A stretch of 64,000 nucleotides of DNA from a virus: IMG/VR virus record IMGVR_UViG_3300032240_001333, positions 17,265 to 81,264 of that record. One strand, given 5' to 3'. The notes beneath the pieces were generated by a model. That model saw only the letters and a program-made list of their open reading frames with translations. It made no database searches and was not told the DNA's origin. Below are positions 1 to 64,000 of this stretch, one piece after another (position 1 is the stretch's first letter; the number at the start of each line of letters is the position of its first letter). Made by a program: the position numbers and the translations under genes.

Positions 1-2
1 CT

Positions 3-212
3 TTAGATATTAAAGTAAATAATTTAATTAGCGATCATCTATTGTTAAACTCTTCAGATAATGCTAAACTATATAAGTTCCACTGTTATGGTGGAGAAAA
101 TTGGCGGATATTTCATTTTATTGATGTTAAGCATATTTACGGTAGTCAAAAATGGAATGACGGAAATTATATTCAATGGATTGAAGATCCATTAGTTAGG
201 GGTACAAGATAA
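3..212 (+). CDS. 5'-truncated CDS, unknown product
   Basis: Open frame from the window edge to TAA at 210-212, which overlaps the next ATG. Confidence 0.6.
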   Translation, partial: LDIKVNNLISDHLLLNSSDNAKLYKFHCYGGENWRIFHFIDVKHIYGSQKWNDGNYIQWIEDPLVRGTR

Positions 213-535
213 TGCCAAAACCAGTATTTAAAGACAGTAAGCAATTTATATATGATGAATTATATATGCATTCATTATCAGCACCTTCTGGAATTAAAAT
301 ATTAAATGCATGTGTGGATGTGGCTCAAATGCTTATTGAAAAAAATATATCATATGGAGATTCAGCTTTGTCCCCAATTAGATTATTTTCAACAGCGGAT
401 AATATAGAACAATTAAAAGTAAGAATAGATGATAAATTAAATAGGGTTAAAAATGCCCAAGGATTCCCAGGAGATAATGATATAGATGACCTAATTGGTT
501 ATTTAATATTGTATAAAATAGCCAAATCTAATTGA
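212..535 (+). CDS. DUF1599 / nucleotide-modification-associated domain protein
   Basis: KNxxYGDS...RIDDKLNR...DDLIGY pattern. Confidence 0.7.
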   Translation: MPKPVFKDSKQFIYDELYMHSLSAPSGIKILNACVDVAQMLIEKNISYGDSALSPIRLFSTADNIEQLKVRIDDKLNRVKNAQGFPGDNDIDDLIGYLILYKIAKSN

Positions 536-560
536 CATTTTAGTCAACTAGAATTATAAT
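532..560 (+). promoter_or_regulatory. Consensus sigma70/SigA promoter, near-leaderless, palindrome in the spacer
   Basis: TTGACA(532-537)-17 bp-TATAAT(555-560); ATG at 569. Confidence 0.8.
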
Positions 561-568
561 TCATATAT

Positions 569-1111
569 ATGGAAATTGAATTATCTGATCATTTTGATCG
601 TATGAATAAAGTTGTTGCCGAACTTTTAAAAGGCAATAATCCGACCCAGATTGCCTCTCTAACGGGCTTTAAACGATCTGACGTAGTAGAACTTATAGAT
701 GAGTGGAAAGCGGTCGTATACAACGATACAAGTTCTAAAGAACGGGCTAAAGAGGCTATTTCAGGAGCAGATCAACATTACTCAATGCTAATTAAAGAAG
801 CATGGAAAACTGTAGAAGATGCTGATCAAGCAGGTCAATTAAATGTTAAAGCTAATGCTCTTAAATTAATTTCAGATATTGAAACAAAAAGAATTACCAT
901 GCTTAAAGAAGTAGGCGTATTAGATAATGCTGAAATTGCAGCACAAATTGCTGAAACTGAACATAAGCAAGATATATTAGTTAAAATATTAAAAGAAGTA
1001 ACTGCTACATGTCCTAAATGTAAAATGGATGTTGCTAAAAGATTATCTCAAATTACGGGTATTGTTGAACCAATTATTATTCAAGAGGAAAAAATAGAAG
1101 ATGTTCAATAA
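569..1111 (+). CDS. HTH protein, probable terminase small subunit
   Basis: N-terminal HTH-like segment, helical body, lies upstream of terminase large subunit. Confidence 0.55.
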   Translation: MEIELSDHFDRMNKVVAELLKGNNPTQIASLTGFKRSDVVELIDEWKAVVYNDTSSKERAKEAISGADQHYSMLIKEAWKTVEDADQAGQLNVKANALKLISDIETKRITMLKEVGVLDNAEIAAQIAETEHKQDILVKILKEVTATCPKCKMDVAKRLSQITGIVEPIIIQEEKIEDVQ

Positions 1112-1739
1112 AAATGGATTTAAAACAATTGGTGATAATATTTATGTATATAATAATTTTGTTACAGAGCAAGAATGCAATCAGATACTTTCTTTAATTA
1201 AAACATTTCAAGAAGATAAATGGATGGGTAGATTTTCTATTGATGGTGAAGGTCATAAGTGGTATGATTTTAGTGTTGATTTATTAGTTCCAATAAAAAA
1301 AAGAATTGAAAATATTCTTGATGATAAAATATATTTAGGTGACAATTTAAGCATAATAAGAATGTTAAAAGGACAGTCTTGGGGACTGCATTCAGATGAT
1401 CATGATTACAAAGAAATAGTAAAAGCTAGTAAAAATTTAAAAGAAGGCGAAGAATTTGAGTTAAGACAAAATATTGTTATGGGTCTTATACTTTATTTTA
1501 ATGAATTTGAGGGTGGAGATCTATACTATCCTATTCAAAATGTAGGCTACCAGCCTAAAAAGGGAGATCTTGTAATCCACGGACCAGATAAAAATTGTCA
1601 ACATAAAGTAAATAAATTAATTAGTGATGTTAGATATTCTCACTCAAATCATCTGTATGAAATTATTAAAGTGCCAAAAGGAACACCTGGAGAACCAGCT
1701 CATTATTTTAATGAAAGTGATATAGATAATGTCATTTGA
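1101..1739 (+). CDS. 2OG-Fe(II) oxygenase (prolyl-4-hydroxylase-like)
   Basis: HSD, LYFNEFEGGDL, distal H, RYS. Confidence 0.85.
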   Translation: MFNKNGFKTIGDNIYVYNNFVTEQECNQILSLIKTFQEDKWMGRFSIDGEGHKWYDFSVDLLVPIKKRIENILDDKIYLGDNLSIIRMLKGQSWGLHSDDHDYKEIVKASKNLKEGEEFELRQNIVMGLILYFNEFEGGDLYYPIQNVGYQPKKGDLVIHGPDKNCQHKVNKLISDVRYSHSNHLYEIIKVPKGTPGEPAHYFNESDIDNVI

Positions 1740-3528
1740 TTTTGCAGATATAATAGATATTTTAGATAATGAAGAATTTGAAGAGCGCCCAGTAGATTTA
1801 AGAACATTCGTTACCAGTCCAGAATATCTTGGGCTACCACCACTTTCAGAGCATCAATATACATTAATTGAAAAATCATCTCAAATTTATAAAGAGTCTA
1901 CTTTAATTAAGTTATTTGGTGAAGACGAAGGCAGACGTATATTTAAACAAACTGCTAATGAAGTTATCGCACAATTAGGTAAAGGTTCTGGAAAAGATTA
2001 TTCATCTACTATTGCTGTAGCATATATTGTATATTTGCTGTTATGTCTTAAGGATCCTGCATTATATTATGGAAAACCACCAGGAGATGCAATTGATATT
2101 TTAAATATTGCTATTAACGCACAGCAGGCAAATAATGTTTTTTTTAAAGGGTTTAAAACACGCATTGAAAAGTCACCATGGTTTGTTGGAAAATATACAG
2201 ATAAAGCTTCCGAAATGAAGTTTGATAAATCTATTACAGTTCATTCTGGTCACTCTGAACGTGAAGCATGGGAAGGCTATAACGTTATTATTGTTATTCT
2301 TGACGAAATATCTGGTTTCGCTACAGAAAATACAACTGGTCATGATCAAGCAAAAACTGCTGACGCTATATATGATATGTATCGTGCATCGGTAGATTCT
2401 CGTTTCCCAGATTTTGGTAAAGTTATTTTGCTTTCATTTCCTCGTTTTAAAAATGATCCAATTCAAAAGTTTTATGATTCAGTAATTGCAGAAAAAGAAA
2501 CAATTACTAGAAGCCATAGATTTAAAATGGATTTAGATTTACCTGATGGAACGGAAGGTAATGAGTTTGATATTGAATGGGAAGAAGATCATATAATATC
2601 TTATTCTATTCCTAAAGTATATGCATTAAGAAGGCCAACATGGGAGATCAATCCCACAAGAAGCATTGAAGATTTTAAAGTAGCTTTTTATAAAAACTCT
2701 ATGGATGCTTTAGGTAGATTTGCTTGCATGCCACCAGAAGCCATAGATGCATTTTTTAAATCAAGAGAAAAAATTGAAATAGCTTTTAATAATACAGCAT
2801 TAGCAATTGATCAATTTGGAAGATTTGAAAACTGGTTTGCCCCAGACCCAGATAAAGATTATTTTATACATGTAGACTTAGCACAAAAACATGACCATTG
2901 TGCAGTATCTTTAGCACATGTACAAAAATGGGTTAATGTGAAGTTAACGGATACATACTCACAACCAGCACCAATTGTAGAAGTTGATGCAGTAAGATAT
3001 TGGACACCAACAGCAGATAAATCTGTAGATTTTACTGAGGTTAAAGATTATATATTATCTTTAAGAACAAAAGGATTTAAAATAAAAGTTTGTACATTTG
3101 ACCGATGGAACTCTCATGACATGATGCAACAACTAAAACAATATGGCATCAATACAGAGATTCTGTCGGTCGCTAAAAAACATTATGATGATATGGCAAT
3201 GGTCGTTTTAGAAGAAAGATTAAAAGGTCCACATATTCCATTATTAATAGATGAACTTTTACAATTAAAAATTATGAGAGATAGGGTTGACCACCCAAGA
3301 AAAGGTTCTAAAGACTTAGCAGATGCTGTTTGTGGATCAATATATAATGCTATTAGTAAAACAAGATTTGAGTCAAATAATGAAATTAAAATTCATACAT
3401 ACGAATCTATGAGTTTTGATAATGACTTTAACCCAACACAAGAAGAAGAGTTTGTACAAAATATGATCAGGGCACCAAGGATGCCAGATCATTTAGCAGA
3501 ATCCTTAGAAAGAATGACAACGTTATGA
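1729..3528 (+). CDS. terL: Terminase large subunit
   Basis: Walker A GKGSGKD, Walker B VILDE, nuclease HVDLA...DHP...KDLADA. Confidence 0.93.
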   Translation: MSFDFADIIDILDNEEFEERPVDLRTFVTSPEYLGLPPLSEHQYTLIEKSSQIYKESTLIKLFGEDEGRRIFKQTANEVIAQLGKGSGKDYSSTIAVAYIVYLLLCLKDPALYYGKPPGDAIDILNIAINAQQANNVFFKGFKTRIEKSPWFVGKYTDKASEMKFDKSITVHSGHSEREAWEGYNVIIVILDEISGFATENTTGHDQAKTADAIYDMYRASVDSRFPDFGKVILLSFPRFKNDPIQKFYDSVIAEKETITRSHRFKMDLDLPDGTEGNEFDIEWEEDHIISYSIPKVYALRRPTWEINPTRSIEDFKVAFYKNSMDALGRFACMPPEAIDAFFKSREKIEIAFNNTALAIDQFGRFENWFAPDPDKDYFIHVDLAQKHDHCAVSLAHVQKWVNVKLTDTYSQPAPIVEVDAVRYWTPTADKSVDFTEVKDYILSLRTKGFKIKVCTFDRWNSHDMMQQLKQYGINTEILSVAKKHYDDMAMVVLEERLKGPHIPLLIDELLQLKIMRDRVDHPRKGSKDLADAVCGSIYNAISKTRFESNNEIKIHTYESMSFDNDFNPTQEEEFVQNMIRAPRMPDHLAESLERMTTL

Positions 3529-3770
3529 GTGAATATCAAGAAAAAGCAAAAGAATGTAAATGTTGTGGAAAACATGTACCACTTCCAACTGTATTAAAAG
3601 AGTATAATGGAATTATGGTATGCCCAACTACATTTTCAAACATTACAGAATATACTAGAATATGGAATAGTTTAGGACATAGACCAGCTGGAAATATTAG
3701 AAAACATTTTTCAGAGTATGTTCAGCAAATAGTTGAAAGATCAATGACGGAGGCAAAAAATGATATCTAG
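3525..3770 (+). CDS. Hypothetical protein with Cys motif
   Basis: ORF overlapping neighbours at both ends. Confidence 0.65.
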   Translation: MSEYQEKAKECKCCGKHVPLPTVLKEYNGIMVCPTTFSNITEYTRIWNSLGHRPAGNIRKHFSEYVQQIVERSMTEAKNDI

Positions 3771-4404
3771 TTTTATTGAAAATAATTATCAAGTTAAAGA
3801 ATTTATGGATCAGGTATTTATTGTAGAGAACTTTATAACTGAAGAAGAGCAAAATTTTTTAATGAATTTAGCCGAAACAAGCACTCAAAAAGATTGGGAA
3901 AAAGAATATACTAAAAATTTAAAAAATTTTTGTATGGAAAAGTTTGGCAGAGATGATGTCGATAATTTAGTTAAAGAAGGTAAATTTGAAATAACTGAAA
4001 ATTGGTCCGATAAAATTATTGCAATACATCAAACTACTGCATCTAAAAATATTACATCTAGATTAAAAGATGTTTTAAAAACATATGAACATTTAGATAT
4101 AAGGGGTTTTGGAAGCGTACAAAGACAAACAGAAGGTATTCCTTTAAAAGCACATACTGACATACATACAGATCCATCCATTCAATATGCATCAATTATT
4201 TATTTAAATGATGACTATAATGGTGGAGAATTTTATTTTGTAAATAAAGATTTTGAAATAAAACCACCAGCTAGATCTTTATTAATTTTTCCAGGAACTG
4301 ATGAATTTGAACATGGAGTAAATTCACCACAAGCTGGACCAATTAGGTATGTATTGCCTGGATTTATTCATACAAAAGGTTTCTACGAAAATAATAAATT
4401 TTAA
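3760..4404 (+). CDS. 2OG-Fe(II) oxygenase
   Basis: HTD, YLNDDYNGGE, EHGV, RY. Confidence 0.88.
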   Translation: MISSFIENNYQVKEFMDQVFIVENFITEEEQNFLMNLAETSTQKDWEKEYTKNLKNFCMEKFGRDDVDNLVKEGKFEITENWSDKIIAIHQTTASKNITSRLKDVLKTYEHLDIRGFGSVQRQTEGIPLKAHTDIHTDPSIQYASIIYLNDDYNGGEFYFVNKDFEIKPPARSLLIFPGTDEFEHGVNSPQAGPIRYVLPGFIHTKGFYENNKF

Positions 4405-4451
4405 TATTATTGACTGTTGTATATTTAATATATATAATGATATTATTATGA

Positions 4452-4525
4452 GCAACAGTAGCTTAGTTGGTTAAAGCCCCGAACTCATAATTCGGTAATC
4501 GTAGGTTCAAGTCCTACCTGTTGCA
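4452..4525 (+). tRNA. tRNA-CAT (elongator Met or Ile2)
   Basis: Acceptor GCAACAG/CTGTTGC, anticodon arm CCGAA-CTCATAA-TTCGG, T arm GTAGG-TTCAAGT-CCTAC; paired 1:72 so not an initiator. Confidence 0.92.
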
Positions 4526-4537
4526 CAAGGAGATATT

Positions 4538-4828
4538 ATGGATAGTTATGATGAAAGATTAGCATACTATATTGAAATAGGTGCAATAGATCCTGTAGGA
4601 TTAGACAAAGACGGAGAAGTAATATTTCAAGTTACAGAAAAGGCAAAAGATTTAATACCAGAAATATGGGAAGCCCATACTCAATATGTTGATGAAATTT
4701 TAATTGATTTATTTGAAAAAGACCTTATATCTGTAGAGTACAATGAAAATTTAGAGGCAAATATTAGTTTAACAGATGAAGCAAGAAAAATAATACAAGA
4801 AAAAGGAATTATTGACCTAGAAGAATAG
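4538..4828 (+). CDS. Acidic hypothetical protein
   Basis: AGGAG RBS, 96-aa ORF. Confidence 0.7.
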   Translation: MDSYDERLAYYIEIGAIDPVGLDKDGEVIFQVTEKAKDLIPEIWEAHTQYVDEILIDLFEKDLISVEYNENLEANISLTDEARKIIQEKGIIDLEE

Positions 4829-4863
4829 GTCTTTTAGGCAACTGGGGATGGTATACTAAGATC

Positions 4864-5313
4864 ATGGAAGAATTAATTTACAGACTAAGACAATGGCAGG
4901 CAAATTCTCTTGTCCTGTATTCAACTGCACATGGATTCCACTGGAATGTTGAAGGTGCATTATTTACACAGTATCATGAATTTTTTGAAAAAATTTATAC
5001 CGATGTTTTTGAATCAATTGATACAATTGCTGAATGGCAACGTAAGTTTCAAAGTCCAGCTCCATTCACATTACAACAATTTACATCTTTAAATACATAT
5101 GGAGATATTCCAACAGGTTATACATCTCCACTTGTAATGTCAGAAGCATTATTACTTATGATTGAAAAAATGATTGAAGATGTAAAATCTTTATTTGATA
5201 TTGCCACCGCCAATAGAGAACAGGGGTTAGCAAATTTTGCTGCTGATCGTCAAGATAAACTAGAGTTTTGGGCATGGTGGTTACGCTCAAGTATTAAATC
5301 AACAATTAACTAG
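4864..5313 (+). CDS. dps: Dps family ferritin-like protein
   Basis: HGFHWNVEG...HEFFE...DTIAE ferroxidase signature. Confidence 0.92.
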   Translation: MEELIYRLRQWQANSLVLYSTAHGFHWNVEGALFTQYHEFFEKIYTDVFESIDTIAEWQRKFQSPAPFTLQQFTSLNTYGDIPTGYTSPLVMSEALLLMIEKMIEDVKSLFDIATANREQGLANFAADRQDKLEFWAWWLRSSIKSTIN

Positions 5314-5321
5314 GAGTTAAT

Positions 5322-5504
5322 ATGCCATACAATATCAAGCAAGGCGCAGCAGGATGTAAAGGCTGGGCAGTAGTAAATGATAAAGGTGAACTAAAAGGTT
5401 GCCATCCAAGTAAATCAAGAGCATTAGCACATCAAAGAGCCTTATACGCAGCAACTGCAAATGAACAAAAAATGGCTGAACAAAAAAAGAAACGTATATT
5501 GTAA
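5322..5504 (+). CDS. Small basic phage protein
   Basis: MPY...GCHPSK...ALAHQRALYA, AGGAG RBS. Confidence 0.7.
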   Translation: MPYNIKQGAAGCKGWAVVNDKGELKGCHPSKSRALAHQRALYAATANEQKMAEQKKKRIL

Positions 5505-5589
5505 AAAAATAAAGTATTTGATATACTTATATACGGACCGCTCAAATGAGGGTCCGTATATTAATTTATTCGCTTGAAGGAGGAATAAA

Positions 5590-5997
5590 ATGGTAACAAA
5601 ACTTGCTATGGATCTTTTTAATGATCCATTTTTTATTGGGTGGGATACAAATTTTGCAAAAATGCAATCTTCAAATTCTAACTATCCAATTTATGATTTA
5701 GTTAAATTCGATAACGGTTCCTACGGAATTAGTCTGGCAGTTGCTGGATTTGAACGTAGTGATATTAAAGTATATGTTGAAAATAATACTTTAGTTATTG
5801 AAGGTGAACTTCATGGAGAACACTGGGATGGTGAATATATTCATGAGGGCATTGCTAAAAGAAACTTTCAAAGATCATTCTCATTAGGAGAATATATGGA
5901 AGTTACTGAAGCTGAAATGAAAGATGGAATGCTCTATATATCAATTGATAAGAATGTTCCAGAAGCAAAAAAGCCAAAGACTATTAAAATAAAATAA
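5590..5997 (+). CDS. Hsp20 small heat-shock protein
   Basis: NYPIYDL, LAVAGF, GIAKRNFQRSF, DGMLYI alpha-crystallin motifs. Confidence 0.93.
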   Translation: MVTKLAMDLFNDPFFIGWDTNFAKMQSSNSNYPIYDLVKFDNGSYGISLAVAGFERSDIKVYVENNTLVIEGELHGEHWDGEYIHEGIAKRNFQRSFSLGEYMEVTEAEMKDGMLYISIDKNVPEAKKPKTIKIK

Positions 5998-6013
5998 ACA
6001 ATAGTATAATATA

Positions 6014-6096
6014 AGTCTGCATCCCGTCACTGGGAAGTCGCAGGCTATTCGGGTCGCTACCCGAAGGATACACCTGAGCATGTGTATAAACTGCTC
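6014..6096 (+). ncRNA. Candidate structured RNA (two hairpins plus H-type pseudoknot)
   Basis: GTCTGC/GCAGGC, TTCGGGT/ACCCGAA, TACAC/GTGTA with GAGCA/TGCTC; TATAAT at 6005-6010. Confidence 0.5.
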
Positions 6097-6115
6097 CTTA
6101 ACATTAAGGATTATT

Positions 6116-6301
6116 ATGCCAACGTATGAGTATAAATGCATGAATAATAAAACTCACACCATTGAAGAACAAAGATCAATAGATGACAGAGATTTACCAA
6201 CCACATGTTCATGTGGATCTGATATGTCAAGAGTTTTAGTTGGTAGCGTAGGTATTCAGTTTAAAGGAACTGGTTTTTACAAAACAGATAATCCTAAGTA
6301 A
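6116..6301 (+). CDS. FmdB-family zinc-ribbon protein
   Basis: MPTYEYKC...CSCG..MSRV...FKGTGFYKTD. Confidence 0.88.
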   Translation: MPTYEYKCMNNKTHTIEEQRSIDDRDLPTTCSCGSDMSRVLVGSVGIQFKGTGFYKTDNPK

Positions 6302-6361
6302 CTAAGATTATTTAAATAAAGATACATGATATAATTTCAATGTAACAAAAAGTTTGTTGCA

Positions 6362-7924
6362 TTGGAGACCCAATTGAGTAGAAAGTTAAAACTATTACTA
6401 GTCAGCCTATTATCATTTGGCTGGCTTTTTGCAATTAATACTGAATCATCAAATTCTGTTTGTATTAATACTTCACAGGCTGCAACGATTGCAGCTGCTG
6501 CTACACCTACTGCTCCTGGAGATACTCCAACTGTTACCGTATTAGAAACTTGTGGCGGAGACGACATTTCCTATTCAGTACCAATTACTGCAACGGTAAC
6601 ATTTGATGGTCGTCAATATGATTCTGTATATGCAACGACCAACTCAGTAATTACTTTTGGTGCCCCAGACGGCACCTACTGGCAATATCCTCAGACACCA
6701 TCTATTTCTTTATATAGTATGGACTGGGTTGCTTATCCACGAACTTGTATTGCTCCATGTGTTAGACCATGGGAACATGATGATGAGCATTTTATTATTA
6801 GTTCTAGTGATGGTGGCTTTCAAGTAGATTTATCAGCAAGACCATATTGGATGCAAAATGCTGCTGAAGCAACTAACATTGTTATTACTGCTGCAATAAA
6901 TGCAAATGGAACTGTTGCAATATCTTATGCTGTAAATGGACCTACTTATACAGGTCAAACAAGAACTGGTGTTACATTAAATAATGGAAATGTAGTTACT
7001 CTTGAAGAATATGGTGTTGTACGTGTAGAAACACCTGTTGTTCTTACACCAACAGTGGTTGAAACACCTACAGTAGTTATTGAAACACCAACTGTTATTG
7101 TTGATACTTCGACTTCAACTGTTGATAGTGGTTCTGTAACTGTGGATACTCAAACTTCCCAAACTGATACGTCAACGGCTCCAACAACTCAACCTGTTTC
7201 TCCAACTCCACCAGCGCCAGTTGAACCCGCTCCTGCAATTGAGCCACTTCCTCCTGTAGTGGAACCTGCTCCAGAACCTGCTCCAGTTGTTGAACCTGCG
7301 CCGCAACCAGACCCAGAACCTGCGCCTGCTCCTGCGCCAGAAGAAGCACCCGCTCCTGAGCCTGCTCCAGAGCCTGAACCAATTCCTGAAGTTGCACCTG
7401 AACCTCCTTCTGTTGAAAGTGTAGTAAGTGATGCTATGGCAGATGGAAAATTAACGGATGCTGAAAAAGAAATAATTGCTGATGCGCTTATTGCTGATGC
7501 TCTTGTTAATGGAACAGCCGTTACTGCAGAAGATATAAAAAATGCAGGTCTTACATATGCTGATTTACCACCAGAAACTCCAGTTGAAGTTAGAACTGAT
7601 GCTCATGGAAATGAAGTTATTATTACTGCAGAAGTTGCTGCAAATTTAGAATTAGTACAAGATCCTGGAGCATTATTAAATGCAGTATTTACAAATCCAG
7701 CAGAAGCATTAGCAGCATTAGGTAGTTTGGGTGCAGATATGAGCCCACAAGAAAGAGCAAAAGCAGAAGATATGGTTGTAGCAACAGTAGTTGCAACAGG
7801 AGCAGCAATAAATGCAGTAACAGTAGCTTCAGGACCAAGTACTCCATCAAATAATAGATCATCTAACGGATCATCTGGTGGTACTAATTCTGGAGGTTCA
7901 AGAAGGAGGAACGAAAGATGGTAA
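6362..7924 (+). CDS. Secreted/surface protein with Pro-Glu-Ala-rich linker
   Basis: Signal-peptide-like N-terminus, beta-rich domain, (PEPAP)n tract. Confidence 0.75.
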   Translation: METQLSRKLKLLLVSLLSFGWLFAINTESSNSVCINTSQAATIAAAATPTAPGDTPTVTVLETCGGDDISYSVPITATVTFDGRQYDSVYATTNSVITFGAPDGTYWQYPQTPSISLYSMDWVAYPRTCIAPCVRPWEHDDEHFIISSSDGGFQVDLSARPYWMQNAAEATNIVITAAINANGTVAISYAVNGPTYTGQTRTGVTLNNGNVVTLEEYGVVRVETPVVLTPTVVETPTVVIETPTVIVDTSTSTVDSGSVTVDTQTSQTDTSTAPTTQPVSPTPPAPVEPAPAIEPLPPVVEPAPEPAPVVEPAPQPDPEPAPAPAPEEAPAPEPAPEPEPIPEVAPEPPSVESVVSDAMADGKLTDAEKEIIADALIADALVNGTAVTAEDIKNAGLTYADLPPETPVEVRTDAHGNEVIITAEVAANLELVQDPGALLNAVFTNPAEALAALGSLGADMSPQERAKAEDMVVATVVATGAAINAVTVASGPSTPSNNRSSNGSSGGTNSGGSRRRNERW

Positions 7925-8088
7925 ATTTCATTAAAGATATGCTAGATCAAGCATGGACTCTATTAGGTATGTTTGTAGCTTGGCTAGTATTAGAAGGAAG
8001 CGCTAAAACCGTTACTGGGTATGCAATTATTCTAACTAGCTTTATTTGGGCTCTTACATACCCTTTACGCACAAAAGACGAAAATTAG
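7918..8088 (+). CDS. Small two-TM membrane protein (not in ORF track)
   Basis: MVNFIKDMLDQAWTLLGMFVAWLVLEGSAKTVTGYAIILTSFIWALTYPLRTKDEN. Confidence 0.7.
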   Translation: MVNFIKDMLDQAWTLLGMFVAWLVLEGSAKTVTGYAIILTSFIWALTYPLRTKDEN

Positions 8089-8101
8089 GTATAATGGGTA
8101 T

Positions 8102-8323
8102 ATGAAAAAAATTACCCGTATTGCCCTATCTGGCATATTAATGCTATCATTAACCTCATGCGGATATGATGGTGGATATCGTTATTCATGTCAAGATCCA
8201 GCAAATTGGGGAAAAGCAGAGTGCAACCCTCCAATTTGTGAACCTTCTGGAATATGTTCAAAAGATCTAGTAGGTAAAGCAACATGGGACGAATATCAGA
8301 AAACAAAGGTAAATAATGGCTAG
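8102..8323 (+). CDS. Cys-rich lipoprotein
   Basis: Lipobox LTSC plus four more Cys. Confidence 0.75.
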   Translation: MKKITRIALSGILMLSLTSCGYDGGYRYSCQDPANWGKAECNPPICEPSGICSKDLVGKATWDEYQKTKVNNG

Positions 8324-8729
8324 ACGTGAAAGATTAACACCAGCAGAATTAGATGCTAGATTAAAATTTATTTTAGGTATTACATTGGGAACAATTTTAT
8401 TATGTACAGCATTAGGAATTCTTTACGGCCTTTTGTTTGTTACTCAACCAGTAGGTGCACAATCAGAAAATGATAAAATGTTTTTTAATGTGTTAGGATC
8501 AGTAGCAACATTTATTACAGGAACATTGGCGGGTCTATTAATTGGACAATCAGGTGCTAAAGATATTATGAAGGCACAACTTGATAATAAAGAAATGGAT
8601 TCTAAAAATACTTTAGCAGATAAAAAATTAGAAGCAGAAATTGATGAAGCAGCAGCTCGTAGAGCAGCAAAAGATCCTTCACAAGTTCCACCAGAGCACC
8701 CAATTGATGATGATTGGAATAAAAAATAA
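8316..8729 (+). CDS. Two-TM membrane protein, possible holin
   Basis: Two hydrophobic helices, directly upstream of endolysin. Confidence 0.55.
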   Translation: MARRERLTPAELDARLKFILGITLGTILLCTALGILYGLLFVTQPVGAQSENDKMFFNVLGSVATFITGTLAGLLIGQSGAKDIMKAQLDNKEMDSKNTLADKKLEAEIDEAAARRAAKDPSQVPPEHPIDDDWNKK

Positions 8730-8731
8730 TC

Positions 8732-9235
8732 ATGGCTTCATTAGGTACAGCAGCAAAATTAATTGAAGTTGCAGAACAAGAAGTAGGAACAGTTGAAGGT
8801 CCTAAAGATAATGAAACTAAGTATGGTAAATTTACTAAAGTAGATTTTGCTCCATGGTGTGGTTCATTTGTTATGTGGTGTGCCAATCAAGCAGGAGTTA
8901 AAGTTCCAAATACTGTTCATACTCCAACAGGTGCAGCAGCATTTAAAAAAGCTAATGCGTGGATTGATGGAGATCTAGCAGATCCAGAGCCAGGAGATAT
9001 TGCATATTTTGATTTTCCAGCAGATGGTGTAGATCGTATTAGTCACGTTGGAATTGTTGTTAAAGACAATGAAGACGGAACAGTTTGGTGTATTGAAGGA
9101 AATACTTCTGGTAACCCTAAAGGCAGCCAAAGAAATGGTGGAGAAGTAGCCAAAAAACTTCGTGCATTTAGAAAAAATAAAAAAGGTGTACAAATTTCAA
9201 TAGTTGGATTTGGAAGACCTGTCTTTAAAAAATAA
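8732..9235 (+). CDS. CHAP-domain endolysin/amidase
   Basis: PWCGSFV, PGDIAYF, SHVGIV, IEGNT. Confidence 0.92.
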   Translation: MASLGTAAKLIEVAEQEVGTVEGPKDNETKYGKFTKVDFAPWCGSFVMWCANQAGVKVPNTVHTPTGAAAFKKANAWIDGDLADPEPGDIAYFDFPADGVDRISHVGIVVKDNEDGTVWCIEGNTSGNPKGSQRNGGEVAKKLRAFRKNKKGVQISIVGFGRPVFKK

Positions 9236-9377
9236 TGAATGTTTATAAAGTAAAATTAGAAGTAGAGGTAGAAGTAGAAGCCTTTGATGAAAATGATGCT
9301 TTAGATTATTCAAATGATATATTTGGCATAGATGATGAAATAACAAACGTTAAAGTAATTAATATTAAGGAGAAATA

Positions 9378-10484
9378 ATGGCTAAAGAAGGATACAAACC
9401 AACCGCAGGAATGCAGTCAGCAGCACGTCGTGCTATTAAATTAAAAGAGCAAGGCAAAGCAAAAGGTGCTGGTACAGCAGTAGGATGGACTCGTGCAGGA
9501 CAACTTGCTAGAGGAGAATCTTTAAGTTTAGATACAGTAAAAAGAATGTATTCTTTCTTTTCACGCCATGAAGTAGATAAAAAAGGTAAGGACTGGGGTA
9601 ACGCAGAAAATCCATCAAATGGAAAAATTATGTGGTTAGCTTGGGGCGGAGATGCAGGATTTTCTTGGTCAAGAGCAATTGTAAACCGTGAAAAGAATAA
9701 AGTTAATAAAGCATACGGCAATGAGATTGTAGAAGAAATTAAATCAATGTTTGATGATGTCATTGATCCAATTACAGAAGAAATTCAAATTGATGATACA
9801 GAAGAAATTCAAAAAGCATTAAGAGCAGAAGTTTCTAGAGAGCAATTGTATGAATTAGTACAACATTTACATGAGGCAATTGAAGCCTTAGTTGAAACTC
9901 CAGACACTATAGAAGAAGATGATATGGCGGAAGAGTCTGATATTATGATCGAAGATGCTAATCCAGGAAACCCAGCTCCAATAGGAGATCCCGATAAAAA
10001 TCCTATTAATTGGCCAATTGCTAAATCTGAAGAAATGGAAGATTTAAATAAAGCCAAAGATAAATATGATAATGTAATTAAACCTAGAAAAGGTGAACCA
10101 GCAGATAAAGAATTATATGCCAGGATTATTGCTGAAGCTAAAAGAAAATTTGATGTATATCCATCTGCATATGCAAATGGATGGGTAGTTCAAGAATATA
10201 AAAAGCGTGGAGGAACATATAAAGTGTCAAAAAATATATTTGAAGGATCATTTGACCCATATGATTTAGTAAAACGTAAATTTAGTCCTGAGTCAAGAAG
10301 AAGAATGGCAGATTCAGGAAATGCAATGCCAGATGGATCTTATCCAATTGGCAATAAACAGGATTTAATGAATGCTATTCGTTCATGGGGACGTGGCGGA
10401 TCAGATCCAAAAGTTAAAGCACATATCAAGCGTCGTGCAAAGGAATTAGGCGCCGAAGATATGATTCCAGAAAATTGGAAATAA
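9378..10484 (+). CDS. Multi-module phage protein, three basic domains with acidic linker
   Basis: AWGGDAG module, YPSAYANGW module, MPDGSYPI...HIKRRAKELG module. Confidence 0.7.
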   Translation: MAKEGYKPTAGMQSAARRAIKLKEQGKAKGAGTAVGWTRAGQLARGESLSLDTVKRMYSFFSRHEVDKKGKDWGNAENPSNGKIMWLAWGGDAGFSWSRAIVNREKNKVNKAYGNEIVEEIKSMFDDVIDPITEEIQIDDTEEIQKALRAEVSREQLYELVQHLHEAIEALVETPDTIEEDDMAEESDIMIEDANPGNPAPIGDPDKNPINWPIAKSEEMEDLNKAKDKYDNVIKPRKGEPADKELYARIIAEAKRKFDVYPSAYANGWVVQEYKKRGGTYKVSKNIFEGSFDPYDLVKRKFSPESRRRMADSGNAMPDGSYPIGNKQDLMNAIRSWGRGGSDPKVKAHIKRRAKELGAEDMIPENWK

Positions 10485-10563
10485 TTATAAAAAACAGTTG
10501 ACAAGGCTTAAAAAATCCCTGTATAATAGTATGCAGGGATTCGCCCTTTATATTTAAGGAAAA

Positions 10564-10794
10564 ATGTTACATTTAAACGAACTTGGTGTAAACGTATTTA
10601 TAAATAAATATAAATCATTAGTAAATGAAGCTTATTGGAATAATTACGATTTAATTATTTGGAAAAAAAATCAAAATGGATTTTTTAATGTAAAAGGAAT
10701 GTTTAAAAATTCTTGGGGCACAGCAGATAAAGTATCTGTAAATTATAATGGAATGTGGGTTTTACCAAAACAATATGTCAAATATTTTAAATGA
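10564..10794 (+). CDS. Hypothetical protein
   Basis: RBS AAGGA, downstream of TTGACA/TATAAT promoter at about 10498-10527. Confidence 0.65.
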   Translation: MLHLNELGVNVFINKYKSLVNEAYWNNYDLIIWKKNQNGFFNVKGMFKNSWGTADKVSVNYNGMWVLPKQYVKYFK

Positions 10795-11086
10795 TTTAGG
10801 TGTTGATAAAGACGATCTGGATTGGTGGCACCTTTCAGTATGTCGTGGCATGGATACTAATTTATTTTATGATAAATATGAAAATGATCCAAAGATTGCA
10901 AAAAATATAGATGAGGCATGTCTAGCGTGTCCAGTAATATCTATGTGTTATAAAAATGGAGTTAGCAATAATGAATACGGAGTATGGGGCGGAGTTTATT
11001 TAAGTTCTGGCGCAATAGATAAAGCTAGAAATATTCATAAAACACCAGACGTATGGAAAAAATTAAAGGCAAAGAATGTTCATTGA
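10775..11086 (+). CDS. whiB: WhiB-family Fe-S transcription factor
   Basis: W...C...CxxCPV...C and GVWGG. Confidence 0.9.
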   Translation: MSNILNDLGVDKDDLDWWHLSVCRGMDTNLFYDKYENDPKIAKNIDEACLACPVISMCYKNGVSNNEYGVWGGVYLSSGAIDKARNIHKTPDVWKKLKAKNVH

Positions 11087-11393
11087 TAAAAACAAAGATC
11101 ATTTTAAATATGGAATTAACCAATGGACTGGGGAACCAAACAAACCAGTTTTTTATACACCAGAAATGGCAAAAGCTTTAAGAGGAATAACTAAACCAGT
11201 AAACAACTTACAAATGGATGTTGTTAAATATCCAGAATTTTTAGCATTAAGATTATATGAAGATAACTTTATACAATTTGAAGGAGTTAAAAAAGAAATG
11301 GTCATTGATTATGTAGCAAAAGCAAAAAAGCTAATTGAATCATATGGCGTAAGATGCGTGCTGGAAGGAGTCCCTAGTGAAAGAGTACTATGA
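11076..11393 (+). CDS. Hypothetical protein
   Basis: Overlapping operon ORF. Confidence 0.7.
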   Translation: MFIDKNKDHFKYGINQWTGEPNKPVFYTPEMAKALRGITKPVNNLQMDVVKYPEFLALRLYEDNFIQFEGVKKEMVIDYVAKAKKLIESYGVRCVLEGVPSERVL

Positions 11394-11580
11394 TAGAGTT
11401 TTAATAGTTTTTATTCACGATATGGGAATATATGGATCTACAGAAAAATTAGGAGCATTTGCTTCTATAATTAAATATACAATAAATGGAGTGGAGCATG
11501 AAGAGTTGATTGATAATGATGAATTTGCAATCATGGATGAGTTAGTATTTACACACGTAGAAGAGGATTATAATGGATAA
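11377..11580 (+). CDS. Hypothetical protein
   Basis: Overlapping operon ORF. Confidence 0.6.
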   Translation: MKEYYDRVLIVFIHDMGIYGSTEKLGAFASIIKYTINGVEHEELIDNDEFAIMDELVFTHVEEDYNG

Positions 11581-11809
11581 AGTACTTTGTTACTCATGTA
11601 ATAAATCAAAAAATAAGCTAAATGTAAAAAAGTCTAGTTTACTAGCAATTAATTTATTAATGTGTGAAGGATGTATTACATCTAAATTTGAACCACGTTG
11701 GTTAATTGTAATTGCTGGAAGACAAAATGGTGCGGATTCAGTAAGAGAATTTGTATTAAAAAAGAAGTATGTTGGAAATGAAATCTCTGCTTCTGAATTA
11801 TTAATTTAG
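11573..11809 (+). CDS. Zn-finger hypothetical protein
   Basis: CxxC...CxxC. Confidence 0.7.
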   Translation: MDKVLCYSCNKSKNKLNVKKSSLLAINLLMCEGCITSKFEPRWLIVIAGRQNGADSVREFVLKKKYVGNEISASELLI

Positions 11810-11838
11810 CAAACATTTACGGTATAATATGATATATA

Positions 11839-12147
11839 ATGACCCTAGACCTGAACTCTATAATTATTGCCATAGCTGCAGCCGTATTGTCTGGCATGGG
11901 AACGGCAATTATTGCTGGATTGAACGATAATAAAAAAGAAAAAAATAGACAAAAAGAACGAGAACAAGATCAATTAAAATTAGAGGTTAAAGATCTTAAA
12001 ATTGAATTATATCAATTAGAAAAAGAATTAACTGACTGGAAAGATAAATATTATGATGCTATTCAGGAATTAATTTTAATTAAATCTGAGCTTGAAAATG
12101 CGCTTAGAGACCTTTCTGAGGTGGAATTTAACGAAAAAGAAGACTAG
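11839..12147 (+). CDS. Membrane-anchored coiled-coil protein
   Basis: N-terminal TM followed by heptads. Confidence 0.7.
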   Translation: MTLDLNSIIIAIAAAVLSGMGTAIIAGLNDNKKEKNRQKEREQDQLKLEVKDLKIELYQLEKELTDWKDKYYDAIQELILIKSELENALRDLSEVEFNEKED

Positions 12148-12179
12148 ACCTTCGAATTTATAAATAGTATACTAGTACT

Positions 12180-12749
12180 ATGACTGCCGTAGTAGCCCTA
12201 ATTCATGAAAATAAAGTCCTCTTAGGAGGAGATGCTGCTGCATCCGATGATAAAAGTGGTTTAATTTTTTCTAGAACAGATCCAAAAGTATTTAAAGTAG
12301 GACAATTTGGTATTGCATTTGTTGATAGTTTTAGAATGGGACAAATTTTACAATACAACTGGATCCCACCAGTTTATAAGCCAAGTGCTGGATTTAAAAA
12401 CTTAGATAAATTTATGAGAACTAAATTTGTAGAGTCTATCAAAGAAGCATTTAAAGAAAATGGATATGGAAACCAAGTTCCAGGATCAAGCGAAGATGGT
12501 GATGAAGGCGGAGTATTCATTATTGCAGTTCAAGGTGCAGGCAGAATTTTTACAATGGATTCAGATTTTCATATAGGTGAAGCAGATTTACAATATATGG
12601 CAGAAGGAGCAGGACAAGAAATAGCTTTAGGTTCATTATTTTCTACCACATCTATTAAGACCCCTCGTAAACGTGTTAGAATGGCTCTAGAAGCCTCTGC
12701 CAAGTTCAACATGTCAGTCAGACCCCCATTTACAATAATTGAAGTTTAA
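12180..12749 (+). CDS. Ntn-hydrolase (HslV/proteasome beta-like) protease
   Basis: N-terminal M-T, GGD, KVF, GAG..ALG, VRPPF. Confidence 0.8.
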   Translation: MTAVVALIHENKVLLGGDAAASDDKSGLIFSRTDPKVFKVGQFGIAFVDSFRMGQILQYNWIPPVYKPSAGFKNLDKFMRTKFVESIKEAFKENGYGNQVPGSSEDGDEGGVFIIAVQGAGRIFTMDSDFHIGEADLQYMAEGAGQEIALGSLFSTTSIKTPRKRVRMALEASAKFNMSVRPPFTIIEV

Positions 12750-12763
12750 AGTATAATAATATT

Positions 12764-12976
12764 ATGGATGATATTGGAGATTTAAGCCCTAAGAATTACT
12801 CTCAGGCTATGGATCTAAGAGGTACTCCAACACATGTATGTCCATGCGGTTGTTTTGTATGGAATGTTAAAGTAACTTTTTATGATTATGAAATTGTTCA
12901 ATATTTTTTAGATATGGAATGTGCAAACTGCGGAAGCTTAGCAACCGCCCCAACACCAGAGGATAGGCCAGAATGA
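12764..12976 (+). CDS. Zn-ribbon protein
   Basis: CPCG...CANCG. Confidence 0.7.
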   Translation: MDDIGDLSPKNYSQAMDLRGTPTHVCPCGCFVWNVKVTFYDYEIVQYFLDMECANCGSLATAPTPEDRPE

Positions 12977-13175
12977 GAAAATCAGAAAGACTAAGACTAC
13001 TTGAAATGCAAATTATTAAAATGGAATTTGAATTAGATTTATTAAACAATATGCTTGCAACTTTATTAGAAGCCAACAACCTTGCTCAGCCACAATTAGA
13101 TGCTGGTAAGTGGTATCAAAGAAGGCTAGATAAAAACTCTTGACATATACCCTACTAATTTAGTAGAATGTAGAC

Positions 13176-14108
13176 ATGAATAAAAAATTAATAACTGCAA
13201 TTTCAGCGGTAACTTTAATGCTACCAATTACATTTATTACTGCAGAGGCTAAGGCGGATACACAAGCCCCTGCAGTTGCTGTATTAGATACAGCCTTAGA
13301 TACTTCATTACCAATTTTTAAAGATAGAATTGCATATGAAGTATGTATTTTGGAATGGGCCTCATGTCCAAATGGTCAAAAGTTTATGGAAGGCACAGGA
13401 TCAACAGTGCTTCCATCAAATATTATTTTACAAAATGGGTTTGATCATGGAACACAAATGGCATCAATTGTTGCCAATACAGATCCAAACGTTAAAATTG
13501 TATTTGTTAGGATTATTGGAAATACAAAAGCTGGTGCACGACAAACTACTAGCGAATCAACTGTAGCGTTAGCATTAAAATGGGTATTAGATAATAAAGA
13601 TCGTTTTAATATTCAAGCAGTTTCAATGTCTCAGGGTCATCATAATTTAACTACTTTAACTGATTACTGTCCTAAAACAACAATGACTAAATCATTAGTA
13701 ACATCGTTAATGCAGGCACAAATTCCAACTTTTTTTCCTGCTGGTAATGGAAGGGATTATGAAAGATTAGATTGGCCAGCATGTATTGACGAATCAATTT
13801 CTGTTGGAATGACAGATCAATATTCACAAATTGATAATTATTCTAATTATGATTTTAAAAAATTAGATTTTTATGCTTTGGGTAATTTATTAGTAACTAT
13901 GCCAGGAGGTATTGTTAAGTATGCTGCTGGCACTTCAGCATCGACACAAGTTGCAGCAACTACTTGGGTAGCAGTTAAAAATAAAAATCCTAATTTAACT
14001 TATCAACAAATATTTGATATTCTTTCAAAAACCTCAACCTCAACTAGAGGTTCTAGAGGACAGGTTGGTAAATTAATTGACTATAAAGGAGCATTAGATG
14101 TCAGATAG
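13176..14108 (+). CDS. Secreted subtilisin-like S8 peptidase
   Basis: Signal peptide, VAVLDT, HGTQMAS, AGN, GTSAS. Confidence 0.9.
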   Translation: MNKKLITAISAVTLMLPITFITAEAKADTQAPAVAVLDTALDTSLPIFKDRIAYEVCILEWASCPNGQKFMEGTGSTVLPSNIILQNGFDHGTQMASIVANTDPNVKIVFVRIIGNTKAGARQTTSESTVALALKWVLDNKDRFNIQAVSMSQGHHNLTTLTDYCPKTTMTKSLVTSLMQAQIPTFFPAGNGRDYERLDWPACIDESISVGMTDQYSQIDNYSNYDFKKLDFYALGNLLVTMPGGIVKYAAGTSASTQVAATTWVAVKNKNPNLTYQQIFDILSKTSTSTRGSRGQVGKLIDYKGALDVR

Positions 14109-14307
14109 AATGACAGTTCTTGAAGAAATTATTAAAGAAGTTTCTGCAGAGTTGTATCAAAAATGGTACAACGCAATGCCAGAAGAAGAAAAAAATGAAT
14201 CTTCATCTGAAGCTTTGGCTAAAAATGCTGGAGAAACCACATTTTTTGTAGTCCAAACTTTTATGAATAAGTTTAATTCAGCAGCAGAAGAGTTAAAAGA
14301 TAAGTAA
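14098..14307 (+). CDS. Hypothetical protein
   Basis: AAAGGAG RBS, overlaps neighbours. Confidence 0.65.
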   Translation: MSDRMTVLEEIIKEVSAELYQKWYNAMPEEEKNESSSEALAKNAGETTFFVVQTFMNKFNSAAEELKDK

Positions 14308-14612
14308 TGATAGAGATTACAGATCTAACATTTACCGATCATTTATCTCAACATGATATACTAGTAGTTGATTTTTGGGCCACATGGTGTAGACCATGCA
14401 AAATGTTTTCCCCAATTTTAGAAGAAATTGCTAAAGAAAATAACATTTGGATTGCTAAGATTGATGTAGATGAAAACCCAGAATCTGCTCAAAAGTATGA
14501 AATCTCATCAGTACCAACTACAATAGTATTTGAAAAAAAAATGCCAGTTAAAACAATAATTGGTGCAAAGCCAAAACATCAAATGCTTGAGGAATTAAAA
14601 CAATGGCTATAG
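14307..14612 (+). CDS. trxA: Thioredoxin
   Basis: DFWATWCRPCK, SVPT. Confidence 0.92.
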   Translation: MIEITDLTFTDHLSQHDILVVDFWATWCRPCKMFSPILEEIAKENNIWIAKIDVDENPESAQKYEISSVPTTIVFEKKMPVKTIIGAKPKHQMLEELKQWL

Positions 14613-14825
14613 AATTTCTTGATGTTCAATCTTGGTATGAATATGGTCGCAAAAAGAATTGGGTATCAGAAGTATTTTGTGATACACATGAAGGCCCTCC
14701 ATTAACTGATGAAGAGGCTAAAGATTGGGAAGAGGGCGGAGATCCTTGCTCTTTCCATATTAAATTATGGGATCAATAGAATTCCACGCCCATAAGGGGT
14801 GGATGTTAAAGGAGAAAAAAAATAA

Positions 14826-16442
14826 ATGAGTTCATTTAAAGATATGTCTAAACTGAAGCGTATAGCTATCGCTACAGTTTTAGCATTGACGTTTGGTGCG
14901 TTATCAGCACTCCCGTCTAATGCAGCACACAATGCAGACACCTTATCACTTGATACTAATTCAACTACAATTATTGCTGGTGAAACAGCAACCGCAGTTG
15001 CATCTGTATCATTTTTGGCAACAAACTCAGGAGATACAATTACATTGACATCTTCTGTTGTTAGCTTACCTTCAGGTGCTGCACAATTGGCAGTTCTTTC
15101 TGTAAAGGAAACTACTAGTGCAGTTGTAACAGTATCAGCAGATAAATATACTGCAGATATTTCATCAACAACTAATAGTCTTACAGCAGTATCTGCTAAA
15201 TTAAACTTAAATCTTGTTGCTCCAAGCGTTGCTGGAACATACGTAATTAAGTTAACACCTACAGTAAAAGGTGGCGGAGGATCATTAAATTCATCTGCAG
15301 TCCTATGGTCAGTAGTAGTAACAGCAAAAGATGTTTATGCATCTGCTTCAACAACTACATCAATCATTAATTCAGGTGAAACAATTTCAGCAACTACTGA
15401 TGCAACAGTATATGCTTCAAAAACAGTATCTTCCGATGCTGCAGCAGTTATTGTTGTAACACAAAAAAATGCTGCTGGATCTTCTGTTGCAGAGTCATTA
15501 ACAGCAACTGTTTTAGGATCTGGTTTAGTTGGTGCTGGTTCAAACCATGCAACAATGTCAGCATTGGGTCGCTCAATTTCAGTTAAAGCTGGAGATTATA
15601 TTGGTGTATTTGCTGACGGTACTTCTGGTACTGGTGCAGTAACTATTACATCACAATCTGGTGTAGTACTAGCAACAGAAAAAATAACATTCTATGGTGA
15701 TGTTGCTAAGGTAGTAACTACTGTAAAGAAGCCTGTAATTGCTACAGGAACAACAACAGATGTTCTATCTGCAGTAGCATACGATGCTAATGGAGTTATT
15801 GTAGGTTCTGGAACTCTTACTGCAACATCTTCTGATCTAGCAGTAATTAGTAATTCAGCAACATCTGCTTCAATCGTAAATGGTGAAGCATTATTCCCTC
15901 TAACTGGTGTAAAAACTGGTGCTGCAGGTATTGTTGTAAAGAGCGGATCAATTTCTGCAGATACAGCAACTGTACGTGTAGAAGGAACTGCTGGTTCAGT
16001 TAAGTTAGCTTTTGATAAGGCTACATATGCTCCAGGAGAAGCAGCATTAATTACAGTTACAGTTCTTGATACTGTAGGATTAGTAATGTCTTCAAAGACA
16101 CAATCTAATCTATTTGCAGATGGTGGAATTGTTTCAAGTTATGCATTCTCATCAGGAGATACCCTTACTGCAGTATCTGTAACTACAGATGCTAATGGTG
16201 TAAAGACATACAAGGTATTTATGCCAGCAACAGAAGGTGCTGTTACAATTACAGCAAAAGGTGGAACATTGCTTCCAGTTGCATCTCGTGTAGATGTAAC
16301 CGCATCAGCAACAGTAGTAAACTCAGCAACAACTGCTCTTACTCAAATTGCTGCTTTGGCTGCTACCGTAACATCTCTTAAGACTTTAATTAATACCCTT
16401 ATGGCTATTATTTTAAAGATTCAAAAGAAAGTTAAGGCCTAA
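14826..16442 (+). CDS. Secreted Ala/Thr/Ser/Val-rich Ig-like or S-layer-like protein
   Basis: Signal peptide AxA, beta-rich repeats, C-terminal amphipathic helix ending KIQKKVKA. Confidence 0.7.
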   Translation: MSSFKDMSKLKRIAIATVLALTFGALSALPSNAAHNADTLSLDTNSTTIIAGETATAVASVSFLATNSGDTITLTSSVVSLPSGAAQLAVLSVKETTSAVVTVSADKYTADISSTTNSLTAVSAKLNLNLVAPSVAGTYVIKLTPTVKGGGGSLNSSAVLWSVVVTAKDVYASASTTTSIINSGETISATTDATVYASKTVSSDAAAVIVVTQKNAAGSSVAESLTATVLGSGLVGAGSNHATMSALGRSISVKAGDYIGVFADGTSGTGAVTITSQSGVVLATEKITFYGDVAKVVTTVKKPVIATGTTTDVLSAVAYDANGVIVGSGTLTATSSDLAVISNSATSASIVNGEALFPLTGVKTGAAGIVVKSGSISADTATVRVEGTAGSVKLAFDKATYAPGEAALITVTVLDTVGLVMSSKTQSNLFADGGIVSSYAFSSGDTLTAVSVTTDANGVKTYKVFMPATEGAVTITAKGGTLLPVASRVDVTASATVVNSATTALTQIAALAATVTSLKTLINTLMAIILKIQKKVKA

Positions 16443-16454
16443 ATAAATTAATAT

Positions 16455-16486
16455 TGGGGCAAGGGAAACCTTGCCCCTTTATTTTT
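16455..16486 (+). terminator. Intrinsic terminator
   Basis: GGGGCAAGG-GAAA-CCTTGCCCC then T tract. Confidence 0.85.
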
Positions 16487-16632
16487 AAAATGGTAAAATA
16501 GATTTATGGACTACATAGAAGACCAAATTCGAGAAAAAATTTTGCAGGAAATTAAATATTTAGAATTACCACACGAATGGAAACCGCAGGAAGTAATTAG
16601 CTATATAGTAAATAAATTAAGTAGGGGGAATT

Positions 16633-16851
16633 ATGGATAGTAAAAAAAGAAGTTTGTATAAGTCAATAACTTGGCCATTAGTACATATGGCATTTGTTGG
16701 TACATTAGTATATTTTTTTGAAAAAGTTATTACTGGTGAGGCACATTGGGAATATGCTGGGGGATTTGCAATAATTTATACATTATGTGAAATGTTAGGA
16801 TTTTTTTTACATGAAAGAGTTTGGGCAAGATTTGGGAAAGGAGTAGAGTGA
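16633..16851 (+). CDS. DUF2061-like membrane protein
   Basis: RSLYKSITW...FFLHERVW. Confidence 0.75.
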   Translation: MDSKKRSLYKSITWPLVHMAFVGTLVYFFEKVITGEAHWEYAGGFAIIYTLCEMLGFFLHERVWARFGKGVE

Positions 16852-16990
16852 ACTTAGTAAGTAAAGCAGAAAATCCATTAGTACACAGCATGTGTGAAAA
16901 AGGAAATTGTGAAAATAAAGCAACTAGAATCATTAAAGATTTAAATGTTTACACATGGGTTTGTGAAAATTGTTATGGAATATATAGACC

Positions 16991-17614
16991 TTGATAAAAA
17001 ATATAAATAATAAAATTTATATAATTGAAAATTATATTTCTGAAGGTACTTCTAAATTTATAACAGACGTATATAATGAATCACTATATGATTCTCCAAG
17101 CTATCAAATTAAAGGCGGACCATCTTTAAAACCAGATGACGGATATACTTTTCAATGTGGTAAAACAATTGACCAATATAATGGAAATTTAAATCACGAT
17201 GTAGCAGTAGATATATTAACTATGATTTGTACATCAATGACTAAAACAATATCAGATTTTGCTGATAAGCAAATGGATATTAAAACTATGTTTTATGGAC
17301 TAATGCTTCCAGGATCTAAAAATGAACTGCATTCAGATAATTACTTAGAAATAAACAATGAGGATAGTCTTAGACAAAATTCAAAAGATGATTGGTCTGG
17401 ATTACTGTATTTAAATGATTCATATGAGGGTGGACTTTTAGAATTTCCTGAAGAGGAGTTTTCAATAAAACCTAAAATTGGTACATTTATATTTTTTAAA
17501 GGGGATCATAATTTACCCCATAGAGTTTCAGAAGTAACAGGCGGATCTAGAAATGTAATAATATCCTTTTTTTGGCCAAAAGAATACCGTGGTTTAGACA
17601 CTATTTTAGGCTAG
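16991..17614 (+). CDS. 2OG-Fe(II) oxygenase
   Basis: HSD, LYLNDSYEGG, HRV, R. Confidence 0.88.
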   Translation: MIKNINNKIYIIENYISEGTSKFITDVYNESLYDSPSYQIKGGPSLKPDDGYTFQCGKTIDQYNGNLNHDVAVDILTMICTSMTKTISDFADKQMDIKTMFYGLMLPGSKNELHSDNYLEINNEDSLRQNSKDDWSGLLYLNDSYEGGLLEFPEEEFSIKPKIGTFIFFKGDHNLPHRVSEVTGGSRNVIISFFWPKEYRGLDTILG

Positions 17615-17693
17615 TAATTTCTTAAATGCTATAATAGACCTATAGATGGATTTCTAGACCCATCTAAATTAAACAACCTATAGGAGAAATAAA

Positions 17694-17894
17694 ATGTCAG
17701 ACGGTATTAATACAACAGGATTTACAGACCCAAAAGTTAACCCATCATCACCATGGGCAACAGAGTCTTACACAGAAGCACCAGCTTCTGCTTTTCCAGC
17801 AAAAGATATGTCATCACAAGGCAATGCAGGATTAAATGGAGAAGGATCTTCATCCGCTCTTCCAATTTCTGGCGCAGACGAATCGGATATGTAG
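17694..17894 (+). CDS. Small low-complexity acidic protein
   Basis: AGGAG RBS, first of four coupled small ORFs. Confidence 0.7.
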   Translation: MSDGINTTGFTDPKVNPSSPWATESYTEAPASAFPAKDMSSQGNAGLNGEGSSSALPISGADESDM

Positions 17895-17896
17895 TT

Positions 17897-18052
17897 ATGT
17901 GTGAAATGTGTGGATGCGGTAGCCAAGAATTTATGGGCGTACCATTAAAATCATTTTCAGATAAAGATATGTCGGCTCAAGGACAATCTGGAACAACTAA
18001 TACAATGGTTAATTCTATTGAATCAATGAGAGAATTTGGAGCAGGAAAATAA
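17897..18052 (+). CDS. Small protein MCEMCGCG...
   Basis: Start reassigned to 17897; shares KDMSxQG with the upstream ORF. Confidence 0.6.
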   Translation: MCEMCGCGSQEFMGVPLKSFSDKDMSAQGQSGTTNTMVNSIESMREFGAGK

Positions 18053-18192
18053 TGTCAGATACAAATGTAACTGGAGAAGCTCAGGTTATCAGATCGGGAA
18101 ATATGTTTTCAACTGATTCACAAGATACCCTTGGAACTCAAATGGAAATGCCTTTAACTGCAGCACCTGAAGTAGAAATTAATAACAAGTAA
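18052..18192 (+). CDS. Small acidic protein (not in ORF track)
   Basis: TAATG overlaps at both ends. Confidence 0.65.
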   Translation: MSDTNVTGEAQVIRSGNMFSTDSQDTLGTQMEMPLTAAPEVEINNK

Positions 18193-18422
18193 TGTCATCA
18201 TTTAAAAAAGATGACGGTACTGGAATGCAAGCACCAGCCGAAACTGGAGCAGCAGGAGCAGTTAGTTCTTCTCAAGTTGGACGAAAAAATCCATCACAAG
18301 GAAAACTTAGATCAGGAATTAATGATCAAAGATCAATGACAAGAATTGATCGTAATAAACATGGTATTCGTAGAGAAACAAATCTAGGTGCCAAAAAAAC
18401 AGGTAGACCAAAGAAAGTATAG
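18192..18422 (+). CDS. Small basic disordered protein
   Basis: TAATG coupling; C-terminal KKTGRPKK (AT-hook-like). Confidence 0.7.
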   Translation: MSSFKKDDGTGMQAPAETGAAGAVSSSQVGRKNPSQGKLRSGINDQRSMTRIDRNKHGIRRETNLGAKKTGRPKKV

Positions 18423-18532
18423 TTTATGTGCACAAAATCAATATCTAGTTCTTCGGAGCTAGATATTGACATTTTAAATACCATAGACGATCAAATAGAT
18501 AAAGCCGAAAGTACGGGATTAATTTAATAATT

Positions 18533-19327
18533 ATGAATACAATAACTACTATTGATTTTCCTGGATATGATGAAATAAAAAATAATTTTAAAAAATACAA
18601 AGAAATATTTATTAATAATAAAATAATAGCATTTCGAAATGCAAATATTGATTTTAATATGCAAACCAAAATAATGCATTTATTTGGAGATAATTTAGGA
18701 TGGTATCCTAATTCAAATAATCCAGAATCATCTGATTATATAGAAGATCATCATAAACATATGAATAATAATAATACTAATAAAAAAGATAGTATTATGT
18801 TAGCTTGGCATCAAGAACATGTTGCTACTACTGGCAAGCCATTAGTAAGTGGATTATGGAATATGACTTTATTTAACTGTAACCCAGACACTGGAAAAAC
18901 TTATTTTATAGATATGTCAAAGTTTTATTATTCTTTATTAAAAGAAGATCAATTATTTTTAGATAAATGTAAAGCAATGGTTAACATAGAAGATTCATTT
19001 TTTATATACGATGTAGTTTCAAACCATTGGATAACAAATGAAAAAGTATTAAGAACATATTTTGATGATGAAATAGTAGAATTAATTGAATTTGATTCAA
19101 AAGAGCCATCAGAAATAGAAAAAAATAAATTTAATTATTTATCTAAATATATTTCTAATGAAATTAATTTTAATGAAGATATAAAAATGCAACATATATG
19201 GCAACAAGGAGACTTATTAGTTCCTGATTTATTTAAATTAGCACATGCAGTAAGTGGTGGATTTAATAAAAATGAAAGAAAGCTAGAAGGAATGTTTGGT
19301 AAGTTAGAACCTTGGGGTAAAGGTTAA
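18533..19327 (+). CDS. TauD/TfdA-like dioxygenase
   Basis: WHQE, GKTYFID, HxWQQGDLLVxD...HA, R. Confidence 0.8.
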   Translation: MNTITTIDFPGYDEIKNNFKKYKEIFINNKIIAFRNANIDFNMQTKIMHLFGDNLGWYPNSNNPESSDYIEDHHKHMNNNNTNKKDSIMLAWHQEHVATTGKPLVSGLWNMTLFNCNPDTGKTYFIDMSKFYYSLLKEDQLFLDKCKAMVNIEDSFFIYDVVSNHWITNEKVLRTYFDDEIVELIEFDSKEPSEIEKNKFNYLSKYISNEINFNEDIKMQHIWQQGDLLVPDLFKLAHAVSGGFNKNERKLEGMFGKLEPWGKG

Positions 19328-19887
19328 TAATTTAAAGCATAGTCTTTATCATTAGTTAACCAAAATAAAACTGCATATCTTGTACTAGATATTTTTTTAA
19401 TACAATGATCATACTCTGGTTCAGTAGAAGGCCAGCAGACCAAGTCTCCCTTTATAGATTTATATTTATAATTAAAATATGGGAAATATAGTTCGCCATC
19501 TTTTATTGTATCATTTAAATAAATAGCACAACTATATTTAAATTGAGTATTATTGCCATTATCGCTATCATTATGCATATCCAAATGAGAACCATCTGAT
19601 TGTTTGGCCAGCCAAAAAGAATTAATATATAATTCATCATTATAATTAAATTCATTTTTTACTTTATTGATTACTTTATTAAAATATTCAATAATTAAAT
19701 CTTTTATTTCATCAATTCCCTCTAAATACTCTATAGACTCTTTATGGTATTTATCCTTACCAAATAACAATATTCTATATTTATCATCTTGATAAGAAAC
19801 AAATTTATTTAAATTATTATCTATATAATTAATTATTAAATCTGCGGACCGATCATCGATAAAATTATTAAATATTTTAATATTCAT
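19324..19887 (-). CDS. 2OG-Fe(II) oxygenase
   Basis: HND, IYLND..DGELYF, H, RY. Confidence 0.88.
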   Translation of the reverse strand: MNIKIFNNFIDDRSADLIINYIDNNLNKFVSYQDDKYRILLFGKDKYHKESIEYLEGIDEIKDLIIEYFNKVINKVKNEFNYNDELYINSFWLAKQSDGSHLDMHNDSDNGNNTQFKYSCAIYLNDTIKDGELYFPYFNYKYKSIKGDLVCWPSTEPEYDHCIKKISSTRYAVLFWLTNDKDYALNY

Positions 19888-19920
19888 TATTATATTATAT
19901 CATTTATGCTATAATATAAT

Positions 19921-20478
19921 GTGAACAAAAAAGAGTTAATTCCAGGCGTAGTCGTATATTCAGATATTAACGATAATTTAAATTTTATTGATTTTATTAT
20001 AAATAGTAATCTTTTATGGCAGCAGTCCCTATCAGTTATAAATAATGAAGAGGTTTATGATGATAAAAGAACAAGCAAATATATATATATTCCTCATGAA
20101 CAAGAAAGCAATAATAGTATTCAAGAAAATTTGAGACAAAAAATTATAAATTTTTCTAAAGAAGCTGAAGAAGACTACAAGAATGAATATGAAATTCAAA
20201 CAAAATTTCATGATGGATATTCTATATTAAAATATGAAAAAGGAGATAAATGTGCTGAGCATATTGATAATAATGAAATTAATCCTAGAACGATTTCTAC
20301 TGTGTGGTATTTAAATGAAGACTATAAAGGCGGGGAAATATACTTTCCTAGATTCAATTTAAAATATAAACCTTTAAAAAATGAATTATTAATATTTCCA
20401 TCATTTTATGTGTATAACCACGAAGTATTGCCAGTTACAGAGGGAACAAGATATTCCATTGTAAGCTGGTTAAATTGA
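19921..20478 (+). CDS. 2OG-Fe(II) oxygenase
   Basis: HID, YLNEDYKGGE, FPS, HEVLPVTEGTRYS. Confidence 0.92.
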   Translation: MNKKELIPGVVVYSDINDNLNFIDFIINSNLLWQQSLSVINNEEVYDDKRTSKYIYIPHEQESNNSIQENLRQKIINFSKEAEEDYKNEYEIQTKFHDGYSILKYEKGDKCAEHIDNNEINPRTISTVWYLNEDYKGGEIYFPRFNLKYKPLKNELLIFPSFYVYNHEVLPVTEGTRYSIVSWLN

Positions 20479-20760
20479 TTGACTAATCTGGTATAATATT
20501 ATACAATTACTAGATGTTAAATAAAATCATATGTAAAATATGGGGGCACCCCATTTTTAGAGCAACCTCATGTCCATTTACAATGATGAATTATCTTGTA
20601 TGTGATAAATGTGGTTATATGAAAGTGGTGAGATAATGAAGATTGTATTATTTATAGGTTTAGCAATAGCAATAACTATTGGAATATTTAATTTAATATA
20701 TAAAAATGTTTTAAAAGACTATCAAACATTAGATTTAACTGGTAAGTCTTGGGAAGAGGA

Positions 20761-20991
20761 ATGAGAAAACTCCTTGATGGCAAAATAGTTAATTCTTACT
20801 TTGACCCAATAGATTTAACTATTCATACCAAAGCCCCAGGCAAATGGAAACTAATTGATATGGAAACTGGTCAGGAATATATAGGATCGGATACAATGAC
20901 TCAATACGGAATGTGGATCAGAGTTAAAGAGGCGGCAACACCAGGAAACATGGATATAGTAAAAGCTAAATATGGTAAGGATTGGTCATAA
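20761..20991 (+). CDS. Hypothetical protein
   Basis: ATG after GAGGA. Confidence 0.6.
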   Translation: MRKLLDGKIVNSYFDPIDLTIHTKAPGKWKLIDMETGQEYIGSDTMTQYGMWIRVKEAATPGNMDIVKAKYGKDWS

Positions 20992-21258
20992 TGGGATTAA
21001 AGTTTAGAAGCCCAATATATTGGGAATATAAATTCAATGGTTCGGTAAATAAACTCTGTTATACCTGTGGTGTTAGATATACGACTACCTTTAAAAAGAT
21101 AGAGAAAAAAAAAGATAAATGCCCATATTGCAAATATAGAGAGGCAATCTAATTAAACAGGATTATCCAGAAGAATATACTAATCCTGGATTTAGCATAG
21201 CCAAATGGTCAGACGATGACGATTGGCATCCAATAACTCCATTTAGAGGAAAACTAAG

Positions 21259-22077
21259 ATGAATTCTAGTAGATTTGTTTTACATGGTTATACAATAAAC
21301 CCGATAACAGAAGCTAAAACTTTACATAGTATAATCAATGGTTTATGTTCATATGAATATAAAATAAGCCATATTTGCGATTTTGATCCAAATAGAGTAA
21401 AAAAACATATAAATTATTTAGGTTCACCTATTAGTGTTGCTAAAATTGAAAAAATTCAAGATAATGATAAAACAGGTTTAATTGCAACTCAATTTTTAAC
21501 CAATGGATATTTTACAATAAAAATATGGGAAAATATAACTCCATCACTAGTGCGATTTGATTTATATTTAGATGAAAAATTAGATGATATTGATTTAATA
21601 CTAGACCACCTAACATCTCCTGCTATACCTGATGATGGATTAGGTTTATTTGATTATACATATTCACTGACCCATGATCAATTTCATAAGCATCCTTTGC
21701 AAAAATATGATAAGAAAATGTCTTCTTATTTTATTAATGATAAGATTAAATATGAGGACGATGAAATAAATTGGTCAATTACTTTAAATGAGTTGGATAA
21801 AATAGAATGTCATTTTTGTAGTAATGCTGCCACACAATGGATTATAATTAGCCCACCTTGGTTAAAAGAAGGTGAATTTGGCGAAGATTATAACTTTATA
21901 ACTGTAACTGTTTGTTCCAATTGTGTTTCTAGGGGAAGAAAAGGAGAAATTATAAAAATTAAAAAAGATAATATGAAAATTATTACTACTTCAGATTTAA
22001 ATTATTTAAAAGTAACAGAAATAGATGAATTTGGAAATAAATATACTAGAAATGATCCACAAGATAATCATGAATGA
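21259..22077 (+). CDS. Degenerate AdoMet-decarboxylase-like domain plus Zn finger
   Basis: GLIATQFLTNGYFTIKIWE...PSLVRFDLY resembles the SpeD core; CHFC...CSNC. Confidence 0.5.
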   Translation: MNSSRFVLHGYTINPITEAKTLHSIINGLCSYEYKISHICDFDPNRVKKHINYLGSPISVAKIEKIQDNDKTGLIATQFLTNGYFTIKIWENITPSLVRFDLYLDEKLDDIDLILDHLTSPAIPDDGLGLFDYTYSLTHDQFHKHPLQKYDKKMSSYFINDKIKYEDDEINWSITLNELDKIECHFCSNAATQWIIISPPWLKEGEFGEDYNFITVTVCSNCVSRGRKGEIIKIKKDNMKIITTSDLNYLKVTEIDEFGNKYTRNDPQDNHE

Positions 22078-22240
22078 ATTTGATGGATATTGCAAATATT
22101 GTGAAATGGTTGTAAGAGGTAAAACTACAGCAATCAATACCCTGGAATCTGGTAATTACCTATATATAGGAGAATGCCTAATATGCCTATATGAGATCAG
22201 AAAAATAGTTGCAAAAGCTAAACAAATTATAGTTGACTAG
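22070..22240 (+). CDS. Zn-ribbon protein
   Basis: YCKYC...GECLIC. Confidence 0.6.
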   Translation: MNEFDGYCKYCEMVVRGKTTAINTLESGNYLYIGECLICLYEIRKIVAKAKQIIVD

Positions 22241-22290
22241 AATATATATATAATATATACTATATACATCCCAATTAGTGCAAGCGAAAA

Positions 22291-22959
22291 GTGAAGCGGA
22301 AAAGAGAACAAATGAACATATTTAGGCAATTTCGCCTTAAGAAGGCTATTGGCCAGATAATGAATGAGCATGAAGAATTATTTAAACAATTAGCAGAGGC
22401 GGAGAAACAACCAATTACCAATTTAACATGGCAAGATGATGATGGGCTATATAGGGCATGGTCCTATAATAAAAAGCAAAATAGATACTATTTCAATGAT
22501 ATTGGTGATGAGATGTTTTTGAAAGTATGGGAGTATATATTTAAAGATGGCGGGGAAGATGAATTATCTAAAGGAAGGCTGGTAGAGTTATGAGTTATAT
22601 ATTTTTGATGGCTATTACATGGTTAATAACTAGGTTATATTACACAGGAAAGCTGGAAAAAATTCTAGGCAATTCAAATCTCATAGAGACTAAATGCGAT
22701 AGATGCTCCAATATCCTGTATTTAACCCAAGAGAACATTAGAGCAGTAAATTACTGCAATGGCTGCAAATAGGACGGGGAAAGCGATGAAATGCGATATA
22801 TGTAAACTAGATAAGAAACTATACCTATATATCAAAGATACTCTAATATACGGATTATGCTTATTATGTCTGAAGACCCAAGAGCAAATAGATATAGCCA
22901 GAGATTATAAAGAACTTAAAGAGCAACTATATAATAATATGCTGAAAGATGACCTATAA
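22291..22959 (+). CDS. Three small coupled hypothetical ORFs (22291-22593, 22590-22772, about 22786-22959)
   Basis: ORF track; CxxC motifs in the last two. Confidence 0.5.
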
Positions 22960-23523
22960 TAGCTGATATAAGCCATTAGAAATTCTTTCAGTATGGCTAA
23001 AATATGCTACATATCCTAACTTCCCCCTTCCCTTCCAGAGCTCTTAAAACCCCCTTTAAAGCCCATTTAGAGCCATTTCTATTAGATATCTATGAAAGTA
23101 AATACTATTAATTCATTAGTAAATACTATAGATTTATGATTATATAATTATACATGTATTTGAGCATCCTCCATAACTCCCCATAATGCTCCACATGTCC
23201 CCATGTCTATCAAATGTTCAGGGATTTGTCAACATGTCTCGTAAAAGCATATTTTTGCCCACATGTCAATAGATTTTATATAACAATTTGGCATAAATGT
23301 ATGTTAAATTTGCTATACATTTTGCTATATTTTATATATATTTTAATAGATTCTATATATGTTTTATTATATTATTATACATTCTTATATGATTCTCAGG
23401 GATTTTTAAGTATTCTTCGTAAAGGAGAAATTGTGCCCTTAGCTAATATACAAAAAAGGGACATATATATCCAAGATGTACATATAGTACAAATCGGACA
23501 TACATGTCCCATGTTTGATTATA

Positions 23524-23793
23524 TTATATTATAGGTTCATGTTGTTCTATTACTTCGGCTAGATGACTGGATAACATTAGGGCTTCTGATGTATATCCTT
23601 CCGCCCATGCCGTTTGGAAATTACCCGCCTGTTGTTTAATAACTTCCTTTATCAGTTCCATAAGTCTATCTTGAGTATATAGCGGTAGGTTATTAACAAT
23701 AATACTAGCGCAAATCATTGGATTAAACCAATGATTATCTAATACTACTTGTAGTTGGTCTACGATTTTTTCTTCATCTGTTTTCTTTGCCAT
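23524..23793 (-). CDS. Hypothetical early protein
   Basis: GAGGCGGA just before the ATG. Confidence 0.7.
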   Translation of the reverse strand: MAKKTDEEKIVDQLQVVLDNHWFNPMICASIIVNNLPLYTQDRLMELIKEVIKQQAGNFQTAWAEGYTSEALMLSSHLAEVIEQHEPII

Positions 23794-23886
23794 GTCCGCC
23801 TCTTTCTAGTCTTTGGATTATATCAAAAAAGTTGGGAAAGGTCAATAGTGATATGCGACTATCAACCCCTCCCAATGTTAGATAGT

Positions 23887-24027
23887 TTACTTGGTCTTAA
23901 CCTCTGCAGTAAACTTGATGCCGTTCTTCTCGGCCTCTGATAGAGCTTGCTTGGCTGCTCCTGAGAAGCGACCACGCTTGCCGACAGTAATGCCCTTGCT
24001 TACTAGATATTCACGTTTTGTAGCCAT
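23887..24027 (-). CDS. Stand-alone Lsr2-like DNA-binding domain (46 aa, not in ORF track)
   Basis: MATKREYLVSKGITVGKRGRFSGAAKQALSEAEKNGIKFTAEVKTK; RGR motif; GAGGA RBS. Confidence 0.72.
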   Translation of the reverse strand: MATKREYLVSKGITVGKRGRFSGAAKQALSEAEKNGIKFTAEVKTK

Positions 24028-24029
24028 TT

Positions 24030-24461
24030 TTATTCCTCTTCTAATATAACAGGTTCCGCCTTGAAACCTGGTTCTTGCGTTCCATATTCAGTTGTATTAT
24101 CTGACTCCTCGTCAGAATCTTCATCCAGCCATCCGTCGTCTTCGAGGGCGGCAAGGAAATCATTATCAATCATCCAATCAAGAATTGCCTCATCAACAGC
24201 CTCCGCACCATATTCAAGGGTAAAATCACTTGGCGGGTTGGCCCAGAGTTTATCCCAGATAACATCTAGAGTAGTATTAGCAGTTATTACAAAGTCATTG
24301 CCAAAATCATCTTGAGAATAATTATTAAACTTATCTTTAATTACATCCCATACCCATAGCCATACTAATGACATTGGAACATCCATGCCATTTAAAGTAT
24401 CGACAATTTGGTCCAATTGCATTCTAATCTTGACACCACGGTCATATTGTGCATTATCCAC
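24030..24461 (-). CDS. Highly acidic hypothetical protein
   Basis: Asp/Glu-rich 143-aa ORF. Confidence 0.7.
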   Translation of the reverse strand: MDNAQYDRGVKIRMQLDQIVDTLNGMDVPMSLVWLWVWDVIKDKFNNYSQDDFGNDFVITANTTLDVIWDKLWANPPSDFTLEYGAEAVDEAILDWMIDNDFLAALEDDGWLDEDSDEESDNTTEYGTQEPGFKAEPVILEEE

Positions 24462-24916
24462 GCTGTTTTGCCCTTTCGTTGATAGCGAATGCTAAATTAT
24501 ACGTCATAACATACAAATCTGTCAATGCGTCCATACGTCCTTCAAAATAAAATTTATCTGCAATATTATCAGAATCACCTATTTCCGATAGTTTTGTTTC
24601 ACATTCATACATCCAATTTTTTAATTCACCATGCATGATGTTAGTACCTGTTTCTCCCAGGTCAATCAGCTTTTGAAGATGTGGGCTTAATTCATCAGAC
24701 ATTATCATTTGCTACCTCCAATAAATGTTCTATGGCAAATATCTGTCCTTGTATATAATGCCAATCAATTGAATCATCTTTTAAAGATGTCTTTTCAATT
24801 AGTTCTTTATCTTGTTCAAGACTTATTAAATGAAGTTTCATATATTCGATTAAATTAGTCATGGATATCTTTCTGTCCAGTTTCTCTATTATGAATTGCA
24901 TATACTCCGCAATCAC
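24454..24916 (-). CDS. Two small coupled hypothetical ORFs
   Basis: 24454-24708 and 24695-about 24861; similar YxxG(R/Q)xxA motif. Confidence 0.6.
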
Positions 24917-25130
24917 AATTAAAGTATCCTGGTGTGTCGGTGCATTCCCATTTATGACTATGCATGATCGAAATACCCCTCAGCCCATAGTCCTTGCAAG
25001 AAACTGTTTGCCATTTCTAAATCGCTTCTAAGTTCTGTCTTATCCATTAAATTGGACGGGGTCCTAAGATAAAAAAGTTTTGCGTCATGTATAGCATTAA
25101 TCATTCTATTTAAATCATTTTCAGTATAAC

Positions 25131-25340
25131 CTAGCATAAGAAGTACTCATCCCCTTCTTTATATCCATAATATTCATTATAAGATTGTCTTACATTATCA
25201 GGAGCAAATTCCATAAATTTAAATTCAGCATATTCTTCGCCTTCATCTAAATTAGAATTATTCCAGTCTTCAAACAATTGCTCTTTTATATCATGCTGGA
25301 TAGAATCTATTAGCATTTCATTCATATCATCTGTAAACAT
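25131..25340 (-). CDS. Acidic hypothetical early protein
   Basis: AACGAAAGG RBS and TGTCAG promoter upstream. Confidence 0.75.
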   Translation of the reverse strand: MFTDDMNEMLIDSIQHDIKEQLFEDWNNSNLDEGEEYAEFKFMEFAPDNVRQSYNEYYGYKEGDEYFLC

Positions 25341-25496
25341 TTTTCCCCTTTCGTTATGGCTTAATTATATATCAGACCACTGACATTTGTAAATAGAATA
25401 TTGGTGTGTTTCACACCACATTGTCCAAAGATTGAGATTTCCAGGAAATTTACTTGACATCCGTAAAACAGATATGATACCCTCACCAGCTGCGGG

Positions 25497-25631
25497 AAAT
25501 AAGAAACCCCCCAGCCGAGACTACTGGGGGATTAAGAGAGTGGCTGCTAGGACCTCAACGAAAGGAAAAGCCTGCTTTACTTAGCAACTAGATAAGTTGC
25601 ACCACTCATATGAATAGGCACCCTGGGCCTA
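25497..25631 (-). ncRNA. Candidate small RNA antisense to the shared early-gene RBS
   Basis: TGCTATAAT promoter (25637-25645), UUUUCCUUUCGUUG segment, CCCCCAG/CTGGGGG terminator. Confidence 0.65.
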
Positions 25632-25647
25632 ATCAAATTATAGCATA

Positions 25648-26052
25648 TTAGACGAGCAGTCTCTCCAATGCATACTTCTCACAGAATGATGTGAGATCCA
25701 TGGTAAAGATTGCTTCATTCTTCATACCTAAAACTTTATTCTCTAAGTTGCGATGATCATCTTGCTCATGCAATGAGAACGTTTGGTCCTTCCAATTAAT
25801 AACAGCGATCTTGTGCTCATTGTCACCAATTGAATTTACCTGCAGACCCCAGCCTGTTTCCATGTTCCATTGGTCGCCGATCAAATGACTAATAGCAATA
25901 CGTGTTGCATATGATTCGTCATTCCATCGAGGACGTGCTGCAATAACAGCATCCGCCAATTTACCTAACATGTTATATCCAGCCCAGTGTCCGTATAAGC
26001 AGATTGTATCTCCTGCTCCATCAACGAATACGTAGTTTGCTCTATCTCCCAT
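25648..26052 (-). CDS. Hypothetical phage protein
   Basis: MGDRA...LYGHWAG...YATRI ORF. Confidence 0.75.
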   Translation of the reverse strand: MGDRANYVFVDGAGDTICLYGHWAGYNMLGKLADAVIAARPRWNDESYATRIAISHLIGDQWNMETGWGLQVNSIGDNEHKIAVINWKDQTFSLHEQDDHRNLENKVLGMKNEAIFTMDLTSFCEKYALERLLV

Positions 26053-26243
26053 TATATTTCCGCCTTTTCTAGTTGAGGTGTTTCTTCCGTTTTGTTTAAT
26101 TCTATCATTTCATAGGCCCATTTGTCTAGAGCCTCTGAATTACTATTTCGGTGATGTCCGCAAAATGCCAGCTCACCTGATGTGCTACGGGCTAACCATT
26201 TAGCCTGAGCTGAGCATGAATCACATTTGATCCATTCGCTCAT
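26052..26243 (-). CDS. Small actinobacterial-type Zn-binding protein
   Basis: CDxCxAQA...GELxFCGHH. Confidence 0.7.
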   Translation of the reverse strand: MSEWIKCDSCSAQAKWLARSTSGELAFCGHHRNSNSEALDKWAYEMIELNKTEETPQLEKAEI

Positions 26244-26378
26244 ATCTTGTTTTCCTCTATCATATCTGATAGGCGGTCAAGGAGCCAAGAGTCGATATCC
26301 GCTAAGTCTATCTCTCTTAACTTCTCAATGATCTCCTCACGAGCAAATTTATACCCGTCATCAAAACCATCTTTATAC

Positions 26379-26612
26379 TCAGACATTTTCTCCCCTAACA
26401 TATGCTAATTCATTCTCAGCATAATCTTTTTCATTTAATACTGTAAGATTGTGAGTTTGAATTAACTTGCTCACCTTCTCAATATTACCTGTTCCGATCT
26501 CGAATGTCAAGGACTTACGGTCATGAGAATCAGGATCAAGCCCCATGACCTCCGCATCCCATGAGGCTCTATGGAAAGCAACATTACTATTTGCTTTTAA
26601 TTTATAAAACAT
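26379..26612 (-). CDS. Hypothetical protein
   Basis: Coupled ORF. Confidence 0.6.
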   Translation of the reverse strand: MFYKLKANSNVAFHRASWDAEVMGLDPDSHDRKSLTFEIGTGNIEKVSKLIQTHNLTVLNEKDYAENELAYVRGENV

Positions 26613-27064
26613 TAGTTCCAATCCACATCTGTGTCTTCAATTGACCAATCATTTACTTCAACATCGCTTCCATATGATGTTAAAGTAAGTTCATCTCCAA
26701 GTTTGTAATGAGCGTCAAAGTTATCAACCTCATCAAGTGGAACCTGAACAGTTACTTCAAAATTAATAGTTCCAGTTACTGTAACTGTCTTTGATAATTC
26801 AAATCCAAACAGTTCTGCTATTTGTTGAAGCGCTTCTTCCTTTGTATAATTAGGATTATATAATTCAACTAGAAGTTCTTCTAACTCATTAACCTTTGAT
26901 TTAAGGCTATGATAGTTATCATTAGCACGACGACCTTGATCTAAGGCCCATTCTAAATCAACTACCTTATCGGTAATATATTCAGGTGCTTCAGGTGCTG
27001 CGTAGGTTCCTGCAATCTTCTTGTAAGTCACAAGTAGATTAGGATTGTATGTTTCTATTGACAT
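26612..27064 (-). CDS. Hypothetical protein
   Basis: AACGAAAGGAAA RBS; promoter embedded in the upstream CDS. Confidence 0.75.
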   Translation of the reverse strand: MSIETYNPNLLVTYKKIAGTYAAPEAPEYITDKVVDLEWALDQGRRANDNYHSLKSKVNELEELLVELYNPNYTKEEALQQIAELFGFELSKTVTVTGTINFEVTVQVPLDEVDNFDAHYKLGDELTLTSYGSDVEVNDWSIEDTDVDWN

Positions 27065-27822
27065 TAGTTTCCTTTCGTTGTAGTAGTGGTTAAGTATACA
27101 TTATGGGTCTGACATTCCGCCATAGCATCTTCATCCTGCCAAGAGCCTTGATTACATTCTGAGCAGAATTCTCCGCATCCGTCTTCACAATAATCTATTG
27201 TGTTAAAAGATTGGCAGGCATAACATCTGTTTTCATATTCTAAGTTTTCATTAACTTCACCACGAACAATCTCGTATTCACCACCCCAACCAGTCTCTTC
27301 TTCAAATTCAAGGGTTAATAGAGAGTTTGGAACAAGATTGCTAAGTTTAGTTAATATAGTAACGGCAGGTGACCAAGCAGTATTATATTTATAGATAACC
27401 CAGTTGTCTTCACCCTCTGATGTATATTCAAGTAATTCAGTATCAGGATATTCATCTTTGTCTGCTACGGCAACATCCCATTTTGTTCCCCAGTTAGTTG
27501 TATTCCAGTTATACCAATCTTTCTGAGTTTTAGCATGCTCCATTTCTTTATCAAACCAATCAGGTTGATTTGTAGAAATTCCAAGTCGTGCAGGTTGTTG
27601 AACATATTCTTGCATTGTAATACCATCTTGTAATGGAGAATGTATATTCCAAAATGCAAAGACAGGATTAGAGTAAGTAGATTCAGTTACTTCCATTTTA
27701 TTAGTTTCCATGTTCCAACTATCGTGCCATACCATAAATGGCTCGTTAAGTTTATCTTTGATAAAATCTATCTCAGACTTTGGTCCTTGGATTGTTAATG
27801 TGTTATACACCCAGTTAGGCAT
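27064..27822 (-). CDS. DUF1281/YubB-like protein
   Basis: MPNW.YN, WYNWN..NWGTKWD, TAWSP. Confidence 0.78.
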   Translation of the reverse strand: MPNWVYNTLTIQGPKSEIDFIKDKLNEPFMVWHDSWNMETNKMEVTESTYSNPVFAFWNIHSPLQDGITMQEYVQQPARLGISTNQPDWFDKEMEHAKTQKDWYNWNTTNWGTKWDVAVADKDEYPDTELLEYTSEGEDNWVIYKYNTAWSPAVTILTKLSNLVPNSLLTLEFEEETGWGGEYEIVRGEVNENLEYENRCYACQSFNTIDYCEDGCGEFCSECNQGSWQDEDAMAECQTHNVYLTTTTTKGN

Positions 27823-27946
27823 ATTATTCCTTTCGTTGATTAGCGCAATTGTATCAGAGTCGACTGACATTATCAAGGATTTCCAGGAATTTTATTGATG
27901 TTCTCATAAAAGCGAAAAAAGGCCCTTAGCTATTGGGGGCAGCTTG

Positions 27947-28020
27947 CGATCCCAACGGGACTTGAACCCGTAGCCTTTACCGTGACAGGGTAACGATCTA
28001 ACCAATTGATCTATGGGACC
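27947..28020 (-). tRNA. tRNA-Asp(GTC)
   Basis: Reverse-strand cloverleaf GGTCCCA...TTACC-CTGTCAC-GGTAA...GGTTCAAGTCC...TGGGATCG. Confidence 0.92.
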
Positions 28021-28051
28021 TAGATGTGGGGCCCTTTCGGGCCCCATTTAT

Positions 28052-29059
28052 TTATACTAGTTGCAGATTATTTTGTACAACTTTTAACAAGCGATTTTTT
28101 TCTGCGTTAATTACAGGATTGAAACCACTTGCAGATGCTAAAAGAGTTTCAGCATTTCCACGGCGATGCCAATCTAAACGCTCAGTTAAAGCGTTAAATG
28201 CTCCCCATGCATTACCAGCGATCATGTGATTAAATTCGCCAGTGTAGATATCATTAATGAGATCAACTTTCGTTTCCCATTTTTTAATTGCGCCCTTAGT
28301 ATCTTTTGTAGGCTTAGGGTACGCAGCCAAAATAATATCGTTAAATTGTTGAGCGGTGATTTCTTTTTGAATCATCTGCTTAGCCATGATATCGAATTTA
28401 TCCATGTATGAATTCGCAAGACCTAAAGCCTCACGAGCCACACGCACACGACCTTCAGCAGATTGTGTATGACGGATTTTGAAAGATTGCTTAACGCCAT
28501 CTTTCTTTTTGATATTGCCCATCGCAAGATTTAGCGTGTTAGCGCATACAACACGAACGGGTGTTATAGATGCTTGAATAGCAATTGAGCCATCATGTGA
28601 TGTATTAATAAGCAGATAAGTTTTAACAACATCTGCCACGCCACTAGGATCAAGAACGGTTTCACGCTCTAATGCTAATGAGCCGAATACAACACGACCG
28701 CCACGAATTGAGCCAGCAGTCTCCCAACGTCCACCGCCATCAAGAATATTATCGCCGAATGCGAATAATTCTTCATTTTGCAATGGTACATAACGCTCAC
28801 CGACAATTCCTAAAACATCGGTTTGTGTTTTGTCCGTAGGATTAGTACGCACAACATATTGATAGTTTTTATCGCTTGTTAATGTAGATGGAATTTCTAA
28901 TTCCTCTAAGCGAACATTCCAACCATTAAGGTTAGCGGTTTCTAGCATTTCGCTAGTTGTTTTTTCTTCTGTGAACACGGTACCTAAACCATGCCACGCA
29001 GGTTCACGAAATGATGCAAAAGAAGTTTTGCCATTTTGTGATTCTAGTTCATGAGCCAT
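28052..29059 (-). CDS. DUF932 family phage/plasmid protein
   Basis: MAHE..., PAWHGLG, ETAGSIRGG, SHDGS, TPVRVVCANTL, IRHT. Confidence 0.9.
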   Translation of the reverse strand: MAHELESQNGKTSFASFREPAWHGLGTVFTEEKTTSEMLETANLNGWNVRLEELEIPSTLTSDKNYQYVVRTNPTDKTQTDVLGIVGERYVPLQNEELFAFGDNILDGGGRWETAGSIRGGRVVFGSLALERETVLDPSGVADVVKTYLLINTSHDGSIAIQASITPVRVVCANTLNLAMGNIKKKDGVKQSFKIRHTQSAEGRVRVAREALGLANSYMDKFDIMAKQMIQKEITAQQFNDIILAAYPKPTKDTKGAIKKWETKVDLINDIYTGEFNHMIAGNAWGAFNALTERLDWHRRGNAETLLASASGFNPVINAEKNRLLKVVQNNLQLV

Positions 29060-29196
29060 TTATTTTCCTTTCGTTTAATGTAGCGTTATTCTAGCATACA
29101 TGACTGACATTTGGCAATATCCTATCCGACACGCCAGGGATTTTAAAAGCTTGACTTAAAGCAGAAAATGCCCCCACAGTATCTGGGGGCTTTTAA

Positions 29197-29415
29197 TTAA
29201 GAAATGACTAACGATTTAAAATCGGTTGGAAAAAACATTGCCAGAATCTTTTTCTTTTCAACATTGTCATATACATATGCTTTGACATTGCCCTGGAACT
29301 TATTTAGATTTTTTCTAACAACTTTATTTAGCGCTTCACGATTTAATATATCATTAAAATGTAAAGTTAAATCATGAGCTTTGTTAGCATCATAGATTTC
29401 TACACGATACCGCAT
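29197..29415 (-). CDS. Hypothetical protein
   Basis: AAAGGA RBS. Confidence 0.65.
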   Translation of the reverse strand: MRYRVEIYDANKAHDLTLHFNDILNREALNKVVRKNLNKFQGNVKAYVYDNVEKKKILAMFFPTDFKSLVIS

Positions 29416-29487
29416 TTGTTTCCTTTTGTAGTAGGGAGAACTATTTTAACATAGGGGGCTAGATTTTGTCTAGCCCCCATTTGTTTA

Positions 29488-29910
29488 TTATAGATATTGA
29501 GCGATAGCGTTGTAAGTAGAAGTTGAAACTACTTCCTCATCTGTCATTTTCAGAATACGGATAGCGTTTTCAATTTCATCTTTTGTAGCCTTGTAAGTAT
29601 GAACATGGAAGGTTTCAAAATCACGCTCAGGTTGCTTAGGAAAATCCTTCTCGTCAATTTTTAAGTCAAAATCAACATTGAGTTGGTTATTCCATGAACG
29701 ATAATTTGTGCGGACATTTTCCGCTTTTGAGATATTATCAAGAGCAAACTTAACAATATCTTTATTCCACTTAGCCAAAGTCTTTTGATACTTTGCCTCG
29801 TTCTCGTCTTGTTTCTTATAGTTAGTTTCAATTTCTGCTAACTTAGTTTCTAAAGCCTTGATAACTTTAGGTGTAGCGATTTTAACGCTAATTGCTTTTT
29901 GTCTTGACAT
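29488..29910 (-). CDS. Hypothetical coiled-coil protein
   Basis: Conserved promoter and RBS upstream. Confidence 0.8.
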   Translation of the reverse strand: MSRQKAISVKIATPKVIKALETKLAEIETNYKKQDENEAKYQKTLAKWNKDIVKFALDNISKAENVRTNYRSWNNQLNVDFDLKIDEKDFPKQPERDFETFHVHTYKATKDEIENAIRILKMTDEEVVSTSTYNAIAQYL

Positions 29911-29977
29911 GTATTTCCTTTCGTTAGGTTGGGTTTATTATAGCGGACACCACCGACAAGCGGTGTCCGCATATTAC

Positions 29978-30121
29978 TTAGTTTAGAACTACTGAAGTCC
30001 AGCGTTCTTTGCCATTTACATCTAGCAAGATACGAGCCACTCCGCTTGGGTGATTATCAACGGCTTTGATAATTCCAGTAATACCACTTGTAGTGGTTGT
30101 GTATAGTTGTCCGATTTCCAT
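29978..30121 (-). CDS. Small hypothetical protein
   Basis: Start reassigned using the RBS motif. Confidence 0.7.
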   Translation of the reverse strand: MEIGQLYTTTTSGITGIIKAVDNHPSGVARILLDVNGKERWTSVVLN

Positions 30122-30172
30122 TTTTGTTTCCTTTCGTTTATGGGTTGTTATTATAGCACCTGCCACCGACAA

Positions 30173-30442
30173 TTAGTAATCGGTTTCAGGTAGCCACGCT
30201 TCTAGGTGGTGAGCCTCGATAATTGCTAAGGCAGGAGCCTTATCTCTGCCCCTATATGACACGCCTTGAGGCATATCTATCAGGCGATCATAGTCCTCAT
30301 CATAGTACGCATCTATGGCATCAATACATGGTTGTACCATTGATAGCGGAACGGGTGGATAGTGATTACCTTGTAAGTGATAACCAATAGCCATTTCTAA
30401 GTCTAAGTTTTCTGCTAAGTCTATTGCTGTATTTAATCCCAT
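30173..30442 (-). CDS. Hypothetical phage protein
   Basis: HLQGNHYPPVP...EAHHLEAW. Confidence 0.75.
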   Translation of the reverse strand: MGLNTAIDLAENLDLEMAIGYHLQGNHYPPVPLSMVQPCIDAIDAYYDEDYDRLIDMPQGVSYRGRDKAPALAIIEAHHLEAWLPETDY

Positions 30443-30718
30443 TTATTCATTCTCCTCTAATATAGTTTCGGATAAGTTTTCTATTTCGTTAATACTATCC
30501 GTCATCTCTTTCATCTCGGTTTCGGATAGTAATACTTTAGTAGTTAGGTCTGCTGTTTTACTAGCAAGACTAGCAGAATAAAGATAAATTAACTTTGCGA
30601 AAGTTTTATCATCTATTTCATTTCTGCGTTCCATTAAGTCCCCTGCTAAGGCTGTAATATCATCATTAAATACTGCTTCCTTAGTTGCTTCTGATATTGC
30701 TATGGCTGTTGCTAACAT
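30443..30718 (-). CDS. Hypothetical protein
   Basis: Conserved promoter and RBS. Confidence 0.75.
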   Translation of the reverse strand: MLATAIAISEATKEAVFNDDITALAGDLMERRNEIDDKTFAKLIYLYSASLASKTADLTTKVLLSETEMKEMTDSINEIENLSETILEENE

Positions 30719-30770
30719 ATTTTCCTTTCGTTGGTGATGGGCTGATTATACACCAGCCCACCGACATTTA

Positions 30771-31031
30771 CTAAGCCAGTACTATAAGAGCCTGCGTAGC
30801 AAACTCATTAGCAATATCTAACTTTGCTTGGATTTCATCTCTAGTCATATCGGCAGGGTTACCGACAAACTCAGTAATTGCGCCTTGATTGTAAGTTGCA
30901 AACCTACCAGCAGGCAAGTTTTCTACTTTTGGATAAAACTCACCTTTTGGATCTAATAAAGAGTTAAACTTAACTCCATTAACTTCGAATGGATAAACCA
31001 CCCAATTAGTTGTGTCTAGCATTGTTTTCAT
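30771..31031 (-). CDS. Hypothetical protein
   Basis: Conserved promoter and RBS. Confidence 0.75.
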   Translation of the reverse strand: MKTMLDTTNWVVYPFEVNGVKFNSLLDPKGEFYPKVENLPAGRFATYNQGAITEFVGNPADMTRDEIQAKLDIANEFATQALIVLA

Positions 31032-31301
31032 TTTATTTCCTTTCGTTTAAGTAGTGGAATTGTAGCAGATCTAACTGACATTTTGTTGCGACACGCCGTC
31101 AGCTCGTAAAAATTTTCAGGGTGTTTTATATCACATTCTTAACGACACGCCCGACCCCGCAGTATTTGCGGGCAAAGCCCCCTTTTGTCAAGGGGGACAC
31201 GCTGGTTATTTAATAACACTCTCCACATAATGGATAGTAATATTCGCCATCATCAGTAATAAACTGAGTGGTATCTTGATTGCAAGATGAACATTTATTC
31301 A

Positions 31302-31511
31302 TTATAAATCCCCCATTTCTGCGTCAGCCATGCGTGTATTCATATGATCTGCATCAATATCACGCCAGCCAAAGTAAGCCATTTCTGACATATCATAACA
31401 TTCAGGGCAGACATAATCGTCGCCAAAGATTTCATATTCCTCAATAGTTTCGAAAGTCTGAGTAGCACCACAGATTTCGTACATTAAGCAAGCAACTGTT
31501 AGATTTTCCAT
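31302..31511 (-). CDS. Zn-ribbon acidic protein
   Basis: C....CG...CPEC; conserved promoter and RBS. Confidence 0.72.
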   Translation of the reverse strand: MENLTVACLMYEICGATQTFETIEEYEIFGDDYVCPECYDMSEMAYFGWRDIDADHMNTRMADAEMGDL

Positions 31512-31761
31512 TTTAGTTCACCTTTCGTTAAGTAATGGAATACTAACACATCACACTGACATTTCCAAATCGACACGCCGAAATTTTCAGGGCATTTTTA
31601 TCATGTGTCTTAAATCACAAAACGCCCCCACAGCTTTTGCGGGCTTTTTCTAATCTGTCAAGTCGACACGCCGTTTATGTTTTAATTTTCTTGTGTATTT
31701 TTTTTTATTGCGAACAGGTTGGGCCGCATTGCTGCGGCGTAATTCCTGAATGCGTTTTACT

Positions 31762-32162
31762 TTATTTAGAAGAATATTTTGGCACATGATAACCGCTTGC
31801 TTCATGAAATTTAACAACATCAAAACGCTCATTATCTTTTGCAAACATTTCTGCAAAATCGTGAACAGTTTTAGAAAAAACAGCGGGATGAATTTTATCG
31901 CTGATATATTTTAAAATTTCAGCGGTTGCGATATAGTCTTTACGGGTCATCATTTTGCGGACACCAATCCAATCAAGTTAAAATTTTTAGTATACATTTT
32001 ACCATTAGGCATAGTTAAATTATATCTTGCGTTTTCTACGGCAAAGCCATGATCTTTACATCTAGCAAAAGCCTCAAACGCTTGAAGAGCATCAGAAAAT
32101 TCATGGGTAAATTCTAATTTCCCATCATAGTAAGTAAATAATTTATACATTAGATCACCCAC
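31762..32162 (-). CDS. Two small coupled ORFs (31762-31953, 31950-about 32150)
   Basis: MTRKDY..IA...F..DNERFD..KF motif in the first. Confidence 0.7.
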
Positions 32163-32334
32163 TCATCTAAAACACAATCACAACTTTCAACATCATAATT
32201 TTTTTCATCGCCCCAAAATACAAATCCTGCGCCACCGCATTCTTCACATTCAATTGCGATTATTTCTTTTATATTTCCCATTTAGTTTTCCTTTCGTAGT
32301 TTGTTAATAGAATTATAGCGGATACCGCTGACAC

Positions 32335-32550
32335 CTAGTAGGTGTCAGGGTAAACATCTTCGGGTTTTCCAATCCCGATTACACGATATTTATTACGGAT
32401 CATGCCCGTATCAATTTCGATTAAATAAGCATCAATATATCTGCCAAAAAAAGCAGAATGTTTTTCAGCAGAAACAATTTTTCCGCTGATAGTATCGGAT
32501 GAATAAGTCCTACCGACTAGCAAGTCGGTGTGAGAGTAGATATTAGCCAT
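32335..32550 (-). CDS. Hypothetical protein
   Basis: Conserved promoter and RBS. Confidence 0.72.
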   Translation of the reverse strand: MANIYSHTDLLVGRTYSSDTISGKIVSAEKHSAFFGRYIDAYLIEIDTGMIRNKYRVIGIGKPEDVYPDTY

Positions 32551-32858
32551 AGTTAGTTTTCCTTTCGTTTATGGTGTAATTTTAACATAACCCACTGACA
32601 ATCAGTGGGTTGGCGTTTCCGCCATGATTAGTTTTAATAAACCAATTCGTTGCGATTTGGTTAAATTTAATTTCGCAACAGTTTCGGATTTTATTCCGCC
32701 ATTATTATATTCGAACAAAAGTTCGTTATAGATTTCGCTAAATTCTTTCATTTAGTTTTCCTTTCGTTTAATAGTTTTATTCTAACACCTACCACTGACA
32801 TTTTGCCTATTACTGACCAGTATTTGAGACAGTATTCGTGTGATCATAATCACACGAG

Positions 32859-32933
32859 TTATCCACGACACGCCCGAAGTTTTCCACAGATTTTCAGGGG
32901 TTTTCCACATCTGTGCATAAACCCTGTGGATAA
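32859..32933. promoter_or_regulatory. Cluster of five DnaA-box-like 9-mers
   Basis: TTATCCACG, TTTTCCACA x2, TGTGCATAA, TGTGGATAA. Confidence 0.75.
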
Positions 32934-33705
32934 CGCCCACAAAAAGCTGCGGGCCAATGTCGCCATTGTCAAGGCGACACGCCGTCTATTTCTTGTGAGT
33001 TTCCTCACATACGCATTTGGTATATGCGCCAGCGTTTAACCTGCCACATTTAGGGCAGGTATAGAAACCAGCAGGATTAGTCATTTAACCCACCGCTCTT
33101 TACATCGTAGTAGATAGCGTAGACTAGGGCAGATACTACACCTAGCAACGCTAATTGGATGGCGGTGGTGATTAGTCTATTTAGTGTCATTACTTACGAC
33201 CTCTCCATATTTTAATTCCAGCAATTACTACAACAGATACGATAATTAGTTTCCAATCTAGTGCGACATAGAACCAATCGCTATCTACGCAGAAACCATA
33301 TGAGTTTAATTCAATAGTCATTTATTACTCCGTCCAGTCTAAGGTTAATTCTTGCTCTGCTAATTCATCAAGGCTAATTATATCGGTATCAAAATCGCTA
33401 ACGATATCTTCATCGCCCTCTTGCTTGGCGATAGCCTCTCTCTCGTCCCAATGGCGGTATGCGTCTGCGATATCCGCTTGGATAGTGTCCCATTTAGTCA
33501 TCATATTAGAAACCCCAGCAATCTGAGCAGATAACTACATCGCTCTCATCGTAGAATATAGAGGACATCTCTACATCGCACACCTTACAATTTAAGGTGA
33601 TTAGTGTGTCGTTCATTTTCTTACCTTCTTTCGTTTTTGTTATGGTGAAACCTTATCATACCCCACCGACAAAGCGCAAGCCTTGCCGATGTGATGTTGC
33701 TCACA

Positions 33706-33930
33706 TTAGTAGGCACCATAGGTGCCATCCTTTAGTGATTGGATAGTAGTCAATACATGGTCAATAGCCATCATGACTATCTCTTTATCAGAGCGGTCTT
33801 GATAAGCCCAATGATCCTTATAGTAGACATATGCTTGCTCATATGTCCAGCAATAAGTATCGTGATAATACTTAAGCGTAGGAGATAGCGTTTCATACGC
33901 CTCATTTATTTCTTTTATCATAGTTATCAT
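33706..33930 (-). CDS. Hypothetical protein, first gene of the minus-strand block
   Basis: AACGAAAGGA RBS. Confidence 0.7.
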   Translation of the reverse strand: MITMIKEINEAYETLSPTLKYYHDTYCWTYEQAYVYYKDHWAYQDRSDKEIVMMAIDHVLTTIQSLKDGTYGAY

Positions 33931-33963
33931 ATTTATATCCTTTCGTTGATATATATTGAGCGG

Positions 33964-34005
33964 TTATTTGCTAGGCTCACCTTTCGGATTATTTGCTAGG
34001 CTCAC
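33964..34005. repeat. 17-bp direct repeat x2
   Basis: TTATTTGCTAGGCTCAC at 33964 and 33989. Confidence 0.95.
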
Positions 34006-34280
34006 GCTCTAATTCTTTATTTAATTTATACTATAATCATATAAGAGGGGACTGACATTTTGCAAGTCACAAATCGGACATGTCGGACATTTTGAAAACT
34101 TTTTTTGGAAAATCGTGTGATACTCCTCACATATGGTCGCTCTAAAGGGATAAATCGGACATTTCAAAATGGTGTATCATACAAAATAAAAATATATTAA
34201 CATTTTGTGAAATCTGAAATACTAGTCGACTAGGATTATATGTGTATATATGAGATATATTTTAGTTAACTAAGATATTA

Positions 34281-34916
34281 ATGTATAATTTAAATATGAT
34301 TCCTAAAATAATATGGCAAACCCATGAATGGGAGTTGGCGAATCTTCCAGATACTTTTAAAGAAAGCATGAATAGTTGGAAAGGCATAAATCCTACATGG
34401 GATTATAAATATATAAGTGCCAGAGAAAGATTAGATCATATTAGAGATTATGGCGGGGAAGAACTTTTAAAATACTATAAAGAGTGTAATAAACTTACTC
34501 AAGCAGATCTATGGAGATATCTAATTCTATATAAATTTGGCGGGGTATACTCAGATATGGATTTTAAATGCATTTCGCCTATAGACCAGATAATAGAAGA
34601 ATCATATAAAGAAAATTCAATAATATTACATTCATTTATGGAAAATCAAACAGATCCTTTTGTCAATAGCGTTATAGGATCAGATGCTAGTCAACCAGTA
34701 TTTAAAAGACTAATAGAAGATGCTATAGAAAAGTTTAAATCTCTCCCAGTAGATAAAAATAATCTATATTGTCAACATGGATGTTGTTATAATAGTGATA
34801 GAGAATGTAATGGTAGAGATGATTATCATTTAGGATGGGAGTATTTTTCTATGCATATTCAAAGACATGGGTCTCTTATTTCGCCGACGTTGCACTTGAT
34901 TGCTCAACCATTTTAG
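34281..34916 (+). CDS. Glycosyltransferase, DXD sugar-binding (GT32/OCH1-like)
   Basis: IPKIIWQT, ADLWRYLILYKFGGVYSDMD. Confidence 0.92.
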   Translation: MYNLNMIPKIIWQTHEWELANLPDTFKESMNSWKGINPTWDYKYISARERLDHIRDYGGEELLKYYKECNKLTQADLWRYLILYKFGGVYSDMDFKCISPIDQIIEESYKENSIILHSFMENQTDPFVNSVIGSDASQPVFKRLIEDAIEKFKSLPVDKNNLYCQHGCCYNSDRECNGRDDYHLGWEYFSMHIQRHGSLISPTLHLIAQPF

Positions 34917-34925
34917 GATATATGT

Positions 34926-35609
34926 ATGCACAATGTATATTTAATTGGTGATTGTCATACAACTAGAATTTATCAACATCATGATTTTAATAGTAAAGAT
35001 ATTGATTTAAAAATTTGGGGCAAGGCTGGATTAAATGCTTGGGATATAGCTTTTGATATAGAAGAATTAAAAAGAAATAATACAAAGGCTTCTAATATAG
35101 AATATGGAGACTTAGAAGATTGGCCAAGTGTATTACATTTTAATGATATAAAAGATGATGGATTAATATTAGCTTGGGCTGGGTATATAGATATAAAATA
35201 TAATTTACCTAAATACAAAAATTCTGAAAAAGTAGTTATTAACTATATAAACTCTTTAATAAAGGCATTTCCAAATTCTAAAATTAAAATAATAGAACCA
35301 CATCCTCAATTTGTAGAAGATATGATTAGAAAAGGGGAGGGACATGAAGGATTTGATTATGAGACCAGAGAAAAACAAAATAAAGAGTTTTGCAAAGCTC
35401 TCCAGAAGTATTCGTTAGAATTTGGTCTAGGTTTTACTATTACTCAACAACAAATATATGAAGCAGCTGGATTAGATAAATTTACTATACTAGATACAAT
35501 AAAAGGATTTCATCCAGATGATGTAGTAGATGGATTACATCCTAAATATAGAGTAGGCATCTATAATATGTTTATGGATGAGATATATGGGATATTAAGT
35601 ATAAGATAG
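34926..35609 (+). CDS. SGNH-like hypothetical protein
   Basis: LIGDCH, GYID, DGLHP. Confidence 0.5.
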   Translation: MHNVYLIGDCHTTRIYQHHDFNSKDIDLKIWGKAGLNAWDIAFDIEELKRNNTKASNIEYGDLEDWPSVLHFNDIKDDGLILAWAGYIDIKYNLPKYKNSEKVVINYINSLIKAFPNSKIKIIEPHPQFVEDMIRKGEGHEGFDYETREKQNKEFCKALQKYSLEFGLGFTITQQQIYEAAGLDKFTILDTIKGFHPDDVVDGLHPKYRVGIYNMFMDEIYGILSIR

Positions 35610-35639
35610 TCTCTTAATTCCGCCGATGCACTTTTATTT

Positions 35640-36464
35640 TTATATATAAAACTTTTTGTATTGATCTGGGACTACGCCATTTATTTTTGCTCCTGGATTA
35701 ACTCTTTTTACTTGTTCTTCCGTAAGCATTGATCCATCATCATTTACATATGGATTATTTACAAATTGATCAGATTTGCCTTCTTCTACCTGCCAGTGTC
35801 CTTTAATCATATATTTTTCTCCACTTCTTATTTCATGAGCTGTGTGTGGATATATATGCGGTTTTAATGGTGGAAATATAATTACACTAAAAGGTTTTGG
35901 TTTTAACCAAAATGTAATAAGATCTTTATTTTTTTCATGGTCTGGTGGGTACAGGCCATTTGGACCTTCTGTAAGATTACCATTTATTACTTCTATTCTT
36001 TTATCAGCACTTGGTAAACTAAAAGATAATTCTCCGCCCTCGTAGTCATCATTTAAATACATTAATACCGAATAGCTTTTTAAATTAATAGGAACAGTGT
36101 CTATATGTGTTATGTAAACAGTTCCTGGGCAATGCCTGTCAATATGACTAAATTCATCAAATGGCTTTTGAGCATCTATATGCTTATCATTAGAGTAGTG
36201 AATTGATGCTTCAACAAATGCTTTGCTTATAATTTCATTTACTTTAGGATGAGTTTGTTTACTAAATTCTTTTCTATAAGCTACCATTCCACTTTGATTT
36301 GCTTTTATTTCTGGATCTCGGTCTGGGTTATATATTTTACCAGTATCATATATTTTTACCCAATTTTCAGGTTTATTTAATATTGATAAAATATATTGTG
36401 CGTCTTCTTCATTAATTAAATCTGTATAGTAATAACAATTTTCATCTAATTTTTCAATATTCAT
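35640..36464 (-). CDS. 2OG-Fe(II) oxygenase
   Basis: HID, YLNDDYEGGE, HTAHEIRSGEKY; start moved to avoid the tRNA. Confidence 0.88.
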   Translation of the reverse strand: MNIEKLDENCYYYTDLINEEDAQYILSILNKPENWVKIYDTGKIYNPDRDPEIKANQSGMVAYRKEFSKQTHPKVNEIISKAFVEASIHYSNDKHIDAQKPFDEFSHIDRHCPGTVYITHIDTVPINLKSYSVLMYLNDDYEGGELSFSLPSADKRIEVINGNLTEGPNGLYPPDHEKNKDLITFWLKPKPFSVIIFPPLKPHIYPHTAHEIRSGEKYMIKGHWQVEEGKSDQFVNNPYVNDDGSMLTEEQVKRVNPGAKINGVVPDQYKKFYI

Positions 36465-36501
36465 ATACACATTGTAGCAAATATAGTATACTAATATAGA
36501 T

Positions 36502-36574
36502 TGGTCCATAGCTCAGTTGGCAGAGCGCAGAGCTGTTAACTCTGATGTCCCAGGTTCGAGCCCTGGTGGACCAG
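36502..36574 (+). tRNA. tRNA-Asn(GTT)
   Basis: TGGTCCA/TGGACCA, CAGAG-CTGTTAA-CTCTG, GGTTCGAGCCC. Confidence 0.93.
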
Positions 36575-36683
36575 CATATTACAAGGAGGTAGATATGGAA
36601 CCCAATAAAATGACACCTAAAGGATTATTTACAATTGGTGTATTTATTATGGCTTTAGTAATTTTTTCCATTGTTATAGCATC

Positions 36684-37310
36684 TTGAATATTCCAATAAA
36701 TAAAGTAATATGGCAAACAAATGATGAAAATTTTGAAGATTTGCCACAAAGATTTATTAATAACATTAATTTTTGGAAAAACAAAAATTTAGGTTGGGAT
36801 CATAGATATTTTAATGGTGAGCAAAGAAAAAATTTTTTAATTGAAAATGGATTTTTAAAAAATAATTTATCTTTAGATCGTTATAATAATTTAAAAAAAT
36901 CTTGGCAATCTAATCTTTGGCGTGTAGCCGTGGTTTGGCAATTTGGTGGATCTTATGCAGACATGGACTCCGTTCCAGCGTTAGATCAATGTTTAGACAA
37001 GGCAATATTTAATGCAAATTCTTTAAAAAAACCATATACTATTATTTGTACAAGAGATGAAAATCATTTAGGAATGGGTTGCAATAATGCAAATTTTATT
37101 GCACCAAAAAATTCAGATTTTTTAAAATCTGTATTAGATAAATATTTAAAGGTATTAAATAGCGATTATGATTATTTAAATGATGCTCAAATTAAAGAAA
37201 GAATAGAAAGAACAATGCCAAATATTACTTTTGGATTAGAATCTATATATAGAGAAGATGCTGCATTTATTTTTGATGGAGTGCTTCATGGTAGTTCATT
37301 TAAACCATAA
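36684..37310 (+). CDS. Glycosyltransferase GT32-like
   Basis: IPxxKVIWQT, NLWR...GGSYADMD. Confidence 0.85.
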   Translation: MNIPINKVIWQTNDENFEDLPQRFINNINFWKNKNLGWDHRYFNGEQRKNFLIENGFLKNNLSLDRYNNLKKSWQSNLWRVAVVWQFGGSYADMDSVPALDQCLDKAIFNANSLKKPYTIICTRDENHLGMGCNNANFIAPKNSDFLKSVLDKYLKVLNSDYDYLNDAQIKERIERTMPNITFGLESIYREDAAFIFDGVLHGSSFKP

Positions 37311-37320
37311 TTAAAGAATT

Positions 37321-37392
37321 GGCTCCATCGTCTATCGGTTAGGACGCCAGATTTTCAATCTGGTAAGACGGGTTCGATTCCCGTTGGGGCTA
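37321..37392 (+). tRNA. tRNA-Glu(TTC)
   Basis: GGCTCCA/TGGGGCT, CCAGA-TTTTCAA-TCTGG, GGTTCGATTCC. Confidence 0.93.
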
Positions 37393-37590
37393 CTAGTTGA
37401 CAGAAAATTTTATTTAATGTTATACTAATCACGGTTTGTGGGGGCTTACACTAGGGACTCAAATGTACCAGATGTAAATTCCTCTCTATCTTTCCAAAAA
37501 GATTTTTTAAATTTGGGGGGTAGGGGGGCTTTCCTAAAAATCTAAATACCCAGATATAACTTAAAAAAATATATAATATATAATAAAGAC

Positions 37591-37875
37591 ATGAAGTCTG
37601 AAAAGACTAGTATATCTAAACAAAAGGCATACTTGTCTAAATATATTCAGGAATTAAAATCCAAGACTCTTTGTATGGATTGTAAGATAAACTATCCCTA
37701 TTATGTAATGGATTTCGATCATGTCAGAGGTAAAAAACATAAAAATGTAATGGAATTAATTCCTACATTATCTAAAAAGAAAATTGATGAGGAAATAGCT
37801 AAATGCGAAATAGTATGTTCGAATTGTCACAGGATCAGAACTCATCAGAGAAAATTGAAAAAAACGGGGAAATAA
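37591..37875 (+). CDS. HNH endonuclease
   Basis: CxxC...FDHV...CEIVCSNCHRIRT. Confidence 0.88.
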   Translation: MKSEKTSISKQKAYLSKYIQELKSKTLCMDCKINYPYYVMDFDHVRGKKHKNVMELIPTLSKKKIDEEIAKCEIVCSNCHRIRTHQRKLKKTGK

Positions 37876-38026
37876 AAATTTGGGACTTTGATCTCAGACC
37901 CATACCAGAGAATAATCAAATAGATTGGGAACATCTTAATAGATCCCATGAAGCACATAAGATAGTTGTAGGTCCTAATCCTCCAGTTGTATGGTGGTCT
38001 ATATAGTCTATATATATTCTAGTTGA

Positions 38027-38374
38027 CTAGGATTTAGCTATAGAAAATGAATAGTAAAGCAACTCTTCAGTTTTAGACTTTACATCTTTATTTATTTTAT
38101 TATACTTTGTAGTTAATTTATTATACTCATCTACAAGAAAAGCAATATTTTTATTTGCTTGATCTACATCAGCCTTATGATTTGATCTTTCATTAACTAA
38201 CTCTACAGATCCATTCATAATAATATCGCTAGTATATTTAATACAATACTGAGCAGATTGCAGAGAATTTTTTCTTTGATACTGTAAATCATCATTTATA
38301 AATATAATAACTATAAATTGTGCCAATAATAATCCGACTAATATTAATATTAATTTATTTTTTTTATTTGTCAT
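38027..38374 (-). CDS. Membrane-anchored coiled-coil protein
   Basis: N-terminal TM. Confidence 0.6.
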   Translation of the reverse strand: MTNKKNKLILILVGLLLAQFIVIIFINDDLQYQRKNSLQSAQYCIKYTSDIIMNGSVELVNERSNHKADVDQANKNIAFLVDEYNKLTTKYNKINKDVKSKTEELLYYSFSIAKS

Positions 38375-38557
38375 ATACCTAGTATAGTATTTATATGTGT
38401 AACTTTCAAGTAGCCCACTTTTTCTAGAATAGCCCGTATTGGCCTTCTAAGGCCCTTTTGGGAGTTTTCTAGGCATAGATGGTGGGTTGGGTATGGATAT
38501 CTCTCTTTCGACGCACTGCAATTTTACGCAATTGCACTTATTTAGTAGAATTAGATC

Positions 38558-39058
38558 ATGGAAGAACAATACATTAAAGGTGATGAACCACTATGGGAGT
38601 ATTTAAATAAAGAGCCTTATACCATCCGTCAAAGAATGGCTGAATACTTTTTAGCAGATGAATCTTTAGTAGTAGATATAGGAACATATAAAGTTCCACT
38701 TAAGGTTAAGGGTGAGTTAATATCTATAGATCCACTTTGTACTTTTGCGGGTGGATACAATAAGGATGTTAAAACATTTTTAGAACAAGTTAATCCAATT
38801 AATTTTTCATTGTCTTGTCTCGGACTAGCAATAGAGGGCGGACAACAACAATGGGATGCCTTTATAGAGTTATTTAAAAGATCTAAGATAGCCGTTATAG
38901 AATATTCCAGAGATGCTCATAATCATTCTCATTTTGATAAATTAGAAGAATTATGTAATATAAAAGAAGTTTATTTTAAAGCCTATTTAGATATGCCAGA
39001 TATAGAATCTGAGGGAATTAAACCATATCCTAAAAGAAAATTTTTAGTCTTTAGGTGA
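38558..39058 (+). CDS. Hypothetical protein, possible degenerate SAM-methyltransferase fold
   Basis: VVDIG...SIDP. Confidence 0.4.
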   Translation: MEEQYIKGDEPLWEYLNKEPYTIRQRMAEYFLADESLVVDIGTYKVPLKVKGELISIDPLCTFAGGYNKDVKTFLEQVNPINFSLSCLGLAIEGGQQQWDAFIELFKRSKIAVIEYSRDAHNHSHFDKLEELCNIKEVYFKAYLDMPDIESEGIKPYPKRKFLVFR

Positions 39059-39222
39059 TTTTTTCCAAAACAGTAATTTTTTAAGAAATTTTTCAATTTT
39101 GTTTTGCATTCTCATTTCAGCACTTTCATTTTTATAATGATCTGACTGAAAGTATGGACTAAACATTTGATTAGAAAAGTGTTTTGGGCTCATAGTTTAA
39201 TTATACCTTAAATTTATTATAA

Positions 39223-40548
39223 TTATTGTGAAATAAATGTTCCGCTAATATTAAATGTTGTTGATGTAGTCATATTAGCTGGTTTTTGTTTGGTAAATGA
39301 TTCATATGTATTAGGGGTATTAGCTCCGTTAGAGACACTATAAATTAATCCAATAGAATTTGACCCAGCTGTTACTTTTCCACCAATATCATATATTGTT
39401 CCACCAATTGTACACTGTCCAAAAAGTAATGAATTATAAGCAGCAGTAAATGGAAGAGTTAAAAAGTATTGAACTCCATTTTGACCAAAATTAGTTACTG
39501 TTGCTAGGTTAACATCTATATGCACAAGAACCATTTTTCCAGTTGCAAGATATCTTGCAGATGTTGGTGTTCCTGAGTATGCAAGATTTGTTGATGAAAG
39601 TGTTGATACATATGTTGTTACCGTTGGTGTAATTGAAGATAAATCTGGTTTATTAAGAATTTGAGCTTTACCAGATACTGCATTCCAATCAGAGTTTACT
39701 TGTGGAATAGCAGCAGTTGATTGAGTTGTATTATCTCCAAATGTCAGCGTTTTCCCAGAAGCCAATACCGTATTTCTATTTAATACTAAATTTGCAGAAG
39801 AGGAGGTAAGTCCAATTTGAATATCAGTAGATCCTAAAGTAGATTCAATTGTATTATTAACAAATTTAAGTTGACCCACTTGTAATTGATTAGCGCCATT
39901 AATTAAAAGTATTCCATTGTTTACAGATATACTAGCATTTGTTAATAAAGATTGATCAACAATATTTATTGTATTTGGTCCAATATAAATATCCGCCCAT
40001 TTTTTTGTTAAAGTTCCTAGAGTATATGTATTTGTTGTTGTTGGAACAATGTTGCTTGCTACATTTAAAAAGTCTAAAGGATTACCATCGGCACCAGTAT
40101 CACCTTTGTCACCCTTTGGACCAATGTCACCTTGTGCACCAGTTGCTCCTTGAATACCTTGAATACCTTGTATGCCTTGTATGCCCTGTAAACCTGTATC
40201 ACCTTTATCGCCTTTAATACCTTGTATGCCTTGAATACCAGCATCGCCCTTTGCACCAGTTGCACCAGTATCACCTTTTGGTCCAGTTAAACCAGTATCA
40301 CCTGTATCACCTTTATCGCCTTTAATACCTTGAATACCTTGTGGTCCAACAATATCTCCTGCATCTACCCAACCTTCTAATGTTGAATAAACCATTAAAG
40401 ATCCGTCTGATTGTAATAACCAACAATCTCCTGGAGTACCTGCAGATGCACCTGCTCCTGCATTAAATGCAGCAAGATTTGGATAATTTCCTTTTAATGT
40501 AAATGATTGACCAGATGGTCCACGTTCTGAGGTTATGATAAATGGCAT
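39223..40548 (-). CDS. Collagen-like fibre protein
   Basis: About 30 Gly-X-Y triplets and beta-rich C-terminus. Confidence 0.85.
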
Positions 40549-40549
40549 A

Positions 40550-40810
40550 TTATCTTTCCAATATTAAAATAGAAGTTGTTCCAGATCCAATAGCATAAAG
40601 TTTGTCATAGGGATAGAGATCGGCACTAAAAATTTGTCCAGGTGCAAGTTTAATTCCATAAGATAATGTACTTACATTTTCATCGCCAATATAAAGCACA
40701 TTTGTTGGATCTGTATTTTGAATAGATATTGTATTATGTGAATCTACAGGATCTGTTAACGTCAATAATGCTGGAGTCCCAGTTAAAGTTAAATTTCTAG
40801 TTCTTAGCAT
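40550..40810 (-). CDS. Small beta-rich probable structural protein
   Basis: IQN...LYIG...GIKLAPG...LYAI. Confidence 0.6.
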
Positions 40811-40873
40811 AAAATCCCCTTAGTTGCCAATTTGCAACAATTCCATTATACACCCATATAAACAATAACTAAA

Positions 40874-40956
40874 ATAACAGAAAACCCAATCGGAGGCGGA
40901 TCCAATTGGGTTCTGGCATCTAATGATGCAATGTAAGGAGCCAAAGCTCGACCTAC
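40874..40956 (-). ncRNA. Candidate three-hairpin small RNA
   Basis: TTGACT-17-TATACT promoter (40991-40963); final hairpin loop AUCCGCCU plus U tract. Confidence 0.55.
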
Positions 40957-41006
40957 AAAATAAGTATATAATTCTTAATTTTATAAGTCAATAGAATTAG
41001 TAAATA

Positions 41007-41810
41007 TTACCAACCATTTTTTTCCATCATAATTTTTGTTTTTTCTTCTATTATATCTGCAAATTGTGGATTAATTCTTAGCGGAGAATTCCAATCATTT
41101 AATTGTTGTTCGCTAGGATTTTCATATTTTCCAATTTGTTCTTCCCATTCAGGAGTTTTATAATTATAAAATGTTCCTGGGTTATCCTCTGCTAATAAAG
41201 CAAAGCATGAAAATGCAAATCTTGTACCACTTTTTGTTTTTCTAGTTCCATGATCATAAGGGATACATGCTCCATGTAATATAATATCTCCTGGTTCTGG
41301 CTGAACTTCAAGACAAGGCTGAGCAAGTTTTTTCTCATCAATTCTCATATCGCCAGTTTTTTCAGTACCATCTGGATTAATATTTGGATAATATAAAGCA
41401 CCGCCAGTAAAGTCACCCAAATAGGCAATCATTCCATATTCAAGTTCACAACATGTAGACCATTGATCTATTTCAAGTAATAATTCACATCTTCCTTTTC
41501 CAGGACTGTCAGCATGAACAAACATACCTTCATCATGTGGTTGAGAAACCATTAAACTTCTTACTGGATGAATAACAATTTCTGGATGTATTAATTCTGA
41601 CATAAATTTCCATAAAGGGAATGTGCTAGAAAAACCTGGAGTCATTTTGTCCTTATACCAGTCCCTAACACTCCAGTCATTATCTGCCCCACCTCTTTCA
41701 AAGGTTGCAAGATCTTTATTAATCGATTCAATTATTTCTTTAGGAATAATATTTTTAAATATATAAATTCTATTTGCTATTTTTTTACATCTAGGATCAT
41801 CGTAAAACAT
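41007..41810 (-). CDS. 2OG-Fe(II) oxygenase
   Basis: HAD, YLGDFTGGALY, HGT, RF. Confidence 0.85.
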   Translation of the reverse strand: MFYDDPRCKKIANRIYIFKNIIPKEIIESINKDLATFERGGADNDWSVRDWYKDKMTPGFSSTFPLWKFMSELIHPEIVIHPVRSLMVSQPHDEGMFVHADSPGKGRCELLLEIDQWSTCCELEYGMIAYLGDFTGGALYYPNINPDGTEKTGDMRIDEKKLAQPCLEVQPEPGDIILHGACIPYDHGTRKTKSGTRFAFSCFALLAEDNPGTFYNYKTPEWEEQIGKYENPSEQQLNDWNSPLRINPQFADIIEEKTKIMMEKNGW

Positions 41811-41870
41811 ATATTATTTCCTCCTTTATTTTATGTTAATATTATACCACTTATGTGATACAATAACACT

Positions 41871-41954
41871 ATGACCGAAAACATAAATGAGGCATCAGTT
41901 AACTGCTGTGAAGCATGTACTTGTGATACTCCTCATAAATCAAAACCAGAGTAA
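41871..41954 (+). CDS. 27-aa Cys-rich peptide (not in ORF track)
   Basis: MTENINEASVNCCEACTCDTPHKSKPE, leaderless after TGATACAAT. Confidence 0.45.
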   Translation: MTENINEASVNCCEACTCDTPHKSKPE

Positions 41955-42020
41955 TTTTTAAATTTACTTATAAATAAAGCCCCAGTCTATTGACCAGGGC
42001 CTATATTTATTGTGCAAAAT

Positions 42021-42610
42021 TTATTCTTTTATTAATTCTTTTTCTAATAGCCTTTGATAAGTGTTTGTACATACCAATTCAAAACTAGGTTTACCTTGTT
42101 CTATATAATTAGCAGACTCATCATCGGAGATACCAGCATTAGAATACATAAATTTCATATCTTCAATAAATCCATTTAGCATTAATTTAATAATTTCTTC
42201 TTTATTCATTAATTTCTCCTTCTGGTGTAAATGATGGAACTGGTCCTAATAAATATCCTTGATTATGATATTCTACCATTTTAGAAGTCTTTTCTTCCCC
42301 AGCAACTTTATTAGAAATTAAAGTTAATATATCATATATTCTATGAAGCATAATATATGTAACCATTGGAATATTTTCTTCTAAATTTTGATTTTCATCT
42401 GACATTTGCGTCTACCGCCTTTTTCATATCGTTATAAGCTTTTTCTCCTATAAACTTTTTATAAGAGCAAGAAAGACAATATAAATAAACATTGTCTTCT
42501 AAATCTAAATTAGAAAGAAGAAGACCTTGATCCATTGGACATTCCATTTTAGGAACCAGGCCTTCTTCTGATAAAGCTATATATTTAGATACGTATTGTA
42601 TCTGTTTCAA
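42021..42610 (-). CDS. Three small coupled ORFs (42021-42209, 42202-42405, 42395-42610)
   Basis: ORF track, overlapping starts and stops. Confidence 0.7.
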
Positions 42611-42619
42611 TATTGCTCC

Positions 42620-43177
42620 TTAAGCTGATGGAAACTCTGTTATGAGTTGCCTTGCTTTGCCTATTGAATTAGGCCAAGCTGACCAATTTTTACCGCCATC
42701 GGTCATATAGTACGTTATCTCTGCGTTTGTTACTGGATCAAATAATTCCTTATTTGAAACTAAATCGAACTTTTCTTTTCTCTTTACGCCTAAATCTCCA
42801 AGCATATTGATTTGGAAAATTCCGTAAGACTTATCTCCAGTTGATTTGTTATCGTTTAAAGCCATTGGTCGCCCATGTGACTCTACCGTTGCAACAGCCC
42901 AAGCTGTTTTTAATTCAGTTCCTTCAAAACCTACAGCCCATAAAAGATCTTTTAAATCTTCAGGCGAAAGCATTTCAGAACTGCCATAAGTATCATTACT
43001 GAACTTATTTAGTATTTCTCTTTTTAGTTGTTTTTCGGTTTTTTGCGGTTTTACTTCTAAAGCCTGAGTTACTGTTGGTCCAGGTTGGACGGAAAATAAG
43101 AATAATGTTATCATTCCTATTGCAGTCCAATTATGAACAACATCGCTCAAACTTTGTTTGATTCTCTCCATTGGCAT
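42620..43177 (-). CDS. Secreted lytic transglycosylase (lysozyme-like)
   Basis: AVATVES, SYGIFQIN, LFDPVTNA, WSAW. Confidence 0.88.
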   Translation of the reverse strand: MPMERIKQSLSDVVHNWTAIGMITLFLFSVQPGPTVTQALEVKPQKTEKQLKREILNKFSNDTYGSSEMLSPEDLKDLLWAVGFEGTELKTAWAVATVESHGRPMALNDNKSTGDKSYGIFQINMLGDLGVKRKEKFDLVSNKELFDPVTNAEITYYMTDGGKNWSAWPNSIGKARQLITEFPSA

Positions 43178-43255
43178 TCCTCCTTTAGAGATAACGAACT
43201 ATAATAATAACATTGGCGGGTAATGACTGTCAAGCCAGTCAACCAGAAGGATTTA

Positions 43256-44245
43256 ATGAATATTTCATTTTCTACAGTAATTGCTAATTTAAGAAGTAGC
43301 AATGGATATGGATATGCTGGTCAAAATATAGTAAAATCATTAAATAACTTAGGACACTTTGTTCCATTTCAAGATCCAAAAGCACTAGTACAATTAAATT
43401 TTTCTCAACCATCACATTTTAAATTACATAAAAATCAATATCAAATTAGCTATACTCCATGGGAATCAACTGTAATACCAGAAGAGTGGAAATATTATAT
43501 GAATGCATGTGATGAAATTTGGACAACATCTAACTGGTGTGCAAATGTATTTGAAGATAATGGATTTAAAAATATAAAAGTATTTCCTCATGGAATTGAT
43601 CCAATGTGGGTACCAAATAGAAGACAAGATGATGGTATTATTAAATTTTTACATATAGGAGAACCAGCTCCTAGAAAAGCTGGACAAATAGTAGTTGATG
43701 CATTTACAAAATTATTTGGTGGAAAAGAAGGATATTCTTTAACAATTAAAGCAGATCAAATTAATACTACTAGAATATATAATAATTATATAGATAAAAA
43801 TATAATTGGATTACCTAATGAGTTATATCCAAATATTAATTTAATAACTAAAATTTTAAATGATGAAGAATTAGTGCAGTTATATCAAACACATGATGTA
43901 TTAATTTATCCTAGTTATGGAGAAGGATTTGGATTTATTCCACTTCAAGCTTTAGCAACTGGTATGCCAACAATATGTACATCTGGTTGGGCACATTATG
44001 AAAATTATCTTGGTCCATTAAAATTAAAATCAGAGTTAATAGATTCGCCTTGGCCATTTCCACATGAAGGAAAAGTATTTGAACCAAACTATCAACATTT
44101 ACTTGAGCTTATGAGAGATGTAGCAATAAACTTTAATGCATATTCTGGATATTATTTTGCTCAGTCAACTAAAATACATAAAGATTATAATTGGGATCAG
44201 TTGACCAAAAATGCATTTAATCATATTTTTAAAAAATTTTCATAA
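43256..44245 (+). CDS. GT4 (GT-B) glycosyltransferase
   Basis: PWEST, PHGID, RK, YPSYGEGFGFIPLQALATGMP. Confidence 0.92.
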   Translation: MNISFSTVIANLRSSNGYGYAGQNIVKSLNNLGHFVPFQDPKALVQLNFSQPSHFKLHKNQYQISYTPWESTVIPEEWKYYMNACDEIWTTSNWCANVFEDNGFKNIKVFPHGIDPMWVPNRRQDDGIIKFLHIGEPAPRKAGQIVVDAFTKLFGGKEGYSLTIKADQINTTRIYNNYIDKNIIGLPNELYPNINLITKILNDEELVQLYQTHDVLIYPSYGEGFGFIPLQALATGMPTICTSGWAHYENYLGPLKLKSELIDSPWPFPHEGKVFEPNYQHLLELMRDVAINFNAYSGYYFAQSTKIHKDYNWDQLTKNAFNHIFKKFS

Positions 44246-44329
44246 AGTCTTCCCTCTATAAATAACATTTGATACACTTAGATCTCATTCAAAAATTTAT
44301 TTAACCGTAAGGCAGAGGAAAAGGTCTAT

Positions 44330-46264
44330 ATGTCAACATCTATTGAAAACCCATATGAAAATTTTATTGCGTTATCTCGTTATGCAAGATGGATACCAGA
44401 AGAGAATCGCAGAGAAACATGGAGTGAGACAGTAGATCGTTATTTTTCTTTTATGCTTGATCACTTATTTAAAGAGCATGCATATGAGCCATCATCAAAA
44501 TTAATTGCAGAATTAAAGCAAGCAGTATTAGATCGAAATGTAATGCCATCAATGAGATCAGTAATGACCGCTGGTGCAGCACTAGAAAGAGATCATGTTG
44601 CTGGATATAATTGTTCATTCGTACCAGTAGATAATCCAAGATCATTTGATGAGACTATGTATATTCTTATGTGTGGAACTGGTGTTGGATTTTCTGTTGA
44701 ATATAAATATGTTAATAAACTTCCTGCCATTCCAGAATCATTTGAAAAGTCATCAACAATAATTAACGTTGAAGATTCTAAGCAAGGATGGGCAAAAGCA
44801 TATCGTGAACTATTGGCACTCCTTTGGACGGGACAAATTCCATCAATTGATGTAAGCAAACTTCGTCCTGCAGGTGCAAGACTTAAAACAATGGGTGGTC
44901 GTTCATCTGGACCACAACCATTAATTAATCTTTTTGATTTTACAATTGCAAAATTTAAAAATGCAGCAGGTCGTCAACTTAAACCAATTGAGGCACATGA
45001 CATTATGTGCAAGATTGGTGAAATTGTAGTAGTTGGTGGAGTTCGCAGATCTGCAATGATTTCTTTGTCAAACATTAATGATATTGAAATGGCTCAAGCA
45101 AAATCTGGTAATTGGTGGGAAAATAATTCACAACGTGCATTGTCTAATAACTCAGTGGCCTATTCACGCAAACCAGAAATGGAACAATTTATAGCAGAAT
45201 GGAAATCTTTATATGATTCAAAATCAGGAGAACGTGGAATTTACAATGTTGCAGCAGCACAAAAACAAGCAGCTAAATATGGAAGACGGGATCCTGAAAT
45301 TCATTATGGAACCAACCCATGTTCAGAGATTATTCTACGTCCTTATCAGTTTTGTAATCTTTCAGAAGTCGTATTACGTGAAAAAGATAAAATTGAAGAT
45401 GTTGCAAATAAAGTCCGTCTTGCCACTATTTTAGGAACATGGCAATCAACATTAACAGATTTTAAATATCTTCGTAAAATTTGGAAAGATAATACAGAAG
45501 AAGAACGTTTATTAGGAGTTTCTTTAACTGGTCAATTTGGACATAAATTCTTTTCAGGTAAAGAAGATATTAATAAATTGGAACAAGTATTAATTGAACT
45601 TCGTGAGTCTGCAAGAAAAACAAATGCAGCAGAGGCTAAAAAAATTGGTATTCAAGAATCAGCAGCAATTACATGTGTTAAGCCTTCTGGAACCGTATCT
45701 CAATTAGTTGGAGTTTCATCTGGAATGCACCCATGGCACTCTGAACACTATATTCGTACAGTTCGTGGGGATAAAAAAGATCCTATTTCTACATTCTTAA
45801 AAGAAGTAGGAATTCCAGTAGAAGATGATGTAATGAAACCAAACGATACATATGTATTTTCATTTCCAGTAAAAGCACCAGAAGGTGCTATTGTTAGAAA
45901 TGATCTTACTGCAATTGATCATTTAAATACATGGTTAATTTATCAACGTGCATGGTGTGAGCATAAGCCATCAATTACAGTTTCTGTAAAAGAAGATGAG
46001 TGGATGGAAGTTGGAGCATGGGTATACAAGCATTTTGATGAGGTATCTGGAATTTCATTCCTACCACATTCAGATCACACATATAAGCAAGCACCTTATC
46101 AAGAAGTTTCCAAAGAAGAATATCTAGATCTTTTAGGTAAAATGCCTAAAGAAATTAGATGGGCAGATCTTTCATTTTATGAAACAGAAGATGGAACATC
46201 TGGAACTCAAACACTTGCATGTACTTCTGATGGAAATTGTGAAATTGTAGATATTTCAGCATAG
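44330..46264 (+). CDS. nrdJ: Class II (B12-dependent) ribonucleotide reductase
   Basis: YNCSF, GGVRRSA, TNPCSEI, CVKPSGT, C-terminal C....C. Confidence 0.95.
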   Translation: MSTSIENPYENFIALSRYARWIPEENRRETWSETVDRYFSFMLDHLFKEHAYEPSSKLIAELKQAVLDRNVMPSMRSVMTAGAALERDHVAGYNCSFVPVDNPRSFDETMYILMCGTGVGFSVEYKYVNKLPAIPESFEKSSTIINVEDSKQGWAKAYRELLALLWTGQIPSIDVSKLRPAGARLKTMGGRSSGPQPLINLFDFTIAKFKNAAGRQLKPIEAHDIMCKIGEIVVVGGVRRSAMISLSNINDIEMAQAKSGNWWENNSQRALSNNSVAYSRKPEMEQFIAEWKSLYDSKSGERGIYNVAAAQKQAAKYGRRDPEIHYGTNPCSEIILRPYQFCNLSEVVLREKDKIEDVANKVRLATILGTWQSTLTDFKYLRKIWKDNTEEERLLGVSLTGQFGHKFFSGKEDINKLEQVLIELRESARKTNAAEAKKIGIQESAAITCVKPSGTVSQLVGVSSGMHPWHSEHYIRTVRGDKKDPISTFLKEVGIPVEDDVMKPNDTYVFSFPVKAPEGAIVRNDLTAIDHLNTWLIYQRAWCEHKPSITVSVKEDEWMEVGAWVYKHFDEVSGISFLPHSDHTYKQAPYQEVSKEEYLDLLGKMPKEIRWADLSFYETEDGTSGTQTLACTSDGNCEIVDISA

Positions 46265-46303
46265 TAGTATAATAGATAGTGGCGAAAGCCAAAAGGAGAT
46301 AAC

Positions 46304-46498
46304 ATGAACACATATACAGCACAAATACTAGCAGCACTAGGAACTTACGGAAGAGCATTCCTAGCAGCAGCTACAGCCTTATACATGACTGGAAATACAA
46401 ATCCAAAAGATTTAGTTGCAGCAGGAGTTGCAGCAATAGCTCCAGTTATTCTAAAGGCATTAAGTCCAAGTAATCAAGAATTTGGCTTCAAGAAGTAA
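46304..46498 (+). CDS. Small holin-like membrane protein
   Basis: Two short hydrophobic helices, P..EFG tail. Confidence 0.55.
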   Translation: MNTYTAQILAALGTYGRAFLAAATALYMTGNTNPKDLVAAGVAAIAPVILKALSPSNQEFGFKK

Positions 46499-46575
46499 AA
46501 TAAAGTAATACCAATTAGGATCGCTCCTATGCTAAAATGGGCATAGGAGTTTTCCTATTTTAGGAGATTTTGCAA

Positions 46576-46926
46576 ATGGCAGTAAACAAAAATTTTGAAG
46601 TAGATCAAAATACTACTTTCACCTTTCAGGTTCAATATACCTTAGAGGATGAAGTAACGCCTATTAATTTAACTGGTGCAACAGCAAAGATGCAAGTTAG
46701 AAATACACAAGGTGGAGATAAACTAGCTTTTACTTTAACATCACCTTCTGGCGGTATTACAATTAATGGATCAACTGGTACATTAACAATTAAAATGACA
46801 CCTACTCAAACTAATAAATTATTTTATCCAAAATCTGCCTATGACATTATGGTCGTCGATTCTAATGGGAATAAAATAAAACTCCTAGAGGGTTTTATGA
46901 CACTCAGTAGATCGGTAACCATATAA
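46576..46926 (+). CDS. Virion structural protein (baseplate/fibre adaptor-like)
   Basis: DQNTTF...PINLTG.TAKMQVR...YDI...LLEG. Confidence 0.7.
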   Translation: MAVNKNFEVDQNTTFTFQVQYTLEDEVTPINLTGATAKMQVRNTQGGDKLAFTLTSPSGGITINGSTGTLTIKMTPTQTNKLFYPKSAYDIMVVDSNGNKIKLLEGFMTLSRSVTI

Positions 46927-47213
46927 TGTCTGAAAAAGTAATAGTAACCGAATTAAAAAATAAAGTAATTGTTTTATCTCCTGGACCTCAAGGTCCTAGA
47001 GGAAATACTATTTTAAATGGCAACGGTGCTCCAGCAAATAATCTTGGAATACAGAATGATTTTTACATAGATAATCTTACTTCAAGATTTTATGGACCAA
47101 AACTTTCTGATTCAACATGGTCTGGCGCACATTCATTCTTACTTGCATCATCCGTAGTTCCAGATCACAGACATACATATGATGGTGAAATTGATGAAAC
47201 ATATGTTCCATAA
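46926..47213 (+). CDS. Short fibre-associated protein
   Basis: GPQGPRG..ILNG.GAP...DFYID...YGPK. Confidence 0.7.
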   Translation: MSEKVIVTELKNKVIVLSPGPQGPRGNTILNGNGAPANNLGIQNDFYIDNLTSRFYGPKLSDSTWSGAHSFLLASSVVPDHRHTYDGEIDETYVP

Positions 47214-47274
47214 TTTTAGGCAATTATAAATATTGACTGATATAATTAGATGAAGTCATAATTTCGAGGTAAAC

Positions 47275-47832
47275 ATGGCAATAAACTTTCCAGAATCATT
47301 AGATCAATTATCAAATCCAAATGCAACTGATTCATTAAGTAATCCTTCGCACTCTGAACAACACAGAAATGCAAATGATGCAATTGAAGCATTGCAAACA
47401 AAAGTTGGCATTGATGGATCTGAAGATGAAAACTCATTAGATTACAAAATTACAGATATTATTTCTCAATTAGGTAGTCTAGGCAACAATACAGACACTA
47501 TTCAAACATTATTAGGACTTGAAGGAAATAATGATTTAACAGTAACTGGAATTGAGAACAAAACAACACTTGATTCATTTAACAAAACACAATATAGAGT
47601 AGTCAAGTATATTCTATCTATATCAAAGGGATCAGAATACTATACATCTGAGTTGTCCGTTTTAAATGATGGAGCAAACATAAACCTTTCAGAATCTAAT
47701 GTAATATCAAATACCAATACTACATTAGCAATAGTCACATTTGAAGAAAATTCAGGTATAATTAACTTATGCGTAACTCCCACCAGTACTGCGGTAACCG
47801 CCAGATACTATAGGACTGCGCTTAAGGCATAA
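47275..47832 (+). CDS. Tail-fibre-associated protein
   Basis: FPxSLD...HxxQHxNANDAIEALQTKVG. Confidence 0.7.
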   Translation: MAINFPESLDQLSNPNATDSLSNPSHSEQHRNANDAIEALQTKVGIDGSEDENSLDYKITDIISQLGSLGNNTDTIQTLLGLEGNNDLTVTGIENKTTLDSFNKTQYRVVKYILSISKGSEYYTSELSVLNDGANINLSESNVISNTNTTLAIVTFEENSGIINLCVTPTSTAVTARYYRTALKA

Positions 47833-47856
47833 AAAAAGCAATACAGGGAGATATAA

Positions 47857-50070
47857 ATGGCAACAGTAAATAAAAACTTTAGAATCAAAAATGGTTTAGT
47901 TGTTGAAGGATCAACAGGTACCATTAATGGTCAAAATATATTAACAGAGACAGGTTCAGATCAGTATATTCTGGATTTAATTGGCGGAGAAACATTAGTA
48001 AAATCAGTAAACTCTGCACAACTAGAAGTAAGTGTTGGTGGAGAACTTTCCGTAAAATCAAACGTATTTGATGCATACGGTGCAGCCTCTTCTGCACAAT
48101 CTGCAGCAGAATCTTATGCTGATGGCTTAGCATCTAATTATGATGCAGCTGGTTCAGCATCTACAGCAGAATCAAATGCTAAATCTTATGCTGATGGTCT
48201 AGCTTCAAACTACGACCCAGTAGGTGCTGCAAGTACTGCAGAATCAAATGCAAAGTCTTATGCAGATGGTTTGGCTTCAAACTACGATGCAGCAGGATCT
48301 GCATCAACTGCAGAGTCAAATGCAAAGTCTTATGCAGATGGTTTGGCTTCAAACTACGATGCAGCAGGATCTGCATCAACTGCAGAATCAAATGCAAAGT
48401 CTTATGCAGATGGTTTGGCTTCAAACTACGATGCAGCAGGATCTGCATCAACTGCAGAGTCAAATGCTAAGAGCTATGCCGATGGCCTAGCTTCTAACTA
48501 TGATCCAGCAGGTGCTGCATCAACCGCAGAATCAAATGCAAAAAGTTATGCTGACGGACTTGCATCTAATTATGACCCAGCAGGTGCAGCCTCTTCTGCA
48601 CAATCTGCAGCAGAATCTTATGCAGATGGCGTTGCTGCTACAGCAGAGTCTAATGCAAAATCATATGCTGATGCAATAGCACAAGGTCTTGATGTTAAGG
48701 CTTCTGTAAAGGCAGCATATTCAACAAATCAATCTATATCTGATAGATTAGGATGGTCTAATAACGTAGATCGTGTTTTATTTTTTGGACAAGATAATCC
48801 TGCAGAAAATGGTATTTATACATATGCAGCAGGACAATGGAATAGAACAGAAGATGCTTCATTTGATCCTGGCTCAGGACAAGGAACACTTACAAAAGGT
48901 TCTTTCGTATTTGTTGAAGGTGGAGATTATGCAGGACATGGTTATGTAGTATCAAATATTAATCTTGCGACTGGTGCCATTACTTGGACTCAGTTCTCTG
49001 AGACAGGTAACTATATCACATCTGTTTCATCAGAACTTGATGTTACAAGTGGATTGCTTTCAATTGGAACTACTCTTTCTAATAAGACCCTTGCTAATCC
49101 AGAAATCACAGTAGGTTCATCATCTGCTGGTCCTGACATGTCTGTGGCTGGATTTGTTACTTCTTGGGGAGGTGGACATCCAAATTGGATTTATGTTTAT
49201 TCTTCTGGTCCTTCATATGGACTAACTGATGGTACCTATAATGTAAACTTCTCAGGTGCAACTGGCGCTCATGCTGCAGCATTAAACGGTACACGAGTTG
49301 TTACTGTTGAAAGTGATGGCACAACACTTATTATTGAACTAGGTTCAAACTGGGGTGGTTGGGGAAGTTCATTTAGCGGTATCTGGGGAAGCAATGTAAA
49401 CACTTCAGTTGGTACATCTTTAACAGTCTCATCAACTGAACTTGGATACTTAGATGGAGTTACATCTAATATTCAGACTCAGTTAGATGGAAAAGATGCA
49501 TCAGGTGCTGCCGCTACCGCAGAATCAAATGCAAAGTCTTATGCAGATGGTTTGGCTTCAAACTACGATGCAGCAGGATCTGCTTCAACAGCAGAATCAA
49601 ATGCTAAGAGCTATGCTGACGGACTAGCATCTAACTATGATGCAGCAGGTGCAGCTTCACAAGCACTAACAGATGCTAATGACTACACAGATGGATACAT
49701 AGGAGCAGTTTTAGACGGATCAGAACCATTTACAGCAATTAATGTAAACTCTGTTTCATTACAAAAAGCAGTTCAAAGTTTAGTTGCTACAGCTCAAAAT
49801 GGATCATCTATGCTATCTTGGGCAAAGTCAGATTACGCATCAGCAAAGGCGTGGGTTAAGTTTGCAACAGCAACACACTCACAAATTTCAGAAATCTTAT
49901 TAACAACAGATGCATCAAACAACATAGCAATTACAGATTTTGCTGAGGTTGGGACAAATGGATCTCTTGGAACAATTACAGCTTCTTACCTTGCAGGTAA
50001 CATTGCAATTGAAGTAAATACTGTTTATGCAAATACAACAGTAACTGTAGTAGCAACATTAATTAAATAA
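47857..50070 (+). CDS. Tail fibre with 24-aa tandem repeats
   Basis: (SASTAESNAKSYADGLASNYDAAG)n, GLDVKASVKAA, ENGIY. Confidence 0.85.
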   Translation: MATVNKNFRIKNGLVVEGSTGTINGQNILTETGSDQYILDLIGGETLVKSVNSAQLEVSVGGELSVKSNVFDAYGAASSAQSAAESYADGLASNYDAAGSASTAESNAKSYADGLASNYDPVGAASTAESNAKSYADGLASNYDAAGSASTAESNAKSYADGLASNYDAAGSASTAESNAKSYADGLASNYDAAGSASTAESNAKSYADGLASNYDPAGAASTAESNAKSYADGLASNYDPAGAASSAQSAAESYADGVAATAESNAKSYADAIAQGLDVKASVKAAYSTNQSISDRLGWSNNVDRVLFFGQDNPAENGIYTYAAGQWNRTEDASFDPGSGQGTLTKGSFVFVEGGDYAGHGYVVSNINLATGAITWTQFSETGNYITSVSSELDVTSGLLSIGTTLSNKTLANPEITVGSSSAGPDMSVAGFVTSWGGGHPNWIYVYSSGPSYGLTDGTYNVNFSGATGAHAAALNGTRVVTVESDGTTLIIELGSNWGGWGSSFSGIWGSNVNTSVGTSLTVSSTELGYLDGVTSNIQTQLDGKDASGAAATAESNAKSYADGLASNYDAAGSASTAESNAKSYADGLASNYDAAGAASQALTDANDYTDGYIGAVLDGSEPFTAINVNSVSLQKAVQSLVATAQNGSSMLSWAKSDYASAKAWVKFATATHSQISEILLTTDASNNIAITDFAEVGTNGSLGTITASYLAGNIAIEVNTVYANTTVTVVATLIK
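48100..48625 (+). repeat. 72-bp coding tandem repeat, about 7 copies (about 2 more at 49505-49655)
   Basis: Units recur every 72 bp, e.g. 48241 and 48313. Confidence 0.9.
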
Positions 50071-50138
50071 TTAAATAAAAGGCCAGGGGGGAGCCTGAAT
50101 CTCCCCAACAAAAACAATTAGGGGATATGTGAACTTAA

Positions 50139-50498
50139 ATGTCAACAACAAATAAAAATTTTAAAGTTAAAAATGGTCTCAATGTAGGCGGAACTGCCAC
50201 ATTTGATACAGACATAGTATTAGGTTCAGCCCCTATTTCTTTTGATACACAAACAAACAGATTAAAAATTCAAATAAATGGAACATGGACTCCTGTAGCA
50301 TTTTTAGGAGATGTTCCAGATTTAACAAATATGCTTACATTTATGGATATTGGTTTATCTATTGATTATAATGGACAACCAGTATACATTGTTCAAGGCA
50401 ATGGAATTACAATTTCTGGAGATAGTAAGTTTGTAGATGGTAATACACCTACACCTTATATTCCAGATTATATATTTGATTCTGGAGCTTTAGTTTAA
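50139..50498 (+). CDS. Small fibre-related protein
   Basis: N-terminus NKNFKVKNGL is paralogous to 47857. Confidence 0.75.
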   Translation: MSTTNKNFKVKNGLNVGGTATFDTDIVLGSAPISFDTQTNRLKIQINGTWTPVAFLGDVPDLTNMLTFMDIGLSIDYNGQPVYIVQGNGITISGDSKFVDGNTPTPYIPDYIFDSGALV

Positions 50499-50538
50499 AT
50501 AAAATAATGCTATACTTAGCAAATAAGGGGTAATAAAT

Positions 50539-53082
50539 ATGTCAACAGTAAGAATTCAAGTACGTCGAGGAACCGCAGATCAATGGTCTGACGTAAATCC
50601 AATCTTAGCAGCGGGAGAAATGGGTCTTGAATCCGACACAAACTTTATTAAGTTTGGTAATGGCACAAGTCACTGGCTTGATCTTGCATATGCCAACGAG
50701 CCACTTTCAGATTTACAAAATACATTAGCAGATTATGTATTAGTTGCAGATGTAGGAAATGCAGGCGGACCTGCTAAATTAGATGCAGATGGAAATTTAT
50801 TAATTCCTAAATCAAGCATTATCCTAGAAGGATCATCAGCAGATGCTTATGAAACAACTTTAACAGTAACAAATCCTACAGCAGATAGAACGATTACAAT
50901 TCCAAATGCTTCAGGTACAGTAGCTTTAACATCAGATTTAAATGCATATGCAACAACACAAGCATTAAATTCCGTAGTTGCATCATTAAATATTCACCAA
51001 GCAGCAGATGTTGCTACAACAGAAGCACTTGCTGCTACATATGCAGCAGGAACATCAGATTTGCATGGCGGAACAGGTATTGGCGCAAAACTAACAATGA
51101 ACGCCAATGGCGTATTAGTAATTGATGGATATACAGTTAGATTATACGATAGAATATTAGTAAAAAACCAATCAGATTTAAAACAAAATGGTATATATGA
51201 AGTAACAAGACTTGGCACCTCATCAGTAGTAGCAATTCTTACAAGATCTATAGATTATAATAATTCATTAGATCAAATACCAGGAGATGTTGCTAAAGGT
51301 GACGTTATTTTTGTAAGCAATGGAACAACTAATGCATTAAAACAATTTTCACAAATAAGTGAAGGAACCAATACAGATCAAACTGTTAAAATTGGAATTG
51401 ATAATATTGAATTTACTCAAATTTCAGGAACTGCTACATTAAAAGAAGGAACTGGTATCACTATATCAGGAGATACAATTTCTGTAAATAGTACAGTATT
51501 TCTTTCAGTAGCAAATGCACAATCAACATATTTAACACCAGGAACTGCAGCTAGCACTTACTTAGCACAAACAGACGCAGCATCAACATATTTAACATCA
51601 ACAAATGCAGCTAATACTTATTTAACACAAACAAATGCTGGTACAACATATTTTGCAAAAAATACAACTGCAATTGCAAATTCAAATATAGCTTCAAATG
51701 CAGCAATTGATAAAAATAAAATTTCTGGAGTTGCTGTAACGCAAGCAGATTCTGGTACTGTAACAAATACAATGCTTGCTGGATCTATTGCTAATGATAA
51801 ACTTGCAGGATCAATTGCTAATAATAAATTAGCAAATTCAACAATTTCAGGTAAATCACTAGGTTCTAATTTAGATACATTAACAATTGGAACTGGTTTA
51901 AGTGGAACTTCCTATAATGGTGGATCAGCAACAACAATTGCAGTAGATTCAACAATTGCTACCAAGACATATGCAGACACAGCAGTATCTACACATTCAT
52001 CATCTACAACATCTGTTCATGGAATTTCAGATACTTCCGCATTAGCTACAAAAACATATGCTGATTCAGCAGTATCTACTCATTCGTCTGCCACAACAAA
52101 TATTCATGGTATAACAAATACAGCAGATTTATTATTAAAATCTGGTGGAACAATGACAGGTGCATTAACATTGTCAGGAGCACCAACATCCGATCTTCAT
52201 GCAGCAACAAAGCAATATGTTGACGGCATATCAGCAGGAATTAATTTCCATGCAGCAGTAAAAGCAGCAACTACAACTAATTTATCTGCTAATTATAGCA
52301 ATGGTACAAATGGTTATGGTGCAACCCTTACTGCTGATACTAACCGTGCATTTACAACACTTGATGGTGTTTCATCATGGTCAGTTGAAGAAAGAATTCT
52401 TGTTAAAGATCAAACAACTGCAACACAAAATGGTATTTATACATTAACCACAGTTGGATCAGTATCCACCCCATGGGTATTGACTCGTGCAGTAGATGCT
52501 GATAATAATCCAGCGGGAGAACTTGCAACTGGAGACTTTTGTTTCGTAACAAATGGATCAACAAATATTTCTAAAGGATTTATTTTAAGTACAACAGGAA
52601 CTATTACAATTGGAACTACAAATATTAACTATACACAGTTTAATGCTTCTGAAGCAATTACTGCTGGTACAAATATTAGTAAGTCTGGATCAACAATATC
52701 TGTTGTAAATACTCCAACATTATCAGGAGTAACATTTTCAGATGGTACACAAACTAAAGAAGGTGTTCCTTCAAGAACTCCAATTATTTCAAAAACTGAA
52801 AACTATACTCTTACAAATCTATCTGAAAGAGATTCATTAATTGAGGTAGATTCAACAAGCCCTGTAACAATTACAATTCCAACAAATTCAGCAGTTGCAT
52901 TCCCTGTGGGAACAACACTAGATATACTTGGAGTTAATACAGGATTAATTACAATTGCAGGAGATACTGGCGTAACTGTAAATGCTACCCCAGGATTAAA
53001 ATTACGTACTCAATGGTCATCATGTACATTATTTAAGCGTGGAGAAAATGCTTGGGTAGTATATGGTGATTTGAAGTCTTAA
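50539..53082 (+). CDS. Long tail fibre (Mtd-like N-terminus)
   Basis: IQVRRGT..QW...NPILAAGE, duplicated RILVKxQ...QNGIY modules, C-terminal LRTQWS...GDL domain. Confidence 0.85.
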   Translation: MSTVRIQVRRGTADQWSDVNPILAAGEMGLESDTNFIKFGNGTSHWLDLAYANEPLSDLQNTLADYVLVADVGNAGGPAKLDADGNLLIPKSSIILEGSSADAYETTLTVTNPTADRTITIPNASGTVALTSDLNAYATTQALNSVVASLNIHQAADVATTEALAATYAAGTSDLHGGTGIGAKLTMNANGVLVIDGYTVRLYDRILVKNQSDLKQNGIYEVTRLGTSSVVAILTRSIDYNNSLDQIPGDVAKGDVIFVSNGTTNALKQFSQISEGTNTDQTVKIGIDNIEFTQISGTATLKEGTGITISGDTISVNSTVFLSVANAQSTYLTPGTAASTYLAQTDAASTYLTSTNAANTYLTQTNAGTTYFAKNTTAIANSNIASNAAIDKNKISGVAVTQADSGTVTNTMLAGSIANDKLAGSIANNKLANSTISGKSLGSNLDTLTIGTGLSGTSYNGGSATTIAVDSTIATKTYADTAVSTHSSSTTSVHGISDTSALATKTYADSAVSTHSSATTNIHGITNTADLLLKSGGTMTGALTLSGAPTSDLHAATKQYVDGISAGINFHAAVKAATTTNLSANYSNGTNGYGATLTADTNRAFTTLDGVSSWSVEERILVKDQTTATQNGIYTLTTVGSVSTPWVLTRAVDADNNPAGELATGDFCFVTNGSTNISKGFILSTTGTITIGTTNINYTQFNASEAITAGTNISKSGSTISVVNTPTLSGVTFSDGTQTKEGVPSRTPIISKTENYTLTNLSERDSLIEVDSTSPVTITIPTNSAVAFPVGTTLDILGVNTGLITIAGDTGVTVNATPGLKLRTQWSSCTLFKRGENAWVVYGDLKS

Positions 53083-53094
53083 GGAGATAAATAA

Positions 53095-54393
53095 ATGAGT
53101 AAAAAAGTTGGTAGACATTCACAGTCAGCAAATGACTTTTTAGAACCTAAACCAGTAGTAAATTTAACGGCTACAGACGTTGGAACAAATAGAGCATTTA
53201 ATGACGGTGCAGTAAACCTTTCTTGGGAATTACCAGCAGGTTCACCAGCTGCAACCTCTTACTCAATTATAACAAATCCTAGTACATCAACATATACAAC
53301 ATCTGATACTTCATATCAAGTAACAGGTTTATCATCTAATACATCATATACATTTTTAGTTGCTGGTATAAATGGAGCAGGAACATCTGCTGCAACAGAA
53401 TCTAGCTCTACACTAGTCACTACAGTTCCAGCAGCACCAACTTCTGTAAGTGCATCTTCACCAAATGTTAATCAAGACGTAGTTTCTTGGTCGGCAGGAT
53501 CTTCTGGTGGTAAAAATATTACAAGCTATACTGTAGTTTCATCAGATGGTCCTACATATACAAATCAAACATCACCAGCAACAATTGCAGAAACTGGTGG
53601 AACATCACAGACATATAGTATTTATGCAATTAATGATAATGGAACATCAGCAGCTGCAACAACAGATTCAATAACAACAACAGCACCATTTTTTCCTCCA
53701 TACTTTCCATACTTCCCACCATACTTTCCTTATTTCCCACCATTCTTTCCATATTTCCCATTCTTTCCACCATACTTTCCACCATTTTTCCCATACTTTC
53801 CATTCTTTCCACCATTCTTTCCACCGTTCTTCCCACCATTCTTCCCACCATTCTTCCCACCAAGATTTGGTCCATATTTCGTAGGTAGATGTGTTGATGA
53901 AGACACTTTAATATTAACTAGTAAGGGGTTAGTTCCTGCTAAAAATATACAAATGGGAGACTCACTACTAACTGTTGATATCCAAGCACTAGAATCAGGT
54001 CAAGGTACATTTGATTTAAATACTACAGACTTGAATATCAATACAAATTTTGTAATGACAGAAATTACAAATATAATCGTTGCTCAAAAAGCAGATAGAG
54101 TATATTTTAATAATGACTACGCAAATAAATTTACTGAAACTCATCCAATATTTATAAAGAGAAATTCAGAATACCGTGTAGTAGAAGCAGCAAATGTTGT
54201 AGAAAAAGATATAATTATAATTATAAATCTAGATAAACTACACGAATCAGTTACAACAAAAGAAGCAGTTTCTGAAATAGAAGTAACATCTGTACATAAA
54301 GAAACTTTAGATACTCCAAAAGATGTCTATACCTTCAGTTGTGATCCATATAACTGGTACTTTGCTGGTAATATACTAACTCACAATAAGTAA
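53095..54393 (+). CDS. FN3 x2 + Pro/Phe/Tyr repeat + C-terminal Hint domain protein
   Basis: LSW..P, VTGL..NTSYTF; 59-aa P/F/Y tract; CVDEDTLI...TETHP...ILTHNK. Confidence 0.85.
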   Translation: MSKKVGRHSQSANDFLEPKPVVNLTATDVGTNRAFNDGAVNLSWELPAGSPAATSYSIITNPSTSTYTTSDTSYQVTGLSSNTSYTFLVAGINGAGTSAATESSSTLVTTVPAAPTSVSASSPNVNQDVVSWSAGSSGGKNITSYTVVSSDGPTYTNQTSPATIAETGGTSQTYSIYAINDNGTSAAATTDSITTTAPFFPPYFPYFPPYFPYFPPFFPYFPFFPPYFPPFFPYFPFFPPFFPPFFPPFFPPFFPPRFGPYFVGRCVDEDTLILTSKGLVPAKNIQMGDSLLTVDIQALESGQGTFDLNTTDLNINTNFVMTEITNIIVAQKADRVYFNNDYANKFTETHPIFIKRNSEYRVVEAANVVEKDIIIIINLDKLHESVTTKEAVSEIEVTSVHKETLDTPKDVYTFSCDPYNWYFAGNILTHNK

Positions 54394-54405
54394 TTAATTA
54401 GTCAT

Positions 54406-54431
54406 CAAAACCCCCTCAAAAGGGGGTTTTG
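54406..54431 (+). terminator. Intrinsic terminator
   Basis: AAAACCCCCT-CAAA-AGGGGGTTTT. Confidence 0.75.
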
Positions 54432-54490
54432 GTATTCTTGACAATAATAAATATATTTACTATAATGTATTTCTAAGAGAAAGATATATA

Positions 54491-55198
54491 ATGCAAGATC
54501 ATTATGATATAGATAATAATCCTTGGTTTACAAAAGATAGATCAGAGTCTGCCTCTGTTAGAGTAAATAGATCATTTAAAAATATTAATGTTTCTAATCC
54601 TGGTATTGGATTAAATATTTATGAATCTGCAATTCCTGCTAATATTAGACAAAATGCAATTAAAACATTAGAAGATAAATTAACTAATGGATCTAAATAC
54701 AAGTGGTCAGAAGCACAAGTTACAAATTCTAATAAAGCAATTAAAAGTGCTAGAGATTGTGTTGACTTTAAATTTAAACCAGAAAATTTAGGACCTAGAG
54801 ACGACAATAATTCAGATCTTCTTGATATGCATAAATCAATATATGATATTTTAAAATCATGTGTTGATGATTATTGTCAATATTGGGGAATTAATGTTGT
54901 CTATTATGAAGCATTTAATTTTGTAAAATATACTGGTCCTGGACAACACTTTAGAGTACATGCTGATCATGGTCCAGCATATAACTGTACTGTATCCGCA
55001 GTTATTTATTTAAATGATGATTATGAAGGCGGGGAAATTGCATTTCCTAGACTTGATAAGTTAGTTTATAAGCCAAAAGCTGGCGACATAGCAATTTTTC
55101 CATCAAATTACATATATGAACACTCCTCAGAACCAATGATTTTTGGAGATAAATATTCAGTTGTTGTAATGATGGATATTAATTTATTAGCACACTAA
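54491..55198 (+). CDS. 2OG-Fe(II) oxygenase
   Basis: HAD, YLNDDYEGGE, FPS.Y.YEH. Confidence 0.9.
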   Translation: MQDHYDIDNNPWFTKDRSESASVRVNRSFKNINVSNPGIGLNIYESAIPANIRQNAIKTLEDKLTNGSKYKWSEAQVTNSNKAIKSARDCVDFKFKPENLGPRDDNNSDLLDMHKSIYDILKSCVDDYCQYWGINVVYYEAFNFVKYTGPGQHFRVHADHGPAYNCTVSAVIYLNDDYEGGEIAFPRLDKLVYKPKAGDIAIFPSNYIYEHSSEPMIFGDKYSVVVMMDINLLAH

Positions 55199-55207
55199 GG
55201 AGAAAAA

Positions 55208-55867
55208 ATGGAAAATAAAATGACTTGGAGCTCGGTAGAAGATTTAGGACATGGTATATTTGTATATAGAGATGTTTTATTAAAAGAATTAAATGTTATT
55301 GAAAGATTAGAAAAAGAATTAGATGGCAAAAATTCTGGATATACATGGCAACCAGCTTATGTTGGGTATCAAGAAAGAATGCCAAACTACAGAGATTGTG
55401 TTGATTTTAAATTTAAAAAAAGTGATATAGAACACGATAAATCTGAAGTTTCATTAGCATTGCAACAAATTTGGCAAGATTGTTACGATAGACAGGCACC
55501 AGCAGTTGCAGATTATTGTAAAAAATTTAATATTCATCAATTAAGATATTGGGAAGCATTTAACTTTATTAAATATGAACCAGGACATCATTTTATGGAG
55601 CATCATGACCATGGATTTTCTTATAATTGTACGGTATCTCTTGTTGGATATTTAAATGATGATTATGAGGGTGGAGAGCTTTATTTTAGATTACAAGATT
55701 TAAATATAAAACCAAAAGCTGGAGATTTATATATATTTCCTTCAACATACATGTATCCGCATCAAGCAAAAGTGGTGCATTCTGGAACTAAGTATTCTTT
55801 AGTAACCATGTTAGATTATAGCGCTAAATTTCATACTCAACAAATGTATGAAGATAGCGGAAATTAA
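55208..55867 (+). CDS. 2OG-Fe(II) oxygenase (paralog of 54491)
   Basis: Shared RDCVDFKFK, EAFNF.KY, HHD. Confidence 0.9.
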   Translation: MENKMTWSSVEDLGHGIFVYRDVLLKELNVIERLEKELDGKNSGYTWQPAYVGYQERMPNYRDCVDFKFKKSDIEHDKSEVSLALQQIWQDCYDRQAPAVADYCKKFNIHQLRYWEAFNFIKYEPGHHFMEHHDHGFSYNCTVSLVGYLNDDYEGGELYFRLQDLNIKPKAGDLYIFPSTYMYPHQAKVVHSGTKYSLVTMLDYSAKFHTQQMYEDSGN

Positions 55868-56583
55868 TGCCAATATTAACGGCATATAAAACTAATCCAA
55901 ACTCTTTTATAATCGAACCACTTTCAGTTAAAAGAGATTGGATGGAAAATACTCCAGAAAAACATGCCTATCATTGTTTTCCTGTAACTATGGCAAATAC
56001 AATAGGTTGGACCTTATCCTCACCAGTAGATATATCTTTTACTTGGAATGGAATAACAGATACCACACCAGATACTGTAAAAATTTTATCTGGAGAACAG
56101 TATGCTTATACTGGAAGAGGTCAAGGAACAATTAGCTTTATGACTGGTTTAATTTTTAAATCAGAAAAAAATGTTAGTTTATTTACAATTACCTGCCCTA
56201 ATTATTTTAATCAAGATTTTGAGGTAATGTCTTCATTAATAAGTACTTCATTTTATCCTAATGAATTACCTTTAGCAATAAAAGCAAAAACACCAAATAA
56301 AGAAATAACTATAAAAGCTGGTGAACCAATTGCTACTATTATTCCAATTTCATTAACTTCTTTAAAAGATGAATCTATAGAAATAAAAGATTTTATTTTT
56401 ACTGAAGAATACACTAATGCTCAAAGAAAATATGGTGAAGCTGCACAGGTAATTAATAAATCTGGTAAATGGACAGACTGGTATAGAGATGCTATTAATG
56501 AAGAAGGATTATCTATAGGAGAGCATGAAGTTAAATCATTAAAGTTAAAAGTTATAGATAATTCAAGGAAAAATAATGGCTAA
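55867..56583 (+). CDS. DUF6065-like protein
   Basis: RDWM....HAYHCFP..MAN..GW, GEPIATIIP. Confidence 0.7.
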   Translation: MPILTAYKTNPNSFIIEPLSVKRDWMENTPEKHAYHCFPVTMANTIGWTLSSPVDISFTWNGITDTTPDTVKILSGEQYAYTGRGQGTISFMTGLIFKSEKNVSLFTITCPNYFNQDFEVMSSLISTSFYPNELPLAIKAKTPNKEITIKAGEPIATIIPISLTSLKDESIEIKDFIFTEEYTNAQRKYGEAAQVINKSGKWTDWYRDAINEEGLSIGEHEVKSLKLKVIDNSRKNNG

Positions 56584-57304
56584 TAAAATTAAATTTGTTT
56601 CAAATAGACCATGGTTGAAAAAAGATAGTGCTTCCGTCCCAACACCAACAATAAAAGAAATGCCAGAATGGTTTAGAAAAGCAGATAGATTTGCCATAAA
56701 TCCTATGACAAAAGATTATTGGATAGGTCCAGATGGAGGAAAAATTCCAACTTGGAAAGCTTGCCCAGCACTGTTTGATATATTAAGTACAGGATATGTT
56801 TTAAAAACACCATGTGATTTAAAATTTTATTTAAAAAATTCAAAAATAGCTGTTGAAATATCTGACCCTAAGTATAAAGATTTTTGTACAGAAAGACCAT
56901 TTATGCCACAATTTGTTCATCCACAAGGATACTATCAAGAACACTTTGCATGGTTTCCAGATTGGGCAGTGGAACTACCAGAAGGGTATAGTGCATTATA
57001 TACTCATCCATTAAATAGATTTGATTTACCATTTTTTATGACAACTGGAATTATTGATAACGATAAGGTTAAATTACCTGGGACTATGCCATTTTTTATA
57101 ATTAAAGGATTTGAAGGAACTATTCTTGCTGGAACCCCGTATGCCCAGATTATTCCATTTAAAAGAGAAGATTGGAAATCTGAAATTATTATTGAAGATA
57201 TTAAAAATATAAACAAAAAAAACCAAGATAATAGTAATACTTATAGAATTAAAGATGGTGGATTTTATAAAAATAATGTATGGTCTAAAAGAAATTATGA
57301 GTAG
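56576..57304 (+). CDS. Oxygenase-cluster-associated protein (DUF6065-related)
   Basis: PEWF, TWKACP..D....GY, P.GYSALY.HP.NR, GIID.D, GTPYAQIIPFKRE. Confidence 0.6.
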   Translation: MANKIKFVSNRPWLKKDSASVPTPTIKEMPEWFRKADRFAINPMTKDYWIGPDGGKIPTWKACPALFDILSTGYVLKTPCDLKFYLKNSKIAVEISDPKYKDFCTERPFMPQFVHPQGYYQEHFAWFPDWAVELPEGYSALYTHPLNRFDLPFFMTTGIIDNDKVKLPGTMPFFIIKGFEGTILAGTPYAQIIPFKREDWKSEIIIEDIKNINKKNQDNSNTYRIKDGGFYKNNVWSKRNYE

Positions 57305-57321
57305 GATGGTATAATCAATAT

Positions 57322-57993
57322 ATGGATAAAGAATTAGCTAATGGCTCACAAAATTGGGAAAATCGTGTTTCAATAACTCCACCAGGATTTTTTGGAACAT
57401 CTGCAAATAATATTCAAGTAAGAGAAAATTTTATGACAGAAGAAGAAAGAGAGTTTCTTTTATCTGCTGCTAAATCAATTGATTCGTGGGACAGAACTGA
57501 AACCCATTATAATGATAATGGTGTAATTATTTATGACGCTTCATATTGGGATAATAGAGTTGCATCAAGACCAATTTTAGATAAAATTGATCCTCAAATT
57601 TCAATTGTTATAGAAAATATGGTTAATAGATTTAAATTAGAAGTAGATGAATTTTTTCAAGTTGATGCCAAACCCACAAGTCCAGCTATAGTAAGATGGA
57701 TGGCAGGATATAGGCAAGAACCACATGCAGATAAACAATTACAAAATGGAGAACCAAATGATTTTCCATGGTATGATTTAGCTGGTCTTTTTTATTTAAA
57801 TGACGACTATGAAGGTGGAGAATTATATTTTATAAATCAAGGTGTTGAATTTAAACCAAAACCAGGAGCAGCTTATTTTTTTCCAGGAGATGTAGGATAT
57901 AGTCATGGAGTTAGAGAAATTACTAATGGAATTAGATATGTTATCCCATTCTTTTGGACTATTTTAAAACATACTGGGGAAAGACAACCATGA
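57322..57993 (+). CDS. 2OG-Fe(II) oxygenase
   Basis: HAD, YLNDDYEGGE, HGV, RY. Confidence 0.92.
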   Translation: MDKELANGSQNWENRVSITPPGFFGTSANNIQVRENFMTEEEREFLLSAAKSIDSWDRTETHYNDNGVIIYDASYWDNRVASRPILDKIDPQISIVIENMVNRFKLEVDEFFQVDAKPTSPAIVRWMAGYRQEPHADKQLQNGEPNDFPWYDLAGLFYLNDDYEGGELYFINQGVEFKPKPGAAYFFPGDVGYSHGVREITNGIRYVIPFFWTILKHTGERQP

Positions 57994-58802
57994 GTAAGAA
58001 TTTAAACTTTATTACTTTATATCCAAAAATACATATGTATAAGAATGTATTTAAAGATGTAGACTCTTTTTTAGAAAATGCAAAAAAATGTGAAATTTGG
58101 GAACAATGGTATACATTTGGAGATATGCTTGCTCTTCAAGAGGCACCAATTAAATTTAATAATTTTCCAACAAAAGAAGAATATGTTAATGCAAGATCAT
58201 GGCAGGCAGAAAATGAAAATGATAAATTAAGAAATGAACTTACTGAAGAAGTAGGAGAAATTTTTTATGATGTAACAAACCATTTCCTATCTACATACCC
58301 AGAAATTAAATTTTCTAATTGGGTAAAAAATCCAGCATCAATTAATAAATATACTAATAATGCAGGTATATCAGAAAATTATGCAATGAATTACCATACA
58401 GACTTTGTTGAAGCTGAAAAAGATTGGCCAGGGTCTAAATTTTCAATAACTACAACTTTTTATTTAAATGACACATATGATAATGGTGAAATATGTTTTA
58501 AAATTAATGATGAATATATTTCTTATAAACCACAAAAGGGTGATGTCATAGTATTTCCATCAAGCCCACCATACTACCATGCAGTAAGAAAAGCTAGTGG
58601 TTCTGATAGGTACATGATTAGATCTTTTTGGCAATTTGACTACGATGGTTCTTCAGAATGGATTGAGGGTCAAAATAAATATGGAAAAGATAAATGGGAT
58701 GAAATGGAAAAAGAAAGAATTAAAGGTATTAGATTTAATTATCAATTTGATGGAGAAAGTTTTCATGAATTTTTTGGTAAAGATAATGGAATTTATAGAT
58801 GA
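57990..58802 (+). CDS. 2OG-Fe(II) oxygenase
   Basis: HTD, YLNDTYDNGE, YYHAV, RY; ATGA overlap start. Confidence 0.88.
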   Translation: MSKNLNFITLYPKIHMYKNVFKDVDSFLENAKKCEIWEQWYTFGDMLALQEAPIKFNNFPTKEEYVNARSWQAENENDKLRNELTEEVGEIFYDVTNHFLSTYPEIKFSNWVKNPASINKYTNNAGISENYAMNYHTDFVEAEKDWPGSKFSITTTFYLNDTYDNGEICFKINDEYISYKPQKGDVIVFPSSPPYYHAVRKASGSDRYMIRSFWQFDYDGSSEWIEGQNKYGKDKWDEMEKERIKGIRFNYQFDGESFHEFFGKDNGIYR

Positions 58803-59641
58803 AGCAATGCGTATGCGGAAGATCTGCAACATATCCATATTGCGATGAAACACATAAAAAGAAAAGGAAACCAGAAATGAAAAATGGAATGATTGATATT
58901 ATAGATCCATCTAAATTTATTATTTTACAAGATGAAGAAATCCCAGAAAATAAAAGAGGAGTTCTTGGAGTATCAACAAATAAAATTGTAGAAATACCAA
59001 ATTTTGTAGATCCAGATGTTGTTCCTAAAATGATTAATTTTTTTGAAAATTGTGATGTTGAATGGGGAGATATTGCTTTTTATGGATCATCTGGAAAAGG
59101 AATTAAAACTGATTCTGCAACCATGGAAAAATTTGGATTGCCAGATGGATTTTTTGATAAATTAAAAGATAAATATCAAGAAGCTATAAAAACTGTTTTT
59201 GGTAGAGAAGTTAGAGCAAATACATCTCATGCACAAAAATGGGATGTTGGCGGATTTGCATCACCACACTCAGATAACTCAGATAATGATGGAAAACCAA
59301 ATGCTTTTGAAATAAATAAATATGTTGGAATTCTTTATCTAAATGATGATTACGAAGGTGGAAATTTATACTTTTGCGATAAAGATAATGAAATGAATCC
59401 ATATTTATCATTTAAGCCAAATGCGTATTCTTATTATGTATTTCCTGGAGGATATGAAAATATACATGGAGTAGCAGAAATTACAAAAGGAACTAGGTAT
59501 ACAATGGTTTCATTTTGGGATTTTGCAGATTTAGTATATGATGAAGAAACATTAGAGCGTTGGAAAGAAGAAGAGAAGCAGGTAAGAATTGAACAGGCTG
59601 CTCAAAAAGAAGAATGGCTAAAAGGAAATAAATATGCTTAA
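58799..59641 (+). CDS. CDGSH-type Fe-S motif fused to 2OG-Fe(II) oxygenase
   Basis: CVCGRSATYPYCDETH; HSD, YLNDDYEGG, HGV, RY. Confidence 0.85.
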   Translation: MKQCVCGRSATYPYCDETHKKKRKPEMKNGMIDIIDPSKFIILQDEEIPENKRGVLGVSTNKIVEIPNFVDPDVVPKMINFFENCDVEWGDIAFYGSSGKGIKTDSATMEKFGLPDGFFDKLKDKYQEAIKTVFGREVRANTSHAQKWDVGGFASPHSDNSDNDGKPNAFEINKYVGILYLNDDYEGGNLYFCDKDNEMNPYLSFKPNAYSYYVFPGGYENIHGVAEITKGTRYTMVSFWDFADLVYDEETLERWKEEEKQVRIEQAAQKEEWLKGNKYA

Positions 59642-60230
59642 TCTTCAACAATATGAAAAAATACATTATTATAAAAATGTTATTTCTGAACCAAATAAAT
59701 TAATTGAATTAATTGAATTATCTGATAATAATTTAACAGAAAATTCAAGTATTCCAAAATGGAAAGAATGGTCTGCAAGTGGAGATGTTGCATATTTATT
59801 TGGATATCAAAAAAGATTTAATGATAATGTAGATAAGGATCCAGACTCAGATATTCAAACAATAAATAACACTCTTAAAAGTGCCATTATAAATGCATCA
59901 GAAGATTATGCAAGAGTTCATAATATTAATATTGGTTCTTTAACACCTCTATCTATTAGTAAATATTCAACTGGTAAATCCATGGGGCCTCATGTAGATG
60001 ATTATGGTAACGGCGATGACCCAAATATATCAGTTGTTTTATATCTTAATGATAACTATGAGGGCGGAGAACTATTTTTTAAAGAGCAAGGCATAAAGAT
60101 AAAGCCAGAAGCAGGAAGTATTATTATATTCCCATCAGTAGATCCTTACTATCATGAGTCCCTGCCAGTTATTTCTGGCATCAAGTATATGTGTCCTGGA
60201 TTCTGGCGTAAAACTAACAAGGTGGTATAA
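59634..60230 (+). CDS. 2OG-Fe(II) oxygenase
   Basis: HVD, YLNDNYEGGE, YYHES. Confidence 0.9.
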   Translation: MLNLQQYEKIHYYKNVISEPNKLIELIELSDNNLTENSSIPKWKEWSASGDVAYLFGYQKRFNDNVDKDPDSDIQTINNTLKSAIINASEDYARVHNINIGSLTPLSISKYSTGKSMGPHVDDYGNGDDPNISVVLYLNDNYEGGELFFKEQGIKIKPEAGSIIIFPSVDPYYHESLPVISGIKYMCPGFWRKTNKVV

Positions 60231-60237
60231 TTAAAAA

Positions 60238-61227
<990 letters not shown>

Positions 61228-61228
61228 A

Positions 61229-61675
61229 ATGGCAAAAGATCTTGGCAGTAAAAAAGGTACAAGAAAAGTAACTGTACCAAATATCAGTACATTGTCTATT
61301 ACAGATGCAAGAACAGCATTAACAAATATAGAATTAAACTATTCTGATTCTAGTACAACTACTGCAACATCAGGAGATGATGCTAAAGTATTCAGTCAAT
61401 CACCAGCAGCTGGCACAATAGTATTATTAGGAAGTACTGTATCTATAGGTTATTATACATATGTTGCTCCACCATTTTTTCCATATTTTCCATATTTTCC
61501 AAATTTTGGACCATATTTTGCTCCACCATTTTTTCCATATTTTGCATGTAATCCATTACAAGGTACAGGATGTTTAAGAACAGCACCAGGTTCTGGTGGA
61601 AAAACATGCTATTATGATTCTGTATATAATTGTGCAGGAAATTGTGTTGGCGGATCATTATTATTTTGTTTATAA
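61229..61675 (+). CDS. PASTA-like domain + Pro/Phe/Tyr repeat + Cys-rich tip
   Basis: VTVPN...DAR..L...V.SQSPAAG..V..GS.V; PPFFPYFPYFPNFGPYFAPPFFPYF; six Cys. Confidence 0.78.
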   Translation: MAKDLGSKKGTRKVTVPNISTLSITDARTALTNIELNYSDSSTTTATSGDDAKVFSQSPAAGTIVLLGSTVSIGYYTYVAPPFFPYFPYFPNFGPYFAPPFFPYFACNPLQGTGCLRTAPGSGGKTCYYDSVYNCAGNCVGGSLLFCL

Positions 61676-61687
61676 AGAAAGGGTAAT

Positions 61688-63652
61688 ATGTCATACTATT
61701 TAAAAGTATTAAAAGATTATCCAATAGGATTTTGGCAACTAGATGATGTTGCTGAAAATCCTTCATTTGATTTTAATGACATATTAGATAATTTTTCTAC
61801 ATATCAAGATTTGTTAGATAGATATAGTCAATATGGAAATATTAATTATTTAGCAACAGATAGTTCTGGATGTGGTAATAATGGTTTATATGTTGGCAAT
61901 TTTACTAATAGTAAACAGCATTTACCATTATCTCCAGGAGGACAATATGCTGTAGATATTACATTTGATAAAAGTATAGAATTTCCTATTTTAAATAGTT
62001 ATTATAAACAAATAGCACCTGGCGGATTTGCAACTAAGTATTATAATGATAATGACTTTACTCTAGAATGTTGGATTAATCCAGAAATTATTACAAATAA
62101 TTTAACTACAATATTTGGAGATCCAGTAAATAATATTGGTATATTTTGGCAAGATGGAAATATAATATTTAAATTAGATACAGATCAATTAGAATATACA
62201 ATTCCTTTTATAAATAAATCATTTCATATAGCATGTGTATATTCTGTATCTCAATCTTTTATTTATATAAATGGAGAACTTGTAGCAAGTAAAACTTTAT
62301 TAAATAATTTATTCACAAATAATAGCTTTTTGTTAAAATCTGGACCAACCCAAAATACAAAAGATGTATTTTTAGCAGATGATTTTGCGGTATACAGATA
62401 TTCATTATCTCAATCACAAATTTTAGAACATTATAATGATAAAGGATACACAATACCTTCTCAAATAGTAAGTCCAGATAATGGAGAAATATTTGAATTT
62501 TATGATAATAATATTAACACATCATTTAGATATTCATATCCATTAAATAAATCATGGGAATATTTTTTAAGTACTGATTTAATATATAATCAAGAAAAAG
62601 AATATATACAGATGGCACAAACAACAGAAGCAGTTGCTAAAACTGTTGTATTCAAAGATTTAATTTCAATACCAAGTGGAATTCCTATGGATTCTTCAAA
62701 AATAGAATGGTATGGTAATAATGGTATTATAGTGGAAACAAGTTTTGATGATGAAATTTATGAACAATGTGTAAATGGAGAATTTATTCCACAATATAAA
62801 TATTCTAATTTTAGTAGTCAAAGAGCTATCTGGATAAAAGTTACAATGTATTCACCAGATGCCTCTAGATATTTGCCTAGACTAGATACTTTATCTATGT
62901 ATTTTTATAACGAACAAGTAATGTATTCTAAAAATGGCATAAGCTATATATCAAAAATTGATAATTGTGATTATTATTTAGGACTTAATAAATACCCAAT
63001 AATGTCTAAAGATTTTAGAAATGGCTTATCTATACCAGAAGATTCTGGATTTAATTTAAATTTAAATAATAATATAAAAAGTATTGAATTTTTTTATACA
63101 CCATTTTTCTTATTACCATTAATTGATAGTCAAATTACAGATGTTTCAGCATCTGAAAATAGTATTATAAATGCAGAAATTAATACTAACTCAGTAATAT
63201 CAGACGTCATACCAGCGGAAACAACAATTTTATCATCTAGAGCTTATGGTTTAATTTTACAAGATTTAACTGAAACAGAATACCTTTGGGACAATGTTGG
63301 AAATATTACTAAAAATAACATTCAGTCTATATATGTAAATGGTGTGGACATGACAGCAGAAACCAATATTTTAGATATATTTGTAAGTGATAATTTACAC
63401 CATGTTGTTATTAATTTTGAAGACCCAATAACTGGTCAGGTATTAATGAATAAACCTTCAGACACAGCAATTAAAGCCCTATATCAATATATGTCTTTAT
63501 ATCAATATAACTTAGGTTTAAATACAATTAATAATCATTTTAATTTATATACTGGAAAAGAGTCATATCAAACCCTAGGAGTTACACTGGCAATGTCAGA
63601 AAACTCTGTTAACCTATATAATAATGACTGGCTTGTGATACAAAACGTATAA
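61688..63652 (+). CDS. LamG/ConA-like domain tail protein
   Basis: PIGFWQLD, FTLECWI, HIACVY, YINGE, DDFAVY. Confidence 0.8.
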   Translation: MSYYLKVLKDYPIGFWQLDDVAENPSFDFNDILDNFSTYQDLLDRYSQYGNINYLATDSSGCGNNGLYVGNFTNSKQHLPLSPGGQYAVDITFDKSIEFPILNSYYKQIAPGGFATKYYNDNDFTLECWINPEIITNNLTTIFGDPVNNIGIFWQDGNIIFKLDTDQLEYTIPFINKSFHIACVYSVSQSFIYINGELVASKTLLNNLFTNNSFLLKSGPTQNTKDVFLADDFAVYRYSLSQSQILEHYNDKGYTIPSQIVSPDNGEIFEFYDNNINTSFRYSYPLNKSWEYFLSTDLIYNQEKEYIQMAQTTEAVAKTVVFKDLISIPSGIPMDSSKIEWYGNNGIIVETSFDDEIYEQCVNGEFIPQYKYSNFSSQRAIWIKVTMYSPDASRYLPRLDTLSMYFYNEQVMYSKNGISYISKIDNCDYYLGLNKYPIMSKDFRNGLSIPEDSGFNLNLNNNIKSIEFFYTPFFLLPLIDSQITDVSASENSIINAEINTNSVISDVIPAETTILSSRAYGLILQDLTETEYLWDNVGNITKNNIQSIYVNGVDMTAETNILDIFVSDNLHHVVINFEDPITGQVLMNKPSDTAIKALYQYMSLYQYNLGLNTINNHFNLYTGKESYQTLGVTLAMSENSVNLYNNDWLVIQNV

Positions 63653-63716
63653 ATTTGTCACAATGATTGACAAAAAGATGGACTTTAACCCAAAAGAATG
63701 GTAGAATTAATACCTA

Positions 63717-64000
63717 ATGGATATTAAAAGAATAAATCAACAGGTCGTAGAAGAGACCACACTTGGAATTTATGTCTGGGAAATGCCAGATGGACGCTGG
63801 ATTGGCGACGATGATGGTAATTATTTATCTATTACTTCTAAAAAGGGAAATCGTTCTAGAATGGATGCTATTGCAAGAGAGGTAAGATCATATGGTATTT
63901 ATGAGGGGCAACCAAAATTTTTATCTGGTAGACGTAAAATTGATGATGAAGAGTTCCAATACCAAAAACAAAGACTTGAATGGGGTCTAACACCAGATCC
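63717..64000 (+). CDS. 3'-truncated hypothetical phage protein
   Basis: MDIKRIN...GIYVWEMPDGRWIGDDDGNYLSI, open to the window end. Confidence 0.7.
   Translation, partial: MDIKRINQQVVEETTLGIYVWEMPDGRWIGDDDGNYLSITSKKGNRSRMDAIAREVRSYGIYEGQPKFLSGRRKIDDEEFQYQKQRLEWGLTPD

Follow-up and report, generated by a model that had tools for sequence, protein, structure and literature searches.

A strand-locked, fixed-geometry DNA signal at the ends of transcription units in an uncultured lake actinophage and its relatives

Inspection of a 64,000-nt stretch (the window) of the 81,264-bp genome of an uncultured lake phage of actinobacteria, together with at least 80 related phage fragments, reveals an asymmetric DNA signal made of three boxes and roughly 55 bases long (a 45-60-bp array). 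The evidence supports a selected, fixed-geometry DNA signal, neither a chance motif nor a structured RNA, and the sites where it occurs link it to transcription-unit 3' ends. The element fits no promoter, terminator or RNA type among those tested. The best explanation, which we advance tentatively as possible rather than probable, is that a factor specific to the phage docks here and forms a polar operon boundary, which would help termination or insulate units. Protein binding, the phage origin of that protein and its effect on termination or insulation are what we infer from the arrangement described below.

Anatomy and conservation of the element

In gene direction (the window minus strand) the element reads [CCCnCA-loop]-TGnGGG-N12-(T/G)TTACGA-N15-CCYKGAAA, where TGnGGG is box 1, (T/G)TTACGA is box 2 and CCYKGAAA is box 3, with box 1 forming the 3' arm of a G+C hairpin at the unit end. 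A sequence-only reading had listed eight co-oriented copies, and each of them was found again (Table 1). The full expression it proposed matches at 25442, 27884, 29135, 31117 and 31588, on the plus strand only and nowhere else in the 81,264-bp genome, and the copy at 32895 is an N14/N9 variant, as claimed. The copies at 23219 and 23397 do lack the TGSGGG partner but are not merely incomplete, as they keep CCC at N12 and form a distinct tandem tail class. The alternation of N18 and N19 spacers proved to be an alignment artefact: once copies are aligned on GAA (CCCTGAA versus CCTGGAA), the TTTA-to-GAA distance is always 22, and the consensus places the centres of boxes 2 and 3 23 bp apart.

Table 1. 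Copies of the element in the window (boxes and hairpin arms given on the plus strand)
Copy	Coordinates	Strand	Matrix score (bits)	Box 3	Box 2	CCC box and hairpin partner	Next PafBC-type promoter
Tail copy 1, after last gene of minus-strand block	23211..23265	+	41.9	TGTTCAGG 23215-23222	TCGTAAA 23239-23245	CCCACA 23258-23263; no hairpin partner	
Tail copy 2	23389..23460	+	42.6	TTCTCAGG 23393-23400	TCGTAAA 23417-23423	CCCTTA 23436-23441; sole partner a long-loop CCC...GGG, GGG at 23458-23460	
After ORF-less unit (25497-25645)	25434..25496	+	44.9	TTTCCAGG 25438-25445	CCGTAAA 25461-25467	CCCTCA 25480-25485; TGCGGG 25491-25496	25364-25385, minus strand
After tRNA-Asp (27946-28020, minus strand)	27876..27939	+	31.6	TTTCCAGG 27880-27887	TCATAAA 27904-27910	CCCTTA 27923-27928; TGGGGG 27934-27939	27848-27869, 14 nt off
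After 72-aa gene (29197-29415)	29127..29190	+	28.9	ACGCCAGG (overlapping box CGACACGCC)	ACTTAAA 29154-29160	hairpin GCCCCCA-N7-TGGGGGC 29170-29190	29088-29109, driving DUF932 gene
With CGACACGCC in N12 spacer	31109..31172	+	53.0	TTTTCAGG 31113-31120	TCTTAAC 31137-31143	hairpin CCCGCA-N5-TGCGGG 31156-31172	31059-31080
With CRP-like half-palindrome across box 2	31580..31643	+	45.7	TTTTCAGG 31584-31591	TCTTAAA 31608-31614	hairpin CCCACA-N5-TGCGGG 31627-31643	31540-31561
Variant with DnaA-type (TTATCCACA-like) boxes in both spacers	32887..32953	+		TTTTCAGG 32891-32898	GCATAAA 32915-32921	CCCACA 32936-32941 (N14); TGCGGG 32948-32953	32779-32800, 94 nt off

Boxes and their spacing are kept while the spacers vary, as had been proposed, both across the eight paralogous copies and across 80 relatives, where 240 of 282 copies have GGG/CCC exactly N12 from box 2. 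Such an array would naturally be read by a rigid protein or protein complex. To that extent the earlier proposal of a site for a multi-subunit complex stands; the activator role attached to it is not supported in the form given.

A position weight matrix trained on relatives only, with the window excluded, recovers seven of the eight window sites at 29-53 bits in one orientation, with 0 matches on the opposite strand and 0 in the remainder of the 81,264-bp genome; the variant at 32887-32953 is missed because its spacer is 2 nt longer. Markov-shuffled genomes yield 0-0.1 matches at thresholds of 14-26 bits, and the motif is thus significant against shuffled sequence. Core matches in 80 IMG/VR loci number 369 in the window orientation versus 6 in the opposite one, and in four complete relatives of 110-116 kb all strict matches occupy one strand within a single stretch of ~10 kb, with 0 in the control.

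The pattern is foreign to host genomes. Its strict form has 29 matches in 185,579 species genomes, versus ~35 by chance on a rough estimate, and none is actinobacterial; a relaxed form has 41 matches in 401 Actinomycetia genomes versus ~45 for a reversed-pattern control. A host regulon motif is ruled out by these counts. Within the phage, WhiB is the one recognisable DNA-binding family in the block or anywhere else in the genome, and a candidate basic protein of 72 aa, modelled with a pLDDT of 86, shows no known DNA-binding fold.

Position in the gene block and association with hairpins

The element is found only in a gene block with PafBC-type promoters, at the ends of its small operons. In 21 of 21 loci the block opens with a promoter and never with an element (21:0), and it closes with an element in 42 of 51 (42:9), the block end mostly comprising 1-3 tandem elements. 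Copies lie 3' of a tRNA gene and of an ORF-less unit as well as of protein genes, and the position after tRNA-Asp is conserved in relatives. The tail is a conserved non-coding region of 500-600 bp with 2-3 elements and very AT-rich spacers, and in several relatives it holds three TTATCCACA boxes; neither promoter nor gene follows its copies. Counting against a boundary role, nine of the 51 blocks lack an element at their end, and one sub-clade (L073-L075, L079) has few or no elements, yet 7-18 PafBC promoters per locus.

Among the copies in relatives, the GGG of box 1 is a 3' hairpin arm in about half. The sense RNA is the more stable form of these hairpins (58 versus 23, from 82 distinct ones, p = 2e-4); they lack a T-tract (mean 2.8 T per 9 nt), while the adjoining spacer is AAAA or TTTT depending on the orthologue; judged from sequence, they would alone be poor intrinsic terminators. 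A terminator-like scan scores the copy at 29127..29190 on both strands and gives a minus-strand match at 31627-31643 in the copy at 31580..31643. Hairpin coupling is not the whole story because the tail copies, a conserved class in relatives, keep box 1 without a hairpin; the long-loop TGTCCC...GGGCA of tail copy 2 is also found again in relatives. Structured RNA is ruled out by the lack of conserved pairing across boxes 1-3 (alifold, -0.43 kcal/mol) and of an Rfam match, and at the free position of the hairpin arms 54 Watson-Crick pairs versus 86 mismatches indicate no covariation.

Alternative readings

The array can also be read from the opposite side, as a phage-specific antisense promoter on the window plus strand, in which TTTCAGGG and TCGTAAA would take the places of the -35 and -10 boxes and transcription would begin around CCCnCA. 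A phage sigma-like factor that escaped recognition would redirect host RNA polymerase, which would then start once at each unit's 3' end and from 2-3 tandem sites after the last unit, such that convergent transcription switches the block off. We regard this as rather unlikely. The 23 bp between the centres of boxes 2 and 3 equal a -35 to -10 distance and, as a point against the boundary reading, are at least as promoter-like (two-box) as operator-like. The strict orientation agrees with a promoter, and the sites at unit 3' ends, the tandem tails and the absence before first promoters fit it equally well as a boundary. Box 1 in hairpin-less tail copies is as expected of a start-region element, and DnaA-type and CRP-like boxes in or beside the boxes lie as repressor sites would. 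ECF sigma factors with CGTA-type -10 boxes are also known. However, in neither orientation does TAnnnT recur at a fixed position (17% of copies at most), which rules out a sigma-A promoter in either direction, and the AAC core typical of ECF promoters is missing from the -35-like box. Sigma70_r2 and r4_2 domains were not found in this genome and the four complete relatives, nor a phage RNA polymerase among the large proteins scanned, nor a host regulon with the motif. In addition, the hairpin, stabler in sense RNA, would begin ~5 nt past the presumed start, and the remaining plus-strand genes have canonical TTGACA-N17-TATAAT promoters. Middle promoters of the SPO1 gp28 type resemble the element in having several copies per genome, all strictly oriented and of phage-specific sequence, with two 7-8-bp boxes whose centres are 23 bp apart. 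In contrast to these, the element comes with no sigma gene found in five genomes, would point against the genes and has a third fixed-distance box without counterpart.

An upstream control module, in which a bound factor raises or lowers the next PafBC-type promoter or in which the element is itself a second sense promoter giving long leaders, is unlikely. The claim that copies lie just upstream of a TGTCRG promoter holds for the six internal ones, but the distance varies: TGTCRG-N10-TAnnnT follows at 14, 25, 26, 36, 55 and 94 nt in the window and at 13-127 nt in relatives, where 179 of 282 copies have such a promoter within 400 nt. Distance modes of 14 and 24 nt are one helical turn apart, CRP-like TGTGA-N6-TCACA boxes and GGCGTGTCG boxes often directly follow box 3 as in a dense regulatory region, and box 2 (TTTACG) resembles a -35 hexamer in gene direction. 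This contrasts with a vector strength of 0.39 at period 10.5, the absence of a -10 hexamer after box 3 and the more than half of promoters that lack an element. The activator suggested earlier is unlikely as a classical site at a fixed promoter position, because the distance varies, no block has an element at its first promoters and no promoter follows the tail copies; the element is instead tied to the hairpin of the preceding unit. PafBC-dependent (RecA-NDp) promoters, described under 'sigma adaptation' (PMC8635444), occupy the same block and strand, and the element accompanies a subset of them. Unlike these promoters, it has neither the -26 box TGTCRGTG nor the -10 TAnnnT, which marks it as a separate signal.

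A strand-specific DNA-processing site, whether for site-specific nicking, for priming or replication or for a pause in DNA entry, with the tail as an origin-like or stop region, is improbable. The one-strand distribution would fit, as would the conserved AT-rich tail with its TTATCCACA boxes and the internal class with DnaA-type boxes in both spacers, which in relatives has regular N12 spacing. T5 and phiKMV-type phages carry localized nicks with a fixed consensus on one strand, in a handful of copies per genome, and the element shares the fixed consensus, the single strand and the low copy number. The phage encodes its own helicase, primase, polymerase and UvsX-type recombinase, and no initiator was recognised among its genes. 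Single-stranded DNA is moreover the co-activator that PafBC requires (PMC8635444). Against these points, the phage has no recognised gene for a nickase, HNH or HUH protein, and the copies cluster in one 10-kb block rather than genome-wide.

Quite improbable is a recombination linker, a repeated cassette that would mainly provide homology through which related phages exchange small early genes. Such a role has been proposed for the promoter-early stem-loop cassettes (PeSLs) of T4-type phages, which likewise place a stem-loop and then a regulatory sequence between small early genes in one orientation, as conserved islands between variable genes with some exchange points at the cassettes. PeSLs, however, combine a terminator-like hairpin with a standard sigma-70 early promoter, whereas the promoter near the element is separate and at variable distance, the conserved boxes are not a promoter and breakpoints are not enriched. 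Islands at 31036-31162 and 31575-31681 lie between genes that differ in close relatives, and homology ends at 31161-31166 within the copy at 31109..31172. Metagenomic joints connect 31161/31162 to 31656, 31674 and 32965/32966, and 31588 back to 31137, consistent with relatives that miss inter-element cassettes or carry chimeric elements, although these joints come from contigs at 85% likeness, where strain mixing may occur. In the variable upstream part of the block, some breakpoints and joints do coincide with copies or their edges, and the UvsX-type recombinase and a Cas4-type exonuclease, both encoded by the phage, would serve exchange. Homology breakpoints nevertheless show no preference for the sites: across 80 relatives they are most frequent at gene starts and promoters (57 at 25340, 51 at 27106, 50 at 31681, 39 at 29934), with just 10-23 at elements. 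Three elements sit unbroken within long collinear blocks, and homology-driven exchange would call for the reverse of selection on discrete boxes with free spacers. Copies probably do recombine, although this is not demonstrated as the element's function.

A signal in the sense transcript, its hairpin and linear motif recognised by an RNase or RNA-binding protein that cuts read-through and leaves a protective 3' hairpin, is very improbable: orientation, unit-end position and sense-stable hairpins without U-tracts would suit it, but the absence of conserved pairing, covariation and Rfam matches, the hairpin-less tail copies and unpaired boxes set at exactly 12 and 22 nt, a spacing unusual for RNA recognition, speak against it.

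A putative polar boundary

The tentative operon-boundary reading has a parallel in the stoperators of cluster A mycobacteriophages, sites for the L5 repressor gp71 that, in actinobacteriophage L5, stop elongating polymerase in an orientation-dependent manner. Both occur in actinobacteriophages as many asymmetric copies in short intergenic gaps, in one orientation relative to transcription, and by analogy the element may, like stoperators, target polymerase during elongation and not at a promoter. A stoperator, however, is a single box of 13-14 bp, found genome-wide in temperate phages and bound by an immunity repressor, whereas the element has three boxes over 45-60 bp, is fused to hairpins and occurs in just one block of a phage that is apparently lytic.

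As an operon boundary, the element would operate in the order in which polymerase meets its parts at a unit end, first a G+C hairpin without a U-tract and then boxes 2 and 3. A phage-specific protein or complex docked on the rigid, asymmetric 45-bp array would present a polar barrier to RNA polymerase, and that barrier would either help the weak hairpins to terminate or insulate each unit. At the block end, 2-3 tandem copies may separate transcription of the block from that of the converging late genes.

Anatomy and conservation of a three-box element

All eight sites that the sequence-only reading had assigned to a multipartite element are present as described, and its full pattern matches five times on the plus strand, with no match on the other strand or elsewhere in the genome. 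Significance against shuffled sequence was assessed using a weight matrix trained on relatives only, where seven of the eight copies score 29-53 bits and shuffled genomes give 0-0.1 matches. The matrix finds no further match in the genome beyond these seven; the eighth, copy 32895 (copies are named by the positions given in the sequence-only reading), falls outside its matches and has a spacer that is 2 nt longer. Conservation of spacing likewise bears out the earlier proposal, as boxes and spacing are retained across 80 related IMG/VR phage loci and the spacers are not. These loci were gathered by a 270-aa block protein (63-88% identity) and represent one family and one query gene. Within them, the window orientation accounts for 369 occurrences of the core TYCAGG-N18/19-TAA[AC] and the opposite one for 6; the loci are mutually related, so that such counts are not independent events. 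An exact-pattern scan places the element in >120 viral contigs, some of them possibly chance matches, and in four complete relatives all strict matches lie on one strand inside a single ~10-kb stretch (control, 0). Placement is intergenic in the copies examined, except for one recurrent chance-like match within a conserved gene. The element is asymmetric, intergenic and held in one orientation relative to transcription, as expected of a stoperator-type site.

In gene direction, on the window minus strand, the copies follow the consensus [gCCCnCA - loop of 4-6 nt -] TGnGGG - N12 - (T/G)TTACGA - N15 - CC(C/T)(T/G)GAAA(tt). The fixed spacing first described holds, but its N18/N19 variation vanishes once copies are aligned on GAA. 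A single box in a single position is written either CCCTGAA or CCTGGAA; in a few relatives this box 3 reads CCCGAAA or CCCAAAA. GGG lies exactly 12 nt ahead of box 2 in 240 of 282 copies, and the centres of the boxes are 18.5 bp (box 1 to box 2) and 23 bp (box 2 to box 3) apart. Tail copies, which stand one to three in tandem after the last block gene, have no hairpin partner and carry an extended box 1, TgtGGGCaaaaTtttcc. A coding (peptide) reading is excluded by N18/N19 and by stop codons.

A host motif was also rejected, where the strict pattern yields 29 matches in a collection of 185,579 species genomes versus ~35 by a rough chance estimate, none of them actinobacterial. With a relaxed pattern that spans boxes 2 and 3, 401 Actinomycetia genomes show 41 matches, about the same as a reversed-pattern control. 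Three strict matches fall on short contigs that resemble mis-binned phage; the short contigs L092, L107 and L083, binned in Paceibacterota, Bacteroidia and Luteolibacter MAGs, carry one or two exact elements and are probably mis-binned fragments of this phage group.

Placement of the element within the gene block

The source viral contig is 81,264 bp long with an estimated completeness of 75%, and complete relatives span 110-116 kb. Gene products of the phage include a DnaB-type helicase, a primase, a DNA polymerase, a UvsX-type recombinase, a Cas4-type exonuclease, a terminase, WhiB and a thioredoxin whose relatives are mostly actinobacterial; a search for the host through WhiB and thioredoxin matches returned general actinobacterial matches or none. 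The majority of genes lie on the plus strand, with canonical TTGACA-N17-TATAAT promoters in front. One large minus-strand block carries 14 promoters of the form TGTCRG-N10-TAnnnT on its own strand, a layout that matches PafBC-dependent promoters (PMC8635444). No repressor or integrase was recognised in the phage genome, a nucleotide search of the region against GenBank phages returned the tRNA as its sole match, and our literature search found no paper tying RecA-NDp promoters, or such an element, to phages. The block also encodes a 335-aa DUF932 protein (28052-29059, minus strand) with best phage matches at ~53% identity. These matches come from 130-kb Streptomyces phages and stand at two places per record, 1.3-2.6 kb in from the left end, which suggests a terminal-repeat location for the gene in those phages.

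Inspection of the block reveals that, along the direction of transcription, the element holds a fixed position relative to the feature before it but not to the feature after it. Each preceding gene, tRNA or ORF-less unit is followed by a hairpin whose 3' arm is formed by box 1. The distance from the element to the next promoter ranges from 13 to 127 nt, with modes near 14, 24, 53-70 and 105-127 nt; the gap is occupied by CRP-like, GGCGTGTCG and other boxes, and helical phasing between element and promoter is weak. With promoters coded as P and elements as e, the block order is P P e P P e ... e e. A promoter comes first in all 21 loci with the block start inside the locus, and an element comes last in 42 of 51 loci. 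Promoters that have no element are compact, the hairpin behind the preceding gene overlapping the promoter sequence.

Several other conserved boxes accompany the elements. GGCGTGTCG occurs in relatives 342 times in the orientation seen here versus 52 times in the other, with up to three copies in tandem, and contains GACAC, which we take to be the WhiA motif of Streptomyces. CRP/GlxR-type palindromes (TGTGA-N6-TCACA; for example 32838-32858) follow box 3 at a distance of 3-5 nt in several of the positional classes and occupy much of the variable gap to the promoter in many relatives. DnaA-type TTATCCACA boxes (32859-32933 in the window) are conserved in two places, namely both spacers of one element class and the tails of some relatives. 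In the tails of L047, L063 and L078, three such boxes cluster directly before the tail elements, and very AT-rich DNA comes after these elements, a layout that looks origin-like. Finally, the non-coding zone at 22960-23530, where the block meets converging plus-strand genes, keeps its architecture in relatives; it contains a long hairpin near 23040-23075, two copies of the direct repeat AGTAAATACTAT near 23100-23140, and conserved catgtggagcattatgggg and gctcaa(t/a)tacatgtata.

Features of the gene block and of its elements, in window coordinates
Feature	Coordinates	Strand	Remarks
Minus-strand gene block	23524-34057	minus	~30 small genes, tRNA-Asp, ORF-less unit
Compact cassettes without three-box element	29937-29972, 30150-30171, 30745-30766, 32312-32345		-26 box in stem or loop
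GGCGTGTCG, seven copies	29127-29135, 31089-31097, 31143-31151, 31571-31579, 31664-31672, 32866-32874, 32975-32983	minus (gene strand), all	beside or inside elements
Spacer boxes, class of copy 32895			both spacers filled by DnaA-type TTATCCACA
Spacer box, class of copy 31117			GGCGTGTCG within N12
Spacer box, class of copy 31588			CRP-like half-palindrome across box 2
Five small genes missing in element-poor loci	29197-29415, 26240-26401, 26052-26243, 25131-25340, 24695-24916	minus	
Very basic 46-aa protein	23887-24027	minus	GKRGRF motif; conserved in 59 relatives

Proposed action at unit boundaries and its rivals

The hairpin proposed for the CCC...GGG end is present in 132 of 240 copies, with the GGG of box 1 as its 3' arm, but does not extend to the tail copies. 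Stems are mostly 5-7 bp and modest in stability (-5 to -13 kcal/mol), the loop varies from 4 to 6 nt, and the arms display no covariation at the free position. Of 82 distinct hairpins considered by themselves, 58 are more stable as sense RNA, versus 23 in which the opposite holds, and a function in the sense transcript is thereby suggested. As between a palindromic operator CCCnCA/TGnGGG and a hairpin, the lack of covariation has to be set against the varying loop length and the preference for sense RNA. The G+C-rich hairpin of an intrinsic terminator is found in part. The U-tract is not, where the 9 nt past the stem contain a mean of 2.8 T, at least 5 T occur in 10 of 132 copies, T-tracts are rare on either side, and orthologous spacers after the hairpin read AAAA or TTTT. 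Two window copies (29170-29190 and 31627-31643) pass a simple terminator scan, and a canonical intrinsic terminator was rejected for most copies, which have no T-tract. Terminators lacking U-tracts are a long-standing puzzle in Actinobacteria.

Most simply, a phage-specific protein or complex would dock on the element and act on transcription at the boundary, since the element is a rigid, asymmetric 45-bp array that is strand-locked, missing from host genomes and placed at unit ends. In the version we favour, the bound factor would form a polar barrier that aids the U-tract-less hairpins in ending or insulating units, and the tandem elements at the block end would keep the block and the converging late genes separate. 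The nearest precedent for such a barrier is provided by the stoperators of phage L5.

Chief among the rivals is a new, phage-specific class of antisense promoter, which would account for the same distribution, for the 23-bp box spacing and for the box 1 kept in tail copies. Such a promoter would, however, operate without a recognisable sigma factor or -10 box. A sigma-A promoter was rejected in both orientations, where TAnnnT at any position within +/-120 nt is found in at most 17% of 235 copies. Read with the genes, box 2 (TTTACG) resembles TTGACA, and 17 bp downstream stands CCYKGA with no -10 hexamer. A PafBC-dependent promoter was likewise rejected: TGTCRGTG at -26 and TAnnnT 8 nt downstream are both missing from the element, and such promoters stand separately in the block. 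No Sigma70_r2 or r4_2 domain was recognised in this genome and four complete relatives, a search that very divergent sigma-like proteins could escape; its sole match is a weak one, to a 49-54-aa HTH located elsewhere in relatives. No phage RNA polymerase was found among the large proteins scanned.

The dense regulatory context agrees with an activator-type control site for the next promoter, as the sequence-only reading had suggested. This reading does not fit the varying distance to that promoter, the first promoters, which have no element, or the tail copies.

Cassette recombination, also raised from the sequence, may account for some of the variation between strains. The closest relatives share conserved regulatory islands (31036-31162 and 31575-31681) with unrelated genes on their flanks, and metagenomic contigs of related strains join 31161/31162 to 31656, 31674 and 32965/32966, and 31588 to 31137. 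These joints were read from assembled contigs of other freshwater and wastewater runs, two of which are labelled RNA-Seq and are probably DNA. Since different element copies are joined in these contigs, the copies probably do undergo exchange, and the direct joints (31161-32966) indicate that strains differ by whole cassettes between elements. Breaks or joints are found at 31161-31166 and 31575-31681, but over the 80 loci the main peaks, of up to 57 loci, lie at promoters and gene starts, with modest numbers at elements (10-23 loci) and three elements inside long collinear stretches. Gene-content breakpoints that coincide with the cassette would be expected of the T4-type PeSL kind; here some do, and the main peaks do not. 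To us, recombination looks like a by-product of the repeats and not like a selected function.

It is highly improbable, in our judgement, that the elements are strand-specific DNA-processing sites, where virion DNA, or DNA on entry, would be nicked or given short single-stranded gaps beside the PafBC-type promoters and so present single-stranded DNA in cis to PafBC. The phage would then carry its own trigger of the host DNA-damage activator, and the tandem copies of the tail would also serve in replication or entry. Single-stranded DNA is the co-activator of PafBC (PMC8635444).

The remaining candidates were dismissed. For a structured RNA, including a nut-type boxA with boxB hairpin, an alifold consensus of 100 copies gives -0.43 kcal/mol in sense and 0.0 in antisense; boxes 1-3 have no conserved pairing among them, and an Rfam search found the tRNA as its sole family. 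An integron attC-type site does not agree with unpaired boxes 1-3, tail copies lacking an inverted repeat and a search that found no integrase family. Likenesses to lambda boxB (CCCTGAAAA; no 3' stem), to the sigma-28 consensus (spacing off by 4), to SigD/SigW-type boxes and to BldD, GlnR and CsoR operators were dropped.

Candidate readers and significance for the phage family

The full-length loci L073-L075 and L079 carry few or no elements and are without five small block genes that are present in 53-70 of the 80 relatives and include a DUF7455 zinc-finger protein and a 72-aa basic protein. The link between these genes and the element is weak because the four loci are one divergent group. 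For the 72-aa protein, a confident model (pLDDT 86) matched no DNA-binding fold. A 49-aa HTH-like protein occurs in 6 loci only. The 46-aa basic protein, with its RGR motif, is reminiscent of the DNA-binding end of Lsr2 but had no Pfam or PDB sequence match.

The family consists of uncultured freshwater actinobacteriophages, abundant in lake metagenomes, and is distinctive in having one gene block under host PafBC-type promoters. Beside these promoters, a second, equally conserved signal marks unit ends, and the block is therefore built from defined modules of promoter, small genes, hairpin and three-box element. For this phage group the motif provides a precise marker, and the 60-bp element a bait for the protein that reads it. 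If a phage factor does read the element, as a polar barrier or as an antisense promoter, this would point to a new regulator and to a new way of timing or insulating phage genes in Actinobacteria.

Follow-up and report, generated by a model that had tools for sequence, protein, structure and literature searches.

A predicted structured RNA of freshwater phages with a loop complementary to a leader box of the early genes

The window analysed here, a stretch of 64,000 nucleotides, comes from a virus record of IMG/VR that is 81 kb long and about 75% complete. Its minus strand encodes a predicted small RNA of about 130 nt (25497-25630), which displays in a hairpin loop the complement of a leader box shared by some 14 early transcription units. 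Our favoured reading, to which we assign a probability of roughly 0.6, is that this would be a trans-acting anti-leader sRNA repressing early translation, its expression, its action in trans and the direction of its effect being what we infer from the sequence. That it is a functional structured RNA we regard as close to certain; that it pairs with the leaders we regard as likely. Were the favoured reading true, one small RNA would control translation of the entire early class of a lytic phage, and no report of an RNA doing this in a phage was found in the literature searched.

The source is an uncultured freshwater phage and its host is probably a freshwater actinobacterium, because relatives of the protein encoded directly upstream of the RNA, p134, are found only in phages of actinobacteria: Streptomyces phages, Nocardia phages and the lake phage DSL-LC01. 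The gene for p134 (134 aa; 25648-26052, minus strand) is the final gene of a five-gene early operon. The protein belongs to PHROG 31860 and has no Pfam family; its predicted structure is good (pLDDT 87), and a Foldseek comparison of the model with the PDB returned no match at E <= 0.001, the best VIA-align Z being 3.4. A DNA similarity search of cultured phage records with the region also gave no match. Pairing of the extended leaders with an unusual host 16S tail ending in ...CCUUUCGU may be another cause of their conservation; a GTDB scan for GATCACCTCCTTTCGT yielded, among the matches listed, Alphaproteobacteria for the most part along with a few actinobacteria scattered over the phylum, which weighs on neither side.

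Early leader boxes and the RNA gene

The early units share a common layout, in which each carries TGTCRGTGG, followed after 8-10 nt by TAnnnT and then by a leader with the box AACGAAAGG. This box has 14 exact matches in the window, as against 0.25 expected by chance, a count reached in none of 100 shuffles; 13 of the matches lie on the minus strand (24472-33947) and one on the plus strand (25557-25565). With one variant, CUACGAAAGGAAAA (32286-32299, minus strand), recognized by its motif and spacing, the leader boxes number 13 exact and one variant copy, all on the minus strand and all in 24.4-34 kb. Among the exact boxes, that at 25347-25355 belongs to the first unit downstream of the RNA and forms a predicted duplex of -22.1 kcal/mol with the RNA loop; that at 27071-27079 heads the operon ending in p134 and the RNA (-20.6 kcal/mol); and that at 30724-30732 lies in a full 14-nt complement of the loop (30720-30733). 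The remaining ones, assigned from motif match, start-codon spacing and unit layout, are at 24472-24480, 27829-27837, 29067-29075, 29917-29925, 30130-30138, 31039-31047, 31521-31529, 32561-32569, 32760-32768 and 33939-33947.

All the minus-strand boxes stand 5-10 nt ahead of a start codon, of ORFs of 43-335 aa, and the box marks only the promoter-proximal gene of each early unit, the operon-internal genes using other Shine-Dalgarno sequences. Since its spacing from its own -10 element ranges over 10-17 nt (22 in one unit), the box tracks the start codon and not the promoter. The boxes are about 3-10 nt from the inferred 5' ends of the messages; the leaders are very short, A/C-rich and unstructured. 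No start codon lies within 14 nt of the plus-strand copy, and the 14-mer CAACGAAAGGAAAA around it occurs exactly at 25556-25569 (plus strand) and 30720-30733 (minus strand). In the whole 81-kb record the 8-mer AACGAAAG is found 15 times in the leader orientation and twice inverted: one of the inverted copies is the RNA site and the other falls within an ordinary RBS. The preliminary description of this DNA, which had noted about 14 minus-strand genes with an extended RBS and a single inverted RBS copy without a start codon, is thus borne out on both counts.

The predicted RNA gene begins with an extended -10 promoter, TGCTATAAT (25637-25645, minus strand), which lacks the TGTCRG box seen in the early promoters, and it ends with an intrinsic terminator (25495-25533, minus strand) comprising an 11-bp stem, CCCCCAG/CUGGGGG (25533-25505), followed by the U-tract UUUCUUAUUU. 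We placed the start of the RNA at a purine 7-8 nt past the -10 element and its end at the end of the U-tract. The non-coding minus-strand unit with its own promoter and terminator proposed earlier is therefore present, and at the level of sequence it has the make-up of a general sRNA gene, being separate, non-coding and equipped with a promoter and an intrinsic terminator of its own. The terminator and a separate early promoter (25393-25364) both precede the next gene, an arrangement that is not that of a cis-acting 5' leader or riboswitch. A conserved block past the terminator (~25440-25495), outside the RNA, is a copy of a repeat that precedes several early promoters.

The whole RNA folds with -46.5 kcal/mol (z -2.7). 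A 5' hairpin of the UAGGCC...GGCCUA type (25615-25631, minus strand), predicted from the fold, precedes a three-helix core (25535-25610, minus strand) that is delimited by a covariance-model match. On the minus strand, the helix P1 closes this core through pairing of its 5' strand GAGUGGU (25601-25607) with its 3' strand GCCACUC (25538-25544), ahead of which stands an invariant AGCA. P2 is a hairpin, GCAACU-UAUCU-AGUUGC (25584-25600), which in relatives takes a longer, nested form. It is followed by the unpaired J2/3 segment UAAGUAAA (25576-25583), nearly invariant across all members, and by the short helix P3 (25546-25575), which consists of GC/GC, a one-base bulge and AGG/CCU and directly holds a 19-nt loop (25552-25570). 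Within this loop lies the anti-leader seed UUUUCCUUUCGUUG with its core CUUUCGUU (25556-25569), recognized by motif matches and by the invariance of the core in the family. The GAGUGG/CCACUC stem earlier thought to hold the loop does exist; it is, however, the closing helix P1 of the junction. Likewise, the motif was said to lie mostly in a loop, and this stands in part: in the single-sequence fold CCUU pairs with an in-loop GAGG, and UCGUU stays open (unpaired with probability 0.8-1.0). The cost of opening is 0.7 kcal/mol for CCUUUCGUU and 4.9 kcal/mol for the full 14-mer. With its invariant core, a consensus loop that is open and a low opening energy, it has the character of the conserved single-stranded seed of a trans-acting base-pairing sRNA.

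A non-coding RNA family with a conserved loop

Using the p134 protein as a handle, we collected 66 related loci with 98-41% protein identity. The intergenic DNA downstream of p134 is 68-94% identical across these loci, and UUCCUUUCGUU is kept in nearly all of them though the surroundings differ. Reading the relatives side by side revealed P1, the P2 hairpin, the invariant unpaired UAAGUAAA, the short P3 and an AGCAGCC closing P1. In a MAFFT alignment of the 29 members with a long P2, 91.7% of the cells can pair, and the covariation score is 0.425, as against 0.145 for shuffles. From these 29 relatives alone we built a covariance model, R1, so that the short-P2 type of the window was not in the training set; it nevertheless matches the window with 52.2 bits (E 4.5e-9) and has exactly one match per locus in 64 of 67 sources. 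When 46 distinct relatives are aligned, standard pairs fill 95.8% of the cells (76.8% for shuffles) and the covariation score is 0.450; shuffles score 0.125 and slid partners no more than 0.085. RNAalifold independently recovered the same three helices and left the P3 loop open. In P1, both-side changes affect four of seven pairs and 96% of cells are paired; in P2, 100% of cells are paired, with one position passing through GU (21), UA (10), CG (6), AU (5) and UG (4); in P3, three pairs show both-side changes and 98.7% of cells are paired.

The stems contain 64 G.U pairs as opposed to 11 A.C mismatches, which identifies the minus strand of the window as the RNA strand; the orientations of the promoter and terminator agree with this. 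The core lengths are evenly spread over the three residues modulo 3. No start codon follows the inverted box in the window or in 78 of 91 distinct cores, and none is conserved on the opposite strand; we hence rejected a plus-strand ORF using this box, and by these sequence marks the RNA is taken to be non-coding. When 25350-25700 was compared by cmscan with the 4227 families of Rfam 15, nothing came up to E 10 apart from a weak similarity of the terminator to NsiR1, and at gathering scores the whole window matches tRNAs only. The family is new to Rfam, and we found no description of it in the literature searched. It is also a large one, found in phages whose hosts are probably abundant and not yet culturable freshwater actinobacteria: contigs with the RNA and its CUUUCGUU loop number at least 175 and come from many different lakes.

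The scaffold and the loop can be considered separately, since we scanned IMG/VR with only the scaffold positions specified and the loop left free. This returned at least 119 contigs, and 115 of the matches listed are real members, accepted by the model or by inspection. Of these listed members, 111 have CUUUCGUU in the P3 loop, even as their P3 stems and loop flanks vary; the flanks are of four main types, namely A, UUUUCCUUUCGUUGAGG, which is that of the window; B, UUUACUUAAUUCCUUUCGUU; C, UUUUACUUUCGUUGG; and D, UUUAUUUCUUUCGUUGG. In one locus (L061) a plain hairpin, GGGGAGG-uuuccuuucguu-CUCCCUCCCC, takes the place of the scaffold, with the position and the loop unchanged. Conversely, four members, L120, L085/L159 and L146, are supported by the model (36-48 bits) and have unrelated loops, without p134 upstream. 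The leader boxes follow the loop: in loci with the CUUUCGUU loop the strand of the RNA has 5.4-6.7 boxes per 10 kb (911 over all such loci, against six on the other strand), whereas the loci of L120, L085/L159 and L146 have zero to one box in 10-15 kb. In the 10-15 kb loci of L120, L159 and L146 no shared box complementary to their own loops was found. The scaffold relatives with other loops are thus, as far as these contigs go, in phages without the leader regulon, and complementarity of the loop to the early leaders appears as the most conserved feature of the RNA family.

We consider it unlikely that the main job of the RNA lies elsewhere, be it protein binding via the junction or action as a decoy of the 16S 3' tail, with leader complementarity as a side effect. 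Such a job would account for the junction nucleotides (UAAGUAAA, GC and AGCAGCC), which are as invariant as the loop and are left unexplained by antisense pairing, and for the presence of unrelated loops on the same scaffold in some relatives; yet L061 drops the scaffold and keeps the loop. As for a decoy, the loop has UCCUUUC in common with the usual bacterial 16S 3' tail. However, the invariant part is CUUUCGUU, in which the CGUU extension matches the phage-specific AACG and no usual 16S tail, and groups C and D have lost the CC on which mimicry of the anti-Shine-Dalgarno core would depend. The strong conservation of the unpaired junction (UAAGUAAA, AGCA) still hints at a further partner or function beyond antisense pairing. 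Two other ideas were set aside. Pairing of J2/3 (UAAGUAAA) with UUUACUUA of the group B loops is perfect in some members, and changes elsewhere break it rather than compensate. A likeness of GGUGCGGCU and AGCAGCC to the 16S 3' domain or to SRP RNA was rejected, as it is limited to one group, the covarying partners are not those of rRNA and it has no Rfam support.

The genomic setting of the members bears on a different alternative, namely that the element acts in cis in the 3'-UTR of the p134 operon, its loop pairing only with the operon's own leader (27071-27079) to form a ring for stability or self-limiting translation, and the other 13 matches being by-products of the shared leader. A p134 homologue is upstream on the same strand in 175 of 175 loci with CUUUCGUU in the RNA loop; the operon does have its own leader box, with the duplex energy given above; and 28 of 112 distinct members, mostly of type C, lack a promoter of their own and start directly after the p134 stop codon, and these would be a 3'-UTR-derived form. 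Against this, TGnTAnnnT is present upstream of the RNA in 84 of the 112, either 4-9 or 25-37 nt ahead of the core, and the members with the longer distance include the 5' hairpin, as in the window; three quarters of the members, the window included, have an extended -10 and a protective 5' hairpin, which would set free an RNA able to reach all the leaders. A hairpin and T-run follow the core in 94 of the 112. Moreover, nothing would restrict pairing to one among 14 near-identical boxes, and we judge the restriction to cis quite improbable.

Pairing with the leaders and the proposed mechanism

The complementarity of the loop extends to the initiation regions of several mRNAs, that is, to the 14 leaders of the window. 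For the 12 called leaders the duplexes with the loop have energies of -17.5 to -22.1 kcal/mol, compared with -9.9 +/- 3.3 kcal/mol for 116 other start regions. The complementarity spans 12-14 nt (UUUUCCUUUCGUUG). Covariation of the loop with the RBS, put forward in the preliminary description as a check, has little room to show itself: the core is invariant in both partners, and a matching shift is seen at a single flanking position. If a C of the loop faces the second G of the box (types A and B), the leaders have G in 93-95%; where it has A or U (types C and D), G in the leaders goes down to 67-72% and A rises to 26-31%. In a cross-duplex matrix the loops prefer the leaders of their own group in four of four groups, with an interaction of -0.4 to -0.85 kcal/mol. 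Because this amounts to essentially one phylogenetic split (A, B versus C, D), i.e. about one independent event, the co-shift is no more than suggestive. The C and D loops have also given up their pairing to the second G of the Shine-Dalgarno sequence, which speaks against the main reading.

We propose that the RNA would have its own extended -10 promoter as its source, though some relatives would release it from the 3' end of the p134 operon, and that it would end at the intrinsic terminator. The three-helix scaffold would then present a loop of 19-25 nt, the core of which, CUUUCGUU, would pair with the AACGAAAG(G) box of about 14 early units. As this duplex covers the Shine-Dalgarno sequence, 30S binding should be blocked, and the accumulating RNA would act on all early messages together; pairing may perhaps also trigger their decay. 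The outcome would be a delayed negative feedback or an early-to-late off-switch. A chaperone-independent precedent comes from the same host phylum, in which the C-rich loops of the 6C sRNA pair with several mRNAs (PMC6486639). Speaking against the proposal is that a single RNA would have to titrate some 14 leaders, all of them abundant, unless a nuclease made its action catalytic.

The same pairing evidence could also be accommodated by an effect that is positive or neutral, in which the RNA would shield the early 5' ends from a nuclease or toxin, or guide their processing: with the boxes about 3-10 nt from the inferred 5' ends, pairing could affect 5'-end-dependent decay. We give this little credence, since the duplex covers the GAAAGG Shine-Dalgarno core, for which initiation block is the established sRNA mechanism, and since leaders that are A/C-rich and unstructured offer no inhibitory fold for the RNA to open. 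That the inverted copy has no function, being a chance occurrence or the relic of a rearranged promoter-leader cassette, which a single window would not by itself exclude, is hardly credible given a chance of ~4e-4 for an exact 14-mer on the other strand (estimated from base composition) and its retention in at least 175 contigs, across which the flanking protein diverges down to 41% identity and the RNA has undergone compensatory base changes.

Less well borne out is the suggestion of the preliminary description that the RNA accounts for the conservation of the RBS past the Shine-Dalgarno core. DSL-LC01 is a 129-kb lake phage assembled from a metagenome (PMC10611076), with a p134 homologue of 42% identity. 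Its early units number 22, all with a promoter and with a leader that follows the consensus AACGA-CGAAAGG-ACAA, the conserved box being longer than that of the window; in its 129-kb genome there is no match to R1 and no CCTTTCGT anywhere. A long conserved leader can hence exist without this RNA, and three cluster K phages (see below) likewise keep their boxes without a matching loop. This weakens the suggestion: the RNA is not needed to explain the extension beyond the Shine-Dalgarno core, and the persistence of the boxes in phages without it implies that the box has a function of its own, with the RNA as an added layer. We also considered a second anti-leader RNA in DSL-LC01, an intergenic ACUUUCGUUG at ~4279, and rejected it, as it has no IMG/VR homologue and its 46 exact 15-mer matches are unrelated.

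Comparison with known systems

The nearest described counterpart of the leader box, the putative target, is the SAS of the cluster K mycobacteriophages: a box that overlaps the Shine-Dalgarno sequence, lies 3-7 bp before the starts of non-structural genes and almost always has one orientation (Pope et al. 2011, PMC3203893). The boxes of the window have the same characters, namely overlap with the Shine-Dalgarno sequence, a distance of a few nucleotides from the starts, one orientation and association with early genes; the SAS sequence, GGGATAGGAGCCC, and the promoters differ, however, and no partner RNA has been described. In K1 phages a single inverted SAS was left unexplained, as was the nature, RNA or protein, of whatever binds the box (PMC3203893). 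We found that Adephagia has, besides 16 forward SAS copies, one inverted copy at 58682-58694. It falls in the 432 bp (58,447-58,878) that separate genes 92 and 93, and supplies the loop of a long hairpin (-47.9 kcal/mol, z -4.9) in a region conserved in 142 cluster K records. Adephagia, Curiosium, Peanam and Amelie share the loop CCUCCUAUCCC without change, and the stem has compensatory changes. In Ekdilam the loop differs at two positions, and in Shandong1 and ShedlockHolmes it is unrelated, yet these three phages keep 13-16 forward SAS copies; there is thus no covariation of loop and SAS in cluster K, where the loop was changed or lost and the SAS kept. On this comparison of sequences, the architecture of an inverted box in a hairpin loop would recur in a culturable mycobacteriophage system, in which, too, the box outlives the hairpin. 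The Adephagia hairpin (host Mycobacterium smegmatis) is therefore both a candidate recogniser of the cluster K SAS, a question open since 2011, and a tractable analogue of the lake-phage RNA, phage and host both being in routine laboratory use.

It is tempting, if tentative, to generalize from these two cases to an undescribed timing layer of phages, in which one leader box would tag a temporal class of genes and one structured RNA would display its complement. Exchange of the P3 loop might then re-aim the scaffold, as in L120, L085 and L146, and the arrangement might have arisen independently in the mycobacteriophages, with the Adephagia anti-SAS hairpin as its representative.

In phage T4, two proteins made early, the translational repressor RegA and the endoribonuclease RegB, shut off many early messages via features of their ribosome-binding sites. 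The proposal made here is similar in that an early phage product would shut down the early messages together; it differs in that the T4 effectors are both proteins and are not known to depend on a dedicated shared leader box, whereas the effector proposed here is an RNA.

Among antisense RNAs of phages, c4 acts in lysogenic immunity, and its one target is the icd-ant operon, which belongs to the immunity region. The predicted targets in the window are instead about 14 separate early units of an apparently lytic programme, and the two RNAs have no relation in sequence or structure: the Rfam C4 model, which covers P1/P7 c4 and P4 CI, was not matched, nor was any family on the core at E up to 10. 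What they share, going by the account of the c4 antisense RNA of phages P1 and P7 (Citron and Schuster 1990) that is given in PMC8201110, is that both are phage-encoded, structured non-coding RNAs in which exposed segments are complementary to a phage ribosome-binding region; by the same account c4 represses the expression of its target and can come from the same transcript as the target.

The likeness to 6C (B11; PMC6486639) is of another kind, and includes the actinobacterial phylum, the use by 6C of no RNA chaperone, pyrimidine-rich loop seeds and purine-rich mRNA regions. 6C is, however, encoded by the host, has two simple C-run hairpins and has targets scattered among host genes, whereas the RNA described here is phage-encoded, is built around a three-helix junction with one U/C-rich loop seed and has predicted targets with a dedicated leader box; the Rfam 6C model has no match in the window. 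Antisense RNAs at ribosome-binding sites, such as P1 c4, and sRNAs with loop seeds, such as 6C, are thus of a known kind; what would be new is one phage RNA aimed at the dedicated tag of a whole temporal gene class.

Upstream gene and early promoters

The predicted minus-strand small RNA, which carries its anti-leader in the loop of the third helix (P3) of its scaffold, is immediately preceded on the 5' side by p134 (25648-26052, minus strand), the gene for a 134-aa protein. This gene lies directly 5' of the RNA in all 175 of the 175 loci. The p134 structure model is confident (pLDDT 87), and it matched neither a Pfam family nor a solved fold. Homologues were found in Streptomyces phages, Nocardia phages and the lake phage DSL-LC01; in the last, the only homologue-bearing phage checked for this, the RNA is absent.

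The early units (24400-34000, minus strand) share a layout of TGTCRGTGG, 8-10 nt, TAnnnT, 10-17 nt (22 in one unit) and the leader box, the CGAAAGG-type Shine-Dalgarno element that is the predicted target of the RNA. Since the TGTCRG box is missing from the RNA's own promoter, transcriptional control of the RNA and of its predicted targets may, judging from these sequences, differ. The terminator of the RNA is separated from the early promoter that follows by a conserved block, TTTACGGATGTCAAGTAAATTTCCTGGAAAT, with the palindrome ATTTCC-T-GGAAAT (25440-25495, minus strand); boxes resembling this block, TTCCTGGAAAT or CCCTGAAAAT, are observed upstream of other early promoters (e.g. before 27835, 31045 and 31527).

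CGAAAGG has two further minus-strand copies. One, in 33950-34000, just 5' of the block's first leader, is placed between two direct copies of TGAGCCTAGCAAATAA and has no start codon after it. The other, which is no leader, is part of the hairpin GGGGCC-CGAAAG-GGCCCC (28028-28047), immediately 5' of tRNA-Asp (27946-28020).

Loop and scaffold variants

In the related locus L061, a plain hairpin, GGGGAGG-uuuccuuucguu-CUCCCUCCCC, replaces the three-helix scaffold in the first ~95 nt past the p134 stop (about 3403-3495) and is followed by a terminator hairpin. Scaffold relatives supported by a covariance model (36-48 bits) lie at L120:2987-3066, L085:2741-2825 (the same RNA occurs in L159) and L146:8762-8835. 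Their P3 loops (CCUCGAAAA, CUGGGGGUGUU and AUUCUAAUCGUGCA, respectively) are unrelated to the anti-leader loop, the genes upstream are different ones, and there are nearly no leader boxes close by. A search for complementary boxes within the 10-15 kb loci of L120, L159 and L146 found no targets of these loops.

Comparable systems in other phages

A common cassette, made up of the promoter TTCTAAAG-nn-GTTATAAT-n-GAATCA and the leader AACGA-CGAAAGG-ACAA, heads 22 early units of DSL-LC01 (OQ999401.1, 23900-43500). By sequence, this is a regulon analogous to that of the window, with different flanks. Neither an anti-leader RNA of the window's family nor CCTTTCGT is present anywhere in the DSL-LC01 genome.

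The cluster K1 mycobacteriophage Adephagia has a single inverted copy of the start-associated sequence (SAS), without explanation since 2011 (PMC3203893). This inverted SAS, CCUCCUAUCCC, forms the loop of a long and highly stable hairpin in the gp92-gp93 gap (JF704105, 58660-58716; L362:561-617). The hairpin region is kept across 142 cluster K records, and comparison of four cluster K phages reveals compensatory changes in the stem. In Ekdilam, Shandong1 and ShedlockHolmes the hairpin loop is altered or unrelated, yet the SAS is retained.
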